Source: Microbacterium sp. (GTDB taxonomy: Bacteria; Actinomycetota; Actinomycetes; Actinomycetales; Microbacteriaceae). Taken from it: a stretch of DNA of 64,000 bases. The notes beneath the pieces are model-generated. The model ran no database searches. It was not told where the DNA came from and saw only the letters and a program-made list of their open reading frames with translations. Numbering within the stretch: position 1 is the stretch's first letter; every line of letters starts with the position of its first letter. Below are positions 1 to 64,000 of the stretch, one piece after another. The position numbers and the translations under genes were made by a program. The stretch spans positions 153,731 to 217,730 of the forward strand of contig NZ_JBIITF010000004.1 in NCBI RefSeq assembly GCF_044340635.1, in the 5' to 3' direction.

Positions 1-780
1 GCGCGTCGCATAACGGAAGAACCCGCCCTCGACCGGATCGCGCAGGGGCGACGCGGCCATCGTCTGCACGGTGCGTGCGGCGAGTGCTGCCGCCTCGGGC
101 GCGTGCTCCGCGAGCCCCGGCGCCTGGAGGAACCGGAGCGCCGTCGCGATCGGAAACTTCGGGGCATCCGCCGAGCCGCCGGAGATGAACCCCCCGTGCG
201 CCGGATCCTCCGCCGCGGCGACCGCGCGCGCAGCACCGGCGAGATCCTCGAGCGTCGGAAGCGACCCGTCGGCCCCCTGCGCCGCGGTGCGCAGGGCCTC
301 GGCGATCGCGTCCGCGGTCCCGTCGACCTCGTCCCGCCGCTCGGTCCACGCCTCTCGCACCGCCGTCAGCACATCGCGGAATGCCGGGACCGGCGGCCGC
401 GCCTCGGGCGGATAGTACGTGCCCGCATAGAAGGGGACGCCGGTCGGCGTCGCGAAGACGGTCAGCGGCCAGCCCAGGTGCGGCGTGAACGCCGCGGCCG
501 CGGAGAGATAGGTGGCGTCGACATCCGGATGCTCCTCCCGATCCACCTTGATGGCGACGAAACCGTCGTTCAACTGCTCCGCGATCGCCTCGTCCGAGAA
601 GGACTCGCGGGCCATGACGTGGCACCAGTGGCACGTCGAGTACCCGATGGACACGAGTACGGGCACATCCCGCCGCGCCGCCTCGGCAAAAGCCTCGGGA
701 CCCCAGGGGTACCACGCGACGGGATTACCCGCGTGCGCGCGCAGGTAGGGGCTGCGTGAGTCGTCCAGGCGAGAGGTCAT
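1..780 (-). CDS. Thioredoxin-domain protein, YyaL/SPATA20 (DUF255) family; 3' end runs off the window
   Basis: Not in the ORF track. Manual translation from ATG at 780: [31 protein letters not shown]...[18 protein letters not shown]...[11 protein letters not shown]...GWPLTVF, the family N-terminal signature. Confidence 0.9.
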
Positions 781-932
781 CGGCCGTTCCTTCCCGTGCA
801 TTGCGTTCACAATTCAGTCTCTGCGGCCTGCGGATGTGGGGCCGTGCCCGTCTTTCCAGACCGAATCCGCCGTGCCCATACTCGAAAGACTGAATTGTGA
901 ACGGCTCGCCATCACGAATGACTCGACGCTGA

Positions 933-1778
<846 letters not shown>

Positions 1779-1830
1779 CTAGGGAGCGCACGAGCGCCGG
1801 GCACGGGGTTGACGGGGAATGGCAAGAGCC

Positions 1831-1925
1831 CTACCGCGGACCGAGCGGAACGGGTCTACCGCGGACCGAGCGGAACGGGTCTACCGCGGACCGAGCGGAA
1901 CGGGTCTACCGCGGACCGAGCGGAA
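1831..1925. repeat. 25-bp tandem repeat, about 3.8 copies
   Basis: CTACCGCGGACCGAGCGGAACGGGT at 1831, 1856, 1881 and a partial copy at 1906 that contains the stop codon of the 1906-3234 gene. Confidence 0.95.
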
Positions 1926-3234
1926 GCGGTGCGCGCAGGCCGTAGATGTGCAGTGCGCCGGGCCCGCCCGCGAAGAATGTGTCGAGCGTCGGCGGGGCTG
2001 TGACCGGCACCACGGTGACCAGGTCGTCAGCGAACCGGGCGAGCTCGGCATCCGAGGCGCTCGGCGAACGTCCGTCGTCGCCGACCGCCGCGCTCACGAC
2101 GCCCGCGAGCTGGGTGTGCGCGCGGTACCGCGGGTTGGCCGGGTCGACGTAGTTGCCGTAGGCGCTCCGTACCCCGAAGACCGATCCGGAGCCCGCGGGC
2201 AGGATGCTGTCGCCGACCGCAAGCTGACCGTCGACGTTGAAGGCGTAGCCGCCCGCGGTCGACGCGATCGATCCGGGCGCGAGGGTCGCACCGCACGAGG
2301 GGACGATCTGCAGGTCGATCCCGTCATCTCCCCTCGGCCAGCGCGTGCGCGACATCGCGCCCCGCAAACGGGCATCAGCGTGATCGAGACAGATCTCGAC
2401 CGCGATGTCGGTGGCGGGTCCATCCGTCGTCCCGAGCCGCAGGATCGCGTGGGCATCGAACGGGTCGCGCTTGAGGTCGCCCGCCGACAGATCGACATAG
2501 GGGTGTGCCGACATCTGCTCGGTCACGACGTCGTCGCGACCGGTGACGTCCCAGAGCACGAGGTCCTCGGCGGAGTCGAAGACCTTGTCTGTCGTGGCGG
2601 TGTGCGCGGCGAACGTCGCCCCTGCGGAGCCGAGCGGGGTGGCGCTCACGATCAGCGCGCGGTTGCGTACCTGGACGACCGGATGCGCGTGGCCCCACTG
2701 CAGGTAGTCGTCGATCATGTCGAAGACCTTCGCCGCGTCGTCAGCCGCCGCCTGACGGTACCGGTGCGCGAGGTCGGCGACGACGCCGTTCCGCACCGTC
2801 GTCGTGGCGCGCGAGAACACCTCGCGCGGGTCATCCGCCGCCGCGGTGACCGCGGTGCCGAAGACGAAGACCCAGTTCGGGTACTCGTCCGGCGGGAACT
2901 CCGCGGCCAAACGCTCGAGGATGTGGTCGACCGGGTCGGGCGCGCCGGTCGCGTGCAGATACGGGCCCTGGGGCCCGTGCCAGAAGAACTCGGGGGCGAC
3001 GAAGACGTTCAGCACATCGGTCTCGCCCTCCGGCAGCGCATCGCGGGCCGCGTGGACGGCCGCGCGCATGACCGAGAGCCTGCCCCCGACATCCGCCGCC
3101 ACATCGCCGAGACCGAGGTACGTGCCGCCCATCGCGGACCCGCGGTCGGGGTTGCCGAGGGGCACGATCATCGCCGGGGCGGTCGGGATCGCGTAGCCGA
3201 TAAAGCGCACGTGTGCGAAACCCTCCGAGCCCAT
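1906..3234 (-). CDS. Hypothetical protein, probable divergent nitrilase/carbon-nitrogen hydrolase fold
   Basis: 442-aa ORF with a TAGGAT-N6-ATG leaderless-type start; candidate Glu-Lys-Cys triad in FVAPEFFW, TTDKVFDS and VEICLDH. Confidence 0.6.
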   Translation of the reverse strand: MGSEGFAHVRFIGYAIPTAPAMIVPLGNPDRGSAMGGTYLGLGDVAADVGGRLSVMRAAVHAARDALPEGETDVLNVFVAPEFFWHGPQGPYLHATGAPDPVDHILERLAAEFPPDEYPNWVFVFGTAVTAAADDPREVFSRATTTVRNGVVADLAHRYRQAAADDAAKVFDMIDDYLQWGHAHPVVQVRNRALIVSATPLGSAGATFAAHTATTDKVFDSAEDLVLWDVTGRDDVVTEQMSAHPYVDLSAGDLKRDPFDAHAILRLGTTDGPATDIAVEICLDHADARLRGAMSRTRWPRGDDGIDLQIVPSCGATLAPGSIASTAGGYAFNVDGQLAVGDSILPAGSGSVFGVRSAYGNYVDPANPRYRAHTQLAGVVSAAVGDDGRSPSASDAELARFADDLVTVVPVTAPPTLDTFFAGGPGALHIYGLRAPLPLGPR

Positions 3235-3328
3235 GCGGTCATCCTAGGGTCGCGGGCGTAGACAGCCCGGGATCCACGGCCCACGACCTACGGCTGACCA
3301 TGGCGCGCGCGTCATACGATAGAGGGCT

Positions 3329-6300
3329 ATGCCCGCGCCCGTCCCCGTGATCTCGTTCCCGCCGGAGCTGCCCGTCAGCGCCGCCCGGGAAGAGATCGCG
3401 CGCGCCATCGAGGGCAACCAGGTCGTGATCGTCGCCGGTGCCACCGGGTCGGGCAAGACGACGCAGTTGCCGAAGATCTGCCTCGAACTCGGCCGCACCC
3501 GCATCGCCCACACGCAGCCGCGGCGGCTCGCGGCGCGGACGATCGCCGAGCGCATCGCCGAAGAGCTCGAGGTGCCCCTCGGCACCCTCGTCGGATACAA
3601 GGTGCGGTTCACCGACAACGTGTCCGACCAGACCCTCGTCGCGCTGATGACCGACGGCATCCTGCTGAACGAGATCCACCGCGACCGGTTGCTGCGCCGC
3701 TACGACACCATCATCATCGACGAGGCTCACGAGCGCAGCCTCAACATCGACTTCCTGCTGGGGTACCTGACGCGGATCCTGCCGGAGCGCCCCGACCTCA
3801 AGATCATCGTCACGTCGGCGACCATCGACCCGCAGAGTTTCGCCGCGCACTTCGCGGATGCCGCGGGCACACCTGCCCCGATCGTCGAGGTGTCGGGGCG
3901 GACGTTCCCCGTCGACATCCGGTACCGCCCTTTGGTGGGCGAGGCGGACATCCCGAAGGATCGATCGGGCCGAGCGGGCGCGGAACGGGCCGACGAGGCG
4001 ACGTCAGCCCCATCGCACCTCCGAGATGTTCGGGGCGGGGAGGTCCCTTCGACAAGCTCAGGGACCGAACACGGCTCACCCACGGTCCCTGAGCCTGTCG
4101 AAGGAACCAGCCGCGCCCCGGTCGACGAGCGTGCGTACGACGTCGACGTCGACGAGGTCGCCGGGATCGTCGCGGCGCTGCGCGAACTCGACCGCGAGGC
4201 ACCGGGCGACGTGCTGGTGTTCCTGCCGGGCGAGGCCGAGATCCGAGATGCCGCCGATGCCGTCCGGGGCGCCTACGCGCAGGGCGCGGCCCCCACCGAG
4301 GTACTCCCGCTGTTCGGACGGCTGTCATCGGCAGACCAGCACCGCGTCTTCGAGCCCTCGCGGGTCGCGGGCGTGCGGCGCCGGGTGGTGCTGGCGACCA
4401 ACGTCGCCGAGACGAGCCTCACGGTGCCCGGCATCCGTTACGTGATCGACGTCGGCACGGCCCGAATGTCGCGCTACAGCAATCGCGCGAAGGTGCAGCG
4501 GCTGCCGATCGAGGCCGTGTCGCAGGCGTCGGCGCAGCAGCGTTCCGGCCGCGCCGGACGTACGAGCCCCGGCATCGCAATCCGCCTGTACGCCGCGGAC
4601 GACTTCGCCAAGCGCCCCGAGTTCACCGAACCCGAGATCCTCCGCACGAGCCTGGCCTCGGTCATCCTGCAGATGCTCTCGCTCGGCTTCGGCGACATCG
4701 AGGCCTTCCCGTTCCTCACCCCGCCGGACTCCCGCGGCGTCAAGGCCGCACTCGACTTGCTCGGCGAGCTCGGCGCCGTGGAACCCGGGCGAGGCGCCCC
4801 GCGCCTCACGCGCATCGGGCGCGACATCGCGCGGATGCCGATCGACCCCCGCTTCGCCCGCATGCTGATCGAGGCGCAGCGCACCGGCGCCATTCACGAG
4901 GTCCTGCCGATCGTCGCGGGCATGTCCATCCAGGATGTCCGCGAGCGCCCCGAAGAGCGCCGCGAAGAGGCAGACCGGTTGCACGCGCGCTTCGCCGATC
5001 CGACGAGCGACTTCCTCGCGCTGCTCAACCTCTGGAATCACCTGCAGGAGGCGCAGCGCGAGAACGGATCGAGCGCGTTCCGGCGCCTGTGCCGCGCCGA
5101 GCACCTCAACTATGTCCGCGTGCGGGAGTGGTTCGACGTGCACCGGCAGATCCGCAGCCTCGTCCCCGCGCAGAAGCGCCCGCGCGAGGGTGCCCGTTCC
5201 GACCGCGCCGGTTCCACCGCCGACGAGCAGGCCCTCGACCCCGCCGCGATCCACCGCGCGATCCTCGCGGGTCTGCTCTCACACATCGGCCTGATCGACG
5301 AGCGCGCCGCGCAGAAGGGCGCCGCCCCAGCCCGCCCCGCACCGGCCTCGGAGTATCTCGGAGCCCGAGGCATCCGATTCGCCATCTTCCCCGGCTCGGG
5401 GCTCCGCAAGGCCCGACCGAAGGCGGTCATGGCCGCCGAGCTGGTCGAGACCTCACGTCTCTACGCCCGCACGGTCGCCGCGATCGATCCCGCCTGGGCC
5501 GAGCCCCTCGCGGGTGATCTGGCGAAGCGCCAGGTCAGCGAGCCGCACTGGTCGAAGGATGCCGGGGCCGCCGTCGCGTTCGAGAAGGTCACGCTCTTCG
5601 GGGTCGAGATCATCCCCCGCCGTCGGGTGCAGTTCGCTCGCATCGACCGCGCTGGCGCACGGGAGCTCTTCGTCCGCCACGCCCTGGTCGAGGGCGAATG
5701 GGATCCGTCGACGATCGACAAGCGCCTGACGAGTTTCGCGCGCGCGAACGACGAGCTGCGCCGCCGCCTCGAGCGGGTCGAAGAGCGCGAGCGTCGGCGC
5801 GACATCCTCGCCGGCGACGAGGCCGTTTTCGCGTTCTACGACGCGCGCATTCCGCGGGAGGTCTTCGACGTCCGGTCCTTCGAGAACTGGTGGCGTGAGG
5901 CATCCGCTCACACGCCCAAACTTCTCACGATGCGCGAGCAGGATCTGCTCGAGGGCGAGGCGCGATCGGATGCGGCGGACTTCCCGACCCGTTGGACCCA
6001 GGGCGATCAGACCCTCACCCTCGCCTACCGGTTCGAGCCGGGTGCACCCGATGACGGGGTCGCGGTGATCGTGCCCCTGGCGCTCCTCGCGAGCGTCCGC
6101 CCGGATGGCTTCGACTGGCAGGTTCCCGGGCTGCGACCGGATCTCGTGACGGCGCTGCTGCGAGCGCTGCCGAAGTCCATCCGGCGACACGTCGTGCCCG
6201 CGGCGGACTGGGCCGCAAGATTCGCCGAAGACCTGGCCGGCGCCGGCCCCGAGAACCACGCGGGTCTTCCCCCGACGTCTCTCGCCACGGCGCTGGCGAA

Positions 6301-7450
6301 GCTCGTGCAGCGGGTCGCCAACCAGCCCGTGACGGTCGATGACTTCGAAATGGACCGGGTTCCCGCGCACCTGCGTCCGACTTTCCGTGTCGTGGACGAG
6401 CGTGGACGCACGGTCGGGTCGGGGCGCGACCTGCGCGAGTTGCAGGAGACCCTGTCGGGCCGTGCGCGCGAGAGCGTCGCGACCCGTCTCGCGGCCCCGC
6501 CATCGACGGGGAAGCCTCGGCGTGGCGCGGGTCCGGCCGCGCTGGTCGATCCGTCGCCGAGCACCGGCGCCTCCGTCCGCGAGCGCGAGGGAATCACCAC
6601 CTGGGACCTCGGTGACCTACCGTCCGTCGTCGATACGCGTGTCGCGGGAGGTGTCGTCCGCGGCTATCCGACACTCGTCGATGACGGCGCGAGTGTTTCG
6701 CTCCGCATCGAGACGACCCCGGATGCCGCCGAGCGAACCTTGCGGGTCGGCATCCGCCGACTCGTGCTGCTCGCCGTGCCCTCGCCCGTTTCGTACGTGC
6801 AGGAGCACTTGACCGCGAACGAGAAGCTCGCCCTCGCCGCCTCGCCGTACGCCTCGGCGAAGGCGCTGATCGAGGATTGCCGTGCGGCGGCTGCGGACAC
6901 GCTGATCGGCACGGTGGCGCCGACCGGCGTGGTCCGCAGCGCTGAGGACTTCGCGCGCGTGCGCGATGCGGTCTCGGCCGGGATCGTCGACGCGATGTTC
7001 GCCGCCGTATCGCTGACCGCCCGCATCCTGTTGGCCGCGCGCAACGTCGACAAGGCCCTTCGCGGGCAGAACGCCATGACCCTGCTGGGTGCTCTCGGCG
7101 ATGTGCGCGCGCAGGTCGCGGGCCTGATCTATCCGGGATTCGTGCTGCAGACCGGCACCGCCCGTCTGCCCCATCTGCTCCGGTATCTCGAGGGCGCGCG
7201 CCTGCGACTCGAGGAGCTCGCCGACACCCCGGGTCGCGATCGCCAGCGAATGACCGAGTTCGAACGGGCTGCCGCCCTGTACGCCGAAGCGGGTGGGACG
7301 ATCCCGGTGAGCCCGGATGCCTCGCCGGCCCTCGTCCACACCCGCTGGTTGCTCGAGGAGTACCGCGTCAGCCTGTTCGCGCAGCGCCTGGGCACTGCGG
7401 AGCCCGTCTCGCTCCCCCGCATCACGAAGGCCCTGCGAGAGGGCTCCTGA
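3329..7450 (+). CDS. hrpA: ATP-dependent RNA helicase HrpA
   Basis: GATGSGKT, DEAH, SAT, ATNVAETS, QRSGRAGR motifs; C-terminal RWLLEEYRVSLFAQRLGT (DUF3418-type). Confidence 0.96.
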   Translation: MPAPVPVISFPPELPVSAAREEIARAIEGNQVVIVAGATGSGKTTQLPKICLELGRTRIAHTQPRRLAARTIAERIAEELEVPLGTLVGYKVRFTDNVSDQTLVALMTDGILLNEIHRDRLLRRYDTIIIDEAHERSLNIDFLLGYLTRILPERPDLKIIVTSATIDPQSFAAHFADAAGTPAPIVEVSGRTFPVDIRYRPLVGEADIPKDRSGRAGAERADEATSAPSHLRDVRGGEVPSTSSGTEHGSPTVPEPVEGTSRAPVDERAYDVDVDEVAGIVAALRELDREAPGDVLVFLPGEAEIRDAADAVRGAYAQGAAPTEVLPLFGRLSSADQHRVFEPSRVAGVRRRVVLATNVAETSLTVPGIRYVIDVGTARMSRYSNRAKVQRLPIEAVSQASAQQRSGRAGRTSPGIAIRLYAADDFAKRPEFTEPEILRTSLASVILQMLSLGFGDIEAFPFLTPPDSRGVKAALDLLGELGAVEPGRGAPRLTRIGRDIARMPIDPRFARMLIEAQRTGAIHEVLPIVAGMSIQDVRERPEERREEADRLHARFADPTSDFLALLNLWNHLQEAQRENGSSAFRRLCRAEHLNYVRVREWFDVHRQIRSLVPAQKRPREGARSDRAGSTADEQALDPAAIHRAILAGLLSHIGLIDERAAQKGAAPARPAPASEYLGARGIRFAIFPGSGLRKARPKAVMAAELVETSRLYARTVAAIDPAWAEPLAGDLAKRQVSEPHWSKDAGAAVAFEKVTLFGVEIIPRRRVQFARIDRAGARELFVRHALVEGEWDPSTIDKRLTSFARANDELRRRLERVEERERRRDILAGDEAVFAFYDARIPREVFDVRSFENWWREASAHTPKLLTMREQDLLEGEARSDAADFPTRWTQGDQTLTLAYRFEPGAPDDGVAVIVPLALLASVRPDGFDWQVPGLRPDLVTALLRALPKSIRRHVVPAADWAARFAEDLAGAGPENHAGLPPTSLATALAKLVQRVANQPVTVDDFEMDRVPAHLRPTFRVVDERGRTVGSGRDLRELQETLSGRARESVATRLAAPPSTGKPRRGAGPAALVDPSPSTGASVREREGITTWDLGDLPSVVDTRVAGGVVRGYPTLVDDGASVSLRIETTPDAAERTLRVGIRRLVLLAVPSPVSYVQEHLTANEKLALAASPYASAKALIEDCRAAAADTLIGTVAPTGVVRSAEDFARVRDAVSAGIVDAMFAAVSLTARILLAARNVDKALRGQNAMTLLGALGDVRAQVAGLIYPGFVLQTGTARLPHLLRYLEGARLRLEELADTPGRDRQRMTEFERAAALYAEAGGTIPVSPDASPALVHTRWLLEEYRVSLFAQRLGTAEPVSLPRITKALREGS
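3944..4033. repeat. 90-bp imperfect hairpin (family A) inside hrpA
   Basis: Left arm GCGGACATCCCGAAGGATCG, right arm GCACCTCCGAGATGTTCGG; same arm spacing (71 nt) and length as the hairpin at 38223-38312. Confidence 0.85.
4046..4104. repeat. REP-like inverted repeat (family B) inside hrpA
   Basis: 22-bp arms CCTTCGACAAGCTCAGGGACCG / CGGTCCCTGAGCCTGTCGAAGG, one mismatch, 15-nt loop. Confidence 0.9.
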
Positions 7451-7497
7451 CCGTCAGGCCCGCCTGAACCCCGCCGCGGCAAGAAGTGGGGCATGTC

Positions 7498-7564
7498 GAG
7501 TGCTGTGGGGCACGACAGAACCTGCCCCACAGCATTCAACCCGCCCCGGTTCGAAACGGGCGGG
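7498..7564. repeat. Two adjacent hairpins after hrpA (REP-like and/or terminator)
   Basis: GAGTGCTGTGGGGCA (7498-7512) pairs with TGCCCCACAGCATTC (7523-7537); CCCGCCC (7540-7546) pairs with GGGCGGG (7558-7564). Confidence 0.7.
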
Positions 7565-7630
7565 CCCCGCGCGACGCGAGGTCTACGCTCGAGACAGATC
7601 GCCATCCCCGACGAGGAAGAACGCATCACC

Positions 7631-8572
7631 ATGACCCGCGCTATCGTCTACACCGAGTTCGGCGGCCCCGAGGTTCTCGCGGTCACCGAGGCCCCGACCC
7701 CCGAACTGCGTCCCGCCCACCTGATCGTCCGGGTCGAGGCCGCGGGCGTCAACCCGATCGACGCCAAGTTGCGCGCGGGCAGGCGCGGCGCCGCGCCTCT
7801 CGAATCTCCGAGGCACATCGGCCGCGACGGCGCCGGCGTGGTCGTCGCCGTCGGCGATGATGTGCAGGGCTTCCGGGTCGGCGACCCTGTGGCCTTCCGC
7901 GAGACGTCCGGCACCTACGCGAGCGAGGTGCGGGTCGCCGCGCACAACGCGATTCCCCGCCCGCCCTCGGTCTCGGCCGCCGCGGGTGCCGGCATCGGCA
8001 TCCCGGTGGGAACGGCGTACCAGGTGCTCCGCTCGCTCGATGTGGGCGCGGGCGACACCCTTCTGCTGCACGCGGGATCCGGATCCGTCGGCCAGGCCGC
8101 CATCCAGTACGCCCGGCTCTGGGGAGCCACCGTCATCGCGACCGCGAGCGAGCGCCGTTTCGACCGCGTGCGCGAACTCGGTGCCACCCCGGTGGCCTAC
8201 GGGTCGGGCCTGCTCGAGCGCGTTCGCGAGGCGGCACCTCAGGGCATCACGGTCGCGTTCGATGCCGCAGGAACGGATGAGGCCCTCGAGACATCCCTCG
8301 AACTCGTTGCCGACCGCAACCGCATCGGCACGATCGTGCGAGGACGGGATGCCGCGGACTACGGCCTGCGTGCCTTCTCGGGCGGAAGCTCGGTTCCGCT
8401 GACCGACACCGAACTCGGGTGGCGCGCCGAAGCATTCCCCACCACGATGGCGCTGCTCGCCGCGGGCGTGTTCTCGATCGAGGCGGGCCCCTCGTTCTCG
8501 CTCGAGAACGCGGCCGAGGCACACCGCGCGATCGAAAGCGGTGTCGACGGCAAGATCGTCATCGTCCCGTAG
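7631..8572 (+). CDS. NADPH:quinone oxidoreductase / MDR (zinc-binding dehydrogenase superfamily)
   Basis: MTRAIVYTEFGGPEVL, AAGVNPID, AGSGSVGQAAIQ, GKIVIVP. Confidence 0.9.
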   Translation: MTRAIVYTEFGGPEVLAVTEAPTPELRPAHLIVRVEAAGVNPIDAKLRAGRRGAAPLESPRHIGRDGAGVVVAVGDDVQGFRVGDPVAFRETSGTYASEVRVAAHNAIPRPPSVSAAAGAGIGIPVGTAYQVLRSLDVGAGDTLLLHAGSGSVGQAAIQYARLWGATVIATASERRFDRVRELGATPVAYGSGLLERVREAAPQGITVAFDAAGTDEALETSLELVADRNRIGTIVRGRDAADYGLRAFSGGSSVPLTDTELGWRAEAFPTTMALLAAGVFSIEAGPSFSLENAAEAHRAIESGVDGKIVIVP

Positions 8573-8574
8573 TG

Positions 8575-9417
8575 CTAACCCGGATTCGGCCTCGTGACGA
8601 CGGGACGCTCCGGGTGATTCGACCACTGACTCCACGATCCCGGGTACAGGGTGGGCGCGAGACCCGCGATCCGCAGGGCGACGAACGCGTGCGATGCCGT
8701 CACTCCCGATCCGCAGGACACGGCGACGGGCGACGCGTCGTCGACGCCGGCCTCCGCGAAGCGGGCGCGCAAGGCCTCGGGCCCCAGGAATCGTCCGTCC
8801 GCGTCGACATTGCCCGTCGTCGGCACGTTGATCGAGCCCGGGATGTGGCCAGCCCGGGGGTCGATCGGCTCGACATCGCCGCGATAGCGTTCGGGCGCAC
8901 GGACGTCGAGCAGGGCACCGGATGCCGCGAGCTCCGCGGCCTCGTCGATCGAGACCTGAGCGAGCTGCCCCGCCACAAGGCTCACGGACCCGGGCTTAGG
9001 CACGGCGTCTCCTTCGTCGAGCGGCAGCCCGGCGTCGGTCCAGGCCCGCAGCGATCCGTCGAGGATCCGCACGTCCTCGACACCCGCATCGGTGAGCACC
9101 CACCACGCCCGCGCCGCAGAGAGCGACTTCAGGTCGTCGTAGACGACCACGGTGTCACCGTCGTTGATCCCCCATCGACGCGCCGCGGCCTGCAATGCCG
9201 AGACGTCCGGAAGCGGGTGACGCCCGTCCGTCGGTTCACCGTGCGCCGCCAGGTCGTCGTCGAGACTGACGTACACGGCCCCCGGAATGTGCCCCGCGAG
9301 GTATTCGGGGCGCCCGTCCGGTCGATCCAGGCGCCACCGCACGTCGAGCACGCGCACGGGCGCACCCGCGGCGATCAGGGCGGCGAGGGCGTCGGGGGTG
9401 ATGAGGATGTCGGACAT
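8575..9417 (-). CDS. Two-domain rhodanese / 3-mercaptopyruvate sulfurtransferase
   Basis: LDVRW, GHIPGA, active-site loop SCGSGVTA, LYPGSWSQWS. Confidence 0.92.
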   Translation of the reverse strand: MSDILITPDALAALIAAGAPVRVLDVRWRLDRPDGRPEYLAGHIPGAVYVSLDDDLAAHGEPTDGRHPLPDVSALQAAARRWGINDGDTVVVYDDLKSLSAARAWWVLTDAGVEDVRILDGSLRAWTDAGLPLDEGDAVPKPGSVSLVAGQLAQVSIDEAAELAASGALLDVRAPERYRGDVEPIDPRAGHIPGSINVPTTGNVDADGRFLGPEALRARFAEAGVDDASPVAVSCGSGVTASHAFVALRIAGLAPTLYPGSWSQWSNHPERPVVTRPNPG

Positions 9418-9544
9418 GGTTCTCCCGTCTACAGCTCCAGGGTAGGTCGCGGCGCCCGGGCCCCGCTCGTGCCATCCGCGCGAAGACTCGAGCACCGCGC
9501 GATACCCCCCGCGGCACGTCCCACCCCGCGGGTAGGCTCGGGGC

Positions 9545-10528
9545 ATGAGTGGACTGCGCTGGGGAATCCTCGCGACGGGCGGCATCGCCCGCACCTTCAC
9601 CCACGACCTGCACGTCGCGGGCCGAGAGATCGTCGCGGTCGGGTCGCGATCGGATGTCTCGGCGCGGGCGTTCGCCGAAGAGTTCGGCATCCCCCACGCG
9701 CACGGTTCGTACGAGGCCCTCCTCGCCGACCCGGACGTGGACATCGTCTACGTCGCGACGCCGCATCCGTCGCACGCAGAGAACGCGCTCGCGGTCATCG
9801 CCGCAGGCAAGCACGTGCTGGTCGAGAAGCCGTTCACCCTGAACGCCGCCGAGGCCGCCGCCGTCCGCGACGCCGCGGCCGCGCGCGGCGTGCTCGTGCT
9901 CGAGGCGATGTGGACGCGCTATCTGCCCCACATGGTGCGGATCCGCGAACTGATGGCCGAGGGCGCGATCGGTGAGGTGCGGGCCGTCTTCGCCGACCAC
10001 ACCCAGCAGATCTCCGATGACCCGGGTCACCGCCTGAACGCGCTCGAGCTCGGCGGCGGCGCGCTGCTCGACCTCGGGATCTATCCCGTTTCGTTCGCCT
10101 GGGACATCCTGGGGCACCCCGAAACGATCGTCGCGTCGGCTCGCAAGAGCGAGACCGGCGCCGACACCGAGATCGCGACGATCTTCACCCACGCATCCGG
10201 AGCGATCTCGACCACGATCACGTCGTCGCGCGCGGCCGGGCCCAACACGGCGCACATCGTGGGCACCGAGGGTCGAATCGACGTCGATCGCACCTGGTAC
10301 AACGCGACGTCGTTCCGGCTGACCGGACCCGACGGCACGCTGCGCGAACACTACGTCTCGCACGTGCAGGGTCGCGGCATGCAGTATCAGGCCCTCGCGG
10401 CCGAGCGACTCGTCGCCGAAGGCAATCTTGTCGGCGACCTCCTGACGATCGATGAGACGGTGGACATCATGGCGACACTCGACGAGATCCGGGGCCAGAT
10501 CGGCCTCGTCTACCCGGGCGAGGCCTGA
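9545..10528 (+). CDS. Gfo/Idh/MocA family oxidoreductase
   Basis: LRWGILATGGIA, GKHVLVEKP, EAMWTRY, GGGALLDLGIY. Confidence 0.92.
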   Translation: MSGLRWGILATGGIARTFTHDLHVAGREIVAVGSRSDVSARAFAEEFGIPHAHGSYEALLADPDVDIVYVATPHPSHAENALAVIAAGKHVLVEKPFTLNAAEAAAVRDAAAARGVLVLEAMWTRYLPHMVRIRELMAEGAIGEVRAVFADHTQQISDDPGHRLNALELGGGALLDLGIYPVSFAWDILGHPETIVASARKSETGADTEIATIFTHASGAISTTITSSRAAGPNTAHIVGTEGRIDVDRTWYNATSFRLTGPDGTLREHYVSHVQGRGMQYQALAAERLVAEGNLVGDLLTIDETVDIMATLDEIRGQIGLVYPGEA

Positions 10529-10529
10529 C

Positions 10530-11405
10530 GTGGCCGAGGACGGCCGCGTCGCGGTCTATCTCGACTTCGACAACATCGTCATTTCCTGGTACGACCGCGT
10601 GCACGGACGCAATGCCTACGGGCGCGACCGCCAGCGGATCGCCGAGAACCCGGCCGAGCCCGAGATCGCGGAACGCCTCAGCCAGGCCGTCATCGACGTG
10701 GGCGCGATCATCGACTACGCGGCATCGTTCGGCACGCTCGTGTTGACCCGCGCCTACGCCGACTGGTCCTCACCGGTCAATGCCGTCTACCGCAGCCAGC
10801 TCGTGGCACGCGCCGTCGACCTCGTCCAGCTCTTCCCCGCCGCGGCATATGCCAAGAACGGCGCCGACATCCGCCTCGCGGTCGATGCGGTGGAGGACAT
10901 GTTCCGACTCCCCGACCTCACGCACGTCGTGATCGTCGCGGGCGACTCCGACTACGTACCTCTGGCCCAGCGCTGCAAGCGGCTCGGCCGCTTCGTCGTC
11001 GGGGTCGGCGTCGCGGGGTCCACGGCCAAGTCGCTCGCGGCGGCGTGCGACCAGTTCGACGCCTACGACGCCCTGCCGGGCGTCTCCGCCCCGAGCGGCA
11101 AGGCGCAGCAGAAACAGGATGCCCCGGCATCCGATGCTCCCGTGCGTCAGCGCCGCCGCACCGCGAAAGACCCTTCGGCCGACCTGCTCGAGCGCGCCCT
11201 GCGCCTCGAGCACGAACGCACGGACGCCGACTGGATGCACAGCTCGGTGATCAAGAACCTGATCAAGCGGATGGATCCCTCGTTCAGCGAGAAGGGGCTC
11301 GGTTTCAAGTCTTTCTCGGACTTCATCAAGGCGCACCCCACGATCGTCGAGATGAACGAGACCGACAACATCCGCCTCGTGCGCCTGGTTCCCGACAAGC
11401 GCTGA
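10530..11405 (+). CDS. NYN (LabA/DUF88) domain protein with C-terminal OST-HTH/LOTUS-like domain
   Basis: VYLDFDNI, KNGADIRLAVDA, GDSDY; tail IKRMDPSFSEKGLGFKSFSDFI. GTG start 1 nt after the previous stop. Confidence 0.85.
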   Translation: MAEDGRVAVYLDFDNIVISWYDRVHGRNAYGRDRQRIAENPAEPEIAERLSQAVIDVGAIIDYAASFGTLVLTRAYADWSSPVNAVYRSQLVARAVDLVQLFPAAAYAKNGADIRLAVDAVEDMFRLPDLTHVVIVAGDSDYVPLAQRCKRLGRFVVGVGVAGSTAKSLAAACDQFDAYDALPGVSAPSGKAQQKQDAPASDAPVRQRRRTAKDPSADLLERALRLEHERTDADWMHSSVIKNLIKRMDPSFSEKGLGFKSFSDFIKAHPTIVEMNETDNIRLVRLVPDKR

Positions 11406-11411
11406 CCGCCG

Positions 11412-11434
11412 CGGTCACTGAGCCTGTCGAAGTG
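11412..11434. repeat. Single arm of REP family B
   Basis: CGGTCACTGAGCCTGTCGAAGTG, sharing CTGAGCCTGTCGAAG with 4089-4103 and 37121-37135; lies between convergent stop codons. Confidence 0.7.
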
Positions 11435-11436
11435 AC

Positions 11437-11850
11437 CTACCGCGCCCGGGTCGACCAGAACGCCCACGCCACGAGGGCGGGCTGGAAGAACAGCCGCACG
11501 AGCCGCTTGCGGTCGGTGTCGAGACCGAACCCGTCGCGCTTCTTGGCGTACTGCTCGACGTTGCCCGGGAGCACCGCGACGAAGAACGCCGCGAGCAGCA
11601 GGCCGATGCGCGACCTCTCTTTCGGCAGGGCGATCAGGGCCGCCCCGAGCATGATTTCGACGGCTCCGGATGCCACGACCACGGCATCCTTGTCGAGAGG
11701 AGTGCGCTCGGTCGTCCAGTCCGGAACCTGCGCCTGGAACTCCGTGCGCGCCCAGAACAGGTGCGAGATTCCGGCGAAGGCGAGCGCGCCGCCCAGTGCC
11801 CAGCGAGCGATCGTGCGCGGGGGCGAGGATGCGATGTGGGTTGCGACCAT
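11437..11850 (-). CDS. DoxX-like membrane protein (paralogue 1)
   Basis: AGISHL, SGAVEIMLGAAL, FFVAVLPGN, RLVRLFFQP. Confidence 0.8.
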   Translation of the reverse strand: MVATHIASSPPRTIARWALGGALAFAGISHLFWARTEFQAQVPDWTTERTPLDKDAVVVASGAVEIMLGAALIALPKERSRIGLLLAAFFVAVLPGNVEQYAKKRDGFGLDTDRKRLVRLFFQPALVAWAFWSTRAR

Positions 11851-11874
11851 CCCCTCAGTCAACACCCGGCACGC

Positions 11875-11916
11875 GGTCAGTGGTACCGGTCAGTGGCGCC
11901 GGGTCAGTGGTACCGG
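11875..11916. repeat. 13/14-bp triplication of the acdS 3' end
   Basis: GGTCAGTGGTACC / GGTCAGTGGCGCCG / GGTCAGTGGTACC; the third copy carries the acdS stop codon. Confidence 0.85.
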
Positions 11917-12926
11917 CCGCTGTACGCGTTCAGCGCGGGCTGGCCGCCGAGGTGCGCATACAGAACGTTCGCGTCGCGCGGGATCTCGCCCGAGGACACG
12001 AGGTCGATGAGTCCCGCCATCGACTTGCCCTCGTACACCGGGTCGATGATGACGCCCTCGAGGCTGCCCGTCAGGCGCATGGCCTCGTCCGTCGACGCGA
12101 CCGGGATGCCGTAGTAGTCCCCCGCCCACCCCTCGAGGACGGTGATCTCGTCGTCGCGCAGGTCCCGGCCGACGCCGATCATGTCGGCCGTGCGCCGCGC
12201 GATCCGGGCGACCTGATCGCGCGTCTCGTCGATCTTGGCGGACGCGTCGATGCCGATCACCCGACGCTCGCGGCCGCCGAAGTTCTCGACCAGGTCGGCG
12301 AAGCCCGCGATCATGCCGGCGTGGGTCGAGCCCGTGACGCTGCAGACGACGATCGTGTCGAAGAAGACGCCGAGTTCGGCCTCTTGAGCGGCGACCTCGT
12401 GCGCCCAGTTGGCGAAGCCGAGTCCGCCGAGCGGGTGATCCGACGCCCCCGCCGGGATCGCATAGGGCGTGCCGCCGGATGCCTCGACGTCCGCGATCGC
12501 CTGCTTCCACGAGTCCTTGAACCCGATGCCGAAGCCCGAGGCATCCAGTCGCACGTCCGCACCCATCAGGCGCGAGAGCATGATGTTGCCGACCCGGTCG
12601 TTCACGGAATCGGGCCAGTCCACCCAGTTCTCCTGCACGAGGACGGCCTTCATGCCCAGGTGCGCGGCGACCGCGGCGACCTGCCGGGTGTGGTTGGACT
12701 GCACGCCCCCGATCGACACGAGCGTGTCGGCGCCCTGCGCGATCGCGTCGGGAATGAGGTATTCGAGCTTGCGCACCTTGTTGCCGCCATACGCGAGGCC
12801 GCTCGAGACGTCCTCGCGCTTCGCCCACACCCGCGCGCCGCCGAGGTGATCGCTCAAGCGGTTGAGCGGATGCACGGGGCTCGGCCCGAAGGTGAGCGGA
12901 TGACGCGGGAAGTCGCTGAGCGGCAT
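11904..12926 (-). CDS. acdS: 1-aminocyclopropane-1-carboxylate deaminase
   Basis: PLP lysine motif [20 protein letters not shown]; discriminating Glu in DPVYEGKS and Leu in HLGGQPAL are present. Confidence 0.93.
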
Positions 12927-12945
12927 GGTTCTCCAGAAGGTCGGG

Positions 12946-12965
12946 AATGCAACATATTACACATT
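12946..12965. promoter_or_regulatory. AT-rich imperfect palindrome upstream of acdS (promoter/operator candidate)
   Basis: AATGCAACATATTACACATT, 12/20 self-complementary, an AT-rich island 20 nt upstream of the ATG. Confidence 0.4.
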
Positions 12966-13005
12966 GGATGAGGAGCCCCTCGCCCGGACGTGGGGCCGCG
13001 GCGGG

Positions 13006-14052
13006 TCAGACCGGGTCGGTCGGGTTCACCTTTTCGACCAGCAGCGGATCGACCGGGGTGAACGGGAATGCGGGCAGCTGATCGACCGCGACACCGAAGG
13101 CGGCGGCCAGCACGGGGCGGGAGAACGCCGACACGGACTCGCGATAGCCGATGTCGCCGGGCGTCGGCTGATCGAAGAAGATCAGGAAGTGGATCTCGTC
13201 GTCCCCGATCACCTCGATCTGATGCGGGTACGCGGGCGGGACGAAGTAGCAATCGCCCGGCTCGAGCAGGTACGTGTCGACGGTGCCGTCGGGGTCGAGG
13301 ATCGACATCCGCGCGCGTCCCTGGTGCACGTAGCCCATCTCGGCGGTGCCGGGGTGCCAGTGCGGTTCGCGCATCCCGTCGTCGCGGATGGTCAGCGAGT
13401 ACATCGACATGCTCGCCAGAGCGGGCCAGTACTGGCTGCGCGCGAGCTTGACTGCGGCGAACGGATGCCGCAGCGGTGCCTCTTGCGACGCGATGTCGAA
13501 CTTGTGCGGGTTGCCGTAGCCTGCCGTGTCCGGGACCACCGGCGGGCCCTCCCGACGGACGATGTCGCGAGAGGTCGTGTCGCGGGGCAGGGCTGCGAAG
13601 TCCGACGCCGGGAGCCCGTAGGTGTTGCCCAGCACAGCATTCGACATCTCGCCGAACGCCGCGCGCAGCGAGAAGTCCTCGGGCGCCTCGTTCGAGAAGG
13701 CCACCACGATCTCGGCCTCGGCGTCGCCGATGTTCTCGATGTGATGCAGGGCCCCGGAGGGGATCGTGAACATCTGCCCCGCCGTGATCGTGAACGCCGA
13801 GAAGACGCTGCCGTTCTCGACGATCGACACCAGGACGGACCCCGCGAGGCAGTAGCCGAGCTCGTCGGCGTTGGCGTGCCAGTGCGGCTCACGGACGCTG
13901 CCGGGCGCCAGCACGAGCCGCTTGATGGAGAGCCGTCTCAGGATCGGGAAGTCATCGACGGTCAGGCGACGGATACTGCCGAGGTCGCTGTCGTGCTGGG
14001 CCTCGGCGGTGCGGAGGGAGCGGACGTGTCGGGAGGATGCGGTGGTGCTCAT
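13006..14052 (-). CDS. Bicupin, oxalate decarboxylase (OxdC)-like
   Basis: Two cupin metal sites: VREPHWH..ADELGY..LHHIEN and MREPHWH..AEMGY..YPHQIE. ATG overlaps the upstream stop (ATGA). Confidence 0.82.
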   Translation of the reverse strand: MSTTASSRHVRSLRTAEAQHDSDLGSIRRLTVDDFPILRRLSIKRLVLAPGSVREPHWHANADELGYCLAGSVLVSIVENGSVFSAFTITAGQMFTIPSGALHHIENIGDAEAEIVVAFSNEAPEDFSLRAAFGEMSNAVLGNTYGLPASDFAALPRDTTSRDIVRREGPPVVPDTAGYGNPHKFDIASQEAPLRHPFAAVKLARSQYWPALASMSMYSLTIRDDGMREPHWHPGTAEMGYVHQGRARMSILDPDGTVDTYLLEPGDCYFVPPAYPHQIEVIGDDEIHFLIFFDQPTPGDIGYRESVSAFSRPVLAAAFGVAVDQLPAFPFTPVDPLLVEKVNPTDPV

Positions 14053-14516
14053 CTGCGGCCTTTCTGCGAGCGCGGGGACGGTCGGGACGGCGATGGGGAG
14101 GAGGGTGAGGGTGTGCTCCAGAGCGCCCAGGCGACGAGCGCGGGCTGCAGCAGCAGCCGGATGAATCGGGCACGATCTGTGCGCATGAGGGGTGCCGGGC
14201 GGCGGGTCCGCCACTGGTGGACGTTGCCCGGGAACACAGCGACGAAGAAGGCCGCGACGACCGCACCGATGCGGCGGCGCTCGCGCGGCAGGACGACGAG
14301 TGCGGCACCGAGCATCACCTCGACGACCCCGGAGCCGATCACGATCGCGTCTTTGTCGAGCCGCAGCATCCGGGTGGCCCACTCCGGCACGACGATGCGG
14401 TACCCGCGACGCCCCCAGGTGAGGTGCGACACCCCCGCGCCGATCAACAGGGCCGCGAGCGCCCCGCGCCCGACCGTACGTGCGATCCCCGCGGGGTCTG
14501 TCGATGCGCGTTCCAC
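14049..14516 (-). CDS. DoxX-like membrane protein (paralogue 2)
   Basis: AGVSHL, LDKDAIVIGSGVVEVMLGAAL, FFVAVFPGN, RFIRLLLQP; start uncertain (GTG 14516 or 14519). Confidence 0.78.
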   Translation of the reverse strand: MERASTDPAGIARTVGRGALAALLIGAGVSHLTWGRRGYRIVVPEWATRMLRLDKDAIVIGSGVVEVMLGAALVVLPRERRRIGAVVAAFFVAVFPGNVHQWRTRRPAPLMRTDRARFIRLLLQPALVAWALWSTPSPSSPSPSRPSPRSQKGRR

Positions 14517-14631
14517 CACGTGCTCAGTGTTCCACGACGGCGGCCGTCGAGGCACCGCGCGAACGGTCGCGACACGCCGCTCGCGCCGATCGCACACGGC
14601 GAGTCGCGACCGTTCGATCGAGGCGTCTAGC

Positions 14632-15249
14632 TCAGCCGACCCGCTCGACGGGCTGCCGCAGGATCGTCCGGAGCTTCTCGGGCGCCGTGCGGCGGGGATC
14701 GCCGAGGTAGATCTCGTGGTGGCTCCCGGTCATCCGCAGGCCGTGGCCGGGGATGAAGTCGTCATGCATCGCCTCCAGCACGGGCCCCTCCGCGTCGTAG
14801 GGCCCGACGTGCAACGTCTGGACGCAGAGCCCCTCGTCGAGGGCCTCCACCCGGAGCGCGTCGATCACGGGCGCCGCGCCCTTCGCCCGCACCCGCTGCA
14901 CGGCGACCTCGACATGGGCGTCGTCGATCCAGTCGGGCACGAGGATCATCGCGGTCCAGCGCCAGCGGGTCTTGTCCCGCGCGAGGGTGAAGGCGGCCAT
15001 GTCGTCCGACCACCAGAGAGCCTCGAGCGGCATGACGACGTAGTCGCGGTCGAGCTCGCGCTTGCTCAGGAACTTGAGGGCATACGCGACCGGATACAGG
15101 GTGGTCAACGCATCCGCGTACGCCTGCGCCGTGTTCGGGTCGCCCGCGCCGTCGACCGCGAGGTAGCGCAGGGGCGGAACCGTCACGATCTCGAAGCTGC
15201 CGCGCGTCGCGCCGTACGCCGCCAGCTGCTTCTTCAGGTCGACCTTCAT
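14632..15249 (-). CDS. GyrI-like small-molecule-binding domain protein
   Basis: YLAVDGAGDPN, DYVVMPLEALWW, QTLHVGPYD, HHEIYLGDPRRTAPEKLRTILRQPV. Confidence 0.85.
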   Translation of the reverse strand: MKVDLKKQLAAYGATRGSFEIVTVPPLRYLAVDGAGDPNTAQAYADALTTLYPVAYALKFLSKRELDRDYVVMPLEALWWSDDMAAFTLARDKTRWRWTAMILVPDWIDDAHVEVAVQRVRAKGAAPVIDALRVEALDEGLCVQTLHVGPYDAEGPVLEAMHDDFIPGHGLRMTGSHHEIYLGDPRRTAPEKLRTILRQPVERVG

Positions 15250-15305
15250 GTCGCGAGAAGCCCTTCATCTCACGAGAAGCGTAGCCAGACCGACGCCGGA
15301 TACGC

Positions 15306-15342
15306 CACGTGCCGGCACGGATGTTTTCCGTGCCGGCACGTG
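15306..15342. terminator. Perfect 16-bp hairpin downstream of clpC
   Basis: CACGTGCCGGCACGGA-TGTTT-TCCGTGCCGGCACGTG. Confidence 0.6.
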
Positions 15343-15355
15343 CGTTCGGTTGGCG

Positions 15356-17920
<2,565 letters not shown>

Positions 17921-17936
17921 GAGGCCTCCTGATCAA

Positions 17937-17985
17937 CATGAGTCTTGAGCACTCAACTTTAGGAGTTGAGTGCGTTCGTATCAAG
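17937..17985. promoter_or_regulatory. Two HAIR-like boxes (HspR operators)
   Basis: CATGAGT-N7-ACTCAAC (17937-17957) and GTTGAGT-N7-TATCAAG (17965-17985) versus consensus CTTGAGT-N7-ACTCAAG. Confidence 0.8.
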
Positions 17986-19855
17986 TTGAACGCGGAGGCG
18001 CCGCAGGTATTCCCGGAGTCGTGGGGTCATCCATCGCGGTGAGCGAACGGATCAGACTTTCGGAATCGTAGGGACCGATGTGCCGCTTCTCACCCACGAA
18101 GAACGACGGCGTCGAATGCAGGTCCATCATCTCGGCGTCCAGCCGATCATCGTCCACGCGGCGCACCACCTCGGCCGACCGGAAGTCGTCGACGAACCGA
18201 TCCATGTCGAGTCCGAGCGAGGTCGCATAGCCACGGATGTCTTCCTTGGTCAGCGCCTTCTGGTTCGCGAAGAGGGTCCGTGCCATCTCGAAGAACTGGC
18301 CCTGCAGCCCCGCCGCCTCCGCGGCCTTCGCCGCGTCCTCGGCGTGCGGGTGCACCGCGACGAGGGGGAGGTGGCGGAACACCCAACGCACTTCGCCCGG
18401 CAGACGGTCGAAGACCGCGTCGATCGATCCGGTCGCACGGCTGCAGAACGGGCATTCGAAGTCCCCGTACTCGACGATCGTGTAGCGGGCATCGACCGGC
18501 CCGAGGATGTGGTCCCGCTCGGGGTCGACCGGGCGGACGAGATGCGCACCGACGGCGCGGGGCGGTTGCAGCCGATCCGCGATCGTGAAGATGGCCCAGC
18601 CGACGAGGAATGCGAGCACGGATGCCGCGAGCACACCGACGCGCGCCAGATCCTGAGCCTCCGCATCATCGATCGCGATCGTGACGATGAACAAGGAGAT
18701 GGTGAACCCGATGCCGGAGAGCGCCGCTCCCCCGGCGATCCGAGGCATCCCGAGTCCCGGCGCGAGCTTGCCACCGCCGAAGGCCCGCACGAGGGCCGTG
18801 CCACCCAGAATGCCGACGAACTTGCCGACGACGAGCGCAACGATGATGCCCCAGGTCAGGGGTGAGGTGAACGCCACCCCGAGCACCTGGCCGTCCAGGT
18901 GCACACCGGCGTTCGCGAGCGCGAAGATCGGCAGCACGAGGAACGAGATGTACGGCGCCCACGCGGTCTGCAGACGCTCGTTGATCGAGAGGGACTCTCG
19001 CAGGCTCCGCGTCACGGCGGCGGCGTACAACGTATTGGGCGACTCGCGAAACGCCTGGGTGAGCTCGGCCGTGCGTTCGACGTCGCCGCGCCGGGGGGCG
19101 AACACCGGAATGAGCAGGGCCACGGCGACCCCCGCGAGCGTGGGGTGGATCCCGGCGTAGGCGAGGGCGATCCAGAGCCCGACACCCAGCACTGCGTAAC
19201 TCAGGCCCCGCGCCGCGCGCAGCAAGCGCACGCACGCGAGTGCCCCGATCAGCATGATTGCGACGAGCAGCGGGAGCCAGCGGATGCCCTCGTTGTAGAA
19301 CAGGCCGATGACCAGCAGCGCCCCGACGTCATCGACGACGGCGAGGGTGAGCAGGAAGGTGCGCAGGCGCGCGGGGAACTTCGGACCGATGATGGCGAGC
19401 GCACCCAGCAGGAAGGCCGTGTCGGTCGAGATCACCACGCCCCACGCATGGGCATAGTCAGTCGACGCGGCGAACGCGAGGAAGATCAGCGCGGGCAGGA
19501 TGAGTCCGGCTACGGCCGCCGCGATCGGTACTCGTGCCCGCGCCGGGTCGGTCAACTCACCGATCGCGAACTCGCGTTTGACCTCGAGCCCGACGAGGAA
19601 GAAGAAGAACGCCATCAGGGCGTCGTTGACGACACCGTGGAGCGTCGCGGAAACGGACATGTCACCGAGCGAGACATCCAGATGCATGTCCCAGAACTGC
19701 TCGTACGTATACCCCCACGGGGAGTTCGCCCACAGGATCGCGAGCGCCGTGAAGATGAGCAGGAGGGCCGCGGCCTTGCGATCCGTGGATTCGTGCTTGC
19801 GCTTCAGCCGCAGCGGTACCGGGGGCTCGACGGTGGCTGACCGGGGGTCGCTCAT
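17981..19855 (-). CDS. nhaA: Na+/H+ antiporter NhaA fused to a DsbA/thioredoxin domain
   Basis: NDALMAFFFFLVGLEVKRE, STDTAF, LAVVDD, GIGFTISLF; C-terminal YGDFECPFC...RHLPL..VHP. Confidence 0.9.
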   Translation of the reverse strand: MSDPRSATVEPPVPLRLKRKHESTDRKAAALLLIFTALAILWANSPWGYTYEQFWDMHLDVSLGDMSVSATLHGVVNDALMAFFFFLVGLEVKREFAIGELTDPARARVPIAAAVAGLILPALIFLAFAASTDYAHAWGVVISTDTAFLLGALAIIGPKFPARLRTFLLTLAVVDDVGALLVIGLFYNEGIRWLPLLVAIMLIGALACVRLLRAARGLSYAVLGVGLWIALAYAGIHPTLAGVAVALLIPVFAPRRGDVERTAELTQAFRESPNTLYAAAVTRSLRESLSINERLQTAWAPYISFLVLPIFALANAGVHLDGQVLGVAFTSPLTWGIIVALVVGKFVGILGGTALVRAFGGGKLAPGLGMPRIAGGAALSGIGFTISLFIVTIAIDDAEAQDLARVGVLAASVLAFLVGWAIFTIADRLQPPRAVGAHLVRPVDPERDHILGPVDARYTIVEYGDFECPFCSRATGSIDAVFDRLPGEVRWVFRHLPLVAVHPHAEDAAKAAEAAGLQGQFFEMARTLFANQKALTKEDIRGYATSLGLDMDRFVDDFRSAEVVRRVDDDRLDAEMMDLHSTPSFFVGEKRHIGPYDSESLIRSLTAMDDPTTPGIPAAPPRST

Positions 19856-19933
19856 GCCGCCCAGCCTAGGGCCGCACGGGCCCGCCGCGTCATGGCCCGA
19901 AGAACCCGTGCCGGGAGCGCCTAGCCTGGTCAG

Positions 19934-20713
19934 ATGCGAGAGTTCCTGACGGGTGTGCGGATGCTCGGGCGCGGCCTCGCACACTGGCGACGCATTCCGG
20001 GCACCATGGCGCTCGGGCTGGTCCCCGCGGCGATCGTCGGCATCGTCCTGTTCGCGGGCCTCGTCGCTCTGTCTTTCCAGCTTCCCTCGCTCGCCGAATT
20101 CGTCACCCCGTTCGCGGACGGATGGCCGGGGCTCTGGGCGGGCGTTCTGCGTGTCGCCGTCGGCACGGCCATGCTGGGGGCCGCGCTCGTGCTGATCGCC
20201 ATCTCGTTCACCGCCCTGACGCTGCTGATCGGCGAACCGTTCTACGATCGCATCTGGCGCGCGGCCGAGCGCGAACTCGGCGACGCTCCCCCGGACACCC
20301 CCTATGGATTCTGGCGTTCGGTCGGCGACGGCTTCTCCTTCGTCGTGCGCGGCGTCCTGATCGCCATCGCGGCGGGCCTGCTGGGGCTCATTCCCGTGGT
20401 CGGCGGGTTCGCGGGTGCCGTCGGCGGCATCCTGCTGACCGGGTGGCTGCTCGCCGATGAGCTCTCATCACGGGCGTTGTCGGCCCGCGGTATCGACCGC
20501 GCAACGCGCCGCGCGTTGCTCGGCGGCAACCGCGCGCGGACTCTCGGCTTCGGCGTCGCGACGCAGCTGTGCTTTTTCATTCCGCTCGGCGCGGTGCTCA
20601 TCATGCCCGCGGCGGTCGCGGGTTCCACCGTGCTGGCGCGGTCGTTGGTCGCTCCGGATCAGCGTGCCGCGGCCGAGGGGGGTTCCGAGCACGGGCGCGA
20701 ACAGGGCTCCTAG
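19934..20713 (+). CDS. EI24/CysZ-like membrane protein
   Basis: LIGEPFYDRI, LLGLIPVVG, FFIPLGAVLIMPAAVAGST. Confidence 0.75.
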   Translation: MREFLTGVRMLGRGLAHWRRIPGTMALGLVPAAIVGIVLFAGLVALSFQLPSLAEFVTPFADGWPGLWAGVLRVAVGTAMLGAALVLIAISFTALTLLIGEPFYDRIWRAAERELGDAPPDTPYGFWRSVGDGFSFVVRGVLIAIAAGLLGLIPVVGGFAGAVGGILLTGWLLADELSSRALSARGIDRATRRALLGGNRARTLGFGVATQLCFFIPLGAVLIMPAAVAGSTVLARSLVAPDQRAAAEGGSEHGREQGS

Positions 20714-21174
20714 TCGCGGCCACCCGGCGGGCCGACGATCAGCAGCACCACGAAGATCACGATCACGAGCGCCGCGACCAGCACGGCGAGGATCCACGGG
20801 CGACGCAGCAACGCACGCATCAGGCGATCGTGCCAGGCGCCATCGCGCGGGTCGGCGCCCGCTTCGAGGCGCCAGGCACCCTGCAGACGACCGCTGCGGT
20901 GCAACCAGATCTCGGTCGGGATCGTGGCGTAGGGCACGATCGCACTCGCGATGGCGACGATCGTGGGGACGACATGCCACCGCTGGTTCTTGGCAACCAG
21001 TACGGCGGTCGCGCCGTACGACAAGAACACGAACCCGTGGATGCCTCCGCCGATCGAGACGGCGATGTCGAGCTCGATCGTGGCCCGCAGGATCAGGCCC
21101 GTGATCAGCAGTGTCCACGAGATGGCCTCGGCTATGGCGAGGGTACGGAACAGAGCGAGCGGGGTGCGGAACAC
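20710..21174 (-). CDS. DUF3817-type membrane protein
   Basis: FRTLAIAEAISWTLLI, GGIHGFVFLSY, ASAIVPYAT. Confidence 0.78.
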   Translation of the reverse strand: MFRTPLALFRTLAIAEAISWTLLITGLILRATIELDIAVSIGGGIHGFVFLSYGATAVLVAKNQRWHVVPTIVAIASAIVPYATIPTEIWLHRSGRLQGAWRLEAGADPRDGAWHDRLMRALLRRPWILAVLVAALVIVIFVVLLIVGPPGGRD

Positions 21175-21315
21175 GGTGGAACTCCTCGGGGTCGAACCTC
21201 CATCTCATCATGGCGAGGGCGAGGCATCCGTTCGCTATGCGGACACTCGATGTCCGTGATTCTTCATAGCGTGGGCGTGAGGCATCCGGAGGGGTGCGCA
21301 GAGAGGACTTGGGCC

Positions 21316-21687
21316 ATGGACGGGAAGATCGAGCTGATCTTCATGCCGGTGACGGATGTCGACCGTGCCAAGGAGTTCTACGAGCGGATCGGATTCAACG
21401 CCGATCACGACCAAGTGCCGTTCGAGGGCTTGCGCTTCGTGCAGATGACGCCGCCGGGTTCGGCCTGTTCGATCGCGTTCGGGGACGGCCTCGAAATCGA
21501 CCTCGAGCCGGGCCGGCAGAACACGATTCAGGTCGTCGTGCCCGACGCCGACGAAGCTCTGGCGCATCTGCGGTCGGTCGGGGTCGAGGCATCCGGCGTC
21601 GATGACCAGGCCTGGGGGCGCTTCGTCACGTTCGACGATCCCGACGGCAACTCGTGGACGCTGCAGCAACTGCCCGTCGCACTCTGA
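21316..21687 (+). CDS. VOC/glyoxalase family protein
   Basis: PVTDVDRAKEFY, RFVQMTPPGSACSI, FDDPDGNSWTLQQ. Confidence 0.88.
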   Translation: MDGKIELIFMPVTDVDRAKEFYERIGFNADHDQVPFEGLRFVQMTPPGSACSIAFGDGLEIDLEPGRQNTIQVVVPDADEALAHLRSVGVEASGVDDQAWGRFVTFDDPDGNSWTLQQLPVAL

Positions 21688-21711
21688 ACGGGCCCGACAC
21701 AGCTGTCACTG

Positions 21712-22005
21712 CTAACAGTCGGCGGGTTTGCTGTCCTTGCCGCCGAGCCAGAGCCGATCGCTCTCATCCGAGTGTGTGCCGCCCGACCCCACGTGCTTCG
21801 ACGCGATCCGATCCCCCTTCGTGATGACGTGGACCATCGCCATCGCGTGACCGCGGCCGAGCCCGTAGTCGGCCTTCAGCCATTCGACGATCGGTGCCGC
21901 CTTGGTGTCGGGGCCGAAGCCCTTCTCGGTGGCGATCGCGACGAGTTGCGCGGGCGTGAGCCCGGTCTTGGTCTCGACGGCGTCGAGATAGGCCTGGAAC
22001 GACAT
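21712..22005 (-). CDS. DUF4287-type small protein
   Basis: MSFQAYLDAVETKTG, WLKADYGLGRGHAMA. Confidence 0.8.
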   Translation of the reverse strand: MSFQAYLDAVETKTGLTPAQLVAIATEKGFGPDTKAAPIVEWLKADYGLGRGHAMAMVHVITKGDRIASKHVGSGGTHSDESDRLWLGGKDSKPADC

Positions 22006-22027
22006 GCGTCTCCTCCTGTACGCGTAT

Positions 22028-23551
22028 TCAGCCGCGCAGCATCGCGCGCACCGTTTGGATCGTATCGGCGTCGCGGGGTTCTTTGTCGGGCCGGTACCCC
22101 TTGACCCGGGCGAAGCGCAGGGCGACTCCGCCCGGGTAGCGGGACGAACGCTGGACGCCGTCGATCGCGATCTCGACGACGGTCACGGGTTCAACCCAGA
22201 GTACGTACGGATCGCGGCGCACCTCGATCGTCGGGAAGTGCGCGGTCTGCCACGCGAGCGTCTCATCGGTCATGCCCTTGAACGTCTTGCCCACCATGAC
22301 GAATCCGCCCGGCGGCCCGAATTCTCCTGTTGCGTCGAGCGCACCCAGATGGATGTTCGACAGCATGCCTGACCGGCGCCCCGAACCGGGCTCGACAGCC
22401 AGCACGACGAGGTCGAGCGTGTGCACCGGCTTGACCTTGACCCAGCTCGCACCTCGCCGCCCGGCGGCGTAGAGCGAATCAATGCCCTTGACCATGACGC
22501 CCTCGTGTCCTGCGGCGAGCGCCTCGCGGCCGATTCGCTCGGCCATTTCGGCATCGGCCGTGATCTCGCCGGGAATGCGGTGGTCCGGCGCGATCACGGC
22601 CAGAACGTCCAGCCGCGCGTTGAGGGGCTCGTCGATCAGGTCGTGCCCGTCGAGGTGCAGCACGTCGAAGAACCAGGGCCGGAGAGCGACCTCGCGCGCC
22701 GTTTCTGCGCCGAAACGTGCCATCGTGTCCTGGAACGCGCGCGGTGCATCGTTCTCGTCCAGCGCGAGGGTCTCGCCGTCCAGCACGACCTCACGCACCG
22801 GCATCCTCCGCACCACCTCGACGATCTCGGGCAGACGGTGCGTGATGTCCGCGAGGTTCCGTGTGAAGATCCGGACGTCCTCACCGCTCCGATGCACCTG
22901 GATGCGCGCGCCGTCGAGCTTGTACTCCACGGATGCCTCACCCACCGTCGCGATGGCCTCGGCGATCGAGGGGGCCGTACTCGCGAGCATCGGCTGGACG
23001 GCACGCCCGACCACGAGCCCCGTGTTCGCGAGGTCCTCCGGCGTGCCGGTCAGGGCGACTCGCGCTGTGCTCGCGAGATCCCCGGACAGCATTGCCGCAC
23101 GGCGCACGTCCGCGACGGGCCGGTCGGCGGCGCGGGCGATCGCATCAGTCAGCACACCCTCGAGCGCGCCGGTTCGCACCTCGCCGAGTAGCGCGCCCCG
23201 CAGCGCATCGCGTTCCCGCTCGGTGGAGGCGTCCATCAACTCGCGCAGGATCATCGCGCGTCGGTCCGCGGACCCCGAACCGGATGCCCCCGCGAGCCGC
23301 GTGAACCCGGCGTCCACATCCGTGATCGTGAGCGTCGGTGCGGCGGCGGCCGTCTCGAGCGTCGCCGCCAGGCTCCGCCACCCCACGCCGACCTTGCCCT
23401 GCCGGGGTCGACCGAGCAGCAGACCGACGGCAGCGACGATCTCGTCGGGCTCGAGCGCGCGAAGGAAGGTGGCGAGCACGTCGACCTTCGCGAGCCGAGA
23501 GCGCGTGGCACCCGCCGCGGCGGCCGTCGCCGCGAGTTCGTCGAACAGCAT
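22028..23551 (-). CDS. ligB: ATP-dependent DNA ligase (LigB type)
   Basis: EYKLDGARIQVH adenylation motif, EGVMVK, WVKVKP, ALRFARV. Confidence 0.93.
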   Translation of the reverse strand: MLFDELAATAAAAGATRSRLAKVDVLATFLRALEPDEIVAAVGLLLGRPRQGKVGVGWRSLAATLETAAAAPTLTITDVDAGFTRLAGASGSGSADRRAMILRELMDASTERERDALRGALLGEVRTGALEGVLTDAIARAADRPVADVRRAAMLSGDLASTARVALTGTPEDLANTGLVVGRAVQPMLASTAPSIAEAIATVGEASVEYKLDGARIQVHRSGEDVRIFTRNLADITHRLPEIVEVVRRMPVREVVLDGETLALDENDAPRAFQDTMARFGAETAREVALRPWFFDVLHLDGHDLIDEPLNARLDVLAVIAPDHRIPGEITADAEMAERIGREALAAGHEGVMVKGIDSLYAAGRRGASWVKVKPVHTLDLVVLAVEPGSGRRSGMLSNIHLGALDATGEFGPPGGFVMVGKTFKGMTDETLAWQTAHFPTIEVRRDPYVLWVEPVTVVEIAIDGVQRSSRYPGGVALRFARVKGYRPDKEPRDADTIQTVRAMLRG

Positions 23552-23640
23552 GGCGTCAGTCTGCCACCGGCCCCCGACACCGGGGCGATGGTCGCCGGGA
23601 CTGGTCTGCGCGCTGTCCTCCCCGGGATAGCGTGGGTGCG

Positions 23641-24765
23641 GTGACCCTCGACCTCGACACGCTGCGCCCGTTCCCCGATTCCGACGACCCCGACCTGCGC
23701 GCGCATGACGCCGCGGATCGCCTCCTGCTCGACGAGTCCGCCACCGCGCGACAGGGCCTCGAGCGGCAGGACATCGTCGTCATCGGCGACACGTACGGCG
23801 CGCTCGCACTCACGGTCGCGAGCGAGACGGATGGCTCCCCCGGCGTGGTCCGCGTGCACCAGGACCCCCTGTCGTCCGAGCGCGGGCTCGATGCCAATGC
23901 GCGGTCGATCGGCCTCGAAGCGTCCGTCGTCGCACTGCCGCTCGACGCCGAACTCGTGCGCGGCGCCCGCGTGGTGCTGCTGCGGCTGCCGCGCTCGCTC
24001 GAGGCGCTGCACGACATCGCGGGCCTCATCGCCGCTCACGCTGCGCCCGACGTCGTCGTGTTCGCGGGCGGGCGGCTCAAGCACATGAGCCTCGGCATGA
24101 ACGACGTACTGCGCGAGTATTTTGCGACGCTCGACGTCTCGCACGCGCGGCAGAAGTCCCGGGTGCTCATCGCGCGTGCCCCGCAGAACGGACACGACCC
24201 GGTCCCCACGCGCGCGCATCACGACGGCGTGATCGTCTGCGCGTTCGGGGGCGTGTTCGCGGGTGCGAGCCTCGACATCGGCACGCGGCTCCTGATCGAC
24301 AACCTGCCCGACACGATTCCCGGCGAGGACGACGACGCGGCCATCGATCTGGCGTGCGGCAACGGGATCGTCGGCGCAACGCTGGCGCTCCGGTATCCGA
24401 GCCTGCGCGTCTACGCGTCGGACGAGTCATCCGCCGCCGTCGCCTCCGCTCGCGCGACCGCCGTCGCCAACGGGATCGAAGACCGGATGTCCGTGGCCCG
24501 TGACGACGCTCTGTCGGCGTTGCCCGACGCGAGCGCGTCGTTCATTGCTCTGAACCCGCCGTTCCACCGCGGCGCGGCGATCGACGAGACGATCGCGCGC
24601 CACCTGTTCGCGGACGCCGCTCGCGTGCTGCGCCCGGGCGGCGAGCTCTGGACGGTGTGGAACTCGGCGCTGCAGTACCGCCAGCCGCTGGAGCGCCTCG
24701 TCGGCCCGACGCGTCAGGTCGCCCGCACGTCGAAGTTCACCGTGACGTTCTCAACCCGCCGCTGA
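23641..24765 (+). CDS. Class I SAM methyltransferase, RlmG/RsmC (MTS) family
   Basis: AHDAADRLLL, HARQKSR, LDIGTRLL, DLACGNG, NPPFH. Confidence 0.85.
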   Translation: MTLDLDTLRPFPDSDDPDLRAHDAADRLLLDESATARQGLERQDIVVIGDTYGALALTVASETDGSPGVVRVHQDPLSSERGLDANARSIGLEASVVALPLDAELVRGARVVLLRLPRSLEALHDIAGLIAAHAAPDVVVFAGGRLKHMSLGMNDVLREYFATLDVSHARQKSRVLIARAPQNGHDPVPTRAHHDGVIVCAFGGVFAGASLDIGTRLLIDNLPDTIPGEDDDAAIDLACGNGIVGATLALRYPSLRVYASDESSAAVASARATAVANGIEDRMSVARDDALSALPDASASFIALNPPFHRGAAIDETIARHLFADAARVLRPGGELWTVWNSALQYRQPLERLVGPTRQVARTSKFTVTFSTRR

Positions 24766-24781
24766 CCTCCATCCGCAACAC

Positions 24782-24867
24782 CGAAACACCCCTGCTGCTA
24801 CGAAACACCCCTGCTGCGCTGAGACACCCTGTGTCGCGGGGTGTTTCGACGCGTTCGGGGTGTTTCG
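24782..24867. repeat. Nested hairpin (family C) with an extra 19-bp duplication
   Basis: CGAAACACCCCTGCTGC x2 (24782, 24801), GAGACACCC (24821), inverted GGGGTGTTTCG at 24838 and 24857. Confidence 0.85.
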
Positions 24868-24891
24868 CCAGGCCGCCCAGCGTATGCGCCG

Positions 24892-25077
24892 TTACGCGCG
24901 GGTGCGGCGCCTGTTCGACAGACCCGATACGAGGCCGTAGACGATCAGGCCGGCACCCATGGCCGTACCGAAGTGCCACCAGTCGCCGCCGCCGTTCACG
25001 TCGGCCAGCACGGACACGACGATGAGCACGGCGCCGAGCACGGCGGTGATGATGGACCACATCGATACGCTGTTCAC
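24892..25077 (-). CDS. Small two-TM membrane protein
   Basis: 61 aa with two hydrophobic segments; TAGGCT-N6-GTG leaderless-type start. Confidence 0.6.
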   Translation of the reverse strand: MNSVSMWSIITAVLGAVLIVVSVLADVNGGGDWWHFGTAMGAGLIVYGLVSGLSNRRRTRA

Positions 25078-25142
25078 CCGGTCAGCCTAGGTTCCGCCAC
25101 CAACCGACCGGCGGCACCCGATTCGTCGGCGTGTCGGCTCGT

Positions 25143-25412
25143 TCAGAAGACCTGAACGCCGGCGTAGGGAAGGAAGAACAGCAGCGCGAGGATGCCTCCC
25201 ACGACCTGCAGCGCGAGGAACACGAATCCCAGGATGATGGCCACGCGAGCGGGCGTGTTGGGCACGCCCGCCGCCTTGCTCTGAGACTGCGCGACGAACC
25301 CGAGGATGAGCCCGAGCAGCGCGATGAAGAAGACCGCGACGAGGGCGACGATCCCCAGCGTCTTGCCTGCTTCCACGGGGCGAACGGGCTGTGCGGATTC
25401 GGTGTAGGTCAT
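25143..25412 (-). CDS. Small membrane protein, DUF4190-like
   Basis: KTLGIVALVAVFFIALLGLILGFVAQSQSK...ARVAIILG. Confidence 0.65.
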   Translation of the reverse strand: MTYTESAQPVRPVEAGKTLGIVALVAVFFIALLGLILGFVAQSQSKAAGVPNTPARVAIILGFVFLALQVVGGILALLFFLPYAGVQVF

Positions 25413-25573
25413 GCGGGGCCTTTCAGGATGTGAGCGGAGCGTGCCGGAGTGGATCATCGGCGCGCGCAGGCTTGTCTACCCGCCCCTGCACATTCCCCCG
25501 TACACAGCTTGGCGAAACCGTAGCAGCAACGCCCGGCCTGCAGCGATTCACACGGACGGCGCCCGCCGCCGCG

Positions 25574-25640
25574 CGAAACACCCCTTCCGTGACGAGACAC
25601 CCCGCGTAGGCGGGTGTCTCGGCGCAAAAGGGGTGTTTCG
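25574..25640. repeat. Nested 67-bp hairpin (family C)
   Basis: CGAAACACCCCT..CGAGACACCCC-loop-GGGTGTCTCG..AGGGGTGTTTCG. Confidence 0.85.
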
Positions 25641-25669
25641 GCGCGAAGAGCGGAGAGCGGATGTCGGGG

Positions 25670-28813
<3,144 letters not shown>

Positions 28814-28832
<19 letters not shown>

Positions 28833-29245
28833 CGTTCCAATCCGTCGCTCACGCGATCGATGTCTTCCGGCGTGCCGAACAGTTCGAGCCGATACAAGTG
28901 CGGCACGTTGCACTTGCGGCTGATGATGTCGCCGGCGAGTCCGAATGACTCACCGAAGTTGGTGTTGCCTGCGGAGATGACTCCCCGGATCAGCTGGCGG
29001 TTGCGCTCCTCGTTGAGGAAGCGGATCACCTGCTTGGGAACGGCGCCCTTTTCTTCGCCCCGGCCCTTGCCCCCGCCGTACGTCGGGGTGACGAGCACGA
29101 ACGGCTCGTCGATCACGGGCGTGGACTCCCCCTGCAGAGGGATTCTGACCGCCGGCATCCCGAGCTTCTCGATGAACCGGGCGGTGTTGCCCGACACGCT
29201 CGAGAAGTAGACGAGCAGGGGCGTTTTCGTCGCCAGCTTGCTCAC
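28814..29245 (-). CDS. nrdI: Flavodoxin-like NrdI
   Basis: [28 protein letters not shown]; overlaps the nrdE start by 19 nt. Confidence 0.95.
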
Positions 29246-29269
29246 GTCGCACCTCCCGTGCGCCGGGCC

Positions 29270-29503
29270 TCAGGCCAGGCGCGTTGCGAGTTCGTCGATC
29301 TTGTCGGGACGGAAGCCCGACCAGTGGTCGCCGTCGGTGATGACGACGGGCGCCTGGAGGTAACCCAGTGCCTTGACCTGCTCGAGTGCGGACGGATCCT
29401 GCGACAGGTCGAGTACCTCGTATTCGAGGCCCTTCGAGTCGAGGGCGCGGTAGGTTGCGGTGCACTGGACGCAGGACGGCTTCGTGTAAACGGTGATTGC
29501 CAT
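29270..29503 (-). CDS. nrdH: Glutaredoxin-like NrdH
   Basis: ITVYTKPSCVQC, QAPVV, WSGFRPDKI. Confidence 0.96.
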   Translation of the reverse strand: MAITVYTKPSCVQCTATYRALDSKGLEYEVLDLSQDPSALEQVKALGYLQAPVVITDGDHWSGFRPDKIDELATRLA

Positions 29504-29573
29504 TTCGGCCTTCATCCCCTTATTCATCGGTCTTCTTGGTTGCTTGAGCCGGCGTCCCCCCACCGGGAGTCCA

Positions 29574-29621
29574 ATACTACATATGGGTACCGACACCGGA
29601 AGGCACCACAAGGGGTAGTAG
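29574..29621. promoter_or_regulatory. Tandem NrdR boxes
   Basis: ATACTACATATGGGTA (29574) and CCACAAGGGGTAGTAG (29606) fit acaCwAtATaTwGtgt; starts 32 bp apart, upstream of nrdH. Confidence 0.75.
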
Positions 29622-29667
29622 TTACATTCGTGTAGTTCTCCACCGCCTCTCCCCTTAACAACACAGG

Positions 29668-29811
29668 TTGTCCACCGATTCATCCACAGGCAGCCGATTG
29701 ATTTCGAACCTGAAGAATCGCTGAATAACGCCACATTCGGATGCCCCGGCCCGAGCTATCCACAGGGGTGACGATATGGGGGACCTCCGACATCCGGATT
29801 CCTGTGGACAA
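29668..29811. promoter_or_regulatory. Cluster of four DnaA-box-like 9-mers
   Basis: TTGTCCACC 29668, TCATCCACA 29680, CTATCCACA 29756, TGTGGACAA (= TTGTCCACA on the minus strand) 29803. Confidence 0.6.
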
Positions 29812-29819
29812 CGTCGACA

Positions 29820-29870
29820 CGGCGTGTCGCGTCCCTCCTCGGCGTGTCGCATGCAGTGTCGGCGTGTCGC
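29820..29870. repeat. CGGCGTGTCGC x3 at a 20-bp period
   Basis: Identical 11-mers at 29820, 29840 and 29860 with different 9-nt spacers. Confidence 0.85.
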
Positions 29871-29895
29871 ACACCGGGACTACGATTGACCTCTC

Positions 29896-31101
29896 GTGGG
29901 CGCATATCGGGAACTGCTGAAGACGCCCGGCGTCGGCCGGATCATCGCCGCGCAGCTGACGGCGCGATTCCCGAACGGGATGATCTCGCTCGCTCTTCTT
30001 CTGCACATCGAGCACCTCACCGGTTCGTACGGCGCTGCGGGCCTCGTGCTGGCGGCGACATCGGTGGGTCAGGCCGTGGCCGGACCCGTCACGAGTCGCT
30101 GGATGGGCGTCTGGGGAATGCGCCGTGTCCTCACCTTGACGACCCTCGTCTGCGCCACCGCCATCCTGGTGCTCGGACTCGTTCCGATGGTGCTGCCGCT
30201 CACCATGGCATTCGGTCTCGTCGCGGGACTCGCCACCCCGCCGGTGCAGTCCGCGGTGCGGACGGTCTACCCCAAAATGGTCAACTCGCGGCAGCTCACG
30301 CCGCTCTTCTCCCTGGATGCCTCTCTGCAGGAGCTGATCTGGGTCTTCGCGCCCGTCGTCATCACGTTCGTCGCACTCCAAGCGGGCACGACCACCGCGA
30401 TGCTCCTGATCGTCGTGATCCTGCTGGGCGGATGCGCGTGGTTCATCATGTCGCCCGAGATCGGACGCGTTCGCATCCCGCGCAGCCGTCGCAAGATCGG
30501 AAAGGTGCTGGCCAAGCCGCCCGTGCTGCTGGCGACCGTCGTCGGGTTCCTCCTGATCGGTGCGTGCGCGGCGGTCGAGGCCGGCGTCGTCGCGACGTTC
30601 GGTCACGGCGGGTTCGAGGCCGGCATCGTGCTCGCGCTGTTCGCCATCGGGAGCCTCACGGGTGGTCTCAGCTTCGGCCACATCCCGATCGGGTCGTGGG
30701 CGATGGCGCGCCGCCTCACCGTCGTCGCGGTGGGCCTCATCCTGACAACGATCTCGCTCAACGTGTTCTGGATCGGCGGCACGCTCCTGCTCGCCGGCAT
30801 CGGGATCGCCCCGGCCCTCGCCGTCGTGTTCGCGATCACGAGCGCGAGCGTGAAGTTCAGCGACACGGCCGAGGCCTACGGATGGATCGGCACGGGGCAG
30901 CTCATCGGTGCCGCCGCGGGCTCGGCGATCGCGGGCTTCGTGATCGATGGCGCGGGCCCGACCGCCGCCTACTGGGCCGCGGCGATCTTCGCGGTGTTCG
31001 GCGTGATCGTCTCGGTCGTCTGGGTGCGCTCGTTCCCCGACCTGCGCGGCCGCGACGCGAGCCCCCAGCCCGACACGGAGCCCGTGCACACCATCACGTG
31101 A
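29896..31101 (+). CDS. MFS transporter
   Basis: About 12 hydrophobic segments; motif-A-like SRWMGVWGMRRVL. Confidence 0.88.
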   Translation: MGAYRELLKTPGVGRIIAAQLTARFPNGMISLALLLHIEHLTGSYGAAGLVLAATSVGQAVAGPVTSRWMGVWGMRRVLTLTTLVCATAILVLGLVPMVLPLTMAFGLVAGLATPPVQSAVRTVYPKMVNSRQLTPLFSLDASLQELIWVFAPVVITFVALQAGTTTAMLLIVVILLGGCAWFIMSPEIGRVRIPRSRRKIGKVLAKPPVLLATVVGFLLIGACAAVEAGVVATFGHGGFEAGIVLALFAIGSLTGGLSFGHIPIGSWAMARRLTVVAVGLILTTISLNVFWIGGTLLLAGIGIAPALAVVFAITSASVKFSDTAEAYGWIGTGQLIGAAAGSAIAGFVIDGAGPTAAYWAAAIFAVFGVIVSVVWVRSFPDLRGRDASPQPDTEPVHTIT

Positions 31102-31115
31102 CGCTCGAGAGTCGC

Positions 31116-31520
31116 TCAGACGATGCGAAGCAGCACGTGCAGCAGCGCGAGTGCGTAAGCATCCGCCGGTTCCGGATGCGTGAACACGACCGACTCACCC
31201 GCTATCTCGATCTCTATCTCGTGCGTGTCGGCCAGCCGCCGCAGCACGCGGAAGGTGCCACGCAGCAATTCGCGTAGCTGATCTTCGCGCGGCAGCCAGA
31301 GCGCATCCTCGAGCGCGACGGAATCCAGGGCCCACTCGGTCGTGCCGTTGAAGGCCAGGATGACTCCGGTCGGGTACTCCCGCGGCTCGATCGTCATCTC
31401 GCTGACGGTGAAGATATCGGCCTCGAACTCGGGTTCGTCGAGCTGGAACCGGTCCCCCGAGGCCGGATGCCAGACGAGTCCCGTCTCGCGCAGCGCGATC
31501 GCCAACTCGGTCGAGATCAT
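31116..31520 (-). CDS. Conserved actinobacterial hypothetical protein
   Basis: GLVWHPASGDRF, FNGTTEWALDS, LWLPREDQLRELL; CAAGAT-N6-ATG start. Confidence 0.7.
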   Translation of the reverse strand: MISTELAIALRETGLVWHPASGDRFQLDEPEFEADIFTVSEMTIEPREYPTGVILAFNGTTEWALDSVALEDALWLPREDQLRELLRGTFRVLRRLADTHEIEIEIAGESVVFTHPEPADAYALALLHVLLRIV

Positions 31521-31657
31521 GCATCCATCTTGCCGTCGCGGATGGGCGGAAGGGCCGAACCGACAGCGCCCCGCGCACTTCCGCCAGGTACGCGCCGTTT
31601 TCTGCCGAACTCGGCCGACAGCGCGTGCCCCCGGCTGCGCGTTCGTAGGCTGGATGC

Positions 31658-32419
31658 ATGACCGCACCCCTCGCGCTGCCCGCCCTCTCCTGGGGCACCA
31701 TCGACGCGCCCCGCCGTGCCCTCCTGATCCACGGACTCGGGTCGAGCGGCGCCCTCATGTGGCGGCTCGGCACGGCGCTCGGCGAGGCGGGCTGGACGGC
31801 GAGCGCCGTCGATCTGCGCGGGCACGGCTCGGCGCCCCGCGCGCTGGACTACACGATCGACGCGTTCGCAGCGGATGTCGCGGCCGCCACTCCCCCGCAC
31901 GGCGGCGCCTGGGACCTCGTGATCGGGCACTCGCTCGGCGGTGCCGCGGCCGTCGTCGCCTCGGCGGGGCGACCGGGCTGGGCGCGGCGGCTCGTGCTGA
32001 TCGACCCGGGCATCGTGGTACTGGGCGCCGATGCCGAGGCCGTGCGCGCGAGCCAGGAGCAGGCCTTCGCCGACAACCGCGAAGAACTCGTGCGCGCCGA
32101 GCACCCGGAGTGGCATCCGCAGGACATCGAGCTGAAGGTCGACGCGGTCGCGCGGGCGAGCCGCTGGGCGGTCGATCAGGTCGCCGTGCAGAATCCCGAC
32201 TGGGACGTCCGCGACGCGAGCGCGCGCGTGTCCGTGCCGACGCACGTGATCGGCGCCGACCCCGAGGTCTACAGCCTCTTCACGGGCGACGTGGCCGCGG
32301 GCGTGCTCGCGGCGAATCCGCGGTTCACGATGTCGATCGTGGCGGGTGCCGGGCACTCGCCGCATCGCGACAAGCCCGACGAGACGATGCGGCAACTGCT
32401 CGGGGTGCTCGAGAGCTGA
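31658..32419 (+). CDS. Alpha/beta hydrolase
   Basis: HGLGSS, DLRGHG, GHSLGG, AGHSPH. Confidence 0.88.
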   Translation: MTAPLALPALSWGTIDAPRRALLIHGLGSSGALMWRLGTALGEAGWTASAVDLRGHGSAPRALDYTIDAFAADVAAATPPHGGAWDLVIGHSLGGAAAVVASAGRPGWARRLVLIDPGIVVLGADAEAVRASQEQAFADNREELVRAEHPEWHPQDIELKVDAVARASRWAVDQVAVQNPDWDVRDASARVSVPTHVIGADPEVYSLFTGDVAAGVLAANPRFTMSIVAGAGHSPHRDKPDETMRQLLGVLES

Positions 32420-32486
32420 TTCTGCTCGGTCCGGTCGTCGCGAACACACGGCCCGCGATCGCCCCGAGCGGCGGGACAATAGAGGC

Positions 32487-33659
32487 GTGCCCGACTTCGA
32501 CCCCACCGCCTACCTGTCCGACGACCTGATCGAGCGCATCCGGTCGCGGGCGGGAGCACACGACCGCGAGAACACCTTCCCCGAGGACGACCTCGCCGAT
32601 CTGCGCGCGGCGGGCTACCTCGCGATCCTCGTGCCCGAAGACCGCGGCGGCGCCGGACTCGGCCTCGGCGAGGCATCCGTTCTGCAGCAGCGTCTCGCGG
32701 GCGCGGCACCCGCGACCGCCCTCGCGATCAACATGCACCTGGTGTGGACAGGGGTCGCGAAGGTGCTGCAGGACCGCGGCATCGACGACCTCGCGTTCGT
32801 GCAGACGGGCGCCGCCGCGGGTGAGGTCTTCGCCTTCGGCATCAGCGAGGCCGGCAACGACCTCGTGTTGTTCGGCAGCGACACGGATGCCTCGCCGCTC
32901 CCCGACGGCGGCTACACCTTCACGGGCACGAAGATCTTCACCTCGCTCGCACCCGTCTGGTCGCACCTGGGCCTGCACGGCCTCGACACCACATCCGCCG
33001 ACGGCCCGAAGATGGTCTACGCCTTCGTCTCGCGCGACGAAGAGACCGCGGGCCGCATCACGACGCGGGACGACTGGGACACCCTCGGCATGCGCGGCAC
33101 GCAGAGCCGCACGACCGAGCTGCACGCGGCCGTTGCGCCCGCGGACCGCGTTGTGCGCCGCATCGACCCGGGTCCCCAGCCCGACCCGTTGGTGTTCGGC
33201 ATCTTCAGCGTCTTCGAGATCCTGCTCGCCTCGGTCTATACCGGCATCGCGCGCCGGGCACTCGACGTCGCCGTCGCGACAGCCCAGACCCGCACGTCGA
33301 AGAAGACCGGCACGACGTACAGCCAGGATCCCGACATCCGCTGGCGCATCGCCGACATGGCGCTCGCGTACGACGCCCTGCCGCCGCAGATCGCCGCGTT
33401 GGCCGCCGACATCGACGGGCTCGCCGACCACGGAGCGAAGTGGTTCTCGTTGCTCGCCGGGCTCAAGCACCGCGCGGTCGTGACCGCCAAGGCAGTCGTC
33501 GACGACGCAATCCTCGTCGCGGGCGGGTCGTCGTACTTCGCGGGGTCCGAGCTCGCGCGGCTCTATCGCGACGTGCTCGCAGGCCAGTTCCACCCCTCCG
33601 ACCCCGAATCGGCGCACTCGACCGCCGCGACCGCCTGGCTCGGCCCGATCGCGCGCTGA
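32487..33659 (+). CDS. Acyl-CoA dehydrogenase-fold flavoprotein
   Basis: VPEDRGGAG, INMH, FTGTKIFTS, WDTLGMRGTQS, LARLYRDV. Confidence 0.88.
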   Translation: MPDFDPTAYLSDDLIERIRSRAGAHDRENTFPEDDLADLRAAGYLAILVPEDRGGAGLGLGEASVLQQRLAGAAPATALAINMHLVWTGVAKVLQDRGIDDLAFVQTGAAAGEVFAFGISEAGNDLVLFGSDTDASPLPDGGYTFTGTKIFTSLAPVWSHLGLHGLDTTSADGPKMVYAFVSRDEETAGRITTRDDWDTLGMRGTQSRTTELHAAVAPADRVVRRIDPGPQPDPLVFGIFSVFEILLASVYTGIARRALDVAVATAQTRTSKKTGTTYSQDPDIRWRIADMALAYDALPPQIAALAADIDGLADHGAKWFSLLAGLKHRAVVTAKAVVDDAILVAGGSSYFAGSELARLYRDVLAGQFHPSDPESAHSTAATAWLGPIAR

Positions 33660-33688
33660 CCCGTGATCCGCCTGGCAGGATCGGAGGC

Positions 33689-34711
33689 ATGCCTGCGGAC
33701 TCCCTGCCCCCTGTCGCCCTGCCCTCGGTGGAACTCGGCGACGGACTGACTGTCACCGCCCTGGGATACGGGGCGATGAGCCTGACGGATGTCTACGGCC
33801 CGGTCGACGACGACACCGCGCTCGCGACGCTCACGCACGCGATCGATTGCGGCATCCGCTTCATCGACACCGCAAACGTGTACGGCGACGGCCGCAGCGA
33901 ACGGATCATCTCGCGGCTGCTGCAGACCCGCCGCGACGAGGTCGTGCTCGCCACCAAGTTCGGCATCCACGGCGGCACCGCGGGCAAGCGCGGGGTGCGC
34001 GGGACGCCCGAGTACGTGCACGAGCAGATCGACCTCAGCCTGCAGCGCCTCGGCACCGACCACGTCGACCTCTACTATCAGCACCGCGTCGACCCCGACA
34101 CCCCCATCGAAGAGACCGTCGGAGCGATGGCCGAACTCGTCGCCTCCGGCAAGGTGCGCCACCTCGGGCTCTCCGAGGCGACGGCCGACGAGCTGCGCCG
34201 CGCCAACGCCGTGCACCCGATCGCCGCGCTCCAGACCGAGTGGAGCGTGCTGAGCCGCGATGTCGAGCGCGCGGTGATCCCCGCCGCGATCGAGACCGGC
34301 ACCGCGTTCGTGCCCTATTCGCCGTTGAGCCGGGGATGGCTCGGCGACGACTTCGACGCGACGCGCATCGGCCCGGGCGATATGCGTTCGAACTTTCCGC
34401 GATTCGCGCCCGAGAACCTGGCGGCGAACGCAGCGCTTCGCGACGAGTATCTGCGGGTCGCGCACGAGGCGGGCCTCACCGGCACCGAGCTGGCCTTCGC
34501 CTGGCTCTTCAGCCGCGCCGCCAGCCTCGGCATCCCGATCGCCCCGATCCCCGGCTCGCGCTTCGCCGCGCACGTGGACGGATGGATGGGTGGGGTCGGT
34601 GTGACCCTCGACGTCGAGACGATGGCACGCCTGGACGGCTTCGCCGACCGGGTGCAGGGCGCGCGCAGCTTCGACCGCAACTGGACGAGCCTGCGCGGTG
34701 AGCCCGTGTAG
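33689..34711 (+). CDS. Aldo/keto reductase
   Basis: LGYGAMSL, FIDTANVYG, LATKFG, DLYYQHRVD, GLSEA, PYSPLSRG. Confidence 0.9.
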   Translation: MPADSLPPVALPSVELGDGLTVTALGYGAMSLTDVYGPVDDDTALATLTHAIDCGIRFIDTANVYGDGRSERIISRLLQTRRDEVVLATKFGIHGGTAGKRGVRGTPEYVHEQIDLSLQRLGTDHVDLYYQHRVDPDTPIEETVGAMAELVASGKVRHLGLSEATADELRRANAVHPIAALQTEWSVLSRDVERAVIPAAIETGTAFVPYSPLSRGWLGDDFDATRIGPGDMRSNFPRFAPENLAANAALRDEYLRVAHEAGLTGTELAFAWLFSRAASLGIPIAPIPGSRFAAHVDGWMGGVGVTLDVETMARLDGFADRVQGARSFDRNWTSLRGEPV

Positions 34712-34720
34712 GAGCGCGGC

Positions 34721-34993
34721 TCAGCGCTTGTCGAAGTCGAACGCGCGCAGCAACTCCGCGACGGCCTGCTCGCGCTCCGTGCCGCCCTGCTCGAACATGG
34801 TCGTCACGTGGGTGCGCAGGTGGTTCTCGAGAAGCAGACGGTTGAGAGATTCGAGCGCCTTCTCGATGGCGCGGGACTGCGCGATGATGTCCATGCAGTA
34901 GTCCTCGTTCTCGATCATCTTGGTCAGCCCGCGCAGCTGCCCCTCGAGGATGCTCGTGCGGTGCAGGGCGCGCTTCTTGATGTCATCGATCAC
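34721..34993 (-). CDS. CsoR/RcnR-family transcriptional regulator
   Basis: LEGQLRGLTKMIENEDYC, LLENHLRTH. Confidence 0.87.
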   Translation of the reverse strand: MIDDIKKRALHRTSILEGQLRGLTKMIENEDYCMDIIAQSRAIEKALESLNRLLLENHLRTHVTTMFEQGGTEREQAVAELLRAFDFDKR

Positions 34994-35076
34994 GCCGCAA
35001 GATTACCGCTGTGGGCGTGCGGGCCGGGCGGCGCAACCCCCGCCGTGGCCACGGTTCGCCGTGCGAGGATGACCGG

Positions 35077-36351
35077 ATGGCACGCACCCCGATGGCCCTC
35101 CTGAGCCCCGCCGACCAGGCTCGCCGCCGCTCATTGACGCGCATGAAAGCCGTTGCGCTCGGCGCTCTGCTGTTCATGGCCGTCGTTTTCGTGTTCGCAT
35201 TCGCGTTCCAGCAGGAGGTGCCCTGGTTGGCATACGTCCGCGCGGCGGCCGAGGGCGGCATGGTGGGTGCGCTCGCGGATTGGTTCGCGGTGACGGCGCT
35301 GTTCCGCCATCCACTCGGCATCCCGATCCCGCACACGGCGATCATCCCCCATCGCAAGGACGAGATCGGCAGCACCCTCGGCGAATTCGTCGAGACGAAC
35401 TTCCTGTCGGCCGAAGTCGTGCGCGAGAAGCTCGAGAGCATCGGTGTCGCCTCGCGGCTCGGCACCTGGCTCGCACAGGATCAGCACGCCGAACGCGTGG
35501 CCTCGGAGGGTGCTGCGCTCGCGTCGGCCGTGCTCCGCGCCGTCAGCGACGACGATGTGCGGGACCTCATCGCCGACCTCGCACGCTCGCACGTGATCGA
35601 GCCCGAGTGGGGCCCCGCGGCCGGTGCCTGGCTCGGCCGCATCGTCGAGACCGGGGCGCATCACAACGCCGTCGACCTCGCCGCCGACTCGATCTCGACC
35701 TGGCTCGAGGGCAACCAGCATGCCTTCGCCGGTCTCGTCTCGCGGCGACTGCCCGGTTGGGTGCCCTCCATCGCGCACCGACTGGTGGACGACACCGTCT
35801 ACAAAGAGGCCGTGAACTTCGTGGCGGCGATGCGGGCCGACCCCGAGCATCCGGCGCGGATCGCGATCGATGGATATCTCGCGCGTCTCGCCGACAACCT
35901 GCAACACGATCCCGACACCATCGCCCGGCTCGAGAACGCCAAGGCGACGGTCTTCGACAGCCCGCGCGTGCGTGAACTCGCCGCGCAGCTCTGGGACACC
36001 GCGAAGAACGGCCTGCTGTCCTCGCTCGCAGACCCGGAGAGCGGGCTCCGGCTGCGCGCACGAGCGGCGTTGGCGGAGATCGGGGGACGCCTCGCTTCGG
36101 AGCCCGCACTGCAGCGCCGAGTCGACACCTGGGTGACGGATGCCGCGACGTTCGCCGTCGACCGCTACCGTCACGACATCGCCTCCGTCATCACCGACAC
36201 GATCGAACGGTGGGATCCCGAAGAGACCACGGAGAAGATCGAACTGATGGTCGGTCGCGACCTGCAGTACATCCGTCTCAACGGCACCATCGTCGGCGCG
36301 CTGGCCGGGCTGACGATCTTCACGGTGGCGCACGCGGTCTTCGGTGCATGA
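35077..36351 (+). CDS. DUF445 family membrane protein
   Basis: EGGMVGALADWFAVTALFRHP, HTAIIP, GRDLQYIRLNGTIVG. Confidence 0.9.
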   Translation: MARTPMALLSPADQARRRSLTRMKAVALGALLFMAVVFVFAFAFQQEVPWLAYVRAAAEGGMVGALADWFAVTALFRHPLGIPIPHTAIIPHRKDEIGSTLGEFVETNFLSAEVVREKLESIGVASRLGTWLAQDQHAERVASEGAALASAVLRAVSDDDVRDLIADLARSHVIEPEWGPAAGAWLGRIVETGAHHNAVDLAADSISTWLEGNQHAFAGLVSRRLPGWVPSIAHRLVDDTVYKEAVNFVAAMRADPEHPARIAIDGYLARLADNLQHDPDTIARLENAKATVFDSPRVRELAAQLWDTAKNGLLSSLADPESGLRLRARAALAEIGGRLASEPALQRRVDTWVTDAATFAVDRYRHDIASVITDTIERWDPEETTEKIELMVGRDLQYIRLNGTIVGALAGLTIFTVAHAVFGA

Positions 36352-36426
36352 CGCATGGACCGAAAAGCCTGGCCGCGGCCAACGACGATCGCTAGCCTGA
36401 TGCCGTGACCCGAGGCATCCGCTGAC

Positions 36427-36801
36427 ATGGCCCGCTCCGACCTGACCCGTCCCGACACCGCCGCGCCCGCTGTGGCCCTCTTCAGCTACGGCACGCTCCG
36501 CCTCCCGGGCGTGCAACTCGACACGTTCGGTCGGCTGCTCTCCGGTGAACCCGATGTCCTGCCGGGCTTCACGACGGACTATCTCGAAATCGGGGACGCG
36601 CGTGTCGCGGGGGTCAGCGGCCGCGACGTCCATCCGATCGTCCGCCGCACGGGAAACCACCTCGACAAGGTGGTCGGCGTCCTGCTCTGGGTCACGGAGG
36701 CCGAGCTCGAAGCCGCCGACGAGTACGAGGTCGAACAGTACAACCGGGTGTCGGTCACCCTCGGGAGCGGGCGCGACGCTTGGGTGTACGTCGCGCGCTG
36801 A
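36427..36801 (+). CDS. Gamma-glutamylcyclotransferase-like (AIG2) protein
   Basis: LFSYGTL, ELEAADEYE, YNRVSVTL, AWVYV. Confidence 0.82.
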   Translation: MARSDLTRPDTAAPAVALFSYGTLRLPGVQLDTFGRLLSGEPDVLPGFTTDYLEIGDARVAGVSGRDVHPIVRRTGNHLDKVVGVLLWVTEAELEAADEYEVEQYNRVSVTLGSGRDAWVYVAR

Positions 36802-36858
36802 CTCTCCAGGATGCGGGTCGCGCCGAGCATTCCGCCACGTCCGCTCAGTGCGGGGCCG

Positions 36859-36903
36859 AGGGGTGCAACCTGGGGGTGGGGGGTGCCTCGAGGTTGCACC
36901 CCT
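36859..36903. repeat. Perfect 13-bp inverted repeat
   Basis: AGGGGTGCAACCT-N19-AGGTTGCACCCCT. Confidence 0.8.
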
Positions 36904-37118
36904 GCCCCCCACTGGTATTGCGGGGACCTGCCGTCCGGCATCCGTCGGTTCGGGTCCGACGGGAGGCGCGGCAGGCGATCGAGGGGAGATGCGACACGGC
37001 GTCGTGGCTCCGCAGATGGTGCTCTCCATAGGTATCGCACCGACACGGGGCCCGTCCAGCACCATGGCGATATATCTGGGCGCGTCGTGTCGGGCCGGGT
37101 CCCCGAGCCCGGGCCGCT

Positions 37119-37137
37119 CGCTGAGCCTGTCGAAGCG
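37119..37137. repeat. Single arm of REP family B
   Basis: CGCTGAGCCTGTCGAAGCG. Confidence 0.65.
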
Positions 37138-37164
37138 ACCCGCTGGACCTCGTAAGGTGGCCGC

Positions 37165-37662
37165 ATGAAGACGCTTGCTCTGGTCCGCCATGCGAAATCG
37201 AGCTGGGACCACCCCGGCGTCGACGACCACGACCGACCCCTAAACGCACGGGGCATCCGTGACGCGCCCCGGATGGCCGCGGTTCTGGCGGCTCAGCATC
37301 CGAACCTGAGCGGTGCCGCTCTGCTCTCGAGCACCGCGCTCCGCGCCGTCACCACCGCGGATGCCTTCGCCTCCGCGGTCGACACGACCGTCCGCCTCGA
37401 CGAGCGCCTCTACGGCGCCACCCCGCGCCGCATCGTCGAGCTGGTCTCGGCGCGCTCCGAGGCCTCCGTGATCGTTGTGGCGCACGATCCGGGCTTGTCG
37501 GATCTCGCTCGGCATTGGTCGAGATTTCCGGACGATGGCGGTATCCCGCACATGCCGACCTGCGCGGTGGCGGTGTTCGACTTCGGCATCGACGACTGGC
37601 GGGACCTCGAAGCATCCGTCCCCGAGCGATGGACATACGACGTTCCGCGCGACTCCGACTAA
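37165..37662 (+). CDS. Histidine phosphatase, SixA-like
   Basis: LVRHAKSSW, DHDRPLNARG, SSTALRA, VAHDPG. Confidence 0.88.
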   Translation: MKTLALVRHAKSSWDHPGVDDHDRPLNARGIRDAPRMAAVLAAQHPNLSGAALLSSTALRAVTTADAFASAVDTTVRLDERLYGATPRRIVELVSARSEASVIVVAHDPGLSDLARHWSRFPDDGGIPHMPTCAVAVFDFGIDDWRDLEASVPERWTYDVPRDSD

Positions 37663-37690
37663 TCGGTCTTCGGCACCGACGGCCTGCGTC

Positions 37691-38167
37691 CTAGTCGACC
37701 TTCGTCACGGCGCCGCCCGTGATGCGCACGAGCTCGTCGAACGACAGCGGGAAGACCGTGTGCGGTGTGCCGGCTGCGGCCCACAGCTCCGGGTACGCGG
37801 CGAGGTGCTCGTCGACGATCGTCGTGAGCTGCGCGGGGTGTCCGGTCGGGGCGACTCCCCCGATGGCCTGACCGGTGGCCTCGCGTACCTGATCGGGTGT
37901 TGCTCGCACGATCGACTGCCGGCCGATCCGTGCCGCCAGGGCATCGGTGTCGACCCGGTGCGAGCCGCTCGTCATGACCAGCAGCGGCTCGCCGTCGCTC
38001 CAGAACACCAGGCTGTTGGCGATCGCCCCGACATCGACGCCCAGCGCCGCTGCGGCGAGCGCGGCGGTCGATGCGGCATCGGGCAGCACGACGATCTGAC
38101 CCGGGACGCCGGCCTCGGCGAGGCGGTCGGCGACGATTCTGCTGCGGGGCGAGAGGTCTGCGTTCAC
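37691..38167 (-). CDS. YbaK/EbsC aminoacyl-tRNA editing family protein
   Basis: IANSLVF, SGSHRVD, TGQAIGGVAP, WAAAGTPH. Confidence 0.9.
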   Translation of the reverse strand: MNADLSPRSRIVADRLAEAGVPGQIVVLPDAASTAALAAAALGVDVGAIANSLVFWSDGEPLLVMTSGSHRVDTDALAARIGRQSIVRATPDQVREATGQAIGGVAPTGHPAQLTTIVDEHLAAYPELWAAAGTPHTVFPLSFDELVRITGGAVTKVD

Positions 38168-38222
38168 GGATCCACCCTAGAGGGGGGTTCGCGGGGTCGT
38201 GCAGCGACGGCGCCACCTCGTC

Positions 38223-38312
38223 GCGAACATCTCGAAGGGACGATCCGCGATTTTCGCCCGGATTCGTGCTGATTCGGGCCTCAAACGCGTGTGGCACCTC
38301 CGAGATGTCCGC
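38223..38312. repeat. 90-bp hairpin (family A) overlapping the DUF559 gene 3' end
   Basis: GCGAACATCTCGAAGGGA ... GCACCTCCGAGATGTCCGC, plus an inner stem GCCCGGAT/ATTCGGGC. Confidence 0.85.
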
Positions 38313-39159
38313 TTCGGCCCGCGCGCAGCATCCCGGCGATGGCCTCGATGACAACCTCCGGGCGGTACAGAATGTCCTCCGCGGCAGGACGAATCCTGAC
38401 GTACCCGCGCGCGGCGAGCGCGAGATCCCGACGCCTGTCGTCGAGTTGCTTCTGCCATTCCGAGTGGTACGCGCGACTGTCGCACTCGATCACGAGCCAC
38501 CCATCGACGACCATGTCGACCCGCCCGACACCCCGGATTCTCACCTGCAGATCGACACTCCCGCCGAGCGCCCGCACCATGAGACGAACCAGCGTCTCGG
38601 TTCCGGCTTCCGCACGGCCATCGATGTGTTGCCGGATCTCACGACGCCTGGCGGGGATCACGGCGAACATCTCGTCGAGTTCATCGGCCCGCACGATTCC
38701 ACAGTTCAGAGCCGAGTCGATCGAGGCGATGGCCGCGTGCGGTGACTGGCAGATCACGGCTTGCCGGAGCGCGTCGAGCGGCTCGACCACGAGCGCGCGG
38801 GGATGCACGACGCGTAACAACCGCCCCCAATGCCGAACGGTGGCGTCGCCCGGACCGCGGATCGCCCCGTTCGTCCGCATGTGCGCATGCACCCCGTGTC
38901 GCTCCTGAACGAAGACATCCCAGAGCTCCAACGCCGACACGCAGCCGACAAGCCCGCCCGCGCGCGCCGCTGTTTTGATCGCCTCGGGTTCGCTCGCTGC
39001 GACGTACACATCGTTCCGCGCACGAACCAACGACCCACTTCTCAGCTCGTGAGAAATCTGGCGACGGCTATGACCCGCCGCCCTCAGGTCGGCGTAAGAG
39101 CGGGAGCGATGGGCGACCCGGACACTGTTCATGGCGACAGGCTGGCGACCCCCGAACAT
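38281..39159 (-). CDS. DUF559/Vsr-like PD-(D/E)XK endonuclease with AbiEi-like N-terminal HTH
   Basis: RAEAGTETLVRL, GRVDMVVDGWLVIECDSRAYH..DRRRDLAL; start uncertain (39159 or 39132). Confidence 0.8.
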   Translation of the reverse strand: MFGGRQPVAMNSVRVAHRSRSYADLRAAGHSRRQISHELRSGSLVRARNDVYVAASEPEAIKTAARAGGLVGCVSALELWDVFVQERHGVHAHMRTNGAIRGPGDATVRHWGRLLRVVHPRALVVEPLDALRQAVICQSPHAAIASIDSALNCGIVRADELDEMFAVIPARRREIRQHIDGRAEAGTETLVRLMVRALGGSVDLQVRIRGVGRVDMVVDGWLVIECDSRAYHSEWQKQLDDRRRDLALAARGYVRIRPAAEDILYRPEVVIEAIAGMLRAGRSGHLGGATRV

Positions 39160-39269
39160 CGACACACGTCGAACCGGTGCAATGGTGGACAGGCCTTCTC
39201 CAGCCCCGGTTGTGGAGGGACAACCGCGAGACACAGCGAGCGCACGCACAGCCGGCGGGGTGACGCGAC

Positions 39270-39359
39270 GCGAGCATCCGAGAGGTGCCGTGGTGCGCAC
39301 GACGTCTGGTGTGCAACAAAAGCCACAAGAACAACGCTTGGTACCTCTCGGGTGTTCGC
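39270..39359. repeat. 90-bp hairpin (family A) upstream of the DUF559 gene
   Basis: GCGAGCATCCGAGAGGTGCC pairs with GGTACCTCTCGGGTGTTCGC, 17/20; all three mismatches are G.T-compatible. Confidence 0.85.
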
Positions 39360-39422
39360 CGCGGCGCCGAACCGGCGCGCGGGGCCGGGAATGTACATGC
39401 GCGCACATGCGTTTAACCCCCC

Positions 39423-40475
39423 ATGCACCGCAAACGCATCGGGTTCCTCAGCTTCGGCCACTGGCACCCCCACCACTCGAGCCAGACGAACACGGGCGGC
39501 GACGCGCTGCTTCAATCGATCGAGCTGGCCGTCGCGGCGGAGGAACTCGGCATCGACGGCGCCTACTACCGCGTGCACCACTTCGCACGCCAGCTCGCGA
39601 GCCCCTTCCCGCTTCTCGCCGCCGCGGGCGCCCGCACGAGCCGCATCGAACTCGGCACGGGCGTCATCGACATGCGGTACGAGAATCCCCTGTATATGGC
39701 CGAAGAGGCCGCGGTAGCCGACCTGATCAGCGGCGGCCGACTGCAGCTCGGCCTGAGCCGGGGGTCACCCGAGCCGGCACTCAACGGATCACACGCATTC
39801 GGCTACGTCCCCGCTGAGGGCGACACCGAGGCAGACCTCGCGCGCCGCAAGACCGAACTGTTCCGCACCGCGATCAGCGGCGAGCGGATCGTGCGAGCCG
39901 ACCCGCGCATGAGCGGCGACGGGGCCCTCGTGATCCAGCCCCAGTCCCCTGGCCTTTCGGACCGCATCTGGTGGGGCTCCGGCACCCGCGAGACCGCCGT
40001 CCGCACGGCGGAACTCGGCATGAACCTCATGTCATCCACCCTCCTGGTCGAAGACACGGGCGTGCCCTTCGACGAGCTGCAGCTGGAGCAGATCGAGATG
40101 TTCCGCGCGGCCTGGGCCGAGGCCGGCTGGGACCGCGAACCGCGCGTCAGCGTGAGCCGCAGCGTGATTCCGATCACGAGCGACCTCGACCGCCAGCTCT
40201 TCAGCTCCCGCGAGGACAGCCAGGATCAGGTCGGAATCCTCGAGGGCGTGCGAGCGCGGTTCGGCAAGAGCTACACCGGCGAACCCGACGCGATCGCGGC
40301 CGAGTTGGCGCAGGATGCCGCGGTCCAGGCGGCCGACACCGTTCTGCTGACCGTGCCCAACCAACTCGGGGTCGAGTACAACGCACGCATGCTCGAGACG
40401 ATAGCCCGCGAGATCGCCCCGGCGTTCGGGTGGTCGAGAGAGGAAGCTGCGGAGCCCGTAGGCCGCGGGCGGTAG
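39423..40475 (+). CDS. Luciferase-like (LLM) flavin-dependent oxidoreductase
   Basis: GFLSFGHW, RVHHFA, IELGTGVIDMRYENP, RIWWGSG. Confidence 0.9.
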   Translation: MHRKRIGFLSFGHWHPHHSSQTNTGGDALLQSIELAVAAEELGIDGAYYRVHHFARQLASPFPLLAAAGARTSRIELGTGVIDMRYENPLYMAEEAAVADLISGGRLQLGLSRGSPEPALNGSHAFGYVPAEGDTEADLARRKTELFRTAISGERIVRADPRMSGDGALVIQPQSPGLSDRIWWGSGTRETAVRTAELGMNLMSSTLLVEDTGVPFDELQLEQIEMFRAAWAEAGWDREPRVSVSRSVIPITSDLDRQLFSSREDSQDQVGILEGVRARFGKSYTGEPDAIAAELAQDAAVQAADTVLLTVPNQLGVEYNARMLETIAREIAPAFGWSREEAAEPVGRGR

Positions 40476-40496
40476 GGCCGCCCCGCTGGCTCCACC

Positions 40497-41354
40497 TCAC
40501 ACGAAGCGCCTCACGAAGGCGAGTGCGGTATCGGCGACCTCTCGCCACCCGTGATCGATGGTGAGCGAGTGTCCGCGCCCCGGTATCTCGACGATCTCGG
40601 TGACGCCCGGGTTCTTGCTCTGCTGTTTGTGAGTCGCGTGCGTGATGGCGAGCGGTACCGTGTTGTCGCTGTCTCCCGCGATGATCAGCATCGGACCGCG
40701 GAGCGGGTTCTTGGTGTCGACCTTCGTCTCCGAGAACGGATTGAGGTTCGCCGTCGCCGCCTGGAAGAGCGGCACCCCGCTGGCCGGCACGTGGTAGTGC
40801 TCGTAGAGGGCGCGTCCTTCGTCTTCATCGAGGTTGTTGACCCAGCCGAAGGCGAACTGTTCGTACGTCAGCGACACCGCTCGTCCGGCATTGGCGGGAT
40901 TGGCAAGCACCGGCGAGGCGGACTTTAGTGCCGAGATCGGGAGGGGCAGCACTCCGCGGAACGGTGCGTTGTCGATTGCCACGGTCGCCGCGGATGCGCC
41001 TTCGCCCGCGATCTTCTGAGCGATGAGACCCCCGAAGGAGTGCCCGATGACAGCCGGCTTGATCCCGAGGTGCGAAATCGCCTCGAGGTAGTGGTCGGTG
41101 ACCTGCTGCACCATCTTGTGCGCGAAGACTTCGGGGTCGGTCCGCGCCTGCTCGACGCCCGCGGGGTCGTCGGGCCAACCCGGCGCGATCGTCGAGTAGC
41201 CGTTCTGTTCGAAGAGATCGCGCCAGGCATCCCAACTGCTCGAGAGCAGCCAGAGTCCGTGCACGAAAACGACCGGCACACGTCCGGTCTCGTTGGCGCG
41301 GCTGATCTCATCGAGCTCACGTTGGGTGAGCGTGGAACCTTCGGATGCGGACAT
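40497..41354 (-). CDS. Alpha/beta hydrolase (non-heme haloperoxidase-like)
   Basis: VVFVHGLW, GHSFGG, AGDSDNTV, GRGHSL. Confidence 0.87.
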   Translation of the reverse strand: MSASEGSTLTQRELDEISRANETGRVPVVFVHGLWLLSSSWDAWRDLFEQNGYSTIAPGWPDDPAGVEQARTDPEVFAHKMVQQVTDHYLEAISHLGIKPAVIGHSFGGLIAQKIAGEGASAATVAIDNAPFRGVLPLPISALKSASPVLANPANAGRAVSLTYEQFAFGWVNNLDEDEGRALYEHYHVPASGVPLFQAATANLNPFSETKVDTKNPLRGPMLIIAGDSDNTVPLAITHATHKQQSKNPGVTEIVEIPGRGHSLTIDHGWREVADTALAFVRRFV

Positions 41355-41521
41355 GAGCGGGCCTTTCGTCGTCGGCGAGGGTGTCTGTCGACCCTGTCGC
41401 GCGAGAGACCCCACGTCTTGAACTCCGACGCACTCGCCTGTTCCCGTTCTGTACCGGCCGGGTTGGGATCGCTACCATCGTCGCAGCGGCACACCAATCG
41501 GCGTGCGCGATCGGAGGGGCC

Positions 41522-42487
41522 GTGGCAGCGGTCATCGAACTCGAGGGCCTCCCGGCTACCGACCGGGTGGACATCCTTCGCGAGCACATGCTCACGGCAC
41601 GCATCCCCCTCGAGTTGCGCCCCTACCCCGGCCTCGACATTCGTGTGCGCTCTTTCGTCGCAGACTTCGGTGATATCCAGCTGCTGTCCGTCCGGGCCGC
41701 GGGCGGTCAGATCGAGCGCACGGCTCGACTGGCTCAGGATGCCTCGATCCCGAGTCTGCTCATCAGTGTCGTCGAGAGCGGCACGACCCTCCTCGCCCAG
41801 GCGGGACGGGTTGCCCGTCTCCGGGCCGGCGATATGGTGCTGTACACCTCGTCCGAGCCGTATGTGATCCGATTCGCCCCGGGTACCGTGCGGCTGACCT
41901 ACCAGGTTCCGATCGACAGGCTGGGGCTCCCCCGTCGGCTCATCCGTTCTCGGGTTGCGCGCGCTCTCGATCCGCGTGAGACCCTGGTCTCGGTGACCTC
42001 GGCTTTTCTCGCTCGCGCGGCGTCCGTCGCCCGCGGCGCGTCTGCAGAGGAACGGGGCGCCCTGCAACAGCCGATCATCGAGCTCGTGCGCGCGTTGCTG
42101 ACCGTGAACGTCGCCGACGAGCGACCCGGGCGCGACGCTCTTGGCACATCCCTGGGCGTGCGTATGGCCGAGTACCTCGAAACGCGGATCTCGGATTCCG
42201 ACCTGTCGGCGGCGTCCATCGCGGCGGAATTCGGAATCTCGGAGCGCTACGTCTACCTGGTGCTGAGCCGGATGGGCATCTCGCTCGGGGATTGGGTGCG
42301 CACTCGGCGGCTCGAGTTGGCAGCCGCGGCCCTCGCGAAGGACACGAGCGGGCTGTTGTCCATCTCGTCCGTCGCCTACCGCTGGGGTTTCGCCGACCAC
42401 GCCCACTTCAGTCGCGCGTTTCGTGCGCACCTCGGGATGACGCCGACCGAGTGGCGCCGACAGTCGGCGACTCAGGGCACGCGGTGA
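41522..42487 (+). CDS. AraC-family transcriptional regulator (FeaR/NitR-type)
   Basis: C-terminal double HTH: SAASIAAEFGISERYV, ISSVAYRWGFADHAHFSRAFRAHLGMTP; divergent from the hydrolase gene. Confidence 0.88.
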   Translation: MAAVIELEGLPATDRVDILREHMLTARIPLELRPYPGLDIRVRSFVADFGDIQLLSVRAAGGQIERTARLAQDASIPSLLISVVESGTTLLAQAGRVARLRAGDMVLYTSSEPYVIRFAPGTVRLTYQVPIDRLGLPRRLIRSRVARALDPRETLVSVTSAFLARAASVARGASAEERGALQQPIIELVRALLTVNVADERPGRDALGTSLGVRMAEYLETRISDSDLSAASIAAEFGISERYVYLVLSRMGISLGDWVRTRRLELAAAALAKDTSGLLSISSVAYRWGFADHAHFSRAFRAHLGMTPTEWRRQSATQGTR

Positions 42488-43401
42488 CCTGCGGCGCGCG
42501 CGAGTTCGTACCACTCGGCGCGTGTCAGCGGGATGTCCGAGCCGAGGGCAGCCCCGGCGACGCGCTCCGGTGAGGTCGTGCCGAGCACGACCTGCATGTT
42601 CGCCGGGTGGCGGGTGATCCAGGCCGTCGCGATAGCGATTGCGGGAACCCCGTACGACGCAGCGAGCCGGTCGATCACGGCATTCAGCTCGGGATAGTCG
42701 GGCGAACCGAGGAATACCCCGGAGAAGAATCCGGACTGGAACGGCGACCAAGTCTGCACGGTGATGTCGTGCAGACGGCAGTAGTCGACGATGCCGCCGC
42801 CATCGAGCACGACCGACTGGTCGACGCCCTGCATGTTGCTGGCGAGACCCTGGACGACGATCGGCGAGTGCGTGATCGACAGCTGCAGCTGGTTCGCGAC
42901 GAGCGGCTGCGTGACGGCCGACTTCAGCAGATCGATCTGGCGGGGCGTGTGATTCGAGACACCGAATGCGCGGACCTTGCCGGAAGCCTCGAGCTCATCG
43001 AATGCGCGCGCGACCTCGTCCGGCTCGACCAGCGCGTCGGGCCGGTGCAGCAGCAGGATGTCGATGCGATCGGTGTCGAGCGCGCGGAGCGATCCCTCGA
43101 CGGACGAGATGATGTGCTCGTACGAGAAGTCGAAGTAGGGCCCCTCGCGAACGATGCCGCACTTGGTCTGCAGCGTGATCTCGTCGCGCTGGGCGGGCGT
43201 GAACCGCATCGCCTCGGCGAAGCGCCGCTCGCACCCGTGCAGGTCCGAACCGTACACATCGGCGTGGTCGAAGAAGTCGATCCCGGCGTCTCGTGCCGCA
43301 GCGATCAGCTCACGCACTTCATCGTCGGTCTTGTCCTGGATGCGCATCAGGCCCAGTACGACGTTCGGTGCTGACGTGCCTGCGAGGGTGATGTTCTTCA
43401 T
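42472..43401 (-). CDS. Aldo/keto reductase (YdhF-like)
   Basis: FFDHADVYG, LQTKCGI, ILLLHRPD, FGVSN. Confidence 0.9.
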   Translation of the reverse strand: MKNITLAGTSAPNVVLGLMRIQDKTDDEVRELIAAARDAGIDFFDHADVYGSDLHGCERRFAEAMRFTPAQRDEITLQTKCGIVREGPYFDFSYEHIISSVEGSLRALDTDRIDILLLHRPDALVEPDEVARAFDELEASGKVRAFGVSNHTPRQIDLLKSAVTQPLVANQLQLSITHSPIVVQGLASNMQGVDQSVVLDGGGIVDYCRLHDITVQTWSPFQSGFFSGVFLGSPDYPELNAVIDRLAASYGVPAIAIATAWITRHPANMQVVLGTTSPERVAGAALGSDIPLTRAEWYELARAAGHRVP

Positions 43402-43422
43402 GATCGTCTCCGAAAGCCGTAT

Positions 43423-44280
43423 TCAGCCGGAAAGTGAGGCGAGCTCGTCGTCGCTCAGTTCGATGCCGGCCGCAAGCACCGAATCCTGGATGCTCTTGGC
43501 TCGCGAGGCCCCGGGGATGGGGATGACGATCGGGGCGAGCGCGAGTTCCCACGCCAGCGCGATCTGCTGAGGGCTCACGCCCCGAGCATCCGCCACCGTC
43601 TGGAATGCGTCATGTTGAGCGCCCACGTCGGCCGCCCGGGTGATACCACCGAGCGGCGACCAGGGCAGGAACGCGATACCCAGGCGGGCGCAGTGCTCGA
43701 GTTCTTCGAGGCTCGAGCGGAATGCCGGCGAGAACTGATTCTGCACCGAGACGAGCCGGCCGTCGAGGATGCGGTTCGCCTCGTCGATCTGAGCGGTCGA
43801 GGCGTTGGAGATTCCCGCCATCTCGATGACGCCCTCGTCGAGCAGTTCGCGCAGCGCCCCCACCGACTCGGCGTAGGGCACAGAAGGGTCGGGCCGGTGG
43901 AACTGGTACAGGCCGATCGCCTCGACCCCGAGACGACGAGCGGATGCCTGGGCCGCTTCCTTGATGTACTCGGGCCGCCCGTTGAGGGTCCAACTACCAT
44001 CGCCCGGCCGCAGGTGTCCGCCCTTGGTCGCGACCAGGACGCCAGACGTGTCCCCGCCGTACGAGCCGAGTGCCTCGGCGATCAGCGTCTCGTTGTGGCC
44101 GACCTCGTCCGCGTGCTCGTGGTACGCGTCCGCTGTGTCGATGAGCGTGACGCCCGCATCGAGCGCGGCGTGGATGGTCGCGATCGACCGGACCCGATCG
44201 GGCCTTCCCTCGATCGACATCGGCATGCCGCCGAGTCCGATCGCGCTGACGGTACGGGATCCGATGGGTCGCTGCTGCAA
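43423..44280 (-). CDS. Aldo/keto reductase
   Basis: TTG start with an AAGGA RBS; IGLGGMPMS, LIDTADAY, ATKGGH, LYQFHRPD. Confidence 0.88.
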   Translation of the reverse strand: MQQRPIGSRTVSAIGLGGMPMSIEGRPDRVRSIATIHAALDAGVTLIDTADAYHEHADEVGHNETLIAEALGSYGGDTSGVLVATKGGHLRPGDGSWTLNGRPEYIKEAAQASARRLGVEAIGLYQFHRPDPSVPYAESVGALRELLDEGVIEMAGISNASTAQIDEANRILDGRLVSVQNQFSPAFRSSLEELEHCARLGIAFLPWSPLGGITRAADVGAQHDAFQTVADARGVSPQQIALAWELALAPIVIPIPGASRAKSIQDSVLAAGIELSDDELASLSG

Positions 44281-44394
44281 GGTATTCCTTCTTCCGGTTC
44301 TGGAGTCGGCGACAACTCTAGGCCGAACCACCGACACCCGAATGGGGGTTGCGGCGTGGGCCCACCCAGGGTTCTCATCACCGCAACACGACGA

Positions 44395-44429
44395 AACGAC
44401 AAACGCCCCACGAGGGGGCGTCTGTCGTT
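44395..44429 (-). terminator. Hairpin directly after tRNA-Ala
   Basis: AACGACAAACGCCCC-ACGA-GGGGCGTCTGTCGTT imperfect stem. Confidence 0.6.
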
Positions 44430-44505
44430 TGGTGGACCTGAGGGGATTCGAACCCCTGACCTCTTCATTGCGAACGAAGCGCGCTACCAACTGCGCCACA
44501 GGCCC
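44430..44505 (-). tRNA. tRNA-Ala (anticodon CGC)
   Basis: GGGCCTGTGGCGCAGTTGGTAGCGCGCTTCGTTCGCAATGAAGAGGTCAGGGGTTCGAATCCCCTCAGGTCCACCA, 76 nt with encoded CCA. Confidence 0.97.
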
Positions 44506-44722
44506 GAGAACCTCAGAAAGATTATCACGGTCCTTCAGCCACGCCCGCCGCCGGTGTGTCCGCGGCAAGTGAGGCTCACGGCGACTCGGAGTGACTGTCC
44601 GTGGCGCCGAAAGAGCACAGGATCCTCGGGACCTATCACGAGCCCACCCGCGACCACAACCCGGTTTCGTCCCCGGAGCACGTCCCGCATGCTGGGGTGA
44701 CATTGATCGAAAGGAGCTCATC

Positions 44723-44893
44723 ATGAGCATGGGAGACAAGATCAAGCACGGCGCCGAAGACCTCTCCGGTAAGGCGAAGGAAGGCGTCGGCAAGGCGACC
44801 GACAACGACAAGCTCGAGGCGGAGGGCAAGGCCGACCAGGCCAAGGCCGACGTGAAGAAGGCTGGCGACAACGTCAAGGACGCCGTCAACTAA
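44723..44893 (+). CDS. CsbD-family stress protein
   Basis: GKAKEGVGKATDNDKLEAEGKADQAKA; AAGGAG RBS. Confidence 0.9.
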   Translation: MSMGDKIKHGAEDLSGKAKEGVGKATDNDKLEAEGKADQAKADVKKAGDNVKDAVN

Positions 44894-44945
44894 GCAGACC
44901 TGCAGGACGAAGCGGCTCGCACCCACGGGGGCGGGCCGCTTTTGC

Positions 44946-45011
44946 GTGCGCGGCTTTTAGGTGCGCGGCTTTTAGGTGCGCCGCTCTTAGGTGCGCCGCT
45001 CTTAGGTGCGC
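44946..45011. repeat. 15-bp tandem repeat, 4 copies plus a partial
   Basis: GTGCGCGGCTTTTAG x2, GTGCGCCGCTCTTAG x2, then GTGCGC. Confidence 0.9.
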
Positions 45012-45038
45012 AGCCGCGCCCGTCGCGAACGAGTTCCG

Positions 45039-45941
45039 TCAGCCCGCGCGCTGGCGCAGCAGGGCGCGAACGTGGGCTTCGATCTCGGCGTCGTCGACGA
45101 CTCCCATGCCCGCGTACGGCGAGCGTGCCGGAGCAACGGATGCAGCGGGCGCTTCGCCGCGTGCGACCGGGCGCTCGGTCCTCTGCGGGCGCGCCTGTTC
45201 TGCCTGCTGGCGCTCGATCTGGGCGCGCAGGGCCTCCTCGCGAGCTGCGTGGCGCAGAGCCTCGCGGGCGTCGGCCGCGTCGAGCTGAGCGGCCGCGCGC
45301 GAGCCGTTCGACGACACCAGGGGCTGCGGAAGCGTCCTCGGCGTCCACTCGCGCTGCGGCATTTCGGGCGCGAGATCTTGGACGGATGCTTCCCGCCGCA
45401 CGACGACGGGCTGCACCGCTGCGCTGTCGGCAGCGGCAGCACGAGCGGCGACATGCGCCATCCGCTGCAGCACGATCAACGAGAGCCCGATCGAGGCCGC
45501 GCCAGCCCACAGGAACGTCTGCGCACCGCCCTGAACGACCTGCCAGATACCGAATCCGGTACCGCTCAGCCCGAGGAGAAGGAGTGACGTGGCGACGAGC
45601 CGTGCGCGGCGACGTGCGCGGGAACGACGAGCAAGCGGTGCGGATCGCGCCTGGGCGACCTGCTCCCGCAACTCCTCGAGCTCGGCGGATTGGTGCTCTG
45701 CCTGGAGGCGTCGCGCCAGGCGCTGCTGCTGAAGTGCCGTGCGAGCGTTGAGTTCGAGGCGGACTTCACCCGGCGTTTCGCTCGTCTCGGCGAGGACGCG
45801 GATGGCCTGGTTGAGGCGAACGGCGTTGCGTTCGGCGGCGTAGAACTGGTGCCGACTGTGCCACGTGGGCACGAGATAGACGAGCCAGAGCGCGACGGCG
45901 ACCAGAAGGATCACTCCGCCGCCCAATACCTGCCCGCCCAT
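45039..45941 (-). CDS. Membrane protein, SepX/GlpR (Rv0996-like) family candidate
   Basis: N-terminal TM ending WLVYLVP, coiled coil, two further TMs; position between rimJ-like and tRNA-Ala matches actinobacterial synteny as I recall it. Confidence 0.55.
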   Translation of the reverse strand: MGGQVLGGGVILLVAVALWLVYLVPTWHSRHQFYAAERNAVRLNQAIRVLAETSETPGEVRLELNARTALQQQRLARRLQAEHQSAELEELREQVAQARSAPLARRSRARRRARLVATSLLLLGLSGTGFGIWQVVQGGAQTFLWAGAASIGLSLIVLQRMAHVAARAAAADSAAVQPVVVRREASVQDLAPEMPQREWTPRTLPQPLVSSNGSRAAAQLDAADAREALRHAAREEALRAQIERQQAEQARPQRTERPVARGEAPAASVAPARSPYAGMGVVDDAEIEAHVRALLRQRAG

Positions 45942-46030
45942 GCCGACCACGGTATGCGAGGCCGCCGTGAACACCGGGATGTACCGGGCGTGTCGCGCCG
46001 CTCAGGAGCAACCCGTGACGCCCAGACCGT

Positions 46031-46672
46031 TCAGGAGTCCGACGCTGCCGCGTTCCGGTCCGCGTCGGGGATGTGCGCGGCGTCGCGAGGGGTCTGTCCG
46101 CTGACCCAGCGTTCGAGCACCCCGTAGGGGACGTCCTCACGGGTGAGGGCGAACGCGTAATGGTCGCGCCAGTCGCCGTCGATGTGGATGTAGCGACGAC
46201 GCAGGCCCTCGTATCGGAAGCCGAGCTTCTCGACCACACGGAGGCTCGCGGCGTTCTCCGGGCGGATGCAGATCTCCATCCGGTGCAGCCGCAATTCGGT
46301 GAAGCACAGGTCGGTCGCCAAGGCGACCGCGGTCGGGGTGATCCCGAGCCCGGCGAAGCTCTCGCTCACCCAGTAGCCGATCGTCGCCGAGGCGAGCGAC
46401 CCGCGCGCGATGCCCCACACGTTCAACTGGCCCGCGACCGCGCCGTTGTGCTCCATGACCAGGGGCACGCCGAGTCCGTCGCGATACTGCTGCAGCAGCC
46501 GGCGAATCCCGAGCCTCATGTCGAGCGACACGACGCCGTCAGGACTCGTCGCCTCCCACTGCTCCAACCAGCCCCGGTTATCGAGAAGGGCCTGCTGCAG
46601 GACGCGGGAGTCGCGGGATTTGATCAACCGGATCGAGATCGGTCCGTGCTCGCGCGGAAGGGACAACTCCAT
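46031..46672 (-). CDS. rimJ: RimJ/RimL-type GNAT N-acetyltransferase
   Basis: GSLASATIGYWV, LHRMEICIRPENAASLRVVEKLGFRYEG, WRDH. Confidence 0.85.
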   Translation of the reverse strand: MELSLPREHGPISIRLIKSRDSRVLQQALLDNRGWLEQWEATSPDGVVSLDMRLGIRRLLQQYRDGLGVPLVMEHNGAVAGQLNVWGIARGSLASATIGYWVSESFAGLGITPTAVALATDLCFTELRLHRMEICIRPENAASLRVVEKLGFRYEGLRRRYIHIDGDWRDHYAFALTREDVPYGVLERWVSGQTPRDAAHIPDADRNAAASDS

Positions 46673-46716
46673 GCCCACTCCTCTTGCGGGGCAGCGAATC
46701 CGGTAAGACCTGAGCC

Positions 46717-47604
46717 TTACAGACCCGCCGCGAACTCCTTGAACCAGGGACGCAACTCGGGACCGAGATCGTCACGATCCGCGGCGAGCTGCACGATGGC
46801 CTTGATGTAGTCCACCCTATCGCCGGTGTCGTACCGACGACCGCGGAACACGACGCCGTACACGCCGGGACCGGTCGGGTCTGCAGCGACCTCCTGCAGC
46901 GCATCCGTCAGCTGGATTTCGCCGCCCTTGCCGGGCTGGGTGCGCTCCAGCACCTCGAAGATCGCCGGGCTCAGCACGTAGCGTCCGATGATGGCGAGGT
47001 TCGACGGGGCATCCTCACGCTGCGGCTTCTCGACCAGGCCCTTGACCTTGACGACGTCGGGGTTGTCGGTCGCCTCGACGTCCGCGGCGCCGTACAGGTG
47101 GATCTGGTCGGGGTCGACCTCCATCAGGGCGACGATCGCCGCGCCCGTGCGCTCGTGCTCGGCGAGCATCGTCGTCAGCAGCACGTCACGCTCGTCGATC
47201 AGGTCATCGCCGAGCAGCACGGCGAACGACTGCGTGCCGACGTGCGCCTTGGCACGCAGCACCGCGTGACCGAGACCCTTCGGCTCGCCCTGGCGGACGA
47301 AGTGGATGTCGGCGAGATCGCTCGACGCCATGACCTTCTGCAGCTTGGACGTGTCACCCTTCGCACGTAGCTTGTCTTCGAGCTCGGGCACCGAGTCGAA
47401 GTGGTTGGAGAGGTTGTTCTTGTTACGACCGATGATGATCAGCACATCTTCGATGCCGGCCTGAACGGCCTCTTCCACGACGTACTGGATCGCGGGCTTG
47501 TCGACGACGGGCAGCATCTCCTTCGGCATCGCCTTCGTGGCGGGAAGGAAGCGCGTGCCGAGACCGGCAGCAGGAATGACGGCTTTGAACTTCATAGGAG
47601 GCAT
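46717..47604 (-). CDS. galU: UTP-glucose-1-phosphate uridylyltransferase
   Basis: KAVIPAAGLGTRFLPATKAMPKEMLPVVDKP, VEKP, GEIQLTDA. Confidence 0.96.
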   Translation of the reverse strand: MPPMKFKAVIPAAGLGTRFLPATKAMPKEMLPVVDKPAIQYVVEEAVQAGIEDVLIIIGRNKNNLSNHFDSVPELEDKLRAKGDTSKLQKVMASSDLADIHFVRQGEPKGLGHAVLRAKAHVGTQSFAVLLGDDLIDERDVLLTTMLAEHERTGAAIVALMEVDPDQIHLYGAADVEATDNPDVVKVKGLVEKPQREDAPSNLAIIGRYVLSPAIFEVLERTQPGKGGEIQLTDALQEVAADPTGPGVYGVVFRGRRYDTGDRVDYIKAIVQLAADRDDLGPELRPWFKEFAAGL

Positions 47605-47708
47605 GTCGGCCATCGTAACGGGAAGGTGAGGCGGAGAACCGCGCGTATTACCGGGGTTGACATTCGGGCCGGCCTTCCGCTGATGCGGCCCCGCCTAAGA
47701 TGGTGCCC

Positions 47709-48305
47709 GTGTCTACAGACGTCGATCACGTCAAGCGGGCGCTGCGCGCGGACCTGCGCGAGCGCCGTCAGCTGCTCTCCGACGCGCAACGGGCCGACGC
47801 GGAGCACGCGCTCGCCGACCGTCTCGACCATTTGGTGGAGCAGCACGGCGCACGCTCGATCTCATGCTTCCTGTCCATGTCGACCGAGCCGGGGACCCAC
47901 GAGTTCGTCGATCGTGCGGTGGCTCGCGGCATCCGCGTCCTTCTTCCGATCAGCCGCTCCGACGGACTGCTCGACTGGTCCGTCGCCGTCCCCGGGGGCG
48001 ACGTCGCCGAGGGCATGTTCGGGCTTCCCGAGCCGGTCGGAGAGCTACTCGGTCCCATCGCCGTCAACGATGTCGACCTGATGATCATCCCCGCGGCCGC
48101 CGTCGACGCATCCGGCATGCGCATGGGTTGGGGACGCGGATACTTCGACAAGACCATCGGCTCGATGGAGCGCTGCCCGCCCGTGTACGCCGTCATCTTC
48201 GACTCGGAACTCGTTGACGAGGTGCCTCACGAGGTCCACGATCAGCCCGTCTCGGGTGTGGTCACCCCGTCGCGAACCGTCACCTTTGCGCCCTCCGCGC
48301 GCTGA
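47709..48305 (+). CDS. 5-formyltetrahydrofolate cyclo-ligase
   Basis: IIPAAAVD..GMRMGWGRGYFD, EVHDQPV. Confidence 0.92.
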   Translation: MSTDVDHVKRALRADLRERRQLLSDAQRADAEHALADRLDHLVEQHGARSISCFLSMSTEPGTHEFVDRAVARGIRVLLPISRSDGLLDWSVAVPGGDVAEGMFGLPEPVGELLGPIAVNDVDLMIIPAAAVDASGMRMGWGRGYFDKTIGSMERCPPVYAVIFDSELVDEVPHEVHDQPVSGVVTPSRTVTFAPSAR

Positions 48306-48339
48306 AACACGCCTGAACCACGCCTGAACCAGGAGCACG

Positions 48340-48732
<393 letters not shown>

Positions 48733-48766
48733 AGCGGGCCCCCGGGCACGCAGGGAGGAGCAACGC

Positions 48767-49192
48767 ATGATCAAGGGTTTCAAGGAGTTCATCCTCCGCG
48801 GCAATGTCATCGACCTCGCGGTCGCCGTCGTCATCGGAGGTGCCTTCACCGCGATCGTCAACTCGATCGTGTCGAGCATCATCAATCCGATCGTCGCGCT
48901 CTTCTACGAACCGAGCGAAGACGGTCAGTTCGGTCCGACGATCCAGGGCATCTATGGCCAGGACGTGACCTTCCCGCTCGGTGAACTGATCAGCGCCGTC
49001 ATCAGCTTCTTCGCCGTCGCGATCGTGGTGTATTTCGTGTTCGTGTACCCGATGAACCACATGAAGGCTCGCGCCGCCGCGAAGGCGGGCCTCAGCAAGG
49101 TCGAGGACGAGCCGAAGCTCCCCACCGAGCAGGAGATCCTCGTGCAGATCCGCGACCTGCTCGAAAAGCAGCAGTCCACGCCGCGCGCCTGA
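48767..49192 (+). CDS. mscL: Large-conductance mechanosensitive channel
   Basis: [35 protein letters not shown]. Confidence 0.96.
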
Positions 49193-49211
49193 CCCGCGCT
49201 CCCGTGCTCCC

Positions 49212-49282
49212 AAAACAGGAGATCCGCCGAAAACAGGACGTTTCGGGCGCAATCGTCCTGTTGCGGGCGACTCTCCTGTTTT
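49212..49282. repeat. Nested hairpin (family D)
   Basis: AAAACAGGAG..AAAACAGGACG-loop-CGTCCTGTT..CTCCTGTTTT between convergent genes. Confidence 0.82.
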
Positions 49283-49308
49283 CGGGCGACTCGGCAACGT
49301 GAGCGAGG

Positions 49309-49533
49309 TCAGTAGTGCGGGGGCACGTCCTGGCGTAGGCGGTCGTCGTTCGGTCCGGCGGTGCTCGCGTCAGGCGCGGGAGCGGGATCGGATGCCTCGT
49401 CCCGGGGGGCCGGCTCCGGTGTCGCTCCCGGTGCGGGCGTCAGCTTGGCTCGGCGCGCGCCGGGAACTCTCACCACGTGTTGGCGCGAGCCCGCCGGCGG
49501 GTCCGGCTCGCCGGAACCGTCAGCCGAGGCCAT
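49309..49533 (-). CDS. Small hypothetical protein
   Basis: 74 aa, VVRVPGARRAKLTPAPG...GPNDDRLRQDVPPHY; start overlaps the upstream helicase-like stop. Confidence 0.55.
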   Translation of the reverse strand: MASADGSGEPDPPAGSRQHVVRVPGARRAKLTPAPGATPEPAPRDEASDPAPAPDASTAGPNDDRLRQDVPPHY

Positions 49534-52500
49534 CGATCGGCTGGGTCGACGCCTCGACGGCGGGTGCGTCGGGCTCGACCCCCAGGATCGATGCGATGCG
49601 CGCGGCGACGGCCGGGGCATCCGTGTACAGGTCGAACGAATGCACACGCACGTAGTGCCATCCGAGCCGCCGGAGCAGCTGGGGACGCAGGCGCAGTGAT
49701 TCGCGTAGGGACTCGTCGTGCGTCTCGGGGTCGCTCTCGACGACGACGGCCTTGCCCGCGTGCTGCGCGACGAGGGGCAGAAGGCCGCGATAGTGCACGT
49801 CGACCGAGACGCCCAGGCGGCGAAGCTCGGACGCCAGGCGGCGCGTGAGCGGGTCGGCCAGGTCTTCGAGTCGGGCGTCGCGCTGGCGCGCTGCCATGCC
49901 GCCGAGGATCGTCATGAGGGTGGCGGCGCCGTACTCCAGGCGTCCGTCATCGAACGCGGAGGGACGGATGGATGACACGATCACCATCGAGCGGCGCGCC
50001 CGGGTCATGCCGACCGTCAGCAGGCGCTCACCGTCGGGGGTCGACAGGTCGCCGAAGTCGCTCAGCACACGGCCGTGCTTGGTCAGCCCGTAGCCGAGCG
50101 AGAAGATCACGCGGTCACGGCTCTCGGCGACCGACTGCTCGAGCGTGAGCACCGCGAACGGCTCGGCGGTGTCGCGCAGGGCGAACTCCGAAACATCCGA
50201 TCGGCTTGCGAAAGCCGCGTTGACGGCCGCACGCACGCGCTCCGCGTGCCGTGCGCTGGCGGTCACGACCATGAGCGACTCGTCCGGCCGGTTGAGCGCG
50301 TGCTCGAGCACGAGCGTCACGACCCGCGTCACCTCGGTGTCGGGGCTCTCGACGGCGCCGCTGATCGGGTCGGGCGCGCCGAAGCCGCCCTCGACGTAGT
50401 CCACGGTCAGGCTGCCGCGGCCGAGGTACGAACCGGCCCACGGCCACGACACGATCTCGCCACCGTAGAAGGCGTCGTTGACGAGCTCGGCGAGGTCTTC
50501 GCCACCGGCGCGGTAGCTGCGCGTGAGCGTATAGACGGGCAGCAGGTCCCCGAGCTTCTCGAACACCGAGACGTCGTCGAATGTGACGTCGGCTTCGGGC
50601 TGCGGAGCCGAGCCGGCCGCGAGCGTGAACGGCGAGGGACGCTGCGTCACGGGGTCGCCGAGCACGACGACCTGACGGGCACGGCGGATCGCGGGTGCGG
50701 CCTCGGCGAGGCAGATGGCCCCGGCGTCCGCGATGATCACGGTGTCGAACATGACCGAATCGGGGATCTTCGGCACCTCGTAGGGCGACGCCAGCCACAC
50801 AGGCGCGAGCGCGCGACCGAGCGTCGGGGCGCCGAGAGAGAGCGTTGCGGGCGTCGCGGTTCCGCGGGTCAGAAGCGCCTTGAGGTTCTCGGCCTCGCCC
50901 GGCTCATCGACGATGCCGATCTTCCATTCGCGGGCGAGCTGCCACGACAGGATCGATCCGGATGCCGCGGCGTGCGCCTCGTCGACCAGTCGGAAATCAC
51001 GTTCCAGGCGGTCGACGACGCTCGTGTTCGCGCCGAGCAGAGACTTGTCGGAGCGGAGCATGTGCTCGAGCGCGGACTGCCACCACGCGTATTCGAGCTC
51101 GGCCGCGACACGGTCGGCGGGAACGTGTCGCACCGACAGCTCGGCGAGCAGGCCGCCGAGTCCGAGACGGGCGAGCTCGGCGCGGAGGGCCGTTCGCTCG
51201 ATCAGGTTGTCGAGGACATCGGATTCTGCGGCCAGGCCGGCGAGCGTGCGCACCAGGGTGTTGATCGACAGCGAGGCGAGGCGCTTGTCGCGGTCGCGCC
51301 CGAGCGGGGCGTCGAGCTCCGCCAGCTCGGCCGTGACCCGCTGCCAAGCGACGTGCACATCGGCCAGGCCGAGGGGAACCTCGGGGGCCACACCGATGTC
51401 GACGAACTGCTGCCACTGCGTGCGCTGACGCTGGATGCGCACGAGAGCCTCGTGCATATCGGCGACGTGGACGCCCGGGCGCACGTACTCGCGCGCCAGG
51501 CGACGCAGGCGGCGCCGCTCCCCCGCCTTCATGCCCGCGGAGTCCCGACGCGAACCGAGTGCACGGATGAGGTCGGCGAGCGGACGTTCGAAGACGGTGG
51601 GGCTGAAGCGATCGAGCGAATCGCGGATGTCGATCAGCAGGCGCAGGTATTCGCCGAGTTCGTCGATCGAGGCGAAAGGACGCATGCGCGTCTGCGCGAT
51701 CAGCTCGAAGCCGCGCTCGAGCAGCCGGGGAACCTCGGTCGTGTGCAGCCTCTGCGCGAGGGCGTGCGCCGACTGCGCGGCATCCGTGCTCGCGAAGTTG
51801 ACGCCGTACCAGGGGGAATCGCCGGGACCGAAGCGGAATTCACCGAGCGTGGCGGCGAGCACGAGCATCCGCGCCGCTTCCGTGCGGTCGTTCGCCAGCT
51901 TCGTCAGCGTCGCGAAGTCGAACCGCGTGTCGACGGGGGCGATGCCGTCGGCTGCGGGCAGCGCGGCGAGAGCATGGAGCGTCTGCAAGGGACTGACGCC
52001 GAGACCCGGGACGGGCGTCGTCAGCGCCTTGCGGTACGACGTCAGCAGGGCGCGCAAACGCACCAGCGCGTCGTCGACGTCGCCGAGCTGGGGCGCGCTG
52101 GCCTTCTCGTTGCGGGCGATCGCGCGCACCAGGTCGCGGGCGGTGTTGGTCGGCGAGCAGGCGAGACCGGGCAGACCGACCTGGCCGAGTCGATGCCGCA
52201 CGCCCTCGATCGTCGAGCGGCGCGCGCTGACGACCAGCACGCGACGGTGCTCGTGGACGAGGGCGCCGATGGCGTTGATGACGGTCTGCGTTCCGCCCGT
52301 CCCGGGCAGCGTCGCTACGGCGATCGAGCGTCCCGCGGTGATCTGGGCGAGCACGCGCTCCTGCTCGGAGTCGGCGTCGAGCAGGAGCGTGTCGGCGGCG
52401 GGCGGACGGTCATCCGGCCCGACGGTCTGCACTTCGCCCGGCTGCGCGGCGAGCGTCTGCCGATCTGCCTGGTGCCCCGCGAGGGCGTTCAGCACGAGCC

Positions 52501-53260
52501 CGCCGGCTCGGGAGGAGTCGCGGGCCATGCCGCGCGCGACATCGGCGAACGTCGAGACGATCAGACGCGGATGCACAGTGAACGTGTCGATGTGGGAGGT
52601 GACGGACCGGAGCCTGTCGATGACGCGCTGGGGCTTGAAGACGCCGCCCTCGTGGGCGAGCGCGGCGAGCGCCGGACCGTCGAGGGCGATCCCGAAGTGC
52701 TCGCGTGAGACCGAGTCGAGCTCCGGATTGATGTGGAAGCCGCCGTGCAGCTTCAGTTCGAAATCGGCACCGTGACGACGGATGGCGAGGGGGCGGAGCA
52801 GAACGGGCGCACTGTAAGAAACGCCGCCGATGCGCCAACCGGCGAGCCCGACGGCGAGGTGGACGGCCTCGATCGAGCGGACCGTGCGCAACTCGACGTT
52901 CTTCGCCGTGATGGCCTCGGCGGCGAGGCGAGCCGTGCGCAGGGCGACCTCATCGCGGAAGAGCCCGGACAACAACGTCGACTGCCCCGTGATGAACTGC
53001 GGCAGGCTGCCGGGGTGCGCGTTGGTGATGTCGATTCCCGCGTCCGCGACATCGACGAATTGCAGCAACGGAGAGCGTCCACCGAGCTCGGATGCCTCGG
53101 CGCGCAACCGTGATCGGAGCACGTCCGCGACATGCGCGACCTGCACGTCGGGCTCGGCAACACTCAGACCATCGGGCGCGACGCTGCGGTTATCGGGCGC
53201 GCCAAGCGACGGGGACCCGTCTTCGCCCAGGTCCACGGCGTTGCCGTCTGCTCGCCACAC
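49520..53260 (-). CDS. DUF4011-type SF1 (DNA2/NAM7) helicase-like protein with C-terminal Vsr-like domain, catalytically degenerate
   Basis: DADSEQ Q-motif; TLPGTGGT (Walker A), IIADAGA (Walker B), LTRSYRA, TRARR; C-terminal RLRPQLLRRLGWHYVRV. Confidence 0.78.
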   Translation of the reverse strand: MWRADGNAVDLGEDGSPSLGAPDNRSVAPDGLSVAEPDVQVAHVADVLRSRLRAEASELGGRSPLLQFVDVADAGIDITNAHPGSLPQFITGQSTLLSGLFRDEVALRTARLAAEAITAKNVELRTVRSIEAVHLAVGLAGWRIGGVSYSAPVLLRPLAIRRHGADFELKLHGGFHINPELDSVSREHFGIALDGPALAALAHEGGVFKPQRVIDRLRSVTSHIDTFTVHPRLIVSTFADVARGMARDSSRAGGLVLNALAGHQADRQTLAAQPGEVQTVGPDDRPPAADTLLLDADSEQERVLAQITAGRSIAVATLPGTGGTQTVINAIGALVHEHRRVLVVSARRSTIEGVRHRLGQVGLPGLACSPTNTARDLVRAIARNEKASAPQLGDVDDALVRLRALLTSYRKALTTPVPGLGVSPLQTLHALAALPAADGIAPVDTRFDFATLTKLANDRTEAARMLVLAATLGEFRFGPGDSPWYGVNFASTDAAQSAHALAQRLHTTEVPRLLERGFELIAQTRMRPFASIDELGEYLRLLIDIRDSLDRFSPTVFERPLADLIRALGSRRDSAGMKAGERRRLRRLAREYVRPGVHVADMHEALVRIQRQRTQWQQFVDIGVAPEVPLGLADVHVAWQRVTAELAELDAPLGRDRDKRLASLSINTLVRTLAGLAAESDVLDNLIERTALRAELARLGLGGLLAELSVRHVPADRVAAELEYAWWQSALEHMLRSDKSLLGANTSVVDRLERDFRLVDEAHAAASGSILSWQLAREWKIGIVDEPGEAENLKALLTRGTATPATLSLGAPTLGRALAPVWLASPYEVPKIPDSVMFDTVIIADAGAICLAEAAPAIRRARQVVVLGDPVTQRPSPFTLAAGSAPQPEADVTFDDVSVFEKLGDLLPVYTLTRSYRAGGEDLAELVNDAFYGGEIVSWPWAGSYLGRGSLTVDYVEGGFGAPDPISGAVESPDTEVTRVVTLVLEHALNRPDESLMVVTASARHAERVRAAVNAAFASRSDVSEFALRDTAEPFAVLTLEQSVAESRDRVIFSLGYGLTKHGRVLSDFGDLSTPDGERLLTVGMTRARRSMVIVSSIRPSAFDDGRLEYGAATLMTILGGMAARQRDARLEDLADPLTRRLASELRRLGVSVDVHYRGLLPLVAQHAGKAVVVESDPETHDESLRESLRLRPQLLRRLGWHYVRVHSFDLYTDAPAVAARIASILGVEPDAPAVEASTQPIDGLG

Positions 53261-53430
53261 ACGGTCACCCTACGTGCGGACGGCGCGTCGACCGGTCAAG
53301 CGCGGCGGGTTTCGCGGGATTGCCGGGTTGGACAGGCCATCTCTCCTCCCCCGCCGGGGTCTTCAGGCATCCGTCCCCCGAACGCCCCACGTTCCCTCAG
53401 ATGTCGCGAGTCAGCGGCAGGATGGGCGTC

Positions 53431-53946
53431 ATGCCGCTCCGCTACACGACAACACCCACGCCGATCGGGATCGCGCTCGCCGTCGAGTCCGATGACGGGC
53501 TGGTTGCGCTCCGTTTCGCCGAGGCGTCTGCCGAGAGCCTGCTGGATCAGATCATGGCGGCGCGGCGGGAGCCCGCTGTGCGCGACGACGAGGCGCTCGA
53601 TCCCGTGGCGACGCAACTGGAGCAGTACTTCACGGGCGAGCGCCGGTCGTTCGACATCCCGCTGGATCTCGCGGGCCTGACCCCCTTCACCCGCGCCGCG
53701 CTCGGGGCGATCCGTGAGATCCCGTACGGCGAGACCGCGGGCTACGGGGAGGTCGCGATCACCGCCGGCATCCCGCGCGCAGCACGTGCGGTCGGCTCCG
53801 TGTGCGCCAACACGCCCATCTCGGTCGTGATCCCGGTGCACCGCGTCGTCCGGTCGGACGGATCGCTCGGCGAGTACGGCGGACGACCCGAGGTGAAGCG
53901 CGCGCTGCTCGCCCTCGAGTCGGGCATCGAGGGGGTCCTGCCGTGA
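53431..53946 (+). CDS. O6-alkylguanine alkyltransferase homologue lacking the acceptor Cys (ATL-like)
   Basis: QLEQYFTGERRSFDIPLD, IPYGET..YG, AARAVG, IPVHRV (canonical PCHRV). Confidence 0.85.
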   Translation: MPLRYTTTPTPIGIALAVESDDGLVALRFAEASAESLLDQIMAARREPAVRDDEALDPVATQLEQYFTGERRSFDIPLDLAGLTPFTRAALGAIREIPYGETAGYGEVAITAGIPRAARAVGSVCANTPISVVIPVHRVVRSDGSLGEYGGRPEVKRALLALESGIEGVLP

Positions 53947-54566
53947 CCGACGCAACCGCGACGCCCGCGTCCGATCTCGTGGTCGGCGAAGACGGCCTGG
54001 CTCGCCCTCGTTGGGCGGCGACCGATCCCCTGCTGCGGAGCTACTACGACGACGAGTGGGGTATGCCCGTCCGCGACGAACGCGGGCTGTTCGAGCGTCT
54101 GAGCCTCGAAGGGTTCCAGTCGGGATTGTCGTGGGCGATCATCCTGCGGAAGCGCCCGGGGTTTCGAGCGGCCTTCGCCGATTTCGACCCCGACACGGTG
54201 GCCGGATACGGCGACGAGGACGTGGAACGCCTGCTGCAGGATGCCGCGATCGTGCGCAATCGCGCCAAGATCCTCGCGACGATCACCAACGCCCGCGCCA
54301 CGGTCGCCCTCCGCTCGGACGGCGGTCTGGCCGACCTGGTGTGGTCGTACCGGCCCGAGACCACGCCCTCACCGCTGAGCTTCGCCGACATCCCCTCCAC
54401 CTCTGATGAATCGCGTGCACTCGCGAAGGCGCTGAAGGCACGCGGGTTCCGCTTCGTCGGGCCGACGACCGCGTTCGCCCTGATGGAAGCCGTGGGGATC
54501 GTTGACACGCACCTCATCGGCAGCCACCGGCGCGGGTCGAGCGGCGTCTGGCCCGCCTCGGCATAG
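53943..54566 (+). CDS. tag: DNA-3-methyladenine glycosylase I
   Basis: DEWGMP, LSLEGFQSGLSW, KRPGFR, IVRNRAKI, FRFVGPT; GTGA overlap with the preceding gene. Confidence 0.92.
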   Translation: MTDATATPASDLVVGEDGLARPRWAATDPLLRSYYDDEWGMPVRDERGLFERLSLEGFQSGLSWAIILRKRPGFRAAFADFDPDTVAGYGDEDVERLLQDAAIVRNRAKILATITNARATVALRSDGGLADLVWSYRPETTPSPLSFADIPSTSDESRALAKALKARGFRFVGPTTAFALMEAVGIVDTHLIGSHRRGSSGVWPASA

Positions 54567-54577
54567 CCGACGCACAC

Positions 54578-54611
54578 AGGGATGCCCCGACCCAGCGGCC
54601 GGGGCATCCCT
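54578..54611. terminator. Hairpin between convergent tag and actP
   Basis: AGGGATGCCCCG-N10-CGGGGCATCCCT perfect 12-bp stem. Confidence 0.75.
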
Positions 54612-54627
54612 CGCTGTCTTCGCGCCG

Positions 54628-56247
54628 CTAGTGGCTCGTCGCCTTCTCGGCGCCGTAGCCGGTGAGCGAGCGCACATCCATCTCCGCGGCGAGGCGCCGG
54701 TCCTCGGCCTTGCGTGACGTGACCGAACCGAGCCACCCGAGGAAGAACCCGAGCGGGATCGACACGATGCCGGGGTTGTTCAGCGGCCACAGCGCCGTTC
54801 CGACCGGGAACACGCTGGTCTCTGTGCCCCAGAAGACCGGCGAGGCGACGATCAGGATGACGGCCGCACCGAGCCCGCCGTACATGCTCCACACCGCGCC
54901 GCGCGTCGTGAACCCGCGCCAGAACAGCGAGTACAGGATCGTCGGCAGGTTCGCCGACGCCGCGACCGCGAAGGCCAGCGCGACGAGGAATGCCACATTC
55001 TGACCCTGCACCCCGATACCGCCGATGATCGCGAGCACACCGATCACGATCACCGTGCGACGGGCGACCTTCACCTCACCGTCCGGGGGCACATTGCCCT
55101 TCTTCACGACGTTCGCGTAGATGTCATGGGCGAACGACGCGGCCGCCGTGATCGTCAGACCCGCGACCACCGCGAGGATCGTCGCGAACGCGACCGCCGA
55201 GATGAACCCGAGCAGGATCGGACCACCGAGCGCCAGCGCCAGCAGCGGTGCCGCCGAGTTGACCCCACCCGGGGCCTCGCGGATCACGTCCGGACCCACC
55301 AGCGCCGCGGCGCCGTACCCCAGCACGAGCGTCAGCAGATAGAACAGGCCGATCAGCCAGATCGCCCACACCACCGAACGCCGCGCCTCTTTCGCCGTCG
55401 GCACCGTGTAGAAGCGCATCAGCACGTGCGGCAGACCAGCCGTGCCGAGCACGAGGGCGAGCGCCAGGCTGATGAAGTCCCACGGGTTCGCGCCGTACTG
55501 CAGGCCCGGTGCGAGGATCGCGTCCGGCGGCGTCGTGGTCGAGGCATCCACCGCTGCACCGAGCAGGGTGTTGATGTTGAACCCATTGATCGCCAGAACC
55601 CAGATCGTCATGACGATGGCGCCACCGATCAGCAGGAAGGCCTTGACGATCTGGACCCAGGTGGTGCCCTTCATGCCACCGATGAGCACGTAGACGATCA
55701 TCAGCACACCGACGACGGCGACGACGATCGACTGCCCGATCTGGTCGTTAATGCCGAGCAACAGCGAGACGAGCCCGCCCGCGCCCGCCATCTGCGCCAA
55801 CAGATAGAAGAAGCAGACCGCGAGGGTCGTGATGGCCGCCGCCATCCGCACCGGGCGCTGCGCGAGACGGAACGACAGCACGTCTGCCATCGTGAACTTG
55901 CCCGTGTTCCGCATCAGTTCGGCCACGAGCAGCAGCGCGACCAGCCAGGCGACGAGGAACCCGATCGAATACAGGAATCCGTCGTAGCCGTTCAACGCGA
56001 TGGCACCGCAGATGCCGAGGAAGGATGCCGCGGACAGGTAGTCCCCCGCGATCGCGAAGCCGTTCTGCGGACCCGTGAACGATCGTCCCGCGGCGTAGTA
56101 GTCGGCCGCGGTCTTGTTGTTGCGGCTCGCCCGGATGACGATGAACAACGTGATGGCGACGAACGCGCCGAAGATCGAGATGTTCAGGACGGGGTTGTTC
56201 TCGACCGTCGTGGAAGCGGCCTCGAGCGCCGCGAAGATGTCGTTCAC
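54628..56247 (-). CDS. actP: Cation/acetate symporter (SSS family)
   Basis: QNGFAIAGDYLSAASFLG, GGMKGTTWVQIVKA, GTAGLPHVLMRFYTVP, AFAVAASAN. Confidence 0.92.
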   Translation of the reverse strand: MNDIFAALEAASTTVENNPVLNISIFGAFVAITLFIVIRASRNNKTAADYYAAGRSFTGPQNGFAIAGDYLSAASFLGICGAIALNGYDGFLYSIGFLVAWLVALLLVAELMRNTGKFTMADVLSFRLAQRPVRMAAAITTLAVCFFYLLAQMAGAGGLVSLLLGINDQIGQSIVVAVVGVLMIVYVLIGGMKGTTWVQIVKAFLLIGGAIVMTIWVLAINGFNINTLLGAAVDASTTTPPDAILAPGLQYGANPWDFISLALALVLGTAGLPHVLMRFYTVPTAKEARRSVVWAIWLIGLFYLLTLVLGYGAAALVGPDVIREAPGGVNSAAPLLALALGGPILLGFISAVAFATILAVVAGLTITAAASFAHDIYANVVKKGNVPPDGEVKVARRTVIVIGVLAIIGGIGVQGQNVAFLVALAFAVAASANLPTILYSLFWRGFTTRGAVWSMYGGLGAAVILIVASPVFWGTETSVFPVGTALWPLNNPGIVSIPLGFFLGWLGSVTSRKAEDRRLAAEMDVRSLTGYGAEKATSH

Positions 56248-56594
56248 GAAGTGGGCTCCTGCTTCTCGAGGGCGTCACGAATGGCCTCGGCCTTCGGGTC
56301 GAGCTTGCGGTTCGCGAAGGCGACGTACGACATCGTGATCGCGAACGTGGTGACGAACTGCCCGAGACCGAAGATCAGCCCGACCGTCACATCACCCCAG
56401 ACGCGTGTGCCCATGAAGTCCGTGGCGAACGACGACAGCAGAACGTAAACGAAGTACCAGAGCAGGAATGCGACCGCGAGCGGGAACACGAAGCTGCGTT
56501 GCGTGCGCTTGAGTTCCTGAAACGGGGCGGACTCCTCGACCGCTATATAGTCGATGCCGCCGGGTGGGGCGGTCTCTTTTCTCGGATCACTCAT
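56244..56594 (-). CDS. DUF485 (YjcH-like) membrane protein
   Basis: FQELKRTQRSFVFP, GLGQFVTTF; overlaps the actP start. Confidence 0.88.
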   Translation of the reverse strand: MSDPRKETAPPGGIDYIAVEESAPFQELKRTQRSFVFPLAVAFLLWYFVYVLLSSFATDFMGTRVWGDVTVGLIFGLGQFVTTFAITMSYVAFANRKLDPKAEAIRDALEKQEPTS

Positions 56595-56769
56595 GTGGCC
56601 TCCTTGCCATCAGTGCACGGTCTGCGCGAAGCCCGAAAGACGGCCAAAAGTCCGCCACGAGGACATGACGGATAGGCCCGATCCCGAGCGCTTTTCTTTC
56701 GCTTCGGCAGGTGTAGGGTCGACGCTACGAAGGCGGCGAGGATGCCGTCACCCCCGAAAGTAGGTAGTG

Positions 56770-57696
56770 ATGCTTACCCAGGATCGGACTGACTCAGAAG
56801 CTTCGGCGCTGACGGGCGCCGTGCGCGAATTGGCGCGCCGGACGCACTTTCCGGTGTCGTTCGGCGGACTCGTCAACGACGGCAGCGCGCGCATCGGCGC
56901 CATCTACGGCAGCCGCACACGCAGCCTCGACGGCCTCAGCGTTCAGGTCATGCGCGGACTCGGCGGTCGCGCCATGGCCGAGCTGCGTCCGCGCGCGACG
57001 CCCGACTACGGATCGGCGCGGCACATCACGCACGACTACGACCGGCACATCCTGGGCGAGGGCATCTCGACGTTGTTGGCGGTTCCCGTGATCGTCGGCG
57101 GGCGCGTGCGCGGGCTCCTGTACGGGGGTGCGTGGGCATCCGCGAACGTCGGCGAAGTGGTCATGAAGCCTGCGTTCCAGGTGGCGGATGCCTTGGCCAC
57201 CGAGCTGCGTGTGCGCGATGAGGTCGAGCGGCGTCTGAGCGCCCTCGATGGCGCCACGGGTCCCGGCGCCGGGACAACCGGCGGCATCGGCGCCGGTGTG
57301 GCGGGCGTCACGGCGACGTCACCGACGCAGCATCCGTCATTGCCCGCGGCCCATCGCGAGGAGTTGCGCGAGAGCTACGCCGAGCTGCGCACCATCGCCT
57401 CGGCCATCACCGACCCGGCCGTCCGGGCCCGTTTGGAGCAGGTCGAGCACCGCTTGGCGGCACTCTCGGGGGATGACGACCCGCATCATCAAGCCGCCGC
57501 TGTGTCCCTCTCCCCCCGCGAAACGGATGTGCTCGCGTGCGCGGCGATCGGCGCCACGAACGCGCAGATAGCGACGCAACTCTCGCTGCGGGAGGGAACG
57601 GTCAAGGCGTACCTGTCGAGCGCGATGTCCAAGCTGGATGCGTCCACCCGTCACGCGGCCGTGACGAAGGCGCGACGAAGTGGACTGCTTCCCTGA
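56770..57696 (+). CDS. ramA: GAF + LuxR-HTH activator, RamA-like
   Basis: GLGGRAMAELRP..DY..ARHITHDYD..I..EG..TLLAVPVIV..RVRGLLY; LSPRETDVLAC..LG..N..TVKAYL, collinear with Corynebacterium RamA as I recall it. Confidence 0.78.
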   Translation: MLTQDRTDSEASALTGAVRELARRTHFPVSFGGLVNDGSARIGAIYGSRTRSLDGLSVQVMRGLGGRAMAELRPRATPDYGSARHITHDYDRHILGEGISTLLAVPVIVGGRVRGLLYGGAWASANVGEVVMKPAFQVADALATELRVRDEVERRLSALDGATGPGAGTTGGIGAGVAGVTATSPTQHPSLPAAHREELRESYAELRTIASAITDPAVRARLEQVEHRLAALSGDDDPHHQAAAVSLSPRETDVLACAAIGATNAQIATQLSLREGTVKAYLSSAMSKLDASTRHAAVTKARRSGLLP

Positions 57697-57772
57697 CGCC
57701 GCGCATTCCGACCGCACGAACAACCCACACACGATCCCGTTGAACACGGGCCACACGCGCTAAAGTGGCCTG

Positions 57773-58129
57773 ATGGCCCGCAGAATCGTGCATCAGCTCG
57801 TCGACGACCTCGACGGCACCGTCCTCGACGCTGGAGAGGGTGAGACTGTCCTGTTCTCGCTCGACGGCATCGCGTACGAAATCGACCTCACCGAAGCCAA
57901 CGCCTCGGCGCTGCGCGACACCCTGCAGCCTTACGTCGCAGCCGCGCGTTCCATCTCTTCCCGCACGTCCGGCTCGCAGACCGCGGGCTCACGTCCCCGC
58001 CGCCGGTCGGGTCAGCAGGACTTCGGCGCCATCCGTCAGTGGGCGCGCGAAAACGGCCACCAGGTCTCCGACCGGGGCCGCGTTCCCGCGAACGTCATCG
58101 AGGCTTTCGAAGCCGCACAGGAGTCCTGA
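57773..58129 (+). CDS. lsr2: Lsr2 nucleoid-associated protein
   Basis: [37 protein letters not shown]. Confidence 0.93.
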
Positions 58130-58237
58130 GCGGCGCACGAGCGCAACATGGGAATTCCCTCCGTATGAGCGCGTGAGCTTGCATGCCGCTCGAATTCTCG
58201 GAATCGTTGCCACCTCGACGAACGGAAGGAGAGCAGC

Positions 58238-58522
58238 ATGCTGACACTCACCGAGAACGCGAGCATGGCCGTCAAGTCCATCGTGGAGCAGGTACCCGAC
58301 GCCCCGGCGGGGGGTCTCCGCATCCGCGACACGGGATTGGCCGAAACCGGATTCGAGCTCGGCGTTTCGCCGCAGCCCGAGACCACTGACGCGGTGGTGG
58401 AAGTCGAGGGCGCACGCGTCTTCCTCGACGCCGGCGCCGCACTGGCACTCGAGGACAAGATCCTCGATGCGCAGATGGAGCAGGACGGCTCCGTCCGTTT
58501 CGCTCTCGCCGTACAGGGCTAG
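58238..58522 (+). CDS. HesB/IscA-fold protein without cysteines
   Basis: MLTLTENA, GGLRI, VEVEGARVFLD, LEDKILDA; AAGGAG RBS. Confidence 0.78.
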   Translation: MLTLTENASMAVKSIVEQVPDAPAGGLRIRDTGLAETGFELGVSPQPETTDAVVEVEGARVFLDAGAALALEDKILDAQMEQDGSVRFALAVQG

Positions 58523-58537
58523 ACCCCCGTACGACAT

Positions 58538-58575
58538 GACGCGGGCCCCGGTGCGAAAGCGCCGGGGCCCGCGTC
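58538..58575 (+). terminator. Intrinsic terminator
   Basis: 17-bp stem GACGCGGGCCCCGGTGC-GAAA-GCGCCGGGGCCCGCGTC followed by GTTTGT. Confidence 0.8.
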
Positions 58576-58699
58576 GTTTGTCCCCCGCACCCCTGCGCTT
58601 ATACACGGCTGCGAGCCGACCGGCAAGGGTGCTTACGACAGCGCCGCCCCGGGATCGAATGGTCCTCGGTCATTTTGCCGAGAGCTGTCAGGGGAATGT

Positions 58700-59866
58700 G
58701 TGTCGCAGTCGTCAGTCCTCACCGAGGGGCGCCCTGTCGCGCCCGGAACGAAACCCGCCGCGGGCATCAAGGACTCCGCCGAGCCGCGAACGATACGGGT
58801 CGCGTCGATCCCTCGGGGTCATGTGTACGTCCGGCATATCGACGCGGACGACGCCATGCCGGGTTATCCGCGTATCGAACGTCTCGCCGATCCCGATCCC
58901 GCGCAGCCGGGCCGGGCGGCCCAGTCTCAGTGGTGGCCGCCGGCGATGCTCGAGGCGGCGTGGGTCCGTTCGCACAGCGAGTTCGATCTCGTGCATCTGC
59001 AGTTCGGGTTCGACGCTCGGAGCCCCGAGCAGCTGCGCGAGTGGATCGAGGCGCTCGACGAGACGGGACGTCCGCTCGTCTACACCGTTCATGACCTGCG
59101 AAATCCCCACCACGACGACTCCGCAGAGCACGACGCTCAGCTCGATGTCCTCGTCCCGACGGCTGCCGCGCTGATCACCCTCACTCCGGGTGCCGCAGCT
59201 GAGATCCGTGAGCGTTGGGGTCGCGAAGCTCACGTGCTGCCGCATCCGCACGTCGTCGACGTCGACACGATGGCACGGATGGCACGGGGCGCATCACGAA
59301 GCGCGGGCGAGTTCCGCGTGGGCGTGCACGTGAAAAGCCTCCGCGCGAATATGGACCCACTGCCGGTCCTCCGCACACTGCGCAGCGCCGTCGCGGATCT
59401 ACCGGGCGCGGTACTTCAGGTGAATGGGCACCGCGACGTTCTTCTGGAGGACGGGGCGCGATACGAACCGACACTCGCCGCCTTCCTGCGCCGGGCGGCG
59501 TCCGACGGCGAGATCGACCTGCGCATCCACGACTTCTTCGACGACGCGCAGCTGTGGGAGTACCTGGGATCGCTCGACGTCTCGGTGCTGCCCTACCGAT
59601 TCGGTACGCATTCCGGCTGGCTCGAGGCATGTCGGGACCTCGGCACGGCGGTCGCGGCACCCACCTGCGGTTACTACGCGGAGCAGGGCGACGTGTTCTC
59701 GTATGAGCACGACGTGCGGGGCCTCGACGAGACTTCGCTCGTCCGCGCCATCCGAGAGGCCTATGACCAGGGGCGCGCAGAACCCCTGTCGATCAGCGCT
59801 CGGCGAGCGCAACGGATGCGCATTGCGCAGGCTCACGCGCGCATCTACGAGGGGTTGCTAGCATGA
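58700..59866 (+). CDS. GT-B glycosyltransferase (GT4-like)
   Basis: DLVHLQFGF, YTVHDLRNPH, VLPYRFGTHSGWLEA; start uncertain. Confidence 0.78.
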   Translation: MSQSSVLTEGRPVAPGTKPAAGIKDSAEPRTIRVASIPRGHVYVRHIDADDAMPGYPRIERLADPDPAQPGRAAQSQWWPPAMLEAAWVRSHSEFDLVHLQFGFDARSPEQLREWIEALDETGRPLVYTVHDLRNPHHDDSAEHDAQLDVLVPTAAALITLTPGAAAEIRERWGREAHVLPHPHVVDVDTMARMARGASRSAGEFRVGVHVKSLRANMDPLPVLRTLRSAVADLPGAVLQVNGHRDVLLEDGARYEPTLAAFLRRAASDGEIDLRIHDFFDDAQLWEYLGSLDVSVLPYRFGTHSGWLEACRDLGTAVAAPTCGYYAEQGDVFSYEHDVRGLDETSLVRAIREAYDQGRAEPLSISARRAQRMRIAQAHARIYEGLLA

Positions 59867-60939
59867 GGCGGCTGCGCGTCTGCCTGATCGCATCGAGCCG
59901 CTTCCCCGTGCGCGAGCCTTTCGCGGGCGGACTCGAGGCGCACATCCATGCGCTCGCCCGGAGTCTGCGCGACCGCGGGCACGAGGTGAGTGTCTTCGCG
60001 GCGCCGGGATCGGATCCCGCCCTCGAAATCCATCCCCTCGATGTCGAGGAGTTCGATGCCTCGAGCGCGGCGCGAGCGGATGTATCCGCTCCCCCGGATG
60101 CCTGGATGCGCGAGCATCATGCCTATCTTTCGCTCATGATCTCGCTCGCTCGCTCGGGCCACGAGCGATTCGACGTCGTGCACAACAACAGCCTTCATCA
60201 CCTGCCCGTCGCCATGGCCTCGACCCTCTCGATCCCCATGGTCACGACACTGCACACGCCTCCGACGCCGTGGCTGGAGTCCGCGCTGAAGTTCGCGCCG
60301 ACCCATTCAGCGTTCGCCGCGGTGAGCGAATTCACGGCAGAGCAATGGAGGCATGTCGTCGACGCGGTCGTCGTCCGCAACGGCATCGACCTGACGCGCT
60401 GGCCGGAGGGGCCCGGCGGCACGGATGCGGTGTGGTTCGGTCGCATCGTGCCGGAGAAGGCACCGCATCTCGCGATCGATGCCGCACGGCGCGCGGGTAT
60501 CGCCATCAACCTGGCGGGTCCCGTGTTCGACAACGACTACTTCGCGCGTGAGATCGAACCTCGCCTCGGGTCGGGCGTGCGGCTTCTGGGACATCTGCAC
60601 AGCTCACAACTTTCTGAGGTGGTTCGCCGCGCACGGGTCACGGTGCTCACGCCGCGGTGGGAGGAGCCGTACGGGCTCGTCGCGGCCGAGTCGATGGCAA
60701 GCGGCACGCCGGTGGCCGCCTTCGCCCGGGGCGGTCTGACTGAGGTGGTGGGCGATGGCGGTGGGTTCCTGGCGGGGCCCGACGACGTCGATGAGCTTCC
60801 GCGTACGATCGTGCGGGCAGCCGAATTGCCGCGCGCCGCGGTGCGGGCACACGCCATGCGGTACCACTCGCTCGACACCATGGTCGCGCAGTACGAATCG
60901 ATCTACACACATCTCGCGTCCGATAGCCGCGCCGCGTGA
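59863..60939 (+). CDS. GT4 glycosyltransferase
   Basis: AGGLE, DVVHNNS, TTLHTPP, GRIVPEKAPH, EEPYGLVAAESMASGTP (EX7E). Confidence 0.9.
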   Translation: MRRLRVCLIASSRFPVREPFAGGLEAHIHALARSLRDRGHEVSVFAAPGSDPALEIHPLDVEEFDASSAARADVSAPPDAWMREHHAYLSLMISLARSGHERFDVVHNNSLHHLPVAMASTLSIPMVTTLHTPPTPWLESALKFAPTHSAFAAVSEFTAEQWRHVVDAVVVRNGIDLTRWPEGPGGTDAVWFGRIVPEKAPHLAIDAARRAGIAINLAGPVFDNDYFAREIEPRLGSGVRLLGHLHSSQLSEVVRRARVTVLTPRWEEPYGLVAAESMASGTPVAAFARGGLTEVVGDGGGFLAGPDDVDELPRTIVRAAELPRAAVRAHAMRYHSLDTMVAQYESIYTHLASDSRAA

Positions 60940-61937
60940 TCGGTTACTACATTCACCACCACGGCCGCGGTCATCTCTCGCGGGCCACCGCCATCGCGCG
61001 CGAGCTGGGAGAGAAGGTGACGGGGCTGTCGTCGTTACCGCGGCCCGATGATTGGCCCGGCGATTGGGTGCACCTGCCCCTCGACGACGCGACGCCGCCA
61101 CGGGATCCGGAGCCCTCGGGGCGCCTGCACTGGGTACCTCTCGGATCCGTTGGACTGCGGCAACGGATGTCCGCCATCTCGGGGTGGCTCGGCGCGCATC
61201 GCCCGCGCGTCGTGGTCGTCGACGTTTCGGTCGAGGTGTGTCTGCTCGTCCGCCTTCACGGCGTGCCCGTCGTGACGTTTGCCCTGCCGGGGCACCGTGC
61301 CGATCCGGCGCACGAGCTCGGCTTCGACGTGGCGACGACGATCCTCGGCGCGTGGCCCCGCGAGGCGGCCGCTGACATCGTCACCGGCCTGTCCGCTCGC
61401 GTGATGAAGCGCATCATCCCGGTCGGGGGCATCTCCCGGTTCGCTCCGTCAGACGACGACGCTCGAACGGACCGAATCCCCCGGGTCTTGGTGCTCTCGG
61501 GGGCGGGCGGGGGTGACTTCTCGGCGCTGTCGATCCAGGAGGCAAGCCGTTCCACCCCGGACTGGGAGTGGGCCCATCTCGGTGGCTCGTCCTCGACCTG
61601 GGTCGCGGATCCCTGGCAGCACCTGCTAGCGGCCGACGTCATCGTGACGCACGCGGGGCAGAACGCCGTTGCCGAGGTCGCCGCCGCGCGCAGGCCCGCC
61701 GTGATCATCCCCCAGGACAGACCGCATGCCGAGCAGCGGACGACGGCACGCGTGCTCGATCAGGGCCCGTGGCCCGCGGTGGTACTGGACGCGGTTCCCG
61801 ACTCGGGCTGGTCCGACATCCTCGAGCGCACGCGGCGGCTCGACGGCAGCGCCTGGCGGGCGTGGAACGACGGAGAGAGCGCCGCACGGGCAGCCCACCA
61901 CATCCGCCGCACCGCCGAGATCGCGGAGAACGATTGA
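60936..61937 (+). CDS. GT-B glycosyltransferase (GT28/GT1-like C-terminal domain)
   Basis: YYIHHHGRGH, LSGAGG, DVIVTHAGQNAVAEV, PQDRPHAEQ. Confidence 0.8.
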   Translation: MIGYYIHHHGRGHLSRATAIARELGEKVTGLSSLPRPDDWPGDWVHLPLDDATPPRDPEPSGRLHWVPLGSVGLRQRMSAISGWLGAHRPRVVVVDVSVEVCLLVRLHGVPVVTFALPGHRADPAHELGFDVATTILGAWPREAAADIVTGLSARVMKRIIPVGGISRFAPSDDDARTDRIPRVLVLSGAGGGDFSALSIQEASRSTPDWEWAHLGGSSSTWVADPWQHLLAADVIVTHAGQNAVAEVAAARRPAVIIPQDRPHAEQRTTARVLDQGPWPAVVLDAVPDSGWSDILERTRRLDGSAWRAWNDGESAARAAHHIRRTAEIAEND

Positions 61938-62773
61938 TGCGCACGGCGATCGTCACGATCGCGCACGGCCGCCACGATCACTGGCTGATGCAGCGCGCGG
62001 CCCTCGCCCGGACGGACGTCGCGTTCGACGAGCAGGTCGTGGTCGCGATCGCCGATCCCGCTTTCGAGACCGTAGCCCGACGGGTGCGAGATACGCCGAC
62101 GCGAGTCATCCACCTCGATGCGCACGCGGAGGGCCTGCCGCTCGCGGCCGCGCGCAACGCCGGCGCTCGAGCGGCGCTCGGCGCGGGAGCCGACCTGCTC
62201 ATCTTTCTGGACGTGGACTGCCTGCCCGGCCCAGAACTGGTCGGCGGATACGTTGACGCGGCCACCGCTGACGCGACGCGCGGGGCCCTGCTCTGCGGTC
62301 CCGTCACGTACCTCGACCCTCCCGGCCCGACCGGGTACGAACTCGAGCTCCTGGATGACTACGACTCGCCGCATCCGGCGCGGCCCGCCCCGCGGCGCGG
62401 CGAAACCCTGCTCGGTGGCCCTCACGAGCTGTTCTGGTCGCTGTCGTTCGCGCTGGACGCCTCGAACTGGGCGCGGATCGGCGGCTTCTGCGAGGACTAC
62501 GTCGGCTACGGCGGCGAAGACACGGATTTCGGCCAGCGCGCCCGCTCATCCGGCGTTCCGCTGGCGTGGGTAGGGGATGCGCGCGCGTACCACCAACACC
62601 ACCCCACGACCGATCCTCCGGTGCAGCATCTGGACGCGATCCTGCGCAACGCGGCCGTCTTCGAATCCCTCTGGGGGTGGTGGCCGATGCAGGGATGGCT
62701 CGACGGATTCGAACGGGCGGGCCTCATCGAACGTGAAGCCGCGGGCACCTACCGCCGCACCAGCACGGGGTAG
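61937..62773 (+). CDS. GT-A (GT2-like) glycosyltransferase
   Basis: LAAARNAGA, DxD in FLDVDC, FWSLSFA, GYGGEDTDF; TGATG overlap. Confidence 0.85.
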   Translation: MRTAIVTIAHGRHDHWLMQRAALARTDVAFDEQVVVAIADPAFETVARRVRDTPTRVIHLDAHAEGLPLAAARNAGARAALGAGADLLIFLDVDCLPGPELVGGYVDAATADATRGALLCGPVTYLDPPGPTGYELELLDDYDSPHPARPAPRRGETLLGGPHELFWSLSFALDASNWARIGGFCEDYVGYGGEDTDFGQRARSSGVPLAWVGDARAYHQHHPTTDPPVQHLDAILRNAAVFESLWGWWPMQGWLDGFERAGLIEREAAGTYRRTSTG

Positions 62774-62779
62774 GACCGG

Positions 62780-63031
62780 TTAGGCGGGGGCTGGATCGCC
62801 TCGGTCGGCATCCACCGGGTCCGTGCGGAAGCCGCTGAGTTTGTGCGTGCCGTCGCACCACGGCTTGATGAGCGAGGCTCCGCACCGGCACAGGGCAACG
62901 GTGCGCCGCTGAGGCTCCAAGACGAGACCGTCGGAGTCGACGATCTCGACGTGCCCGCGAACGATGAGCGGACCGTCCGGATAGGCCTCGATGGACGGAG
63001 TTCGCGCCGCCGAGTCGTTGCTGCTCGTCAT
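62780..63031 (-). CDS. CDGSH iron-sulfur domain protein
   Basis: ALCRCGAS..KPWCDGTH. Confidence 0.9.
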   Translation of the reverse strand: MTSSNDSAARTPSIEAYPDGPLIVRGHVEIVDSDGLVLEPQRRTVALCRCGASLIKPWCDGTHKLSGFRTDPVDADRGDPAPA

Positions 63032-63041
63032 CCGCCCGCCC

Positions 63042-64000
63042 TCACACATCGCGGAGCGAACTGCGGCCGCTCTCGAAAGCCGCGAGCATCTCGTCCCCGA
63101 CCCAGCCGTCGACGGTCAGGCAAGCGGCAGCGCCGAACATGATGTCTCCGAGAAGATCCGGTCGATCCTCGGCGAGTCCACCCGCAAGGTCTCGCCCCGC
63201 GATCTGTTCGTGCACCGCGTCGGCTTCGACATGCTCGTCGAAGTAGTGAGTGGCTTCGGGTCCGAAGCCGAGGCGCCGGAATCCGTCGCCGTACATGCGG
63301 TTCGGCAGCGACGAGGTCATCTCGAACGCCGCGAGATGACCCACGATGGCGCCGACCAGGCGTCGATTCAGACCGAACATCGACATCATGTTCAGCGAGG
63401 CCAGGGTGACGGCCGGCACGGCGTCCAGATACGCACCGTAGGTGTCATCGAGCCCTGCCGCGCGCACGGTTCGCGCGAAGATCCGCGAGTGCATCCGCGA
63501 GAGGTCGCCGCTGCCGTACTCGTCCGACTGGATCTCGACGAGGGCCGCCTTCGACGCGCCCGTCAGGCGAGGGATCGCCCAGGAGTGCGGGTCCGCCTCG
63601 CGAAGCGTGTAGACACTGCGCTGAATCAGGAACTCGCGCAGCTGTTCGCCCGTCGCCTTCTTCGCGACGAATCGCGACAGGCTCGGACCCGGTGTCGGCG
63701 CGGTCAGCGCGAACAGGGCGCGCGCGACCCCGTCGCGGGTCGGTACTGGTGGCGCGGGCGTCTCGACACGCTCGCGCAGCATTTCTTCGAAGGCGCGCTC
63801 CAGCATGCCGCGCGTGGCGATGAGCATGGGATGCCACTCCCAGCCCGCGTCGATGACGTCGAGGGATCCGTAGTGGCTGGCGTAGAGCAAGAACAGGGCG
63901 AGTTGGACGTCGTCGTCGCGGGCCAGGTCGGATGCCTCGGCGAGCGCCCGGGCGGCGAACCCGACCACATCGCCGATCTCGGCCGTAGCGGGGTTCTGTG
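63042..64000 (-). CDS. Iron-containing redox enzyme / heme-oxygenase-like diiron oxidase; 5' end outside the window
   Basis: EIQSDEYGSG...RMHS, HLAAFEMTS, FDEHVEADAVHEQ; frame stays open to the window edge. Confidence 0.85.
   Translation of the reverse strand, partial: QNPATAEIGDVVGFAARALAEASDLARDDDVQLALFLLYASHYGSLDVIDAGWEWHPMLIATRGMLERAFEEMLRERVETPAPPVPTRDGVARALFALTAPTPGPSLSRFVAKKATGEQLREFLIQRSVYTLREADPHSWAIPRLTGASKAALVEIQSDEYGSGDLSRMHSRIFARTVRAAGLDDTYGAYLDAVPAVTLASLNMMSMFGLNRRLVGAIVGHLAAFEMTSSLPNRMYGDGFRRLGFGPEATHYFDEHVEADAVHEQIAGRDLAGGLAEDRPDLLGDIMFGAAACLTVDGWVGDEMLAAFESGRSSLRDV

What the first reader, a model, noticed from the sequence alone, without database searches (positions are those of the whole stretch)
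3944..4033. Codon-aligned 90-bp hairpin inserted in frame in HrpA
Seen: the element starts on a codon boundary and adds exactly 30 aa (ADIPKDRSGRAGAERADEATSAPSHLRDVR) in the linker between the two RecA domains. The left 25 nt match the DUF559-flanking hairpin at 20/25 (GCGGACATCCCGAAGGATCGATCGG vs GCGAACATCTCGAAGGGACGATCCG). The right arm matches at 17/18, and arm spacing is identical (71 nt). Established: Rickettsia palindromic elements insert in frame into genes. Inference: the same kind of repeat-derived protein growth is happening here, with a candidate source element in the same window.
Basis: partly seen in the sequence, partly recalled or inferred. Interest (0 to 1): 0.85.

Follow-up and report, generated by a model that had tools for sequence, protein, structure and literature searches.

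The report
Hairpin repeat translated inside HrpA helicase
A 90-base hairpin repeat that normally sits between genes has been built, in frame, into a flexible loop of a Microbacterium RNA helicase, and the repeat belongs to a family whose paired copies flank a small nuclease gene, which points to a so far undescribed repeat-plus-nuclease partnership.

Summary
Window 3944-4033 starts on a codon of the 1373-aa HrpA ORF and adds 30 aa. It is a full-length member of a 19-copy, about 90-nt hairpin family ("A") in this Microbacterium genome. A profile built without it still finds it at E=5e-12. A REPIN-like doublet of a second repeat ("B", 127 arms genome-wide) follows it directly at about 4034-4113.

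E. coli HrpA, other genera and most Microbacterium species lack both blocks. The insert lies in the RecA1-RecA2 connector, and the model gives it pLDDT below 50.

The insertion is not recent. Six closely related HrpA genes carry a 90-nt block at the same codon. It comes in two sequence types whose distribution conflicts with the gene tree, and all copies still fold as hairpins. One sister lineage carries a different palindrome instead.

Paired A hairpins bracket an AbiEi-HTH/DUF559 nuclease gene, here and in another species. There the whole 1.25-kb cassette sits in a spacer that is empty in this genome. Homologous genes across the genus are flanked by their own hairpin types, with about 35-40 solo copies per genome. 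No RAYT gene is present.

Verdict: a real, RPE-like case of repeat-derived protein growth. The nuclease partner is inferred from association only.

The parts
3329..7450 (+). HrpA (DEAH-box RNA helicase) ORF, 1373 aa, uninterrupted
   Evidence: Pfam DEAD, Helicase_C, HA2_C, OB_NTP_bind and DUF3418 are recorded for it. E. coli HrpA structures match at E=6e-73.
3944..4033 (-). Hairpin repeat A, 90 nt. It is read in frame on the + strand as 30 aa (ADIPKDR...HLRDVR). The family-consensus orientation is the minus strand.
   Evidence: Leave-one-out nhmmer E=5.4e-12, minus orientation 47.3 bits against 32.3 bits on plus. CM 75.9 bits. Orthologous 90-nt blocks occur at the same codon in six related HrpA genes.
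4034..4113 (.). Repeat B: an inverted doublet (REPIN-like) of the genome's abundant REP. Arms are 4042-4066 and 4084-4108. It is read in frame as GGEVPSTSSGTEHGSPTVPEPVEGTS.
   Evidence: Fold -67.9 kcal/mol, z=-8.65. The 19-mer arm core has 127 copies against 0-6 for scrambled cores. The block is absent from all eight closest HrpA homologues.
38221..38313 (-). Hairpin A copy at the 3' end of the DUF559 gene. The gene's stop codon (38281-38283) lies inside the hairpin.
   Evidence: nhmmer and CM hits. Fold z=-3.35. ORF listing.
38281..39159 (-). AbiEi-like HTH + DUF559/REase_MTES_1575 (Vsr-like PD-(D/E)xK) gene, about 292 aa (start uncertain). It is the candidate partner of family A.
   Evidence: Pfam MTES_1575 33.8 bits and DUF559 18.9 bits, both just under the cut-off. 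Genome scan 20.8 bits, over the cut-off. The G178 homologue has AbiEi_4.
39269..39361 (+). Hairpin A copy upstream of the DUF559 gene, inverted relative to the 3' copy
   Evidence: nhmmer 51.7 bits, CM 64.8 bits.

Best explanation
Shown: the connector between the two RecA domains of HrpA in this Microbacterium carries two intergenic-type palindromic repeats inserted in frame. These are a 90-nt hairpin of family A (30 aa) and, right after it, an inverted doublet of the abundant REP B (about 26 aa). The ORF stays open. The extra roughly 56 residues sit in a connector that varies from about 10 to 60 aa across orthologues and is modelled as disordered.

Shown: block A is old. It sits at the identical codon in at least seven species-level lineages, always 90 nt, and it still folds as a hairpin in each.

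Shown: the block occurs in two sequence types whose distribution conflicts with the HrpA tree. One nested lineage has a different palindrome (C) instead.

Inferred: the segment turns over by recombination or gene conversion, and the connector acts as a landing pad where palindromes accumulate next to each other, as they do in intergenic repeat islands.

Inferred: family A is the non-autonomous (solo) population of a hairpin-nuclease system. A pair of inverted A hairpins brackets a single AbiEi-HTH/DUF559 (Vsr-like) nuclease gene. This roughly 1.2-kb cassette is insertion-polymorphic between species. Homologous genes throughout the genus are flanked by their own hairpin type, which also exists as about 20-40 fixed-length solo copies in the same genome. 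The nuclease would recognise the conserved hairpin base and nick or process it, mobilising or maintaining the hairpins in trans, as RAYT transposases do for REPINs.

Inferred: selection only lets stop-free insertions of 3n length into tolerant loops survive inside genes.
For: - Family membership: E=5.4e-12 without self; 19 loci.
- Intergenic habit of the other copies.
- Covarying basal stem: (4 of 12 pairs with double changes).
- Orthologues lacking the block.
- No counterpart in E. coli HrpA.
- AF2 pLDDT below 50 for residues 190-274, RecA cores about 75-95.
- Shared 90-nt block in P0002-P0006 and P0009.
- Hairpin kept across these copies: 84.7% of cells paired, 10/27 pairs changed on both sides, 0/500 shuffles reach the score, slid controls 30-51%.
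- Tree incongruence and nested loss.
- Block divergence decoupled from gene dS.
- Cassette in the window.
- Same architecture in G178 (hairpins at 1501-1593 and 2585-2677 around a 287-aa homologue).
- Empty trpS-GNAT spacer in G000.
- 13/30 homologous loci have flank-to-flank matches of at least 28 bits, against a control 95th percentile of 24.3.
- G079: 71 arms against 3 control. G147: 81 against 2. The gene is bracketed in both.
- Other DUF559-type genes in G000 have their own hairpin families.
- No Y1 transposase in the genome.
Against:
- No target-site duplication or clean filled/empty pair was found for a solo A hairpin. The two G115/G000 differences examined look like a deletion remnant and a messy repeat island.
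- The nuclease link is by association only. 17 of 19 A copies are not next to a DUF559 gene, and the protein's Pfam scores are at or just under the cut-offs.
- The hairpin energy of the HrpA copy is not better than shuffles on the coding strand.
- Types I and II could be two independent family members. Part of the 'compensatory change' signal would then reflect origin rather than selection in place.
Confidence: 0.8

Rival explanations
1. The hairpins are not mobilised by the DUF559 nuclease. They spread or persist by another route (host recombination, replication template switching, an unseen transposase). They merely flank DUF559 genes, for instance as terminators or insulators of a defence-type gene, or because such genes land in repeat islands.
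For: Association is the only evidence for the partnership. Hairpins cluster with unrelated REP-B copies in intergenic islands. The AbiEi-type HTH is known from abortive-infection and toxin-antitoxin contexts (Pfam name). 17 of 30 loci showed no strong flank match.
Against: Both flanks carry the same hairpin type, and the type changes together with the gene from genome to genome. Control genes rarely show such flank matches. The whole hairpin-gene-hairpin unit is present or absent as one block.
Confidence: 0.3
2. The HrpA hairpin is kept because it works as nucleic acid: a structured element in the hrpA mRNA, an antisense RNA, or a DNA cruciform site. It is not merely tolerated as neutral linker peptide.
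For: Pairing is retained across seven lineages with double changes. Within-type nucleotide divergence of the block (0.11-0.33) is below synonymous divergence of the rest of the gene (0.35-0.45), while its amino-acid divergence is 3-10 times higher than that of the rest. Folding is better on the minus strand, as for 14 of 18 family members.
Against: Low block divergence can equally come from recent recombination, which the tree incongruence indicates. One nested lineage (P0007/P0008) lacks the block entirely. No Rfam family matches the family copies scanned in the window.
Confidence: 0.2
3. Solo hairpins, including the HrpA one, are solo-LTR-like scars. A whole hairpin-DUF559-hairpin cassette inserted, and recombination between the like arms of its two hairpins then deleted the gene.
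For: The two hairpins of a cassette share their terminal arms in direct as well as inverted register, so such a deletion is mechanically possible. A truncated arm remnant exists at G000 C19:118376-118396.
Against: It needs a 1.2-kb gene-disrupting intermediate in hrpA, followed by a deletion that restores the frame. About 20-40 solos per single cassette would need many such cycles.
Confidence: 0.1
4. The block is an ancestral, fast-evolving low-complexity linker, and its likeness to the repeat family is coincidental.
For: The connector is length-variable and acidic or low-complexity in all orthologues.
Against: E=5.4e-12 full-length match to a profile that excludes it. Identical 90-nt length and paired ends. 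Absent in the nearest sampled outgroup, other genera and E. coli.
Confidence: 0.01

Closest known systems
Rickettsia palindromic elements (RPE; Ogata et al. 2000, 2002, as summarised in PMC10969869)
   Same: A dispersed palindromic repeat is inserted in frame into a housekeeping gene, adds a short peptide at a tolerant surface position, is conserved across related species, and the ORF is kept intact.
   Different: The phylum is unrelated (high-GC Actinobacteria) and there is no sequence relation. The element is shorter (90 nt against about 100-150). Family A copies show no preference for an open reading frame (10-17 of 18 open in any frame). The interior is variable and only the hairpin base is conserved. 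A candidate partner gene exists, whereas none is known for RPEs.
REPIN / RAYT systems (Bertels and Rainey 2011, PMC3116915; Di Nocera et al. 2013, PMC3733652)
   Same: Tens of fixed-length hairpin repeats per genome have conserved arms and a less conserved middle. A single-copy gene is flanked by the same repeats. The repeat type co-varies with the gene from genome to genome.
   Different: The flanked gene is an AbiEi-HTH + DUF559/MTES_1575 PD-(D/E)xK (Vsr-like) nuclease, not a Y1 HUH transposase. No PF01797 gene is present in the genome. There is no GTAG/CGTC tag, and the hairpin is one long stem rather than two short REPs. Repeat B in the same linker looks more like a classical REP doublet, but it also has no RAYT.
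Bacterial MITEs found inside genes (ERIC, BOX, Correia; review PMC10969869)
   Same: Small size, terminal inverted repeats, occasional in-frame fusions with host ORFs.
   Different: No transposase-bearing parent IS with the same ends and no target-site duplication was seen. The only gene sharing the ends is a nuclease of a family not known to transpose.

Membership tests
RPE-type protein-coding palindromic insertion (as a kind, not the Rickettsia sequence families) | Member of a multi-copy palindromic repeat family in the same genome | tested here: met
   19 loci. The HrpA copy is found at E=5.4e-12 by a profile that excludes it.
RPE-type protein-coding palindromic insertion (as a kind, not the Rickettsia sequence families) | Inserted in frame, with the host ORF intact and orthologues lacking the block | tested here: met
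   Codon-aligned 90 nt in a 1373-aa open ORF. Absent in most of the genus, six other genera and E. coli.
RPE-type protein-coding palindromic insertion (as a kind, not the Rickettsia sequence families) | Sits at a structurally tolerant, surface position | tested here: met
   RecA1-RecA2 connector. pLDDT 26-32 over the insert against 75-95 in RecA1. Prediction only.
RPE-type protein-coding palindromic insertion (as a kind, not the Rickettsia sequence families) | Transcribed and translated with the host protein | not testable with these tools
Rickettsia RPE sequence families | Sequence homology to RPE-1 to RPE-10 | not tested
   No RPE sequences were compared. The GC content and phylum differ, so no membership is claimed.
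REPIN/RAYT | Cognate Y1 (RAYT) transposase gene flanked by the repeats | tested here: not met
   PF01797 has no match in the genome, while 6 of 14 control genomes ring. The flanked gene is DUF559-type.
REPIN/RAYT | Fixed-length hairpin population with conserved arms and a variable centre | tested here: met
   88-90 nt between conserved ends in at least 15 copies. G079 hairpins are 98 nt and G147 hairpins 78 nt.
MITE | Terminal inverted repeats and small size | tested here: met
   GCGAACATCYSRGAGG ... CCTCYSRGATGTTCGC, 90 nt.
MITE | Target-site duplication and a parent IS encoding a transposase with the same ends | tested here: inconclusive
   No duplication is recognisable at the sites compared. 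The only longer unit with these ends encodes a nuclease, not a known transposase.
HrpA (DEAH/RHA helicase) | RecA1, RecA2, HA2, OB and DUF3418 domains in order | tested here: met
   Pfam domains on record. E. coli HrpA structures at E=6e-73.
DUF559 / REase_MTES_1575 (Vsr-like PD-(D/E)xK) for the partner gene | Profile match above the curated cut-off | tested here: inconclusive
   MTES_1575 33.8 against 38.2 bits and DUF559 18.9 against 20.6 bits on the protein. 20.8 bits, over the cut-off, in the six-frame genome scan. The catalytic residues were not examined here.

The most novel reading that the evidence does not exclude
Microbacterium genomes hold a REPIN-like symbiosis whose protein partner is not a RAYT transposase. 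It is an AbiEi-HTH/DUF559 (Vsr-like PD-(D/E)xK) nuclease. Each such gene is bracketed by, and co-diversifies with, its own family of about 80-100-nt hairpins that also populate the genome as tens of solo copies. These hairpins, together with ordinary REPs, are repeatedly written in frame into proteins (HrpA here, and REP-B arms in IleRS, CarB and NadA). That would define a new class of nuclease-associated mobile or maintained hairpin DNA and give a function to the large, uncharacterised DUF559 family in Actinobacteria.
Probability: 0.45. Interest if true: 0.85.

Novelty: new variant of a known kind. Interest (0 to 1): 0.62.

Why it matters
In-frame palindromic repeats in housekeeping proteins are textbook only for Rickettsia. 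This is a clean case in a free-living high-GC actinobacterium, and it has a time axis. The same codon holds a 90-nt hairpin in seven lineages, in two exchangeable types, and different palindromes are stacked next to it. One can therefore study how selfish or structural DNA becomes linker peptide and how long the nucleic-acid structure survives inside a coding frame.

The more consequential point is the partner gene. If DUF559-type nucleases maintain or move their flanking hairpins, the REPIN/RAYT paradigm has a mechanistically different second instance. It would also give a widespread domain of unknown function a testable role.

Tried and rejected
- Rfam: no family matches the hairpins. The whole window gave only a tRNA at gathering threshold, and an E-value scan of 37900-39600 (which holds the two A copies that flank the DUF559 gene) gave only chance-level hits.
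- RAYT: no Y1 transposase in the genome, so the REP/RAYT filing was dropped.
- Selection for translatability of family A: frames are open about as often in all six frames, so this was rejected.
- Other A copies inside genes: C7:63578, C29:88382 and C7:149954 turned out to lie in over-extended 5' ends of my crude ORF calls. Only the DUF559 C-terminus and a possible Ada-AlkA C-terminal tail use A sequence.
- Clean filled/empty sites for solo hairpins between G000 and its near relative G115: one difference is a deletion remnant and one is an unalignable repeat island.
- Synteny around the window's cassette: the neighbouring LLM oxidoreductase is only 53-64% identical in ten relatives, so no orthologous empty site was obtained.
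- Long HrpA linkers of other species (G005, G011, G016, G019): no significant hairpin was found (z above about -2), so they cannot be claimed as further insertions.
- G115 lacks hrpA in its 63%-complete assembly.
- The 76-nt inverted arms at 24801/25565 bracket only a small membrane-protein ORF, not a nuclease.

Full report
**What is there.** The window is C7:153731-217730 of a 3.27-Mb, 68% GC genome. Names attached to the closest proteins place it in Microbacterium. The ORF 3329-7450 (+) encodes a 1373-aa HrpA. Position 3944 is a codon start. The copy at 38223-38312 shares the ends GCGRACATCYCGAAGG ... CACCTCCGAGATGTYCG with identical spacing, but its interior differs (51/90 identical).

**Is it more than chance?** Yes.
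- A paired-arm scan found at least 15 loci with the ends CGAACATCYSRGAGG ... CCTCYSRGATGTTCG exactly 88 (±1) nt apart.
- nhmmer and a covariance model give 19 loci.
- A profile built without the HrpA copy finds it full length at E=5.4e-12.
- The basal stem covaries: ATCCGAGAGG/CCTCTCGGAT against ATCTCGGAGG/CCTCCGAGAT, with 4 of 12 pairs changed on both sides.
- All copies fold as long imperfect hairpins, 14 of 18 better in one orientation. The HrpA copy lies in the opposite orientation to that consensus.
- The folding energy of the HrpA copy alone is not better than shuffles on the coding strand (z=+0.74).
- The family copies scanned in the window match no Rfam family.
- The other copies are intergenic. 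Apparent intragenic cases were over-extended ORF calls.

**A second repeat.** Directly after A, about 4034-4113 is a very stable hairpin (-67.9 kcal/mol, z=-8.65). It is made of two inverted arms of the genome's abundant REP. The 19-mer core CCCTGAGCCTGTCGAAGGG has 127 copies at up to 3 mismatches, against 0-6 for scrambled cores. A and B also lie side by side in intergenic islands of a relative.

**Is it an insertion?**
- In 40 relatives the HrpA match breaks at residues 201-208 and resumes at 265-274.
- Connectors range from about 10 to 60 aa.
- G148, the nearest sampled species representative at 78% identity, has RALVADDEAATYDVDGDE in this position.
- E. coli HrpA (8po6) aligns over 172-269 and 265-375, and the insert has no counterpart.
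- An AlphaFold model of residues 1-480 gives pLDDT below 50 for 190-274 and about 75-95 for the RecA1 core.

**Age and dynamics.** The closest homologues in the large protein collection show that A is not recent. P0002, P0003, P0004, P0005, P0006 and P0009 all carry a 30-aa block at the same place. P0007 and P0008 lack it but carry another palindrome-coded block (DDVSSRALGAR...VVERAQRDETT), which P0002 has in addition to A. B is unique to this genome.

The DNA of seven genes shows a 90-nt block at the identical codon in two types:
- Type I, GCGGACATCC...GATGTTCGG: ours, P0002, P0005, P0009.
- Type II, GCGGAAATCTCGAAGGAAA...TTTCCTTTCAGATTTACAC: P0003, P0004, P0006.

Every copy folds as a hairpin, better on the minus strand. 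On the seven-sequence alignment, 84.7% of cells pair and 10 of 27 pairs have changes on both sides. No shuffle in 500 reaches the score, and slid controls pair only 30-51%.

The HrpA tree without the connector groups ours with P0003 and P0007/P0008, and P0006 with P0009. The two types and the absence are therefore incongruent with descent. Block divergence is decoupled from the gene:
- ours against P0003: block 0.47, synonymous 0.30.
- ours against P0002: block 0.18, synonymous 0.44.

I read this as recombination or conversion of a cassette-like segment. How much of the retained pairing is selection and how much is origin remains open.

**What family A is.** An earlier first-reader note (e1-5271136) proposed that two A hairpins bracket a DUF559 gene at 38223-39359. 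I tested this.
- The copies at 38221-38313 (-) and 39269-39361 (+) flank a roughly 292-aa AbiEi-HTH + DUF559/MTES_1575 protein. Its stop codon lies inside the hairpin.
- In G178 a related hairpin pair (1501-1593 -, 2585-2677 +) flanks a 287-aa homologue.
- That 1.25-kb unit sits between trpS and a GNAT gene. In G000 the same spacer is about 40 nt.
- The gene family occurs in 93 of 151 sampled Microbacterium genomes.
- In 13 of 30 loci the two flanks match at 28 bits or more. For random G000 genes the 95th percentile is 24.3 bits.
- The matches are 80-100-nt hairpins with shared ends and different interiors.
- The hairpin type around the gene is also dispersed: 71 arms against 3 control in G079, and 81 against 2 in G147, at fixed spacing.
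- Other DUF559-type genes of G000 have their own hairpin families.
- There is no Y1/RAYT transposase in the genome.

The pattern is that of REPIN/RAYT systems, but with a PD-(D/E)xK nuclease. Two searches of the held literature found nothing on this. It remains association. No cleavage, no target duplication and no clean solo insertion was seen.

**Generality.** REP-B arms lie in frame inside IleRS (twice), the carbamoyl-phosphate synthase large subunit, the NadA C-terminal region and a DUF6716 glycosyltransferase. Pfam confirmed the identity of IleRS, NadA and DUF6716. CarB is named from its sequence only. An A copy may form the C-terminal tail of an Ada-AlkA protein. These cases were not checked against relatives.

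**Comparison and verdict.** The mode is that of Rickettsia palindromic elements (PMC10969869), in a different phylum and with unrelated sequence. The family organisation is closest to REPINs (PMC3116915), but the defining RAYT is absent. I rate it a new variant of a known kind. The in-frame insertion is secure. The nuclease partnership is the interesting, unproven part.

**Limits.**
- The genus scans scored only 14 candidates per genome, so copy numbers in relatives are lower bounds.
- The genomes of the closest relatives are not held.

Noticed in passing
G000 contigs C28:28146-31802, C25:245458-248763, C7:29798-31225, C19:46031-47368 (outside the window): REP-B arms lie in frame in IleRS (two sites, APSTGSG and VPSTGSG), CarB (DPSTGSG), the C-terminal part of NadA (LPELVEG...LASTGSA) and a DUF6716 glycosyltransferase. 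Repeat-coded peptides may be common in this proteome.
   Followed up: partly
G000 C20:80833-82581 (outside the window): An Ada-AlkA ORF runs through an A hairpin (RANISEVPH...LLPDVRR) for its last roughly 38 codons and ends overlapping the start of the next gene. This is a possible repeat-derived C-terminal tail.
   Followed up: partly
window 38281-38313: The DUF559 gene's last roughly 10 codons and its stop codon lie inside the 3' A hairpin.
   Followed up: yes
window 49209-49285: This hairpin (ACAGGAGATCCGCCGAAAACAGGAC...) is of the same family that flanks the DUF559 gene at C14:85502. It sits just upstream of the large helicase-Vsr-like ORF flagged by another first-reader note.
   Followed up: partly
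L006 (G008 HrpA): Another species' HrpA carries PSTSSGTSG, the REP-B arm peptide, in a different loop of RecA1 (HFAPSTSSGTSGDPAPI).
   Followed up: no
window 1806-1955: A 25-nt unit (CTACCGCGGACCGAGCGGAACGGGT) is repeated head to tail four to five times at the start of the ORF 1819-3261.
   Followed up: no
window 44930-45014: A 15-nt tandem repeat (GGTGCGCGGCTTTTA-like, about 5 copies) lies roughly 430 nt from the tRNA gene at 44433-44505.
   Followed up: no
window 24801-24876 and 25565-25640: 76-nt inverted arms (78% complementary, CGAAACACCCC-rich) bracket 688 nt that hold only a 104-aa membrane-protein-like ORF.
   Followed up: partly
L077 (G074) and P0015: In a more distant clade the HrpA connector reads ADTTQENRDD...LLRDVR, which looks like a decayed A-type block. 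The insertion may therefore be older than the nine-member clade.
   Followed up: no

What the first reader, a model, noticed from the sequence alone, without database searches (positions are those of the whole stretch)
38223..39359. DUF559 nuclease gene bracketed by two 90-bp hairpins: candidate RAYT-like REP-mobilising element
Seen: a lone AbiEi-like HTH + DUF559/Vsr gene with intact RVD..ECD..YH motifs. It has a 90-bp hairpin at each end (38223-38312, containing its stop codon; 39270-39359). The arms share a consensus close to GCGRRCATCYSRGAGGTGCC. A third 90-bp member lies 34 kb away inside hrpA. Arm mismatches in the upstream copy are all G.T-compatible, as expected if a single-stranded fold is selected. 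Established: REP/REPIN hairpins in Proteobacteria are spread by RAYT HUH transposases encoded between REPs. Inference: this is an analogous system in which a PD-(D/E)XK nuclease mobilises or maintains its flanking hairpins.
Basis: partly seen in the sequence, partly recalled or inferred. Interest (0 to 1): 0.87.

Follow-up and report, generated by a model that had tools for sequence, protein, structure and literature searches.

The report
Nuclease gene framed by its palindromes
A gene for a DNA-binding nuclease sits between two copies of a 90-base palindromic repeat that is also scattered through the genome; all eight such nuclease loci here have a palindrome family of their own (seven on both sides), which resembles REP/RAYT repeat systems but uses an unrelated enzyme.

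Summary
Window 38223-38312 and 39270-39359 are two 90-nt inverted-repeat elements. They bracket an AbiEi-like/Vsr-like (DUF559) nuclease gene at 38281-39132 on the minus strand. A third copy lies in frame in hrpA.

They belong to a family of about 19 copies in this 3.27-Mb Microbacterium genome. Almost every copy is 89-91 nt, most exactly 90. The family is confined to a small clade (M. lacus, M. rhizomatis, BR1 and relatives).

Copies lie at orthologous sites in different species. The 20-bp arms and the total length are conserved, while the 50-nt spacer drifts.

The gene-between-palindromes layout is not chance:
- All 8 DUF559 loci in this genome have their own palindrome family, 7 on both sides.
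- 6 of 17 homologue loci from nine other actinobacterial genera pass a strict bracket test, against 3 of 247 control genes.
- The genome has no RAYT-type transposase.

The arms show no RNA-type covariation and no strand-specific G·T bias. Recognition as duplex DNA by a dimeric protein therefore fits better than a selected single-strand fold.

The nuclease and its palindromes appear to be cognate partners. That the nuclease spreads them is unproven. I found no paper describing this pairing.

The parts
39270..39359 (-). Upstream family-A palindromic element, 90 nt. It has 20-bp inverted arms (GCGAGCATCCGAGAGGTGCC / GGTACCTCTCGGGTGTTCGC) and a 50-nt spacer, and ends 137 nt before the start codon of the nuclease gene.
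   Evidence: CM 71.4 bits. Orthologous copies are present in G320 and M. rhizomatis.
39133..39269 (-). Leader of 137 nt between the upstream element and the ATG; presumed promoter and 5' UTR of the nuclease gene. No sigma-70 consensus was found.
   Evidence: The same 86-150-nt gap is seen in homologues from other genera.
38281..39132 (-). Gene for a 283-aa protein. Residues ~1-180 form an AbiEi-like two-domain DNA-binding module, and residues ~190-275 form a Vsr-like PD-(D/E)XK nuclease (DUF559 / REase_MTES_1575). The stop codon is 38281-38283.
   Evidence: pLDDT 90.4; 6Y8Q, 3R3P, 3HRL, 1VSR.
38223..38312 (-). Downstream family-A palindromic element, 90 nt, in the same orientation as the upstream copy. 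It overlaps the last 29 coding bases and the stop codon of the gene.
   Evidence: CM 63.7 bits. Orthologous copies are present in G320 and M. rhizomatis.
3944..4033 (+). Solo family-A element inserted in frame (30 codons) in the linker between the two RecA-like domains of HrpA. It is shared with BR1, M. lacus SDZm4 and M. rhizomatis. It is absent from outgroup species G001, G002, G003 and G012; G011 has a different inverted repeat there.
   Evidence: (74.1 bits).

Best explanation
The locus is one cassette of a widespread actinobacterial module. A single gene encodes an AbiEi-type DNA-binding module fused to a Vsr-like nuclease, and it is framed by two copies of a palindromic repeat specific to that gene lineage.

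Here the repeat is a 90-bp unit made of two inverted boxes of about 17 bp (core ACATCYSRGAGGW) held about 58 bp apart. About 17 further solo copies of the same unit lie in intergenic DNA, and one lies in frame in hrpA.

I propose the following.
1. The protein binds the two inverted boxes as a dimer on duplex DNA. This would explain why box sequence and spacing are conserved while the spacer sequence is not.
2. The upstream copy serves as its operator, and the downstream copy marks the 3' end of the cassette.
3. The nuclease domain nicks or cuts at or near bound elements.
4. Rare repair or copying events started by such cuts seed, correct or delete elements. The protein and its repeat population would then persist together by vertical descent, as RAYTs do with REPINs.

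Shown: the cassette architecture, its recurrence and specificity, the dispersal of the repeat, vertical inheritance, and constraint on arms and length.

Inferred: binding, cleavage, autoregulation and any role in spreading the repeats.
For: 1. The family is real and sharply defined. About 19 copies were found by nhmmer and by covariance model; nearly all are exactly 90 nt and align almost without gaps (one gap column).

2. Specific pairing within this genome. All 8 DUF559-domain loci carry their own palindrome family, 7 on both sides and 1 on one side.
- Family A is described here.
- Families B, C, D and F are shown; families G and H.
- On an unbiased score (minimum of the best 70-110-nt inverted repeat in the two flanks), 4 of the 6 paralogues tested fall in the top 0-3.7% of 297 random genes.

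3. Generality. In 17 homologue loci from nine other genera, 6 have related palindromes in both flanks, against 3 of 247 control genes. The geometry is constant: the upstream element ends 86-150 nt before the start, and the downstream element begins -31 to +7 nt from the stop. This window fits that pattern.

4. Co-divergence.
- At the conserved family-C locus, the arm sequence changes from species to species along with the gene.
- In M. lacus SDZm4, the family-A bracket copies have variant arms (GCGTAAGTCTGAAAGGAAT), and its hrpA copy carries the matching variant arm.

5. Same narrow distribution.
- Family-A elements occur in only 2 of 301 sampled genomes of the genus, plus a few related species found by the collection scan.
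- The family-A-type gene occurs in G000, G320, M. rhizomatis and M. lacus, with a remnant in BR1. Only one weaker match (54%) was found in 300 other genomes of the genus.

6. Constraint. Orthologous copies keep arms at 80% identity against 56% for spacers, and lengths stay at 89-91 nt. Paralogous copies show arms at 69% and spacers at 41%, against 28% expected at random.

7. Duplex rather than RNA recognition. There is no covariation above shuffles, spacers are unstructured (mean z -0.4), and there is no strand bias in G.T mismatches.

8. Protein.
- The model is confident (pLDDT 90.4).
- The N-terminal part resembles AbiEi/Rv2827c, proteins that bind inverted repeats in their own promoters (PMC7319586).
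- The C-terminal part resembles Vsr and the catalytic domain of homing endonuclease I-Bth0305I, a homodimer that footprints about 60 bp (PMC3239194).
- Catalytic residues are invariant.

9. No Y1/RAYT transposase exists in the genome that could serve these palindromes instead.
Against: - No direct evidence of binding or cleavage exists.
- Element positions are mostly shared between species whose flanks are 86-91% identical, so turnover is slow. I saw no recent insertion with clean boundaries and no target-site duplication.
- BR1 has deleted the family-A gene (a 92-bp remnant remains), and M. rhizomatis apparently has a frameshifted copy (annotated as 171 aa). Yet the covariance model gives 26 and 60 matches in them (both strands counted), roughly 15 and 35 elements, including the best-scoring one. 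Conservation therefore does not obviously depend on the gene.
- For family A the bracket traces to one ancestral locus, so it counts as a single event. The general argument rests on the other families.
- Some families (B, E, F) have few or no solo copies, so dispersal is not an obligatory part of the module.
- 11 of 17 foreign loci failed the strict bracket test.
Confidence: 0.55

Rival explanations
1. Regulation only. The palindromes are operator and terminator sites of an autoregulated AbiEi-type nuclease, for instance a defence or toxin-like gene kept silent by its own DNA-binding domain. Solo copies would be additional binding sites (a small regulon, decoys or insulators) kept by the host. 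The nuclease would play no part in making or moving them.
For: - AbiEi-family proteins autoregulate through inverted repeats in their promoters (PMC7319586).
- The upstream element sits at a fixed 86-150 nt before the start.
- Solo copies are old, positionally stable and under constraint on arms and spacing.
- Elements persist where the gene is lost.
- PADLOC gives only a weak AbiEi match.
Against: - This does not explain the second copy overlapping the stop codon at nearly every locus.
- It does not explain solo copies between convergent genes or in frame in hrpA.
- It does not explain lineage-specific gains of discrete 90-nt units.
- It does not explain why an intact, conserved nuclease active site is retained.
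Confidence: 0.2
2. Reverse causality, a palindrome-homing gene. The dispersed palindromes are generated and maintained by something else. The nuclease is a free-standing homing-endonuclease-like selfish gene whose recognition site is the palindrome. After cutting a solo element, repair from an occupied locus would copy the gene in, leaving a palindrome on each side.
For: - The nuclease domain resembles the I-Bth0305I homing endonuclease (PMC3239194).
- The cassette is framed by two complete elements in direct orientation.
- At one conserved locus the cassette is present, inverted, replaced by another DUF559 type, reduced to two palindromes, or absent in different species.
- The gene evolves much faster than its neighbours: 63-65% identity against 92% for YbaK.
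Against: - Each family has one gene copy per genome despite many available solo sites.
- The family-A cassette stays at the same ybaK-side locus in four species.
- No source for the palindromes is known: no RAYT and no transposase with matching ends.
Confidence: 0.15
3. Structured RNA or generic hairpin. The elements are sRNA genes, terminators or mRNA-stabilising hairpins selected at the RNA level, and their position around the nuclease gene is incidental.
For: Individual copies fold well. Many lie in short intergenic regions.
Against: - No covariation above shuffles, no strand preference (17 of 44 copies fold better on the canonical strand), and no strand-specific wobble bias.
- No constant orientation relative to neighbouring genes.
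- No Rfam family matches.
- The bracket recurs at every DUF59... DUF559 locus, each with a different sequence.
Confidence: 0.05
4. Chance. Two members of an ordinary dispersed repeat family happen to flank this gene.
For: With about 19 copies among some 3000 intergenic regions, roughly 0.1 genes per genome would be bracketed by chance (my estimate). Elements also tend to occur in pairs or clusters.
Against: Seven other DUF559 loci in the same genome have their own palindrome family, six of them on both sides. The layout is enriched about 30-fold over controls in other genera.
Confidence: 0.02

Closest known systems
REP/REPIN elements with their RAYT genes (REPtrons; Bertels & Rainey, PMC3116915, PMC3337134, bioRxiv 10.1101/2021.07.10.451892)
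   Same: - A single-copy, vertically inherited gene is flanked by its own palindromic repeats.
- The same repeats are dispersed in extragenic space.
- Each gene lineage has its own repeat family.
- Turnover is slow and persistence within a lineage is long.
- The 90-nt unit, two inverted boxes separated by a spacer, is laid out like a REPIN.
   Different: - The enzyme is unrelated: an AbiEi-like DNA binder plus a Vsr-like PD-(D/E)XK nuclease, not a HUH/Y1 transposase. No Y1_Tnp exists in the genome.
- Copy numbers are low, 2-35 per family.
- The spacer is long and its length is fixed.
- There is no sign of a selected single-strand hairpin.
- Whether the elements depend on the enzyme has not been shown.
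AbiEi antitoxins of type IV AbiE toxin-antitoxin systems (S. agalactiae AbiEi 6Y8Q; M. tuberculosis Rv2827c 1ZEL; PMC7319586)
   Same: The N-terminal ~180 residues have the two-domain AbiEi fold. AbiEi proteins bind inverted repeats in their own promoter and autoregulate.
   Different: There is no AbiEii (DUF1814) toxin gene; the neighbours are a YbaK-type editing protein and a luciferase-like monooxygenase. A nuclease domain is fused instead. The repeats lie on both sides of the gene and elsewhere in the genome.
Vsr endonuclease and DUF559 proteins (1VSR/1CW0, NGO0050 3HRL), and the Vsr-like homing endonuclease I-Bth0305I (3R3P; PMC3239194)
   Same: The C-terminal domain has this fold, and its catalytic D/E-D/H residues are conserved. 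I-Bth0305I is a homodimer that contacts about 60 bp and cuts a pseudopalindromic site. That is a plausible model for recognition of a 90-bp two-box element.
   Different: The gene is not inside an intron or intein and does not interrupt a host gene. No link to T:G mismatch repair or to a cytosine methyltransferase is evident. The target is unknown.
MITEs and their parent insertion sequences
   Same: Short non-coding units with terminal inverted repeats, dispersed in intergenic DNA, and sometimes inserted in frame in genes.
   Different: - No target-site duplication.
- No transposase gene carries these ends.
- Copies are old and positionally conserved, with spacers diverged almost to random while the length stays fixed.

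Membership tests
REP/REPIN-RAYT system | The associated gene encodes a HUH/Y1 (IS200/IS605 TnpA-like) transposase. | tested here: not met
   Pfam and fold search give AbiEi plus Vsr/DUF559. PF01797 has no match in the whole genome, while the control genomes do match.
REP/REPIN-RAYT system | The gene is flanked by copies of the repeat family that is dispersed in the same genome. | tested here: met
   Family A: two flanking copies plus about 17 solo copies. Family C: two flanking plus 6 solo. Family D: two flanking plus 3 solo.
REP/REPIN-RAYT system | The gene is single-copy and vertically inherited, and each gene lineage has its own repeat family. | tested here: met
   There is one gene per family. 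The family-A cassette sits at the same ybaK-side locus in four species. Eight loci have eight different palindromes.
REP/REPIN-RAYT system | Conservation of the repeats depends on a functional enzyme. | tested here: inconclusive
   BR1 (gene deleted) and M. rhizomatis (apparent frameshift) keep many high-scoring elements. The age of these gene losses is unknown.
Vsr-like PD-(D/E)XK nuclease (DUF559 / REase_MTES_1575) | Vsr-type fold of the C-terminal domain. | tested here: met
   Foldseek: 3HRL TM 0.73, 3R3P 0.69-0.71, 1VSR 0.54, probability 0.99-1.0, on a model with pLDDT 90.4.
Vsr-like PD-(D/E)XK nuclease (DUF559 / REase_MTES_1575) | Pfam match above the curated threshold. | tested here: inconclusive
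   This protein scores just below threshold: MTES_1575 33.9 against 38.2, DUF559 19.0 against 20.6. The whole-genome scan gives 20.8, over the cut-off. Its paralogues and homologues pass.
Vsr-like PD-(D/E)XK nuclease (DUF559 / REase_MTES_1575) | Conserved catalytic acidic and histidine residues. | tested here: met
   D206, E216, D218 and H223 are invariant in 46 sequences.
Vsr-like PD-(D/E)XK nuclease (DUF559 / REase_MTES_1575) | Endonuclease activity on DNA. | not testable with these tools
   Needs a biochemical assay.
AbiE type IV toxin-antitoxin system | AbiEi fold (N-terminal winged helix plus C-terminal domain). | tested here: met
   6Y8Q_A: E 5.3e-5, probability 1.0, 184 aligned columns. 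Weak AbiEi_3_N and PADLOC AbiEi matches.
AbiE type IV toxin-antitoxin system | An adjacent AbiEii (DUF1814 nucleotidyltransferase) toxin gene. | tested here: not met
   The gene stands alone between the two elements. The neighbours are tRNA_edit (YbaK-like) and Bac_luciferase proteins.
Homing endonuclease gene | The gene sits within an intron or intein, or interrupts its own target, with occupied and empty alleles that have precise boundaries. | tested here: inconclusive
   There is no intron or intein context. BR1's 'empty' site is a deletion with a gene remnant. At the family-C locus, G319 is empty (179 bp) and G001 keeps two palindromes without the gene. Boundaries are blurred by divergence.
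MITE / insertion sequence | Target-site duplications, and a transposase-bearing parent element with the same ends. | tested here: not met
   No direct repeats flank any of 18 copies. The only gene framed by these arms is the DUF559 gene.

The most novel reading that the evidence does not exclude
AbiEi-Vsr fusion proteins are a second, non-HUH class of repeat-associated enzymes. Each lineage would recognise a two-box palindrome of its own as duplex DNA. It would use nicking followed by host repair to seed, correct and delete copies, and would co-evolve with that repeat population for long periods. This would be an actinobacterial counterpart of the REPIN-RAYT partnership that arose independently. 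The elements would also mark boundaries where cassettes invert or are exchanged.
Probability: 0.25. Interest if true: 0.9.

Novelty: new variant of a known kind. Interest (0 to 1): 0.8.

Why it matters
DUF559/AbiEi-type 'endonuclease domain-containing' genes are among the commonest unexplained genes in Actinobacteria, mycobacteria included. The short palindromic repeats of high-GC genomes have no known source.

If each of these genes is the partner of its own palindrome family, one observation explains both. It would also show that the REPIN-RAYT way of life (a non-jumping enzyme living with a population of short palindromes) evolved at least twice, with unrelated chemistry.

It gives a directly testable hypothesis: a 283-aa protein, a defined 90-bp site, and eight natural protein/site pairs in a single genome for specificity swaps.

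It may also yield programmable long-site DNA binders or nickases.

Practically, these elements break assemblies, insert in frame in proteins such as HrpA, and flank variable gene segments.

Tried and rejected
- **Known RNA family:** none. Rfam at gathering thresholds gives only a tRNA elsewhere in the window. At E<=1, the only hit on the elements is a meaningless plant miRNA-precursor match.
- **Selected RNA or ssDNA fold:** rejected as a family property.
- **LexA/SOS box** (the GAAC...GTTC ends): joining the ends gives GAAC-N6-GTTC rather than N4, and the half-sites are about 72 bp apart. Rejected by inspection.
- **Integron attC:** the ends do not fit GTTRRRY/RYYYAAC, there are no arrays, and copies are dispersed singly. 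Rejected by inspection; I did not search for an integrase.
- **MITE:** no target-site duplication and no parent transposase.
- **RAYT dependence:** no Y1_Tnp in the genome.
- **A virgin empty site between ybaK and the monooxygenase gene:** BR1 lacks the cassette but keeps a 92-bp remnant of the gene, so it is a deletion. Outgroups have other neighbours next to ybaK.
- **Clean insertion boundaries for solo copies:** M. rhizomatis against G000 and BR1 against G000 upstream of groES are too diverged, or the site is occupied by a different palindrome.
- **Simple upstream-versus-downstream similarity score:** too insensitive for families whose arms are short. I replaced it with inverted-repeat-based scores.
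- **Sequence search of solved structures:** nothing significant.
- **Literature:** no paper holds both DUF559 and AbiEi. DUF559 with 'repeat' and MTES_1575 gave nothing relevant.
Full report
**1. What is at the locus**

Window 38223-38312 and 39270-39359 are each 90 nt long. Each has 20-nt inverted arms and a 50-nt spacer. Both fold much better than shuffled sequence, and the arm consensus is over-represented in the window (4 matches against 0.43 expected).

Between them, on the minus strand, lies a 283-codon gene (39132 to 38284, stop at 38281-38283).
- The upstream element ends 137 nt before the ATG.
- The downstream element overlaps the last 29 coding bases and the stop codon.
- The neighbours are a YbaK-type tRNA-editing protein and a luciferase-like monooxygenase.

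A third copy (3944-4033) adds exactly 30 codons to the inter-domain linker of HrpA.

**2. The protein**

Pfam gives REase_MTES_1575 and DUF559 just under threshold, plus a weak AbiEi N-terminal match. Homologues are annotated as 'very-short-patch-repair endonuclease', 'DUF559' or 'AbiEi family antitoxin domain-containing'.

An AlphaFold model built on 46 homologues is confident (pLDDT 90.4).
- Residues ~1-180 match the two-domain AbiEi antitoxin (6Y8Q, E 5e-5) and Rv2827c.
- Residues ~190-275 match the DUF559 protein NGO0050, Vsr, and the catalytic domain of the homing endonuclease I-Bth0305I.
- R204-V205-D206, E216-C217-D218 and H223 are invariant.

AbiEi proteins bind inverted repeats in their own promoters (PMC7319586). 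I-Bth0305I is a homodimer that footprints about 60 bp and cuts a pseudopalindrome (PMC3239194).

**3. The repeat family**

The assembly (3.27 Mb, 35 contigs) holds about 19 copies, found by nhmmer and by a covariance model.
- Fifteen copies align with a single gap column, and nearly all are exactly 90 nt.
- The conserved core is ACATC-N4-AGG(W) at positions 5-17 and its inverted partner at positions 74-86.
- Pairwise identity is 69% in the arms and 41% in the spacers (random expectation 28%).
- The spacers show no fold of their own (mean z -0.4).
- Copies are mostly intergenic, have no fixed orientation relative to neighbouring genes, and have no target-site duplications.

The evidence argues against a single-strand fold under selection on one strand.
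- Arm covariation does not exceed shuffles (64 of 500).
- Arm mismatches are not enriched for G.T on either strand (50, 57 and 134).
- The more stable strand varies from copy to copy.

What is conserved is two inverted sequence boxes at a fixed distance. That is what a dimeric duplex-DNA binder would require.

**4. Distribution and age**

- Of 301 sampled genomes of the genus, only this one and one MAG carry the family.
- A scan of 185,579 species genomes adds M. rhizomatis, M. lacus SDZm4, Microbacterium sp. BR1 and three MAGs.
- These genomes give 19-60 covariance-model matches each with both strands counted, roughly 11-35 elements per genome.
- Most foreign copies lie at positions orthologous to copies in this genome; one site is shared by five genomes.
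- Between orthologous copies, arms are 80% identical and spacers 56%, and lengths stay at 89-91 nt.
- Lineage-specific copies also exist.

The elements are therefore old, vertically inherited, slowly turning over, and constrained in arms and length.

**5. Is the bracket meaningful? The family-A locus**

For family A alone the evidence is thin, because the arrangement traces to one ancestral locus.
- It is present next to ybaK in G320 (gene 88% identical), in M. rhizomatis (about 65%, apparently frameshifted) and in M. lacus SDZm4 (63%, with variant arms).
- In BR1 it has been deleted, leaving a 92-bp remnant of the gene.

**6. Is the bracket meaningful? The other DUF559 loci**

Earlier notes of this scan reported similar brackets in other genomes, so I tested the idea independently.

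*Within this genome.* A Pfam DUF559 scan finds eight loci. Seven are framed on both sides by a palindrome family of their own, and the eighth has one on one side.
- The palindromes are 57-99 nt long.
- The two copies at a locus are 1028-1168 bp apart, the same geometry as here.
- On an unbiased inverted-repeat score, four of the six paralogues tested lie in the top 0-3.7% of 297 random genes.
- Families C and D also have solo copies. One family-C copy lies in this window at about 49207-49290.

*Across the class.* In 17 homologue loci from nine other genera, six have related palindromes in both flanks, against 3 of 247 control genes. The upstream copy lies 86-150 nt before the start and the downstream copy overlaps the stop.

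*Alternative enzyme.* The genome has no Y1/RAYT transposase.

**7. Cassette dynamics**

The family-C cassette lies between two genes conserved across the genus.
- In G011 and G003 the gene has the same orientation as here.
- In M. rhizomatis and G002 it is inverted between its palindromes.
- In G001 the gene is gone but two palindromes remain.
- In G319 the site is empty (179 bp).
- In G012, G115 and BR1 the same site is framed by a different palindrome (TGTCCCACTT...). In G012 and G115 the ORF between them is a more distant DUF559-type protein; in BR1 I did not identify the gene.

The arm sequence differs from species to species along with the gene. In M. lacus SDZm4 the family-A bracket copies have variant arms, and its hrpA copy carries the matching variant arm. 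These are signs of co-evolution between protein and palindrome, but they are anecdotal.

**8. Reading**

The nuclease and its palindromes are very probably cognate. The most economical mechanism has these steps.
- The protein binds the two boxes as a dimer on duplex DNA.
- It autoregulates through the upstream copy.
- The nuclease domain cuts at or near bound elements.
- Rare repair events then create, correct or remove copies.

This works like a REPIN-RAYT partnership (PMC3116915; 10.1101/2021.07.10.451892), but it is not a member of that family, because the enzyme class differs.

Two observations count against enzyme-dependent maintenance. Elements persist in BR1 and M. rhizomatis, where the gene is lost or broken, and I found no recent insertion.

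The rivals are: a purely regulatory role; a homing-type gene that targets pre-existing palindromes; an RNA function; and chance. The last two are poorly supported.

**9. Limits**

- There is no biochemistry.
- Element counts in other genomes are lower bounds, because only 150 candidates were scored per genome.
- The M. rhizomatis frameshift could be an assembly error.
- My literature searches cover only the held library.

Noticed in passing
window 4046-4104: A second, unrelated hairpin repeat (core CTGAGCCTGTCGAAGG) lies 12 nt after the family-A copy in the same HrpA linker. It is translated as ...PSTSSGT...VPEPVEG. It is present in this genome but not in BR1 or M. lacus, so this loop of HrpA has taken two different palindromes.
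   Followed up: partly
window 49207-49290: A solo copy of palindrome family C (AAAACAGGAGATCCGCCGAAAACAGG...CCTGTTGCGGGCGACTCTCCTGTTTT). This family frames another DUF559 gene at G000:C14:84968-85768.
   Followed up: partly
G000:C24:32498-38595 (outside the window); L129, L093/L109: Two family-A elements bound a variable segment. It is 6.0 kb in this genome (small membrane proteins, a family-2 glycosyltransferase, a glycoside hydrolase-like protein and a UDP-glucose dehydrogenase-like protein, judged by eye from the translations). It is 1.4 kb in M. lacus SDZm4 and 8.5 kb in BR1. The outer flanks are collinear.
   Followed up: partly
G000:C14:84727-85871 and loci L190-L198: A DUF559 cassette sits at a locus conserved across the genus. 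In different species the gene is inverted between its palindromes, lost with the palindromes retained, absent altogether, or the site holds a cassette with a different palindrome (a distant DUF559-type gene in G012 and G115).
   Followed up: yes
G000:C9:18030-18125 versus L132:3215-3398 (BR1): Upstream of a CIRCE-like operator (CTGGCACTC-N9-GAGTGCCAG) next to the presumed groES, BR1 has a family-A element. This genome has a different palindrome there (ACTCGGTCGATTCGGGC...GCCCGAATCGACCGAGT), which resembles family D.
   Followed up: no
L149 / G011 hrpA linker: In another Microbacterium species the same HrpA linker position holds a different inverted repeat (GGACCGGGCTCCGGAGGA ... TCCGGAGCCCGG). 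This suggests repeated independent insertions at this spot.
   Followed up: no
G000:C28:33321-33380 (L159:622-681): Three tandem copies of a 19-nt unit (GCTCACGCCAGGTGCAGCCGCT, overlapping) lie at the 3' end of a DUF559 paralogue that has a palindrome on its upstream side only.
   Followed up: no
L132:6648-7003 (BR1) versus G000:C9:21549-22493: BR1 keeps only the N-terminal third of the family-F DUF559 gene; the nuclease domain and the downstream palindrome are deleted. BR1 has thus lost or truncated at least two of these cassettes.
   Followed up: partly
window 38281-39132: This gene failed my GC3 filter for coding ORFs (GC3 >0.80 with GC3>GC1>GC2), which its neighbours pass at 0.83-0.88. It also diverges much faster than they do: 63-65% protein identity to M. 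lacus and M. rhizomatis, against 92% for the adjacent YbaK in M. lacus.
   Followed up: partly

What the first reader, a model, noticed from the sequence alone, without database searches (positions are those of the whole stretch)
49520..53260. Large pseudo-helicase: DUF4011-helicase-Vsr architecture with the catalytic motifs degenerated
Seen: Walker A reads TLPGTGGT (Lys->Gly versus GPPGTGKS/T). Walker B reads IIADAGA (versus DEASQ). Motif V reads LEQSVAESRD (no QGxE) and motif VI reads LLTVGMTRAR (no Asn). The Vsr-like tail VVESDPETH lacks the usual ECDG..YH. The 1246-aa ORF is uninterrupted and has a TAGGGT-N6-GTG start. Established: DUF4011-helicase-Vsr proteins include anti-phage factors. 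Inference: a domesticated, ATPase-dead nucleic-acid-binding scaffold or sensor retained beside mscL.
Basis: partly seen in the sequence, partly recalled or inferred. Interest (0 to 1): 0.7.

Follow-up and report, generated by a model that had tools for sequence, protein, structure and literature searches.

The report
Conserved ATPase-dead helicase-like protein, tiny partner
This Microbacterium gene encodes a large protein with the shape of a helicase plus a nuclease whose catalytic residues are gone, yet it is kept under strong selection in almost every member of its bacterial family, next to a tiny unstudied partner protein, so it probably works by binding and not by burning ATP.

Summary
ORF 49520-53260 (-) encodes a 1246-aa protein. 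An AlphaFold model (pLDDT 86.6) matches Upf1-like SF1B helicases such as Senataxin, Aquarius, Upf1, IGHMBP2 and Dna2.

Walker A reads TLPGTGGTQT (Lys->Gly). Walker B reads IIADAGA. Motifs III, V and VI are altered. The Vsr-like C-terminal domain has lost its first catalytic Asp.

The gene is not decaying:
- dN/dS is 0.035 against a 97%-identical orthologue.
- GTGGT is invariant in 21 Microbacterium orthologues.
- The gene is present in 200 of 201 Microbacteriaceae genomes (95 of 95 genera), including 0.9-1.5 Mb genomes.

Positional orthologues beside the galU/FmdB/mscL block occur in other actinomycete families. Some keep GKS/DEASQ. Others carry R, Q, A, Y or V at the lysine position. The tree needs at least three state changes, and a single dead clade is rejected (AU p=0.0001).

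New: a 74-aa ORF (49309-49533) overlaps the stop codon. Its C-terminal PPH[WY] motif is fused to the helicase-like protein in several lineages. The motif is single-copy in 234 of 301 genomes of the class.

I read it as a non-catalytic binding scaffold that acts with this small protein. The biochemical role is untested. No paper on it was found.

The parts
49520..53260 (-). Pseudo-helicase/pseudo-nuclease gene, 1246 aa, GTG start
   Evidence: dN/dS is 0.035 against the 97%-identical orthologue. Present in 200 of 201 Microbacteriaceae genomes.
53267..53272 (-). TAGGGT, a probable -10 hexamer (TAnnnT) 6 nt before the GTG start; implies a leaderless transcript
   Evidence: TAnnnT-N6/7-GTGTGGCG is conserved in 10 orthologous loci, while the inner three bases vary.
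52448..53122 (-). N-terminal DUF4011-like domain (residues 47-271), alpha/beta
   Evidence: Model secondary structure. It aligns with homologues recorded as PF13195. Pfam does not detect the domain in this protein itself.
52352..52387 (-). Q-motif-like LLLDADSEQERV; D297 and Q300 are invariant across the whole family
52283..52312 (-). Degenerate Walker A, TLPGTGGTQT (Lys->Gly)
   Evidence: Invariant in 21 Microbacterium orthologues.
50807..52105 (-). All-helical insertion of about 430 aa within RecA1 (residues 386-818)
   Evidence: Model secondary structure. Conserved blocks in alignment A1.
50717..50749 (-). Degenerate Walker B, FDTVIIADAGA (DE -> AD, SQ -> GA)
50633..50665 (-). Degenerate motif III, GDPVTQRP (intact relatives: GDERQLPP)
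50111..50143 (-). Degenerate motif V, LEQSVAESRD (intact: LERVQGDERD); R1048 and D1049 are invariant
49991..50023 (-). Motif VI, LLTVGMTRARR (intact: RLNVAITRAR); Asn lost, TRAR kept
49583..49858 (-). C-terminal Vsr/MTES_1575-type REase-like domain (residues 1135-1226). The first catalytic Asp is replaced (YRGLLPLVA, 49766-49792). E-x-D is kept but reads ESDP (49718-49747).
   Evidence: Pfam PF18741, E 6.6e-5, below cut-off. Alignment with intact relatives. alpha-beta-beta-beta-alpha-beta in the model. 0 nonsynonymous against 34 synonymous differences.
49309..49533 (-). Small ORF of 74 aa whose ATG overlaps the target stop codon by 14 nt. Predicted product is Pro/Ala-rich, with RVPGARRAKLTPAPG and a C-terminal GPNDDRLRQDVPPHY.
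   Evidence: dN/dS 0.10. Single copy in the genome. The motif is fused to the helicase-like ORF in other lineages.
49197..49305 (.). Long nested hairpin (-57 kcal/mol) with an A-tract and a T-tract, between convergent mscL and the small ORF; a likely bidirectional terminator

Best explanation
The gene encodes a vertically inherited member of an actinobacterial family with the architecture DUF4011, Upf1-like SF1B helicase, Vsr-type nuclease. It is dead as an ATPase and very probably dead as a nuclease. It keeps the whole fold but lacks the Walker A lysine, the Walker B acidic pair, the motif III/V signatures and the first nuclease aspartate. After inactivation the lineage evolved quickly and then came under strong purifying selection. 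The gene is now a core gene of Microbacteriaceae. It appears to be transcribed as a leaderless two-gene operon and is translationally coupled to a 74-aa disordered protein. That protein's C-terminal PPH[WY] motif is, in other lineages, the C-terminal tail of the helicase-like protein itself. Inferred mechanism: the large protein acts without ATP as a binding platform. It may be a static nucleic-acid clamp of the kind the RecA1/RecA2 cleft of SF1B proteins forms. The small protein or tail is a short linear motif that connects this platform to another, widely conserved actinobacterial component. Shown here: loss of the motifs, retention of the fold, selection, distribution, synteny, gene coupling and fusion. 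Inferred only: nucleic-acid binding, the identity of the partner and the cellular process.
For: Motifs. Fold: AF2 pLDDT 86.6; Foldseek top hits Senataxin/Sen1, Aquarius, Upf1, IGHMBP2, Dna2 and nsp13; profile against PDB hits IGHMBP2, Upf1 and Dna2. Selection: dN/dS 0.035 (343 synonymous, 42 nonsynonymous differences), with no nonsynonymous change in the P-loop region or the nuclease-like domain. Core status: 200 of 201 genomes and 95 of 95 genera of the family, including genomes of 0.9-1.5 Mb; single copy in this genome. The P-loop differs within the family (PGAQVTQA, PGCGYTQL). Among 124 full-length 50%-identity representatives only 26 keep Lys; the rest carry A, V, R, Y, Q, G, L or T. That argues against a conserved nucleotide site. 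Orthology by position beside galU/5-FTHF ligase/FmdB/mscL across families. Inactivation was repeated: the tree needs at least 3 state changes, and one dead clade is rejected (AU p=0.00013). Partner: the small ORF lies downstream in all 12 Microbacteriaceae loci examined, has dN/dS 0.10, and is fused in-frame in f2, f4, f13 and streamlined Microbacteriaceae lineages and in 9 of 120 and 26 of 124 database homologues.
Against: Binding of nucleic acid is inferred from the fold only. AF2 did not dock the fused tail onto an intact orthologue (tail pLDDT 30-50), so direct contact between the tail and the large protein is unsupported. The small protein also occurs alone, with varied neighbours, in many genomes that lack the helicase-like gene. 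Adjacency could therefore partly reflect shared position in a conserved block. Q300, G320, G322, T324 and Q325 remain invariant in Microbacterium, so some ligand binding at the old ATP site cannot be excluded for this genus.
Confidence: 0.72

Rival explanations
1. Nucleotide-binding switch. The site no longer hydrolyses ATP but still binds ATP, ADP or another phosphate ligand, and the protein works as a ligand-gated sensor.
For: The Gly-rich loop, T324, Q325 and the Q-motif Gln300 are invariant in Microbacterium, and Q300, G320 and G322 are invariant in the 71-sequence alignment. Some lineages carry only K->R, or K->A with an intact DEASQ (P0223, P0192).
Against: Other Microbacteriaceae carry PGAQVTQA or PGCGYTQ at this site. 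Tyr, Val and Leu at the Lys position are common among representatives. The Walker B acidic pair is also gone. A conserved nucleotide pocket is therefore unlikely to be the shared function.
Confidence: 0.12
2. Immune sensor or decoy. The protein keeps an anti-phage role like its relatives Hhe, ProA and PDC-S37, but acts as a non-catalytic trigger or decoy for phage proteins.
For: Partial HMM matches to antiphage_ProA (E 1.3e-79), Hhe (1.6e-39) and PADLOC PDC-S37 (1.7e-84). Intact relatives are sporadic in at least one family and lie outside the conserved block there (L036, L064).
Against: Scores are far below the curated cut-offs (268 against 1500; 135 against 2000). The gene is single-copy, syntenic and vertically inherited, is present in 95 of 95 genera and is kept in 0.9-Mb genomes. 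That is the pattern of a housekeeping gene and not of a defence island. No other defence genes were seen beside it.
Confidence: 0.12
3. Still an enzyme. Catalysis is rescued by non-canonical residues or by a partner that supplies them in trans.
For: Motif VI TRARR, R1048/D1049, and E1175/D1177 of the nuclease motif are invariant.
Against: Lys, both Walker B acids, motif III and the QG of motif V are all replaced, and by different residues in different lineages. The first nuclease Asp is Pro. No paralogous ATPase is encoded beside the gene.
Confidence: 0.03
4. A decaying gene that happens to be still open.
For: None beyond the motif losses.
Against: dN/dS is 0.035. The ORF is uninterrupted in nearly all of the 200 genomes. 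Mean column identity across the genus is 80%.
Confidence: 0.01

Closest known systems
ATPase-intact actinobacterial orthologues of the same family (e.g. P0209 Angustibacter sp. Root456, P0233 Oryzobacter sp. R7, loci L016-L018)
   Same: Same length and domain order, about 33-35% identity over the full length. Some sit at the same site beside FmdB/mscL. Some carry the PPHW tail fused.
   Different: They keep PPGTGKSQT, FDEASQ, GDERQLPPT, VQGDERD and NVAITRAR, and the nuclease I-D-L...E-x-D-G motifs. Their function is also unstudied.
Hhe (DUF4011 helicase + Vsr endonuclease anti-phage protein), ProA (NCBIfam NF058533) and PADLOC candidate PDC-S37
   Same: Same general architecture. Significant partial HMM matches over the second half of the protein.
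   Different: Scores are 7-15 times below the family cut-offs. Those proteins are 1550-1900 aa, are expected to be catalytically intact (from my own knowledge) and are typically accessory. This one is catalytically dead, core and syntenic.
Upf1-like SF1B helicases (Senataxin/Sen1, Upf1, IGHMBP2, Aquarius, Dna2)
   Same: RecA1/RecA2 core with insertions in RecA1; best structural and sequence matches among solved structures.
   Different: 9-19% identity. Those are active ATPases. The N-terminal DUF4011 domain, the 430-aa helical insert and the Vsr-like tail are not shared.
RecC of RecBCD and AddB of AddAB (from my own knowledge, not tested here)
   Same: Bacterial precedents for a helicase fold, and in RecC also a nuclease fold, that lost catalysis and serves as a DNA-binding or scanning subunit. 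AddAB appears among the weaker Foldseek hits (4cej_A).
   Different: They belong to SF1A and work inside a complex with active motor subunits encoded alongside. No active partner is encoded here.
Described pseudohelicases: Deinococcus radiodurans PriA (PMC4504706) and yeast Utp25 (PMC9539457)
   Same: A conserved helicase fold retained without the ATPase motifs and used for binding or assembly (titles and abstracts).
   Different: Different superfamily (SF2), different processes, no nuclease-like domain and no small partner.

Membership tests
SF1B Upf1-like helicase | Two RecA-like domains with the Upf1-type topology | tested here: met
   AF2 model pLDDT 86.6. Foldseek E 1e-13 to 1e-8 to Senataxin, Aquarius, Sen1, Upf1, IGHMBP2 and Dna2. 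Profile hits to the same proteins.
SF1B Upf1-like helicase | Walker A GxxGxGK[ST] | tested here: not met
   TLPGTGGTQT, Lys->Gly, invariant in the genus.
SF1B Upf1-like helicase | Walker B D-E-A-x-Q | tested here: not met
   IIADAGA aligned to FDEASQ of intact relatives.
SF1B Upf1-like helicase | Motifs III (GDxxQLPP), V (QGxExD) and VI (NVAxTRAR) | tested here: not met
   GDPVTQRP, SVAESRD and TVGMTRAR. Only GD, RD and TRAR are kept.
SF1B Upf1-like helicase | ATP hydrolysis and 5'-3' translocation | not testable with these tools
   Needs purified protein.
Hhe anti-phage protein (NCBIfam NF042953) | Whole-protein score at or above the curated cut-off (2000 bits) | tested here: not met
   135.2 bits, matching residues 663-1099 only.
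ProA anti-phage protein (NCBIfam NF058533) | Whole-protein score at or above the curated cut-off (1500 bits) | tested here: not met
   268.2 bits, residues 613-1224.
PADLOC PDC-S37 | Full-length match to the candidate-system model, in a defence context | tested here: inconclusive
   E 1.7e-84 but covering only 632-1225 of the protein and 725-1337 of 1550 model positions. The context is a housekeeping block.
DUF4011 (PF13195) | Pfam match at the N-terminus | tested here: inconclusive
   No hit for this protein at E<=1. The aligned N-terminal domain of homologues is recorded as PF13195.
MTES_1575 / Vsr-type REase (PF18741) | Pfam gathering score (38.2 bits) | tested here: not met
   23.4 bits, E 6.6e-5, residues 1161-1224. 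Many orthologues are recorded with PF18741.
MTES_1575 / Vsr-type REase (PF18741) | Catalytic Asp on the first core strand, plus E-x-D-G and Y-H | tested here: not met
   I-D-L becomes L-P-L. E1175 and D1177 are kept, Gly becomes Pro, and Y-H is deleted.
Pseudoenzyme (operational definition) | Enzyme fold kept, catalytic residues lost, purifying selection | tested here: met

The most novel reading that the evidence does not exclude
The dead helicase-like protein and the near-universal small PPH[WY] protein form an unrecognised housekeeping module of Actinomycetes. The small protein or tail would be a docking peptide: acidic, ending in Pro-Pro-His-aromatic, and loosely like the acidic Pro-Phe tip of SSB. 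It would tether an ATP-independent nucleic-acid clamp to core replication, repair or transcription machinery. The module would be important enough to be kept in 0.9-Mb genomes, and ATPase loss happened several times because the motor became dispensable for this role.
Probability: 0.2. Interest if true: 0.85.

Novelty: new variant of a known kind. Interest (0 to 1): 0.68.

Why it matters
Pseudo-helicases are known, but bacterial examples such as RecC, AddB and Deinococcus PriA are few. Here a 1,240-aa protein that has lost its helicase ATPase motifs and a key nuclease residue is a core gene of a whole bacterial family, including genome-streamlined members. The same family lost its ATPase independently at least twice, and probably three times. 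This gives a natural experiment on what a helicase scaffold does without its motor.

The analysis also exposes a small, mostly unannotated protein found once per genome in about 78% of sampled Actinomycetes, a class that includes model and industrial organisms. That protein has no family assignment and no paper that I could find. The fusion and operon link gives both proteins a first testable functional partner.

Tried and rejected
1. A family-wide locus scan with alignment A2 (search for related loci) failed because no stretch was conserved enough. I used the genome search and the fetch from genomes instead.

2. Pfam and NCBIfam on four versions of the small protein gave no family. Its database homologues are all 'hypothetical'.

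3. AF2 on an intact orthologue with a naturally fused tail (P0218, residues 123-1322) did not dock the tail confidently (tail pLDDT 30-50). The result is uninformative and not negative.

4. Literature searches for DUF4011, PDC-S37, Hhe+Vsr, ProA/ProB and MTES_1575 found nothing on this clade. The only relevant item is the 2013 naming of the MTES_1575 Vsr-type REase in a different Microbacterium protein (PMC3710099).

5. Scans for an actinobacterial LexA box and a RecA-NDp/PafBC-type promoter found no site in the 53261-53430 promoter region. There is therefore no sign of DNA-damage control.

6. Linkage to the divergent Ogt-like/Tag genes is confined to the genus Microbacterium, so I did not use it for function.

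7. Upstream neighbours of the small ORF in genomes without the helicase-like gene are heterogeneous: MoaB-like, CBS, Rv2466c-like, LytR, RF3 and DUF2231. No alternative partner emerged.

8. The SSB-tip resemblance rests only on the eye. SSB in this genome ends ...YGDDTPF, while the small protein ends ...RQDVPPHY. I keep it as speculation.


Full report
**The object**

The window has 65-71% G+C, and the closest homologues are all from Microbacterium. ORF 49520-53260 on the minus strand is uninterrupted for 1246 codons. Its neighbours are as follows.
- Downstream and convergent: mscL, an FmdB-type zinc-ribbon gene, 5-formyl-THF cyclo-ligase and a GalU-type nucleotidyl transferase.
- Upstream and divergent: an Ogt-like gene followed by a Tag-like gene, then a sodium:solute symporter.

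**Checking the observation**

Their assignment to helicase motifs is justified by alignment with relatives that keep the canonical motifs.

| Motif | ATPase-intact relatives | This protein |
|---|---|---|
| Walker A | PPGTGKSQT | LPGTGGTQT |
| Walker B | FDEASQ | IIADAGA |
| III | GDERQLPPT | GDPVTQRPS |
| V | VQGDERD | SVAESRD |
| VI | NVAITRAR | TVGMTRAR |

Pfam alone sees only weak AAA_11/AAA_12 and MTES_1575 matches. A 1200-residue AlphaFold model built on a 71-sequence alignment is confident (pLDDT 86.6, pTM 0.76). Its best structural neighbours are Senataxin/Sen1, Aquarius, Upf1, IGHMBP2, Dna2 and nsp13. A family profile finds the same proteins by sequence. The protein is therefore a genuine SF1B Upf1-like fold. 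Its domains are:
- an N-terminal alpha/beta domain (residues 47-271);
- a helical insertion of about 430 residues in RecA1;
- a C-terminal alpha-beta-beta-beta-alpha-beta unit of the Vsr/MTES_1575 type.

Glu1175 and Asp1177 of the E-x-D-G motif are retained. The upstream catalytic Asp (I-D-L in intact relatives) is L-P-L here, the Gly is Pro, and the Y-H is deleted.

**The gene is conserved in its dead state**

- In 21 Microbacterium orthologues of 70-82% identity, TLPGTGGTQT, D845, ESRD and TRARR are invariant, and mean column identity is 80%.
- Against a 97%-identical orthologue recovered from public assemblies, there are 343 synonymous and 42 nonsynonymous differences. That gives dN/dS of 0.035. 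No nonsynonymous change falls in the P-loop segment or the nuclease-like domain.
- The gene is single-copy in this genome.
- It is present in 200 of 201 sampled Microbacteriaceae genomes and in 95 of 95 genera. The exception retains a fragment on a short contig.
- It persists in streamlined genomes of 0.9-1.5 Mb, where the P-loop reads PGAQVTQA or PGCGYTQ.
- The P-loop sequence therefore differs between genera of one family while the protein is kept. A conserved nucleotide pocket is thus unlikely to be the common function.

**The wider family**

Full-length homologues occur in several other families of the class. tblastn with the window's neighbouring genes shows that most of them lie beside the same galU/5-FTHF-ligase/FmdB/mscL block. 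They are positional orthologues. One of these families is Jiangellaceae (names).

The state of the motifs varies by lineage:
- intact in loci L016-L018 and L036 and in many database proteins, such as those from Angustibacter and Oryzobacter;
- Lys->Arg with an 'ED' Walker B in Jiangellaceae;
- Lys->Gln, Ala, Gly, Leu, Val or Thr elsewhere;
- a few intermediates that have lost only the lysine (P0223, P0192).

Among the 124 full-length representatives nearest to the query in a 1.8-billion-protein library, only 26 keep the lysine.

An IQ-TREE analysis (LG+C20) of 42 sequences needs at least three changes of state. Forcing the two large dead clades together costs 80 log-likelihood units (AU p=0.00013). 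The caveat is that I named the group after seeing the tree. Long-branch attraction would tend to join the dead clades and not separate them. Stem branches of the dead clades are long (0.3-0.7 changes per site), while branches within Microbacteriaceae are short. That pattern fits a burst of change after inactivation followed by constraint.

Gene calls on orthologous contigs list a 70-77-aa gene overlapping the stop codon. In the window this is 49309-49533 (-). Its ATG lies inside ...ATGGCCTCGGCTGA, a 14-nt overlap.
- The product has two conserved patches, RVPGARRAKLTPAPG and GPNDDRLRQDVPPHY.
- It is found downstream of the large gene in all 12 Microbacteriaceae loci examined.
- It is single-copy in the genome.
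- Its dN/dS is 0.10.
- It has no Pfam or NCBIfam family.

The C-terminal motif (W-G, acidic residues, N-D-x-R-L, then PPHW) turns up next to the large gene in other families. In several lineages it is fused in-frame to the C-terminus of the large protein, both in intact members (L016, L017, P0206, P0218, P0226, P0232) and in dead ones (L013, G106, P0222-P0234, L067-L069).

A profile of the motif finds, usually exactly once per genome, a match in 234 of 301 genomes and 111 of 140 genera of the class. That is far more than carry the large gene. In genomes without the large gene the small gene is often still near mscL/FmdB (14 of 20 loci), but its upstream neighbours vary. Database homologues are all unnamed.

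Repeated fusion and translational coupling argue for a functional link. The independent existence of the small protein argues that it also binds something universal. AF2 on a naturally fused intact orthologue left the tail at pLDDT 30-50, so a docking site on the large protein is not supported.

**Expression signals**

Across ten orthologous loci only T-A-n-n-n-T, the 6-7-nt spacing and the GTGTGGCG start are conserved. That is the pattern of an actinobacterial -10 box driving a leaderless mRNA (my interpretation from general knowledge). The generic sigma-70 scan finds nothing. No LexA box or RecA-NDp-type promoter lies in the promoter region. A strong nested hairpin with flanking A- and T-tracts lies between the small ORF and mscL.

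**Interpretation**

The data establish a conserved pseudo-helicase/pseudo-nuclease. The most economical mechanism is an ATP-independent binding scaffold that acts with the small PPH[WY] protein. Nucleic acid is the likely ligand because the fold and several contact motifs survive (Ia R-R, IV Y-R, VI T-R-A-R). This step is inference. RecC and AddB are bacterial precedents for catalytically dead helicase and nuclease folds used to bind DNA (my own knowledge). Deinococcus PriA and yeast Utp25 are described pseudohelicases.

I weighed four rivals:
- a non-hydrolysing nucleotide switch;
- a retained immune role, given partial matches to ProA, Hhe and PDC-S37 that fall far below cut-off;
- residual catalysis;
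- decay, which is refuted.

**Relation to earlier notes of this scan**

A follow-up on an orthologue in another Microbacterium genome reached the same reading. First-stage notes on three other genomes describe the same family. I treated these as leads only and re-derived each point here.

**Verdict**

I found no literature on this clade or on the small protein. I rate it a new variant of a known kind, the pseudo-helicase, with an unexpected and testable partner.

Noticed in passing
window 49309-49533 (-): Small ORF of 74 aa overlapping the stop codon of the large gene. Its C-terminal PPH[WY] motif defines a small protein found once per genome in 234 of 301 sampled genomes of the class. It has no family assignment and only 'hypothetical' annotations.
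   Followed up: yes
window 53431-53946 (+): Ogt-like protein (Pfam Methyltransf_1N + DNA_binding_1) with IPVHRVV where the alkyl-acceptor PCHRV is expected, so it is an alkyltransferase-like protein without the Cys. It is divergent from the large gene and followed by a Tag-type (Adenine_glyco) gene. This arrangement is seen only within the genus Microbacterium.
   Followed up: partly
window 49197-49305: Nested hairpin of about 100 nt (-57 kcal/mol) with A- and T-tracts between convergent mscL and the small ORF. It is a likely bidirectional terminator. I did not check whether it belongs to the family of about 90-bp hairpins noted elsewhere in this genome.
   Followed up: partly
window 44315-44336 (-): A perfect match to the RecA-NDp/PafBC-type promoter pattern TGTCGGTG-N8-TAGAGT. 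The window has 18 matches at up to 2 mismatches, against 8.8 expected. I did not examine the downstream gene.
   Followed up: no
genome contig C6, about 55.2 kb (outside the window): The SSB of this genome ends ...GEAWSAPGAYGDDTPF. There is a loose resemblance to the small protein's acidic ...DVPPHY end and to the W-G motif of its relatives. This is speculative.
   Followed up: no
L013/L026, L016, L017, L067-L069 (genome-search loci): In these genomes the PPHW tail is in the same reading frame as the helicase-like ORF. In sister genomes (L014, L018) it is a separate frame. The fusion or split has therefore happened repeatedly.
   Followed up: partly

What the first reader, a model, noticed from the sequence alone, without database searches (positions are those of the whole stretch)
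53431..53946. Ogt homologue with PVHRV instead of PCHRV
Seen: codons ATC CCG GTG CAC CGC; TGC->GTG needs several changes, so a base-call error is unlikely. The N-terminal Ogt domain and the ARAVG helix are retained. Established: the Cys is the alkyl acceptor, and known ATL proteins usually carry Trp or Ala there and hand lesions to nucleotide excision repair. Inference: a Val-type, two-domain ATL acting as a damage sensor, translationally coupled to tag.
Basis: partly seen in the sequence, partly recalled or inferred. Interest (0 to 1): 0.62.

Follow-up and report, generated by a model that had tools for sequence, protein, structure and literature searches.

The report
Cysteine-less two-domain Ogt paralogue
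This Microbacterium gene encodes a full-length copy of the suicide DNA-repair protein Ogt whose reactive cysteine is replaced by valine in nearly every genome of the genus examined, so it most likely binds alkylated DNA without repairing it, as an independently evolved counterpart of the known ATL damage sensors.

Summary
Val136 (GTG 53836-53838) aligns with the acceptor Cys of M. tuberculosis OGT and E. coli Ada.

It is not a sequencing error or a recent loss. All 120 best database clusters, 47 species loci and 29 of 30 further sampled genomes of the genus carry Val or Ala. They form one clade (SH-aLRT 98) under purifying selection (C-domain dN/dS about 0.15).

Only three changes separate this clade from its nearest Cys-bearing sisters, and all lie in the active-site stretch: Asn-hinge to Thr/Ser, Pro to Ser, and Cys to Val/Ala. 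The Arg finger, Tyr, helix-turn-helix, His and Glu are invariant. Every Microbacterium genome checked also keeps a canonical PCHRV Ogt, usually beside adaA-alkA.

The coupling to tag is real (GTGA overlap) but inherited. Canonical ogt-tag pairs with the same 4-bp overlap occur in other Microbacteriaceae genera, and about 95% of Val/Ala-type loci examined have lost tag from this position. The constant neighbour is a divergent ATPase-dead helicase-like gene.

It fails ATL membership: it keeps the N-domain and is nested within the actinobacterial Ogts. It probably works like an ATL.

The scan found the same family before on another genome (e1-5196989). I class it as a new variant of a known kind.

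The parts
53431..53946 (+). CDS of the Cys-less two-domain Ogt paralogue (171 aa, P0001). N-domain is residues 3-80 and C-domain is residues 85-164.
   Evidence: The AF2 model has pLDDT 94.5 and matches M. tuberculosis OGT over 162 residues with TM 0.82/0.85.
53836..53838 (+). GTG codon for Val136, in the place of the alkyl-acceptor Cys (hAGT C145).
   Evidence: Alignments to 4bhb and 1sfe. The position is V39/A8 in the clade against C48/48 in the sister Ogts.
53812..53814 (+). ACG codon for Thr128, in the place of the Asn hinge (hAGT N137).
   Evidence: T40/S5/A2 in the Val clade against N48/48 in the Cys clade. The nearest Cys-bearing sisters L083 and L061 still have Asn.
53821..53823 (+). 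TCG codon for Ser131, in the place of the pocket Pro (hAGT P140).
   Evidence: S46/T1 against P48/48. Sisters L083 and L061 have Pro.
53803..53805 (+). TGC codon for Cys125, the only Cys in the protein. It is an ordinary non-acceptor residue of the recognition helix.
   Evidence: Invariant in both the Val and Cys clades. It aligns with the Cys of SACAAN in Ada-C, and M. tuberculosis OGT has Asn at this position.
53779..53796 (+). AARAVG recognition helix, including the Arg finger R119 (53785-53787).
   Evidence: A117, R119, A120 and G122 are invariant in 47 Val-type and 48 Cys-type sequences.
53416..53424 (+). Shine-Dalgarno-like GCAGGATGG, 6-9 nt before the ATG at 53431.
   Evidence: It is a conserved block in the alignment of 45 intergenic regions.
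53943..54566 (+). tag (DNA-3-methyladenine glycosylase I, PF03352). Its GTG start overlaps the Ogt-paralogue stop in GTGA.
   Evidence: The same 4-bp overlap occurs in canonical ogt-tag pairs of other genera.
49520..53260 (-). Divergently transcribed helicase-like gene. It is the conserved neighbour of the Val-type gene across the genus.
Evidence: It is adjacent in 46 of 47 loci and in 29 of 29 further genomes. It is absent from 20 PCHRV loci of other genera.

Best explanation
The gene encodes a pseudo-enzyme: a full-length, well-folded Ogt that cannot accept an alkyl group. Three active-site residues have been replaced: the acceptor Cys (to Val or Ala), the Asn hinge (to Thr or Ser) and the pocket Pro (to Ser).

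It arose once, in the ancestor of Microbacterium, from the Ogt of an ancestral, translationally coupled ogt-tag operon. The inducible Ogt of the adaA-alkA operon stayed on as the working transferase.

Everything needed to bind the minor groove, flip a base and hold it in the pocket is kept under strong purifying selection. This includes the helix-turn-helix, the Arg finger R119, Y105, Y149, K156 and the H137/E163 pair. The protein therefore most likely binds O6-alkylguanine-type lesions stably without repairing them. It would act as a damage sensor or marker that passes the lesion to another pathway, with nucleotide excision repair the obvious candidate. It would thus work like an ATL protein while being an independent, two-domain derivative of Ogt.

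Shown here: the conserved loss of the Cys, the single origin, purifying selection, the retained binding residues, the coexisting canonical Ogt, and the ancestral ogt-tag linkage.

Inferred: lesion binding, absence of transfer, and the hand-off to NER.
For: - Motif: Val136 aligns with the acceptor Cys.
- Conservation: 120 of 120 best 90%-clusters have PV/AHR, as do 47 species loci and 29 of 30 further genomes of the genus.
- Single origin: the Val/Ala clade is monophyletic (SH-aLRT 98), with a long stem of 0.46-0.49.
- Selection: pairwise dN/dS is 0.08-0.39. The C-domain median is 0.15, against 0.21 in canonical Ogts.
- Invariant in both clades: Y105, R119, A117, A120, G122, P135, H137, R138, Y149 and K156. 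E163 is invariant in alignments A1-A3.
- Specific changes: only N128T/S, P131S and C136V/A separate the clade from its nearest Cys-bearing sisters L083 and L061.
- Fold: pLDDT 94.5, with TM 0.82-0.86 to M. tuberculosis OGT across both domains.
- Back-up enzyme: the own genome has a second, canonical PCHRV Ogt overlapping an AraC/AlkA fusion gene. Five of five Microbacterium genomes have one Val-type and one PCHRV gene.
- Orthology with a true Ogt: in 10 of 20 other Microbacteriaceae genomes the best homologue is PCHRV with tag immediately downstream. Eight of these have the same 4-bp overlap.
- Literature: Cys-to-Ala or Cys-to-Ser AGT mutants (SsOGT C119A, hAGT C145S) are inactive yet co-crystallise with O6-meG DNA (PMC4605297). 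ATLs likewise lack the Cys and the Asn hinge, and they mark lesions for NER (PMC10779285, section 3.5).
Against: - No biochemical data exist for any member.
- The ATL-specific features thought to give tight binding and strong DNA bending are absent. There is no C-terminal extension loop (the protein ends 8 residues after E163), no extended N-terminal helix, and no bulky Trp in the pocket.
- No gene linkage to uvrA, uvrB or uvrC was seen.
- No LexA or PafBC damage-response motif was found upstream.
- The invariant His137-Glu163 pair would not be needed by a pure binder, although ATLs also keep the HRV motif.
- The constant neighbour is a dead helicase-like gene, which could point to a different partner. 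That linkage is synteny within one genus only.
- Transcription could not be shown: only two short fragments were found in possible RNA runs.
Confidence: 0.6

Rival explanations
1. It is a general DNA-binding or partner protein and not a lesion sensor. It might be a non-consumable subunit that co-assembles with the real Ogt through the retained N-terminal domain to help lesion search. It might be a regulator. Or it might be a partner of the adjacent ATPase-dead helicase-like protein.
For: The N-terminal domain, which mediates cooperative clustering in AGTs (PMC10779285, sections 3.4 and 5.1), is kept, unlike in ATLs. The gene lies about 190 bp from the helicase-like gene, divergently, in 75 of 76 loci. 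That adjacency is not seen next to PCHRV orthologues of other genera.
Against: The adjacency is confined to one genus, where the whole neighbourhood (hel, actP, DUF485, regulator) is syntenic, so it carries little functional weight. The pocket and base-flipping residues (Y105, R119, Y149, H137) are invariant, which a generic DNA binder would not need. By column conservation, many N-domain positions that are fixed in canonical Ogts vary in this clade.
Confidence: 0.2
2. It still dealkylates DNA by a different chemistry. Either Cys125 acts as an alternative acceptor, or water or a hydroxyl (Thr128/Ser131) activated by the retained His137-Glu163 pair does the job, giving a turnover enzyme.
For: His137 and Glu163 are invariant. 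Two of the three clade-specific changes introduce hydroxyl side chains next to the pocket. Cys125 is invariant.
Against: Cys125 is equally invariant in 48 canonical Ogts. It aligns with a non-acceptor Cys of Ada and is absent from active M. tuberculosis OGT. Cys-to-Ala or Cys-to-Ser mutants of AGTs are inactive (PMC4605297). ATLs also keep HRV yet have no transferase, glycosylase or endonuclease activity (PMC10779285). Eight plus seven species have Ala at the site, and a few have Ala at position 128, so no single new nucleophile is universal.
Confidence: 0.07
3. It is a decaying relic of the constitutive Ogt, tolerated because the adaA-alkA-linked Ogt suffices.
For: The catalytic Cys is lost and a canonical Ogt is present in the same genome. 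One sampled genome (G303, L143) seems to carry a frameshifted copy.
Against: The reading frame is intact in 75 or more species. dN/dS is about 0.15 in the C-domain, tighter than in canonical Ogts. More than 20 residues are invariant, and the Shine-Dalgarno and start codon are conserved.
Confidence: 0.03

Closest known systems
Canonical two-domain O6-alkylguanine-DNA alkyltransferases: M. tuberculosis OGT (Rv1316c, PDB 4BHB/4WX9), E. coli Ada-C (1SFE), and the PCHRV Ogt of the ogt-tag operon in other Microbacteriaceae genera (e.g. L086, L089; nearest sister L083 at 53% identity)
   Same: The fold is the same over both domains (TM 0.82-0.86, 38-39% identity to M. tuberculosis OGT). The helix-turn-helix, Arg finger, Tyr, His and Glu are the same. 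The gene sits in the same position, upstream of tag with a 4-bp overlap. It is nested within this family in the tree.
   Different: The acceptor Cys is replaced by Val or Ala, the Asn hinge by Thr or Ser, and the pocket Pro by Ser. It therefore cannot be EC 2.1.1.63 as it is annotated.
Alkyltransferase-like (ATL) proteins: S. pombe Atl1 (3GVA/3GX4), E. coli Atl/YbaZ, V. parahaemolyticus vpAtl (2KIF), T. thermophilus TTHA1564
   Same: It is a Cys-less member of the PF01035 superfamily that keeps the helix-turn-helix, Arg finger and Tyr. The Asn hinge is also lost. It can coexist with real AGTs. The presumed role is a non-repairing lesion binder (PMC10779285).
   Different: ATLs are single-domain proteins of about 110-130 aa, usually with Trp in place of Cys, a C-terminal extension loop and an extended N-terminal helix. 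This protein keeps the N-terminal domain, has Val or Ala, and has no C-terminal extension. It matches ATL structures over only 80 residues (TM 0.41) and has a separate evolutionary origin inside the actinobacterial Ogts.
Engineered inactive AGTs used to trap lesion complexes: hAGT C145S (1T38) and S. solfataricus OGT C119A (4ZYD)
   Same: These are two-domain scaffolds with a small non-nucleophilic residue at the Cys position. They bind and flip O6-methylguanine without repair (PMC4605297). The natural PAHRV members are the same substitution.
   Different: Those are laboratory point mutants. Here the change is natural, ancient, accompanied by two further pocket changes, and maintained by selection.

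Membership tests
O6-alkylguanine-DNA alkyltransferase (Ogt/AGT, EC 2.1.1.63) | Two-domain fold: an N-terminal RNase-like domain plus a C-terminal helix-turn-helix domain | tested here: met
   PF02870 and PF01035 both score above their cut-offs. The AF2 model has pLDDT 94.5 and aligns to 4bhb over 162 residues at TM 0.82/0.85.
O6-alkylguanine-DNA alkyltransferase (Ogt/AGT, EC 2.1.1.63) | Acceptor cysteine in the PCHR(V/I) motif | tested here: not met
   Val136 occupies the aligned column. The clade has V39/A8 against C48/48 in the sister Ogts.
O6-alkylguanine-DNA alkyltransferase (Ogt/AGT, EC 2.1.1.63) | Asn hinge linking the recognition helix to the active site (hAGT N137) | tested here: not met
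   Thr128 in this protein. The clade has T40/S5/A2 against N48/48.
O6-alkylguanine-DNA alkyltransferase (Ogt/AGT, EC 2.1.1.63) | Base-flipping and DNA-binding residues (Arg finger, Tyr114 equivalent, HTH) and the His/Glu of the activation network | tested here: met
   Y105, R119, A117, A120, G122, H137, R138, Y149 and K156 are invariant or nearly so. E163 is invariant in alignments A1-A3.
O6-alkylguanine-DNA alkyltransferase (Ogt/AGT, EC 2.1.1.63) | Stoichiometric alkyl transfer from DNA to the protein | not testable with these tools
   This needs a biochemical assay. It is predicted to be absent, by analogy with inactive Cys-to-Ala/Ser mutants (PMC4605297).
Alkyltransferase-like (ATL) proteins | Active-site Cys replaced by a non-nucleophilic residue | tested here: met
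   Val or Ala at the site. The residue differs from the usual Trp (PMC10779285).
Alkyltransferase-like (ATL) proteins | No N-terminal AGT domain (single-domain protein) | tested here: not met
   PF02870 matches residues 3-80. The N-domain is folded in the model.
Alkyltransferase-like (ATL) proteins | Asn hinge missing | tested here: met
   N to T/S/A at position 128. It is a point substitution in a loop of the same length, not the remodelled capping loop described for ATLs (PMC10779285).
Alkyltransferase-like (ATL) proteins | C-terminal extension loop and extended N-terminal helix that press on and bend the DNA | tested here: not met
   The sequence ends 8 residues after E163. The last helix is 153-164, followed by a low-confidence tail. 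Most clade members end even sooner.
Alkyltransferase-like (ATL) proteins | Common descent with ATLs | tested here: not met
   The clade is nested among the actinobacterial PCHRV Ogts, with Cys-bearing sisters L083 and L061. ATL structures match only the C-domain (80 residues, E 1e-4). No ATL sequences were included in the tree itself.
Alkyltransferase-like (ATL) proteins | High-affinity binding of O6-alkylguanine and hand-off to NER (UvrA/UvrC interaction) | not testable with these tools
   This needs binding assays, genetics and pull-downs.

The most novel reading that the evidence does not exclude
The triple replacement (Cys to Val/Ala, Asn to Thr/Ser, Pro to Ser), with the His-Glu pair strictly retained, may have created more than a passive ATL mimic. 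One option is a reader of a different, more polar class of O6 or O4 adducts. Another is a non-suicidal, water-using dealkylase. A third is the lesion-recognition module of a new repair or tolerance pathway built with the adjacent ATPase-dead helicase/nuclease-like protein.
Probability: 0.1. Interest if true: 0.85.

Novelty: new variant of a known kind. Interest (0 to 1): 0.5.

Why it matters
ATL proteins showed that a dead alkyltransferase can bridge base damage to excision repair. All described ATLs are single-domain and mostly Trp-type.

This clade is a second, independent and datable origin of a Cys-less family member, on the complete two-domain Ogt scaffold. Only three active-site changes separate it from its Cys-bearing sisters, and functional orthologues survive in sister genera. 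That makes it a natural experiment on three questions:
- What minimal changes turn a suicide enzyme into a binder?
- Is the N-terminal domain compatible with sensor function?
- Is NER hand-off a general fate of such proteins?

There is also a practical point. Every member with a source name is annotated as methylated-DNA--[protein]-cysteine S-methyltransferase, which is almost certainly wrong.

Tried and rejected
- Recent loss-of-function or sequencing error: rejected by conservation across more than 75 genomes.
- Cys125 as alternative acceptor: rejected as unlikely, because the residue is shared with canonical Ogts and with Ada.
- tag coupling as a special feature of the Val type: rejected. 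It is ancestral and mostly lost.
- Co-evolution with the Zn-less Tag: rejected. The P-Y-H-S state is found in all 17 Tags read at all four positions, including those beside canonical Ogts.
- Damage-inducible promoter: no LexA box (3 or fewer mismatches) and no PafBC/RecA-NDp motif in 46 intergenic regions.
- "V-specific" conserved residues E101, E107, E148, G150 and P153 as a new functional surface: withdrawn, because the Cys-bearing sisters L083 and L061 already have most of them.
- Relaxed selection on the N-domain: only partly upheld. Many columns fixed in canonical Ogts vary in the clade, but pairwise dN/dS of the N-domain is similar in both groups, 0.33 against 0.29.
- Transcription and co-transcription from public runs: inconclusive. 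There were two short exact fragments in possible RNA runs, and one contig of a related strain that is probably DNA.
- Literature: no paper in the held library contains PVHRV, and nothing was found on a two-domain Cys-less Ogt. One search was badly designed and uninformative. Two primary ATL papers (PMC2729916, PMC3398191) are not held.
- First neighbour clustering by GC3-filtered ORFs: confounded by shadow ORFs and replaced by tblastn mapping.

Full report
**Observation**

window:53431-53946(+) is an open frame of 171 aa (P0001). Pfam finds both Ogt domains: PF02870 at residues 3-80 and PF01035 at residues 85-164. NCBIfam gives only generic Ogt/Ada hits, all below the equivalog cut-offs.

Against PDB sequences the best matches are M. 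tuberculosis OGT (E 3e-25) and E. coli Ada-C. The motif IPVHRV aligns column for column with their PCHRV, so Val136 (GTG, 53836-53838) sits where the alkyl-acceptor Cys should be.

The stop codon overlaps the GTG start of tag (PF03352, E 1e-63) in GTGA. A conserved AGGATGG followed by the ATG supports 53431 as the start. The in-frame ATG at 53422 is out of frame in most relatives, and in a related strain seen in a public run.

**Not an error and not a recent loss**

The organism is a Microbacterium; the nearest named protein, at 92% identity, is from Microbacterium sp. C448. The assembly probably derives from a lake-water metagenome.
- All 120 best 90%-identity clusters, down to 52% identity, carry PVHRV (112), PAHRV (8) or PVHRI (1).
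- In a library of 50%-identity representatives, only about 12 of the top 150 clusters are Val-type. The rest are PCHRV.
- A scan of one genome per species returned 47 Val/Ala-type loci. Nearly all are named Microbacterium.
- In an even sample of 30 further genomes of the genus, 29 have the gene: 22 with Val and 7 with Ala. The exception is 80% complete. One copy (G303) looks frameshifted.

**Origin**

The Val/Ala sequences form one clade (SH-aLRT 98) on a long stem. The window's protein is on an early branch. Ala forms a subclade within the Val sequences.

The nearest Cys-bearing sequences are L083, from another genus of the same family (53% identity, PCHRV), and L061. Beyond them lies a broad actinobacterial PCHRV clade.

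In 20 genomes of other Microbacteriaceae genera the best homologue is always PCHRV. In 10 of them tag follows directly, and 8 of those have the same 4-bp GTGA/ATGA overlap as here.

So the window's gene is the positional orthologue of a real Ogt in an ancestral, translationally coupled ogt-tag operon. Among Val/Ala-type loci, tag remains downstream only in the window, L004, L013 and L036. The other Microbacterium genomes checked carry a single tag elsewhere.

**What changed and what did not**

I compared 47 Val/Ala-type with 48 Cys-type sequences. Five columns are fixed differently: D9P, V90A, N128T/S/A, P131S and C136V/A.

The Cys-bearing sisters L083 and L061 already share P9 or A90. They also share the residues that at first looked clade-specific (P98, E107, E148, G150, P153). 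Only the three active-site changes therefore define the clade. In human AGT numbering (from established knowledge) these are N137 (the Asn hinge), P140 (alkyl pocket) and C145.

Invariant in both groups are Y105 (hAGT Y114), the AARAVG helix with Arg finger R119 (R128), C125, P135, H137, R138, Y149 (Y158) and K156. E163 (E172) is invariant in alignments A1-A3.

C125, the only Cys, is also invariant in canonical Ogts. It aligns with the Cys of SACAAN in Ada, and M. tuberculosis OGT lacks it. It is therefore an ordinary helix residue and not a likely substitute acceptor.

Pairwise dN/dS within the clade is 0.08-0.39. By domain the medians are as follows:

| Group | N-domain | C-domain |
|---|---|---|
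| Val/Ala clade | 0.33 | 0.15 |
| Canonical relatives | 0.29 | 0.21 |

The AlphaFold model is confident (pLDDT 94.5, pTM 0.88). It superposes on M. tuberculosis OGT over both domains (TM 0.82-0.86, rmsd 2.2 Å). ATL structures match only 80 residues.

**Genomic setting**

The own genome has exactly two PF01035 genes. The second, on contig 20, is a 169-aa canonical Ogt (VPCHRVL). It overlaps by 4 bp the end of a 398-aa AraC/AlkA fusion gene, the M. tuberculosis-like adaA-alkA/ogt arrangement. Five of five Microbacterium genomes have one Val-type and one PCHRV gene. No classical ATL is present.

The constant neighbour of the Val-type gene is a divergently transcribed helicase-like gene at 49520-53260(-), about 190 bp away. 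It is adjacent in 46 of 47 and in 29 of 29 loci. It is not seen beside the PCHRV orthologues of other genera.

Because the whole neighbourhood is syntenic within the genus, this adjacency is only a lead. No LexA or PafBC motif lies upstream.

**Mechanism**

Established knowledge is as follows.
- AGTs flip the lesion into a pocket and transfer the alkyl group to the Cys thiolate.
- Cys-to-Ala or Cys-to-Ser mutants are inactive but still form flipped complexes with O6-meG DNA (PMC4605297).
- ATLs lack the Cys and the Asn hinge, bind lesions tightly and recruit NER (PMC10779285, section 3.5).

My inference is that this protein binds O6-alkylguanine-type damage without repairing it, and that it marks or shields the lesion for another pathway. 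NER is the leading candidate.

I put about 0.8 on "no alkyl transfer, function retained", about 0.6 on lesion-specific sensing, and about 0.3 on NER specifically. The rivals are a generic or partner-dependent DNA binder (0.2), altered chemistry (0.07) and a decaying relic (0.03).

**Comparison and novelty**

It works like an ATL but fails ATL membership. The N-domain is present, there is no C-terminal extension, and its descent is separate. It also fails Ogt membership on the Cys and the Asn hinge.

I found no description in the held literature. The 2023 family review defines ATLs as lacking the N-domain. All source names seen call these proteins cysteine methyltransferases.

The scan had already flagged the same family on another Microbacterium genome, with the same conclusion (e1-5196989).
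- the ancestral ogt-tag operon;
- the exact three-residue signature relative to Cys-bearing sisters;
- the helicase-like neighbour;
- the loss of tag linkage in most of the clade.

Verdict: a new variant of a known kind, of moderate interest.

Noticed in passing
window:53943-54566 (+): The Tag glycosylase lacks three of the four Zn ligands of E. coli Tag (C4 to P22, H17 to Y35, C179 to S194; H175 kept as H190), while the pocket residues are kept. The same P-Y-H-S state is found in all 17 Tags that could be read at all four positions, including those coupled to canonical PCHRV Ogts. It is therefore lineage-wide and not linked to the Val-type Ogt.
   Followed up: yes
window:53296-53356 (-): Between the helicase-like gene and the Ogt paralogue lies a strong SD (GGGGGAGGAG) followed by a 14-codon ORF (MACPTRQSRETRRA). 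The SD block and the block encoding ..RETR.. are conserved in 45 Microbacterium intergenic regions. In some species (e.g. L031) the frame seems to run on into the helicase-like gene.
   Followed up: partly
window:53261-53275 (-): A conserved TAGGGT-type -10 box lies 7-8 nt upstream of the GTG start of the helicase-like gene, which suggests a leaderless transcript.
   Followed up: no
G000 contig 20 (L002:1489-3191, minus strand): The canonical Ogt (169 aa, VPCHRVL) overlaps by 4 bp the end of a 398-aa AraC-type/AlkA fusion gene. This is the mycobacterial-type adaA-alkA/ogt operon, and it is conserved in 4 of 5 Microbacterium genomes.
   Followed up: partly
P0237; L111:4001-4600: A 199-aa Ogt homologue from unidentified metagenome contigs has LPVHRVT, with Ile in place of the hinge Asn but the pocket Pro kept. 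Its gene neighbourhood is unrelated. It is probably an independent Cys-to-Val lineage.
   Followed up: partly
L143 (G303:C3:1190239-1193454): One Microbacterium genome has the Val-type gene split into two frames (residues 94-165 at 65% identity; the N-terminal part in another frame). This could be a frameshifted pseudogene or an assembly error.
   Followed up: no
L055, L056, L059, L063, L065, L069, L071, L076, L081, L082: Many other actinobacteria carry two PCHRV Ogt genes about 0.7 kb apart on the same strand, belonging to two distinct clades. In Arthrobacter and Leifsonia, tag follows about 0.5-0.7 kb further on.
   Followed up: no
L057:3001-3477; L063:1846-2319: Two otherwise canonical Ogt homologues have the Pro of PCHRV replaced (IGCHRV and IACHRV).
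   Followed up: no
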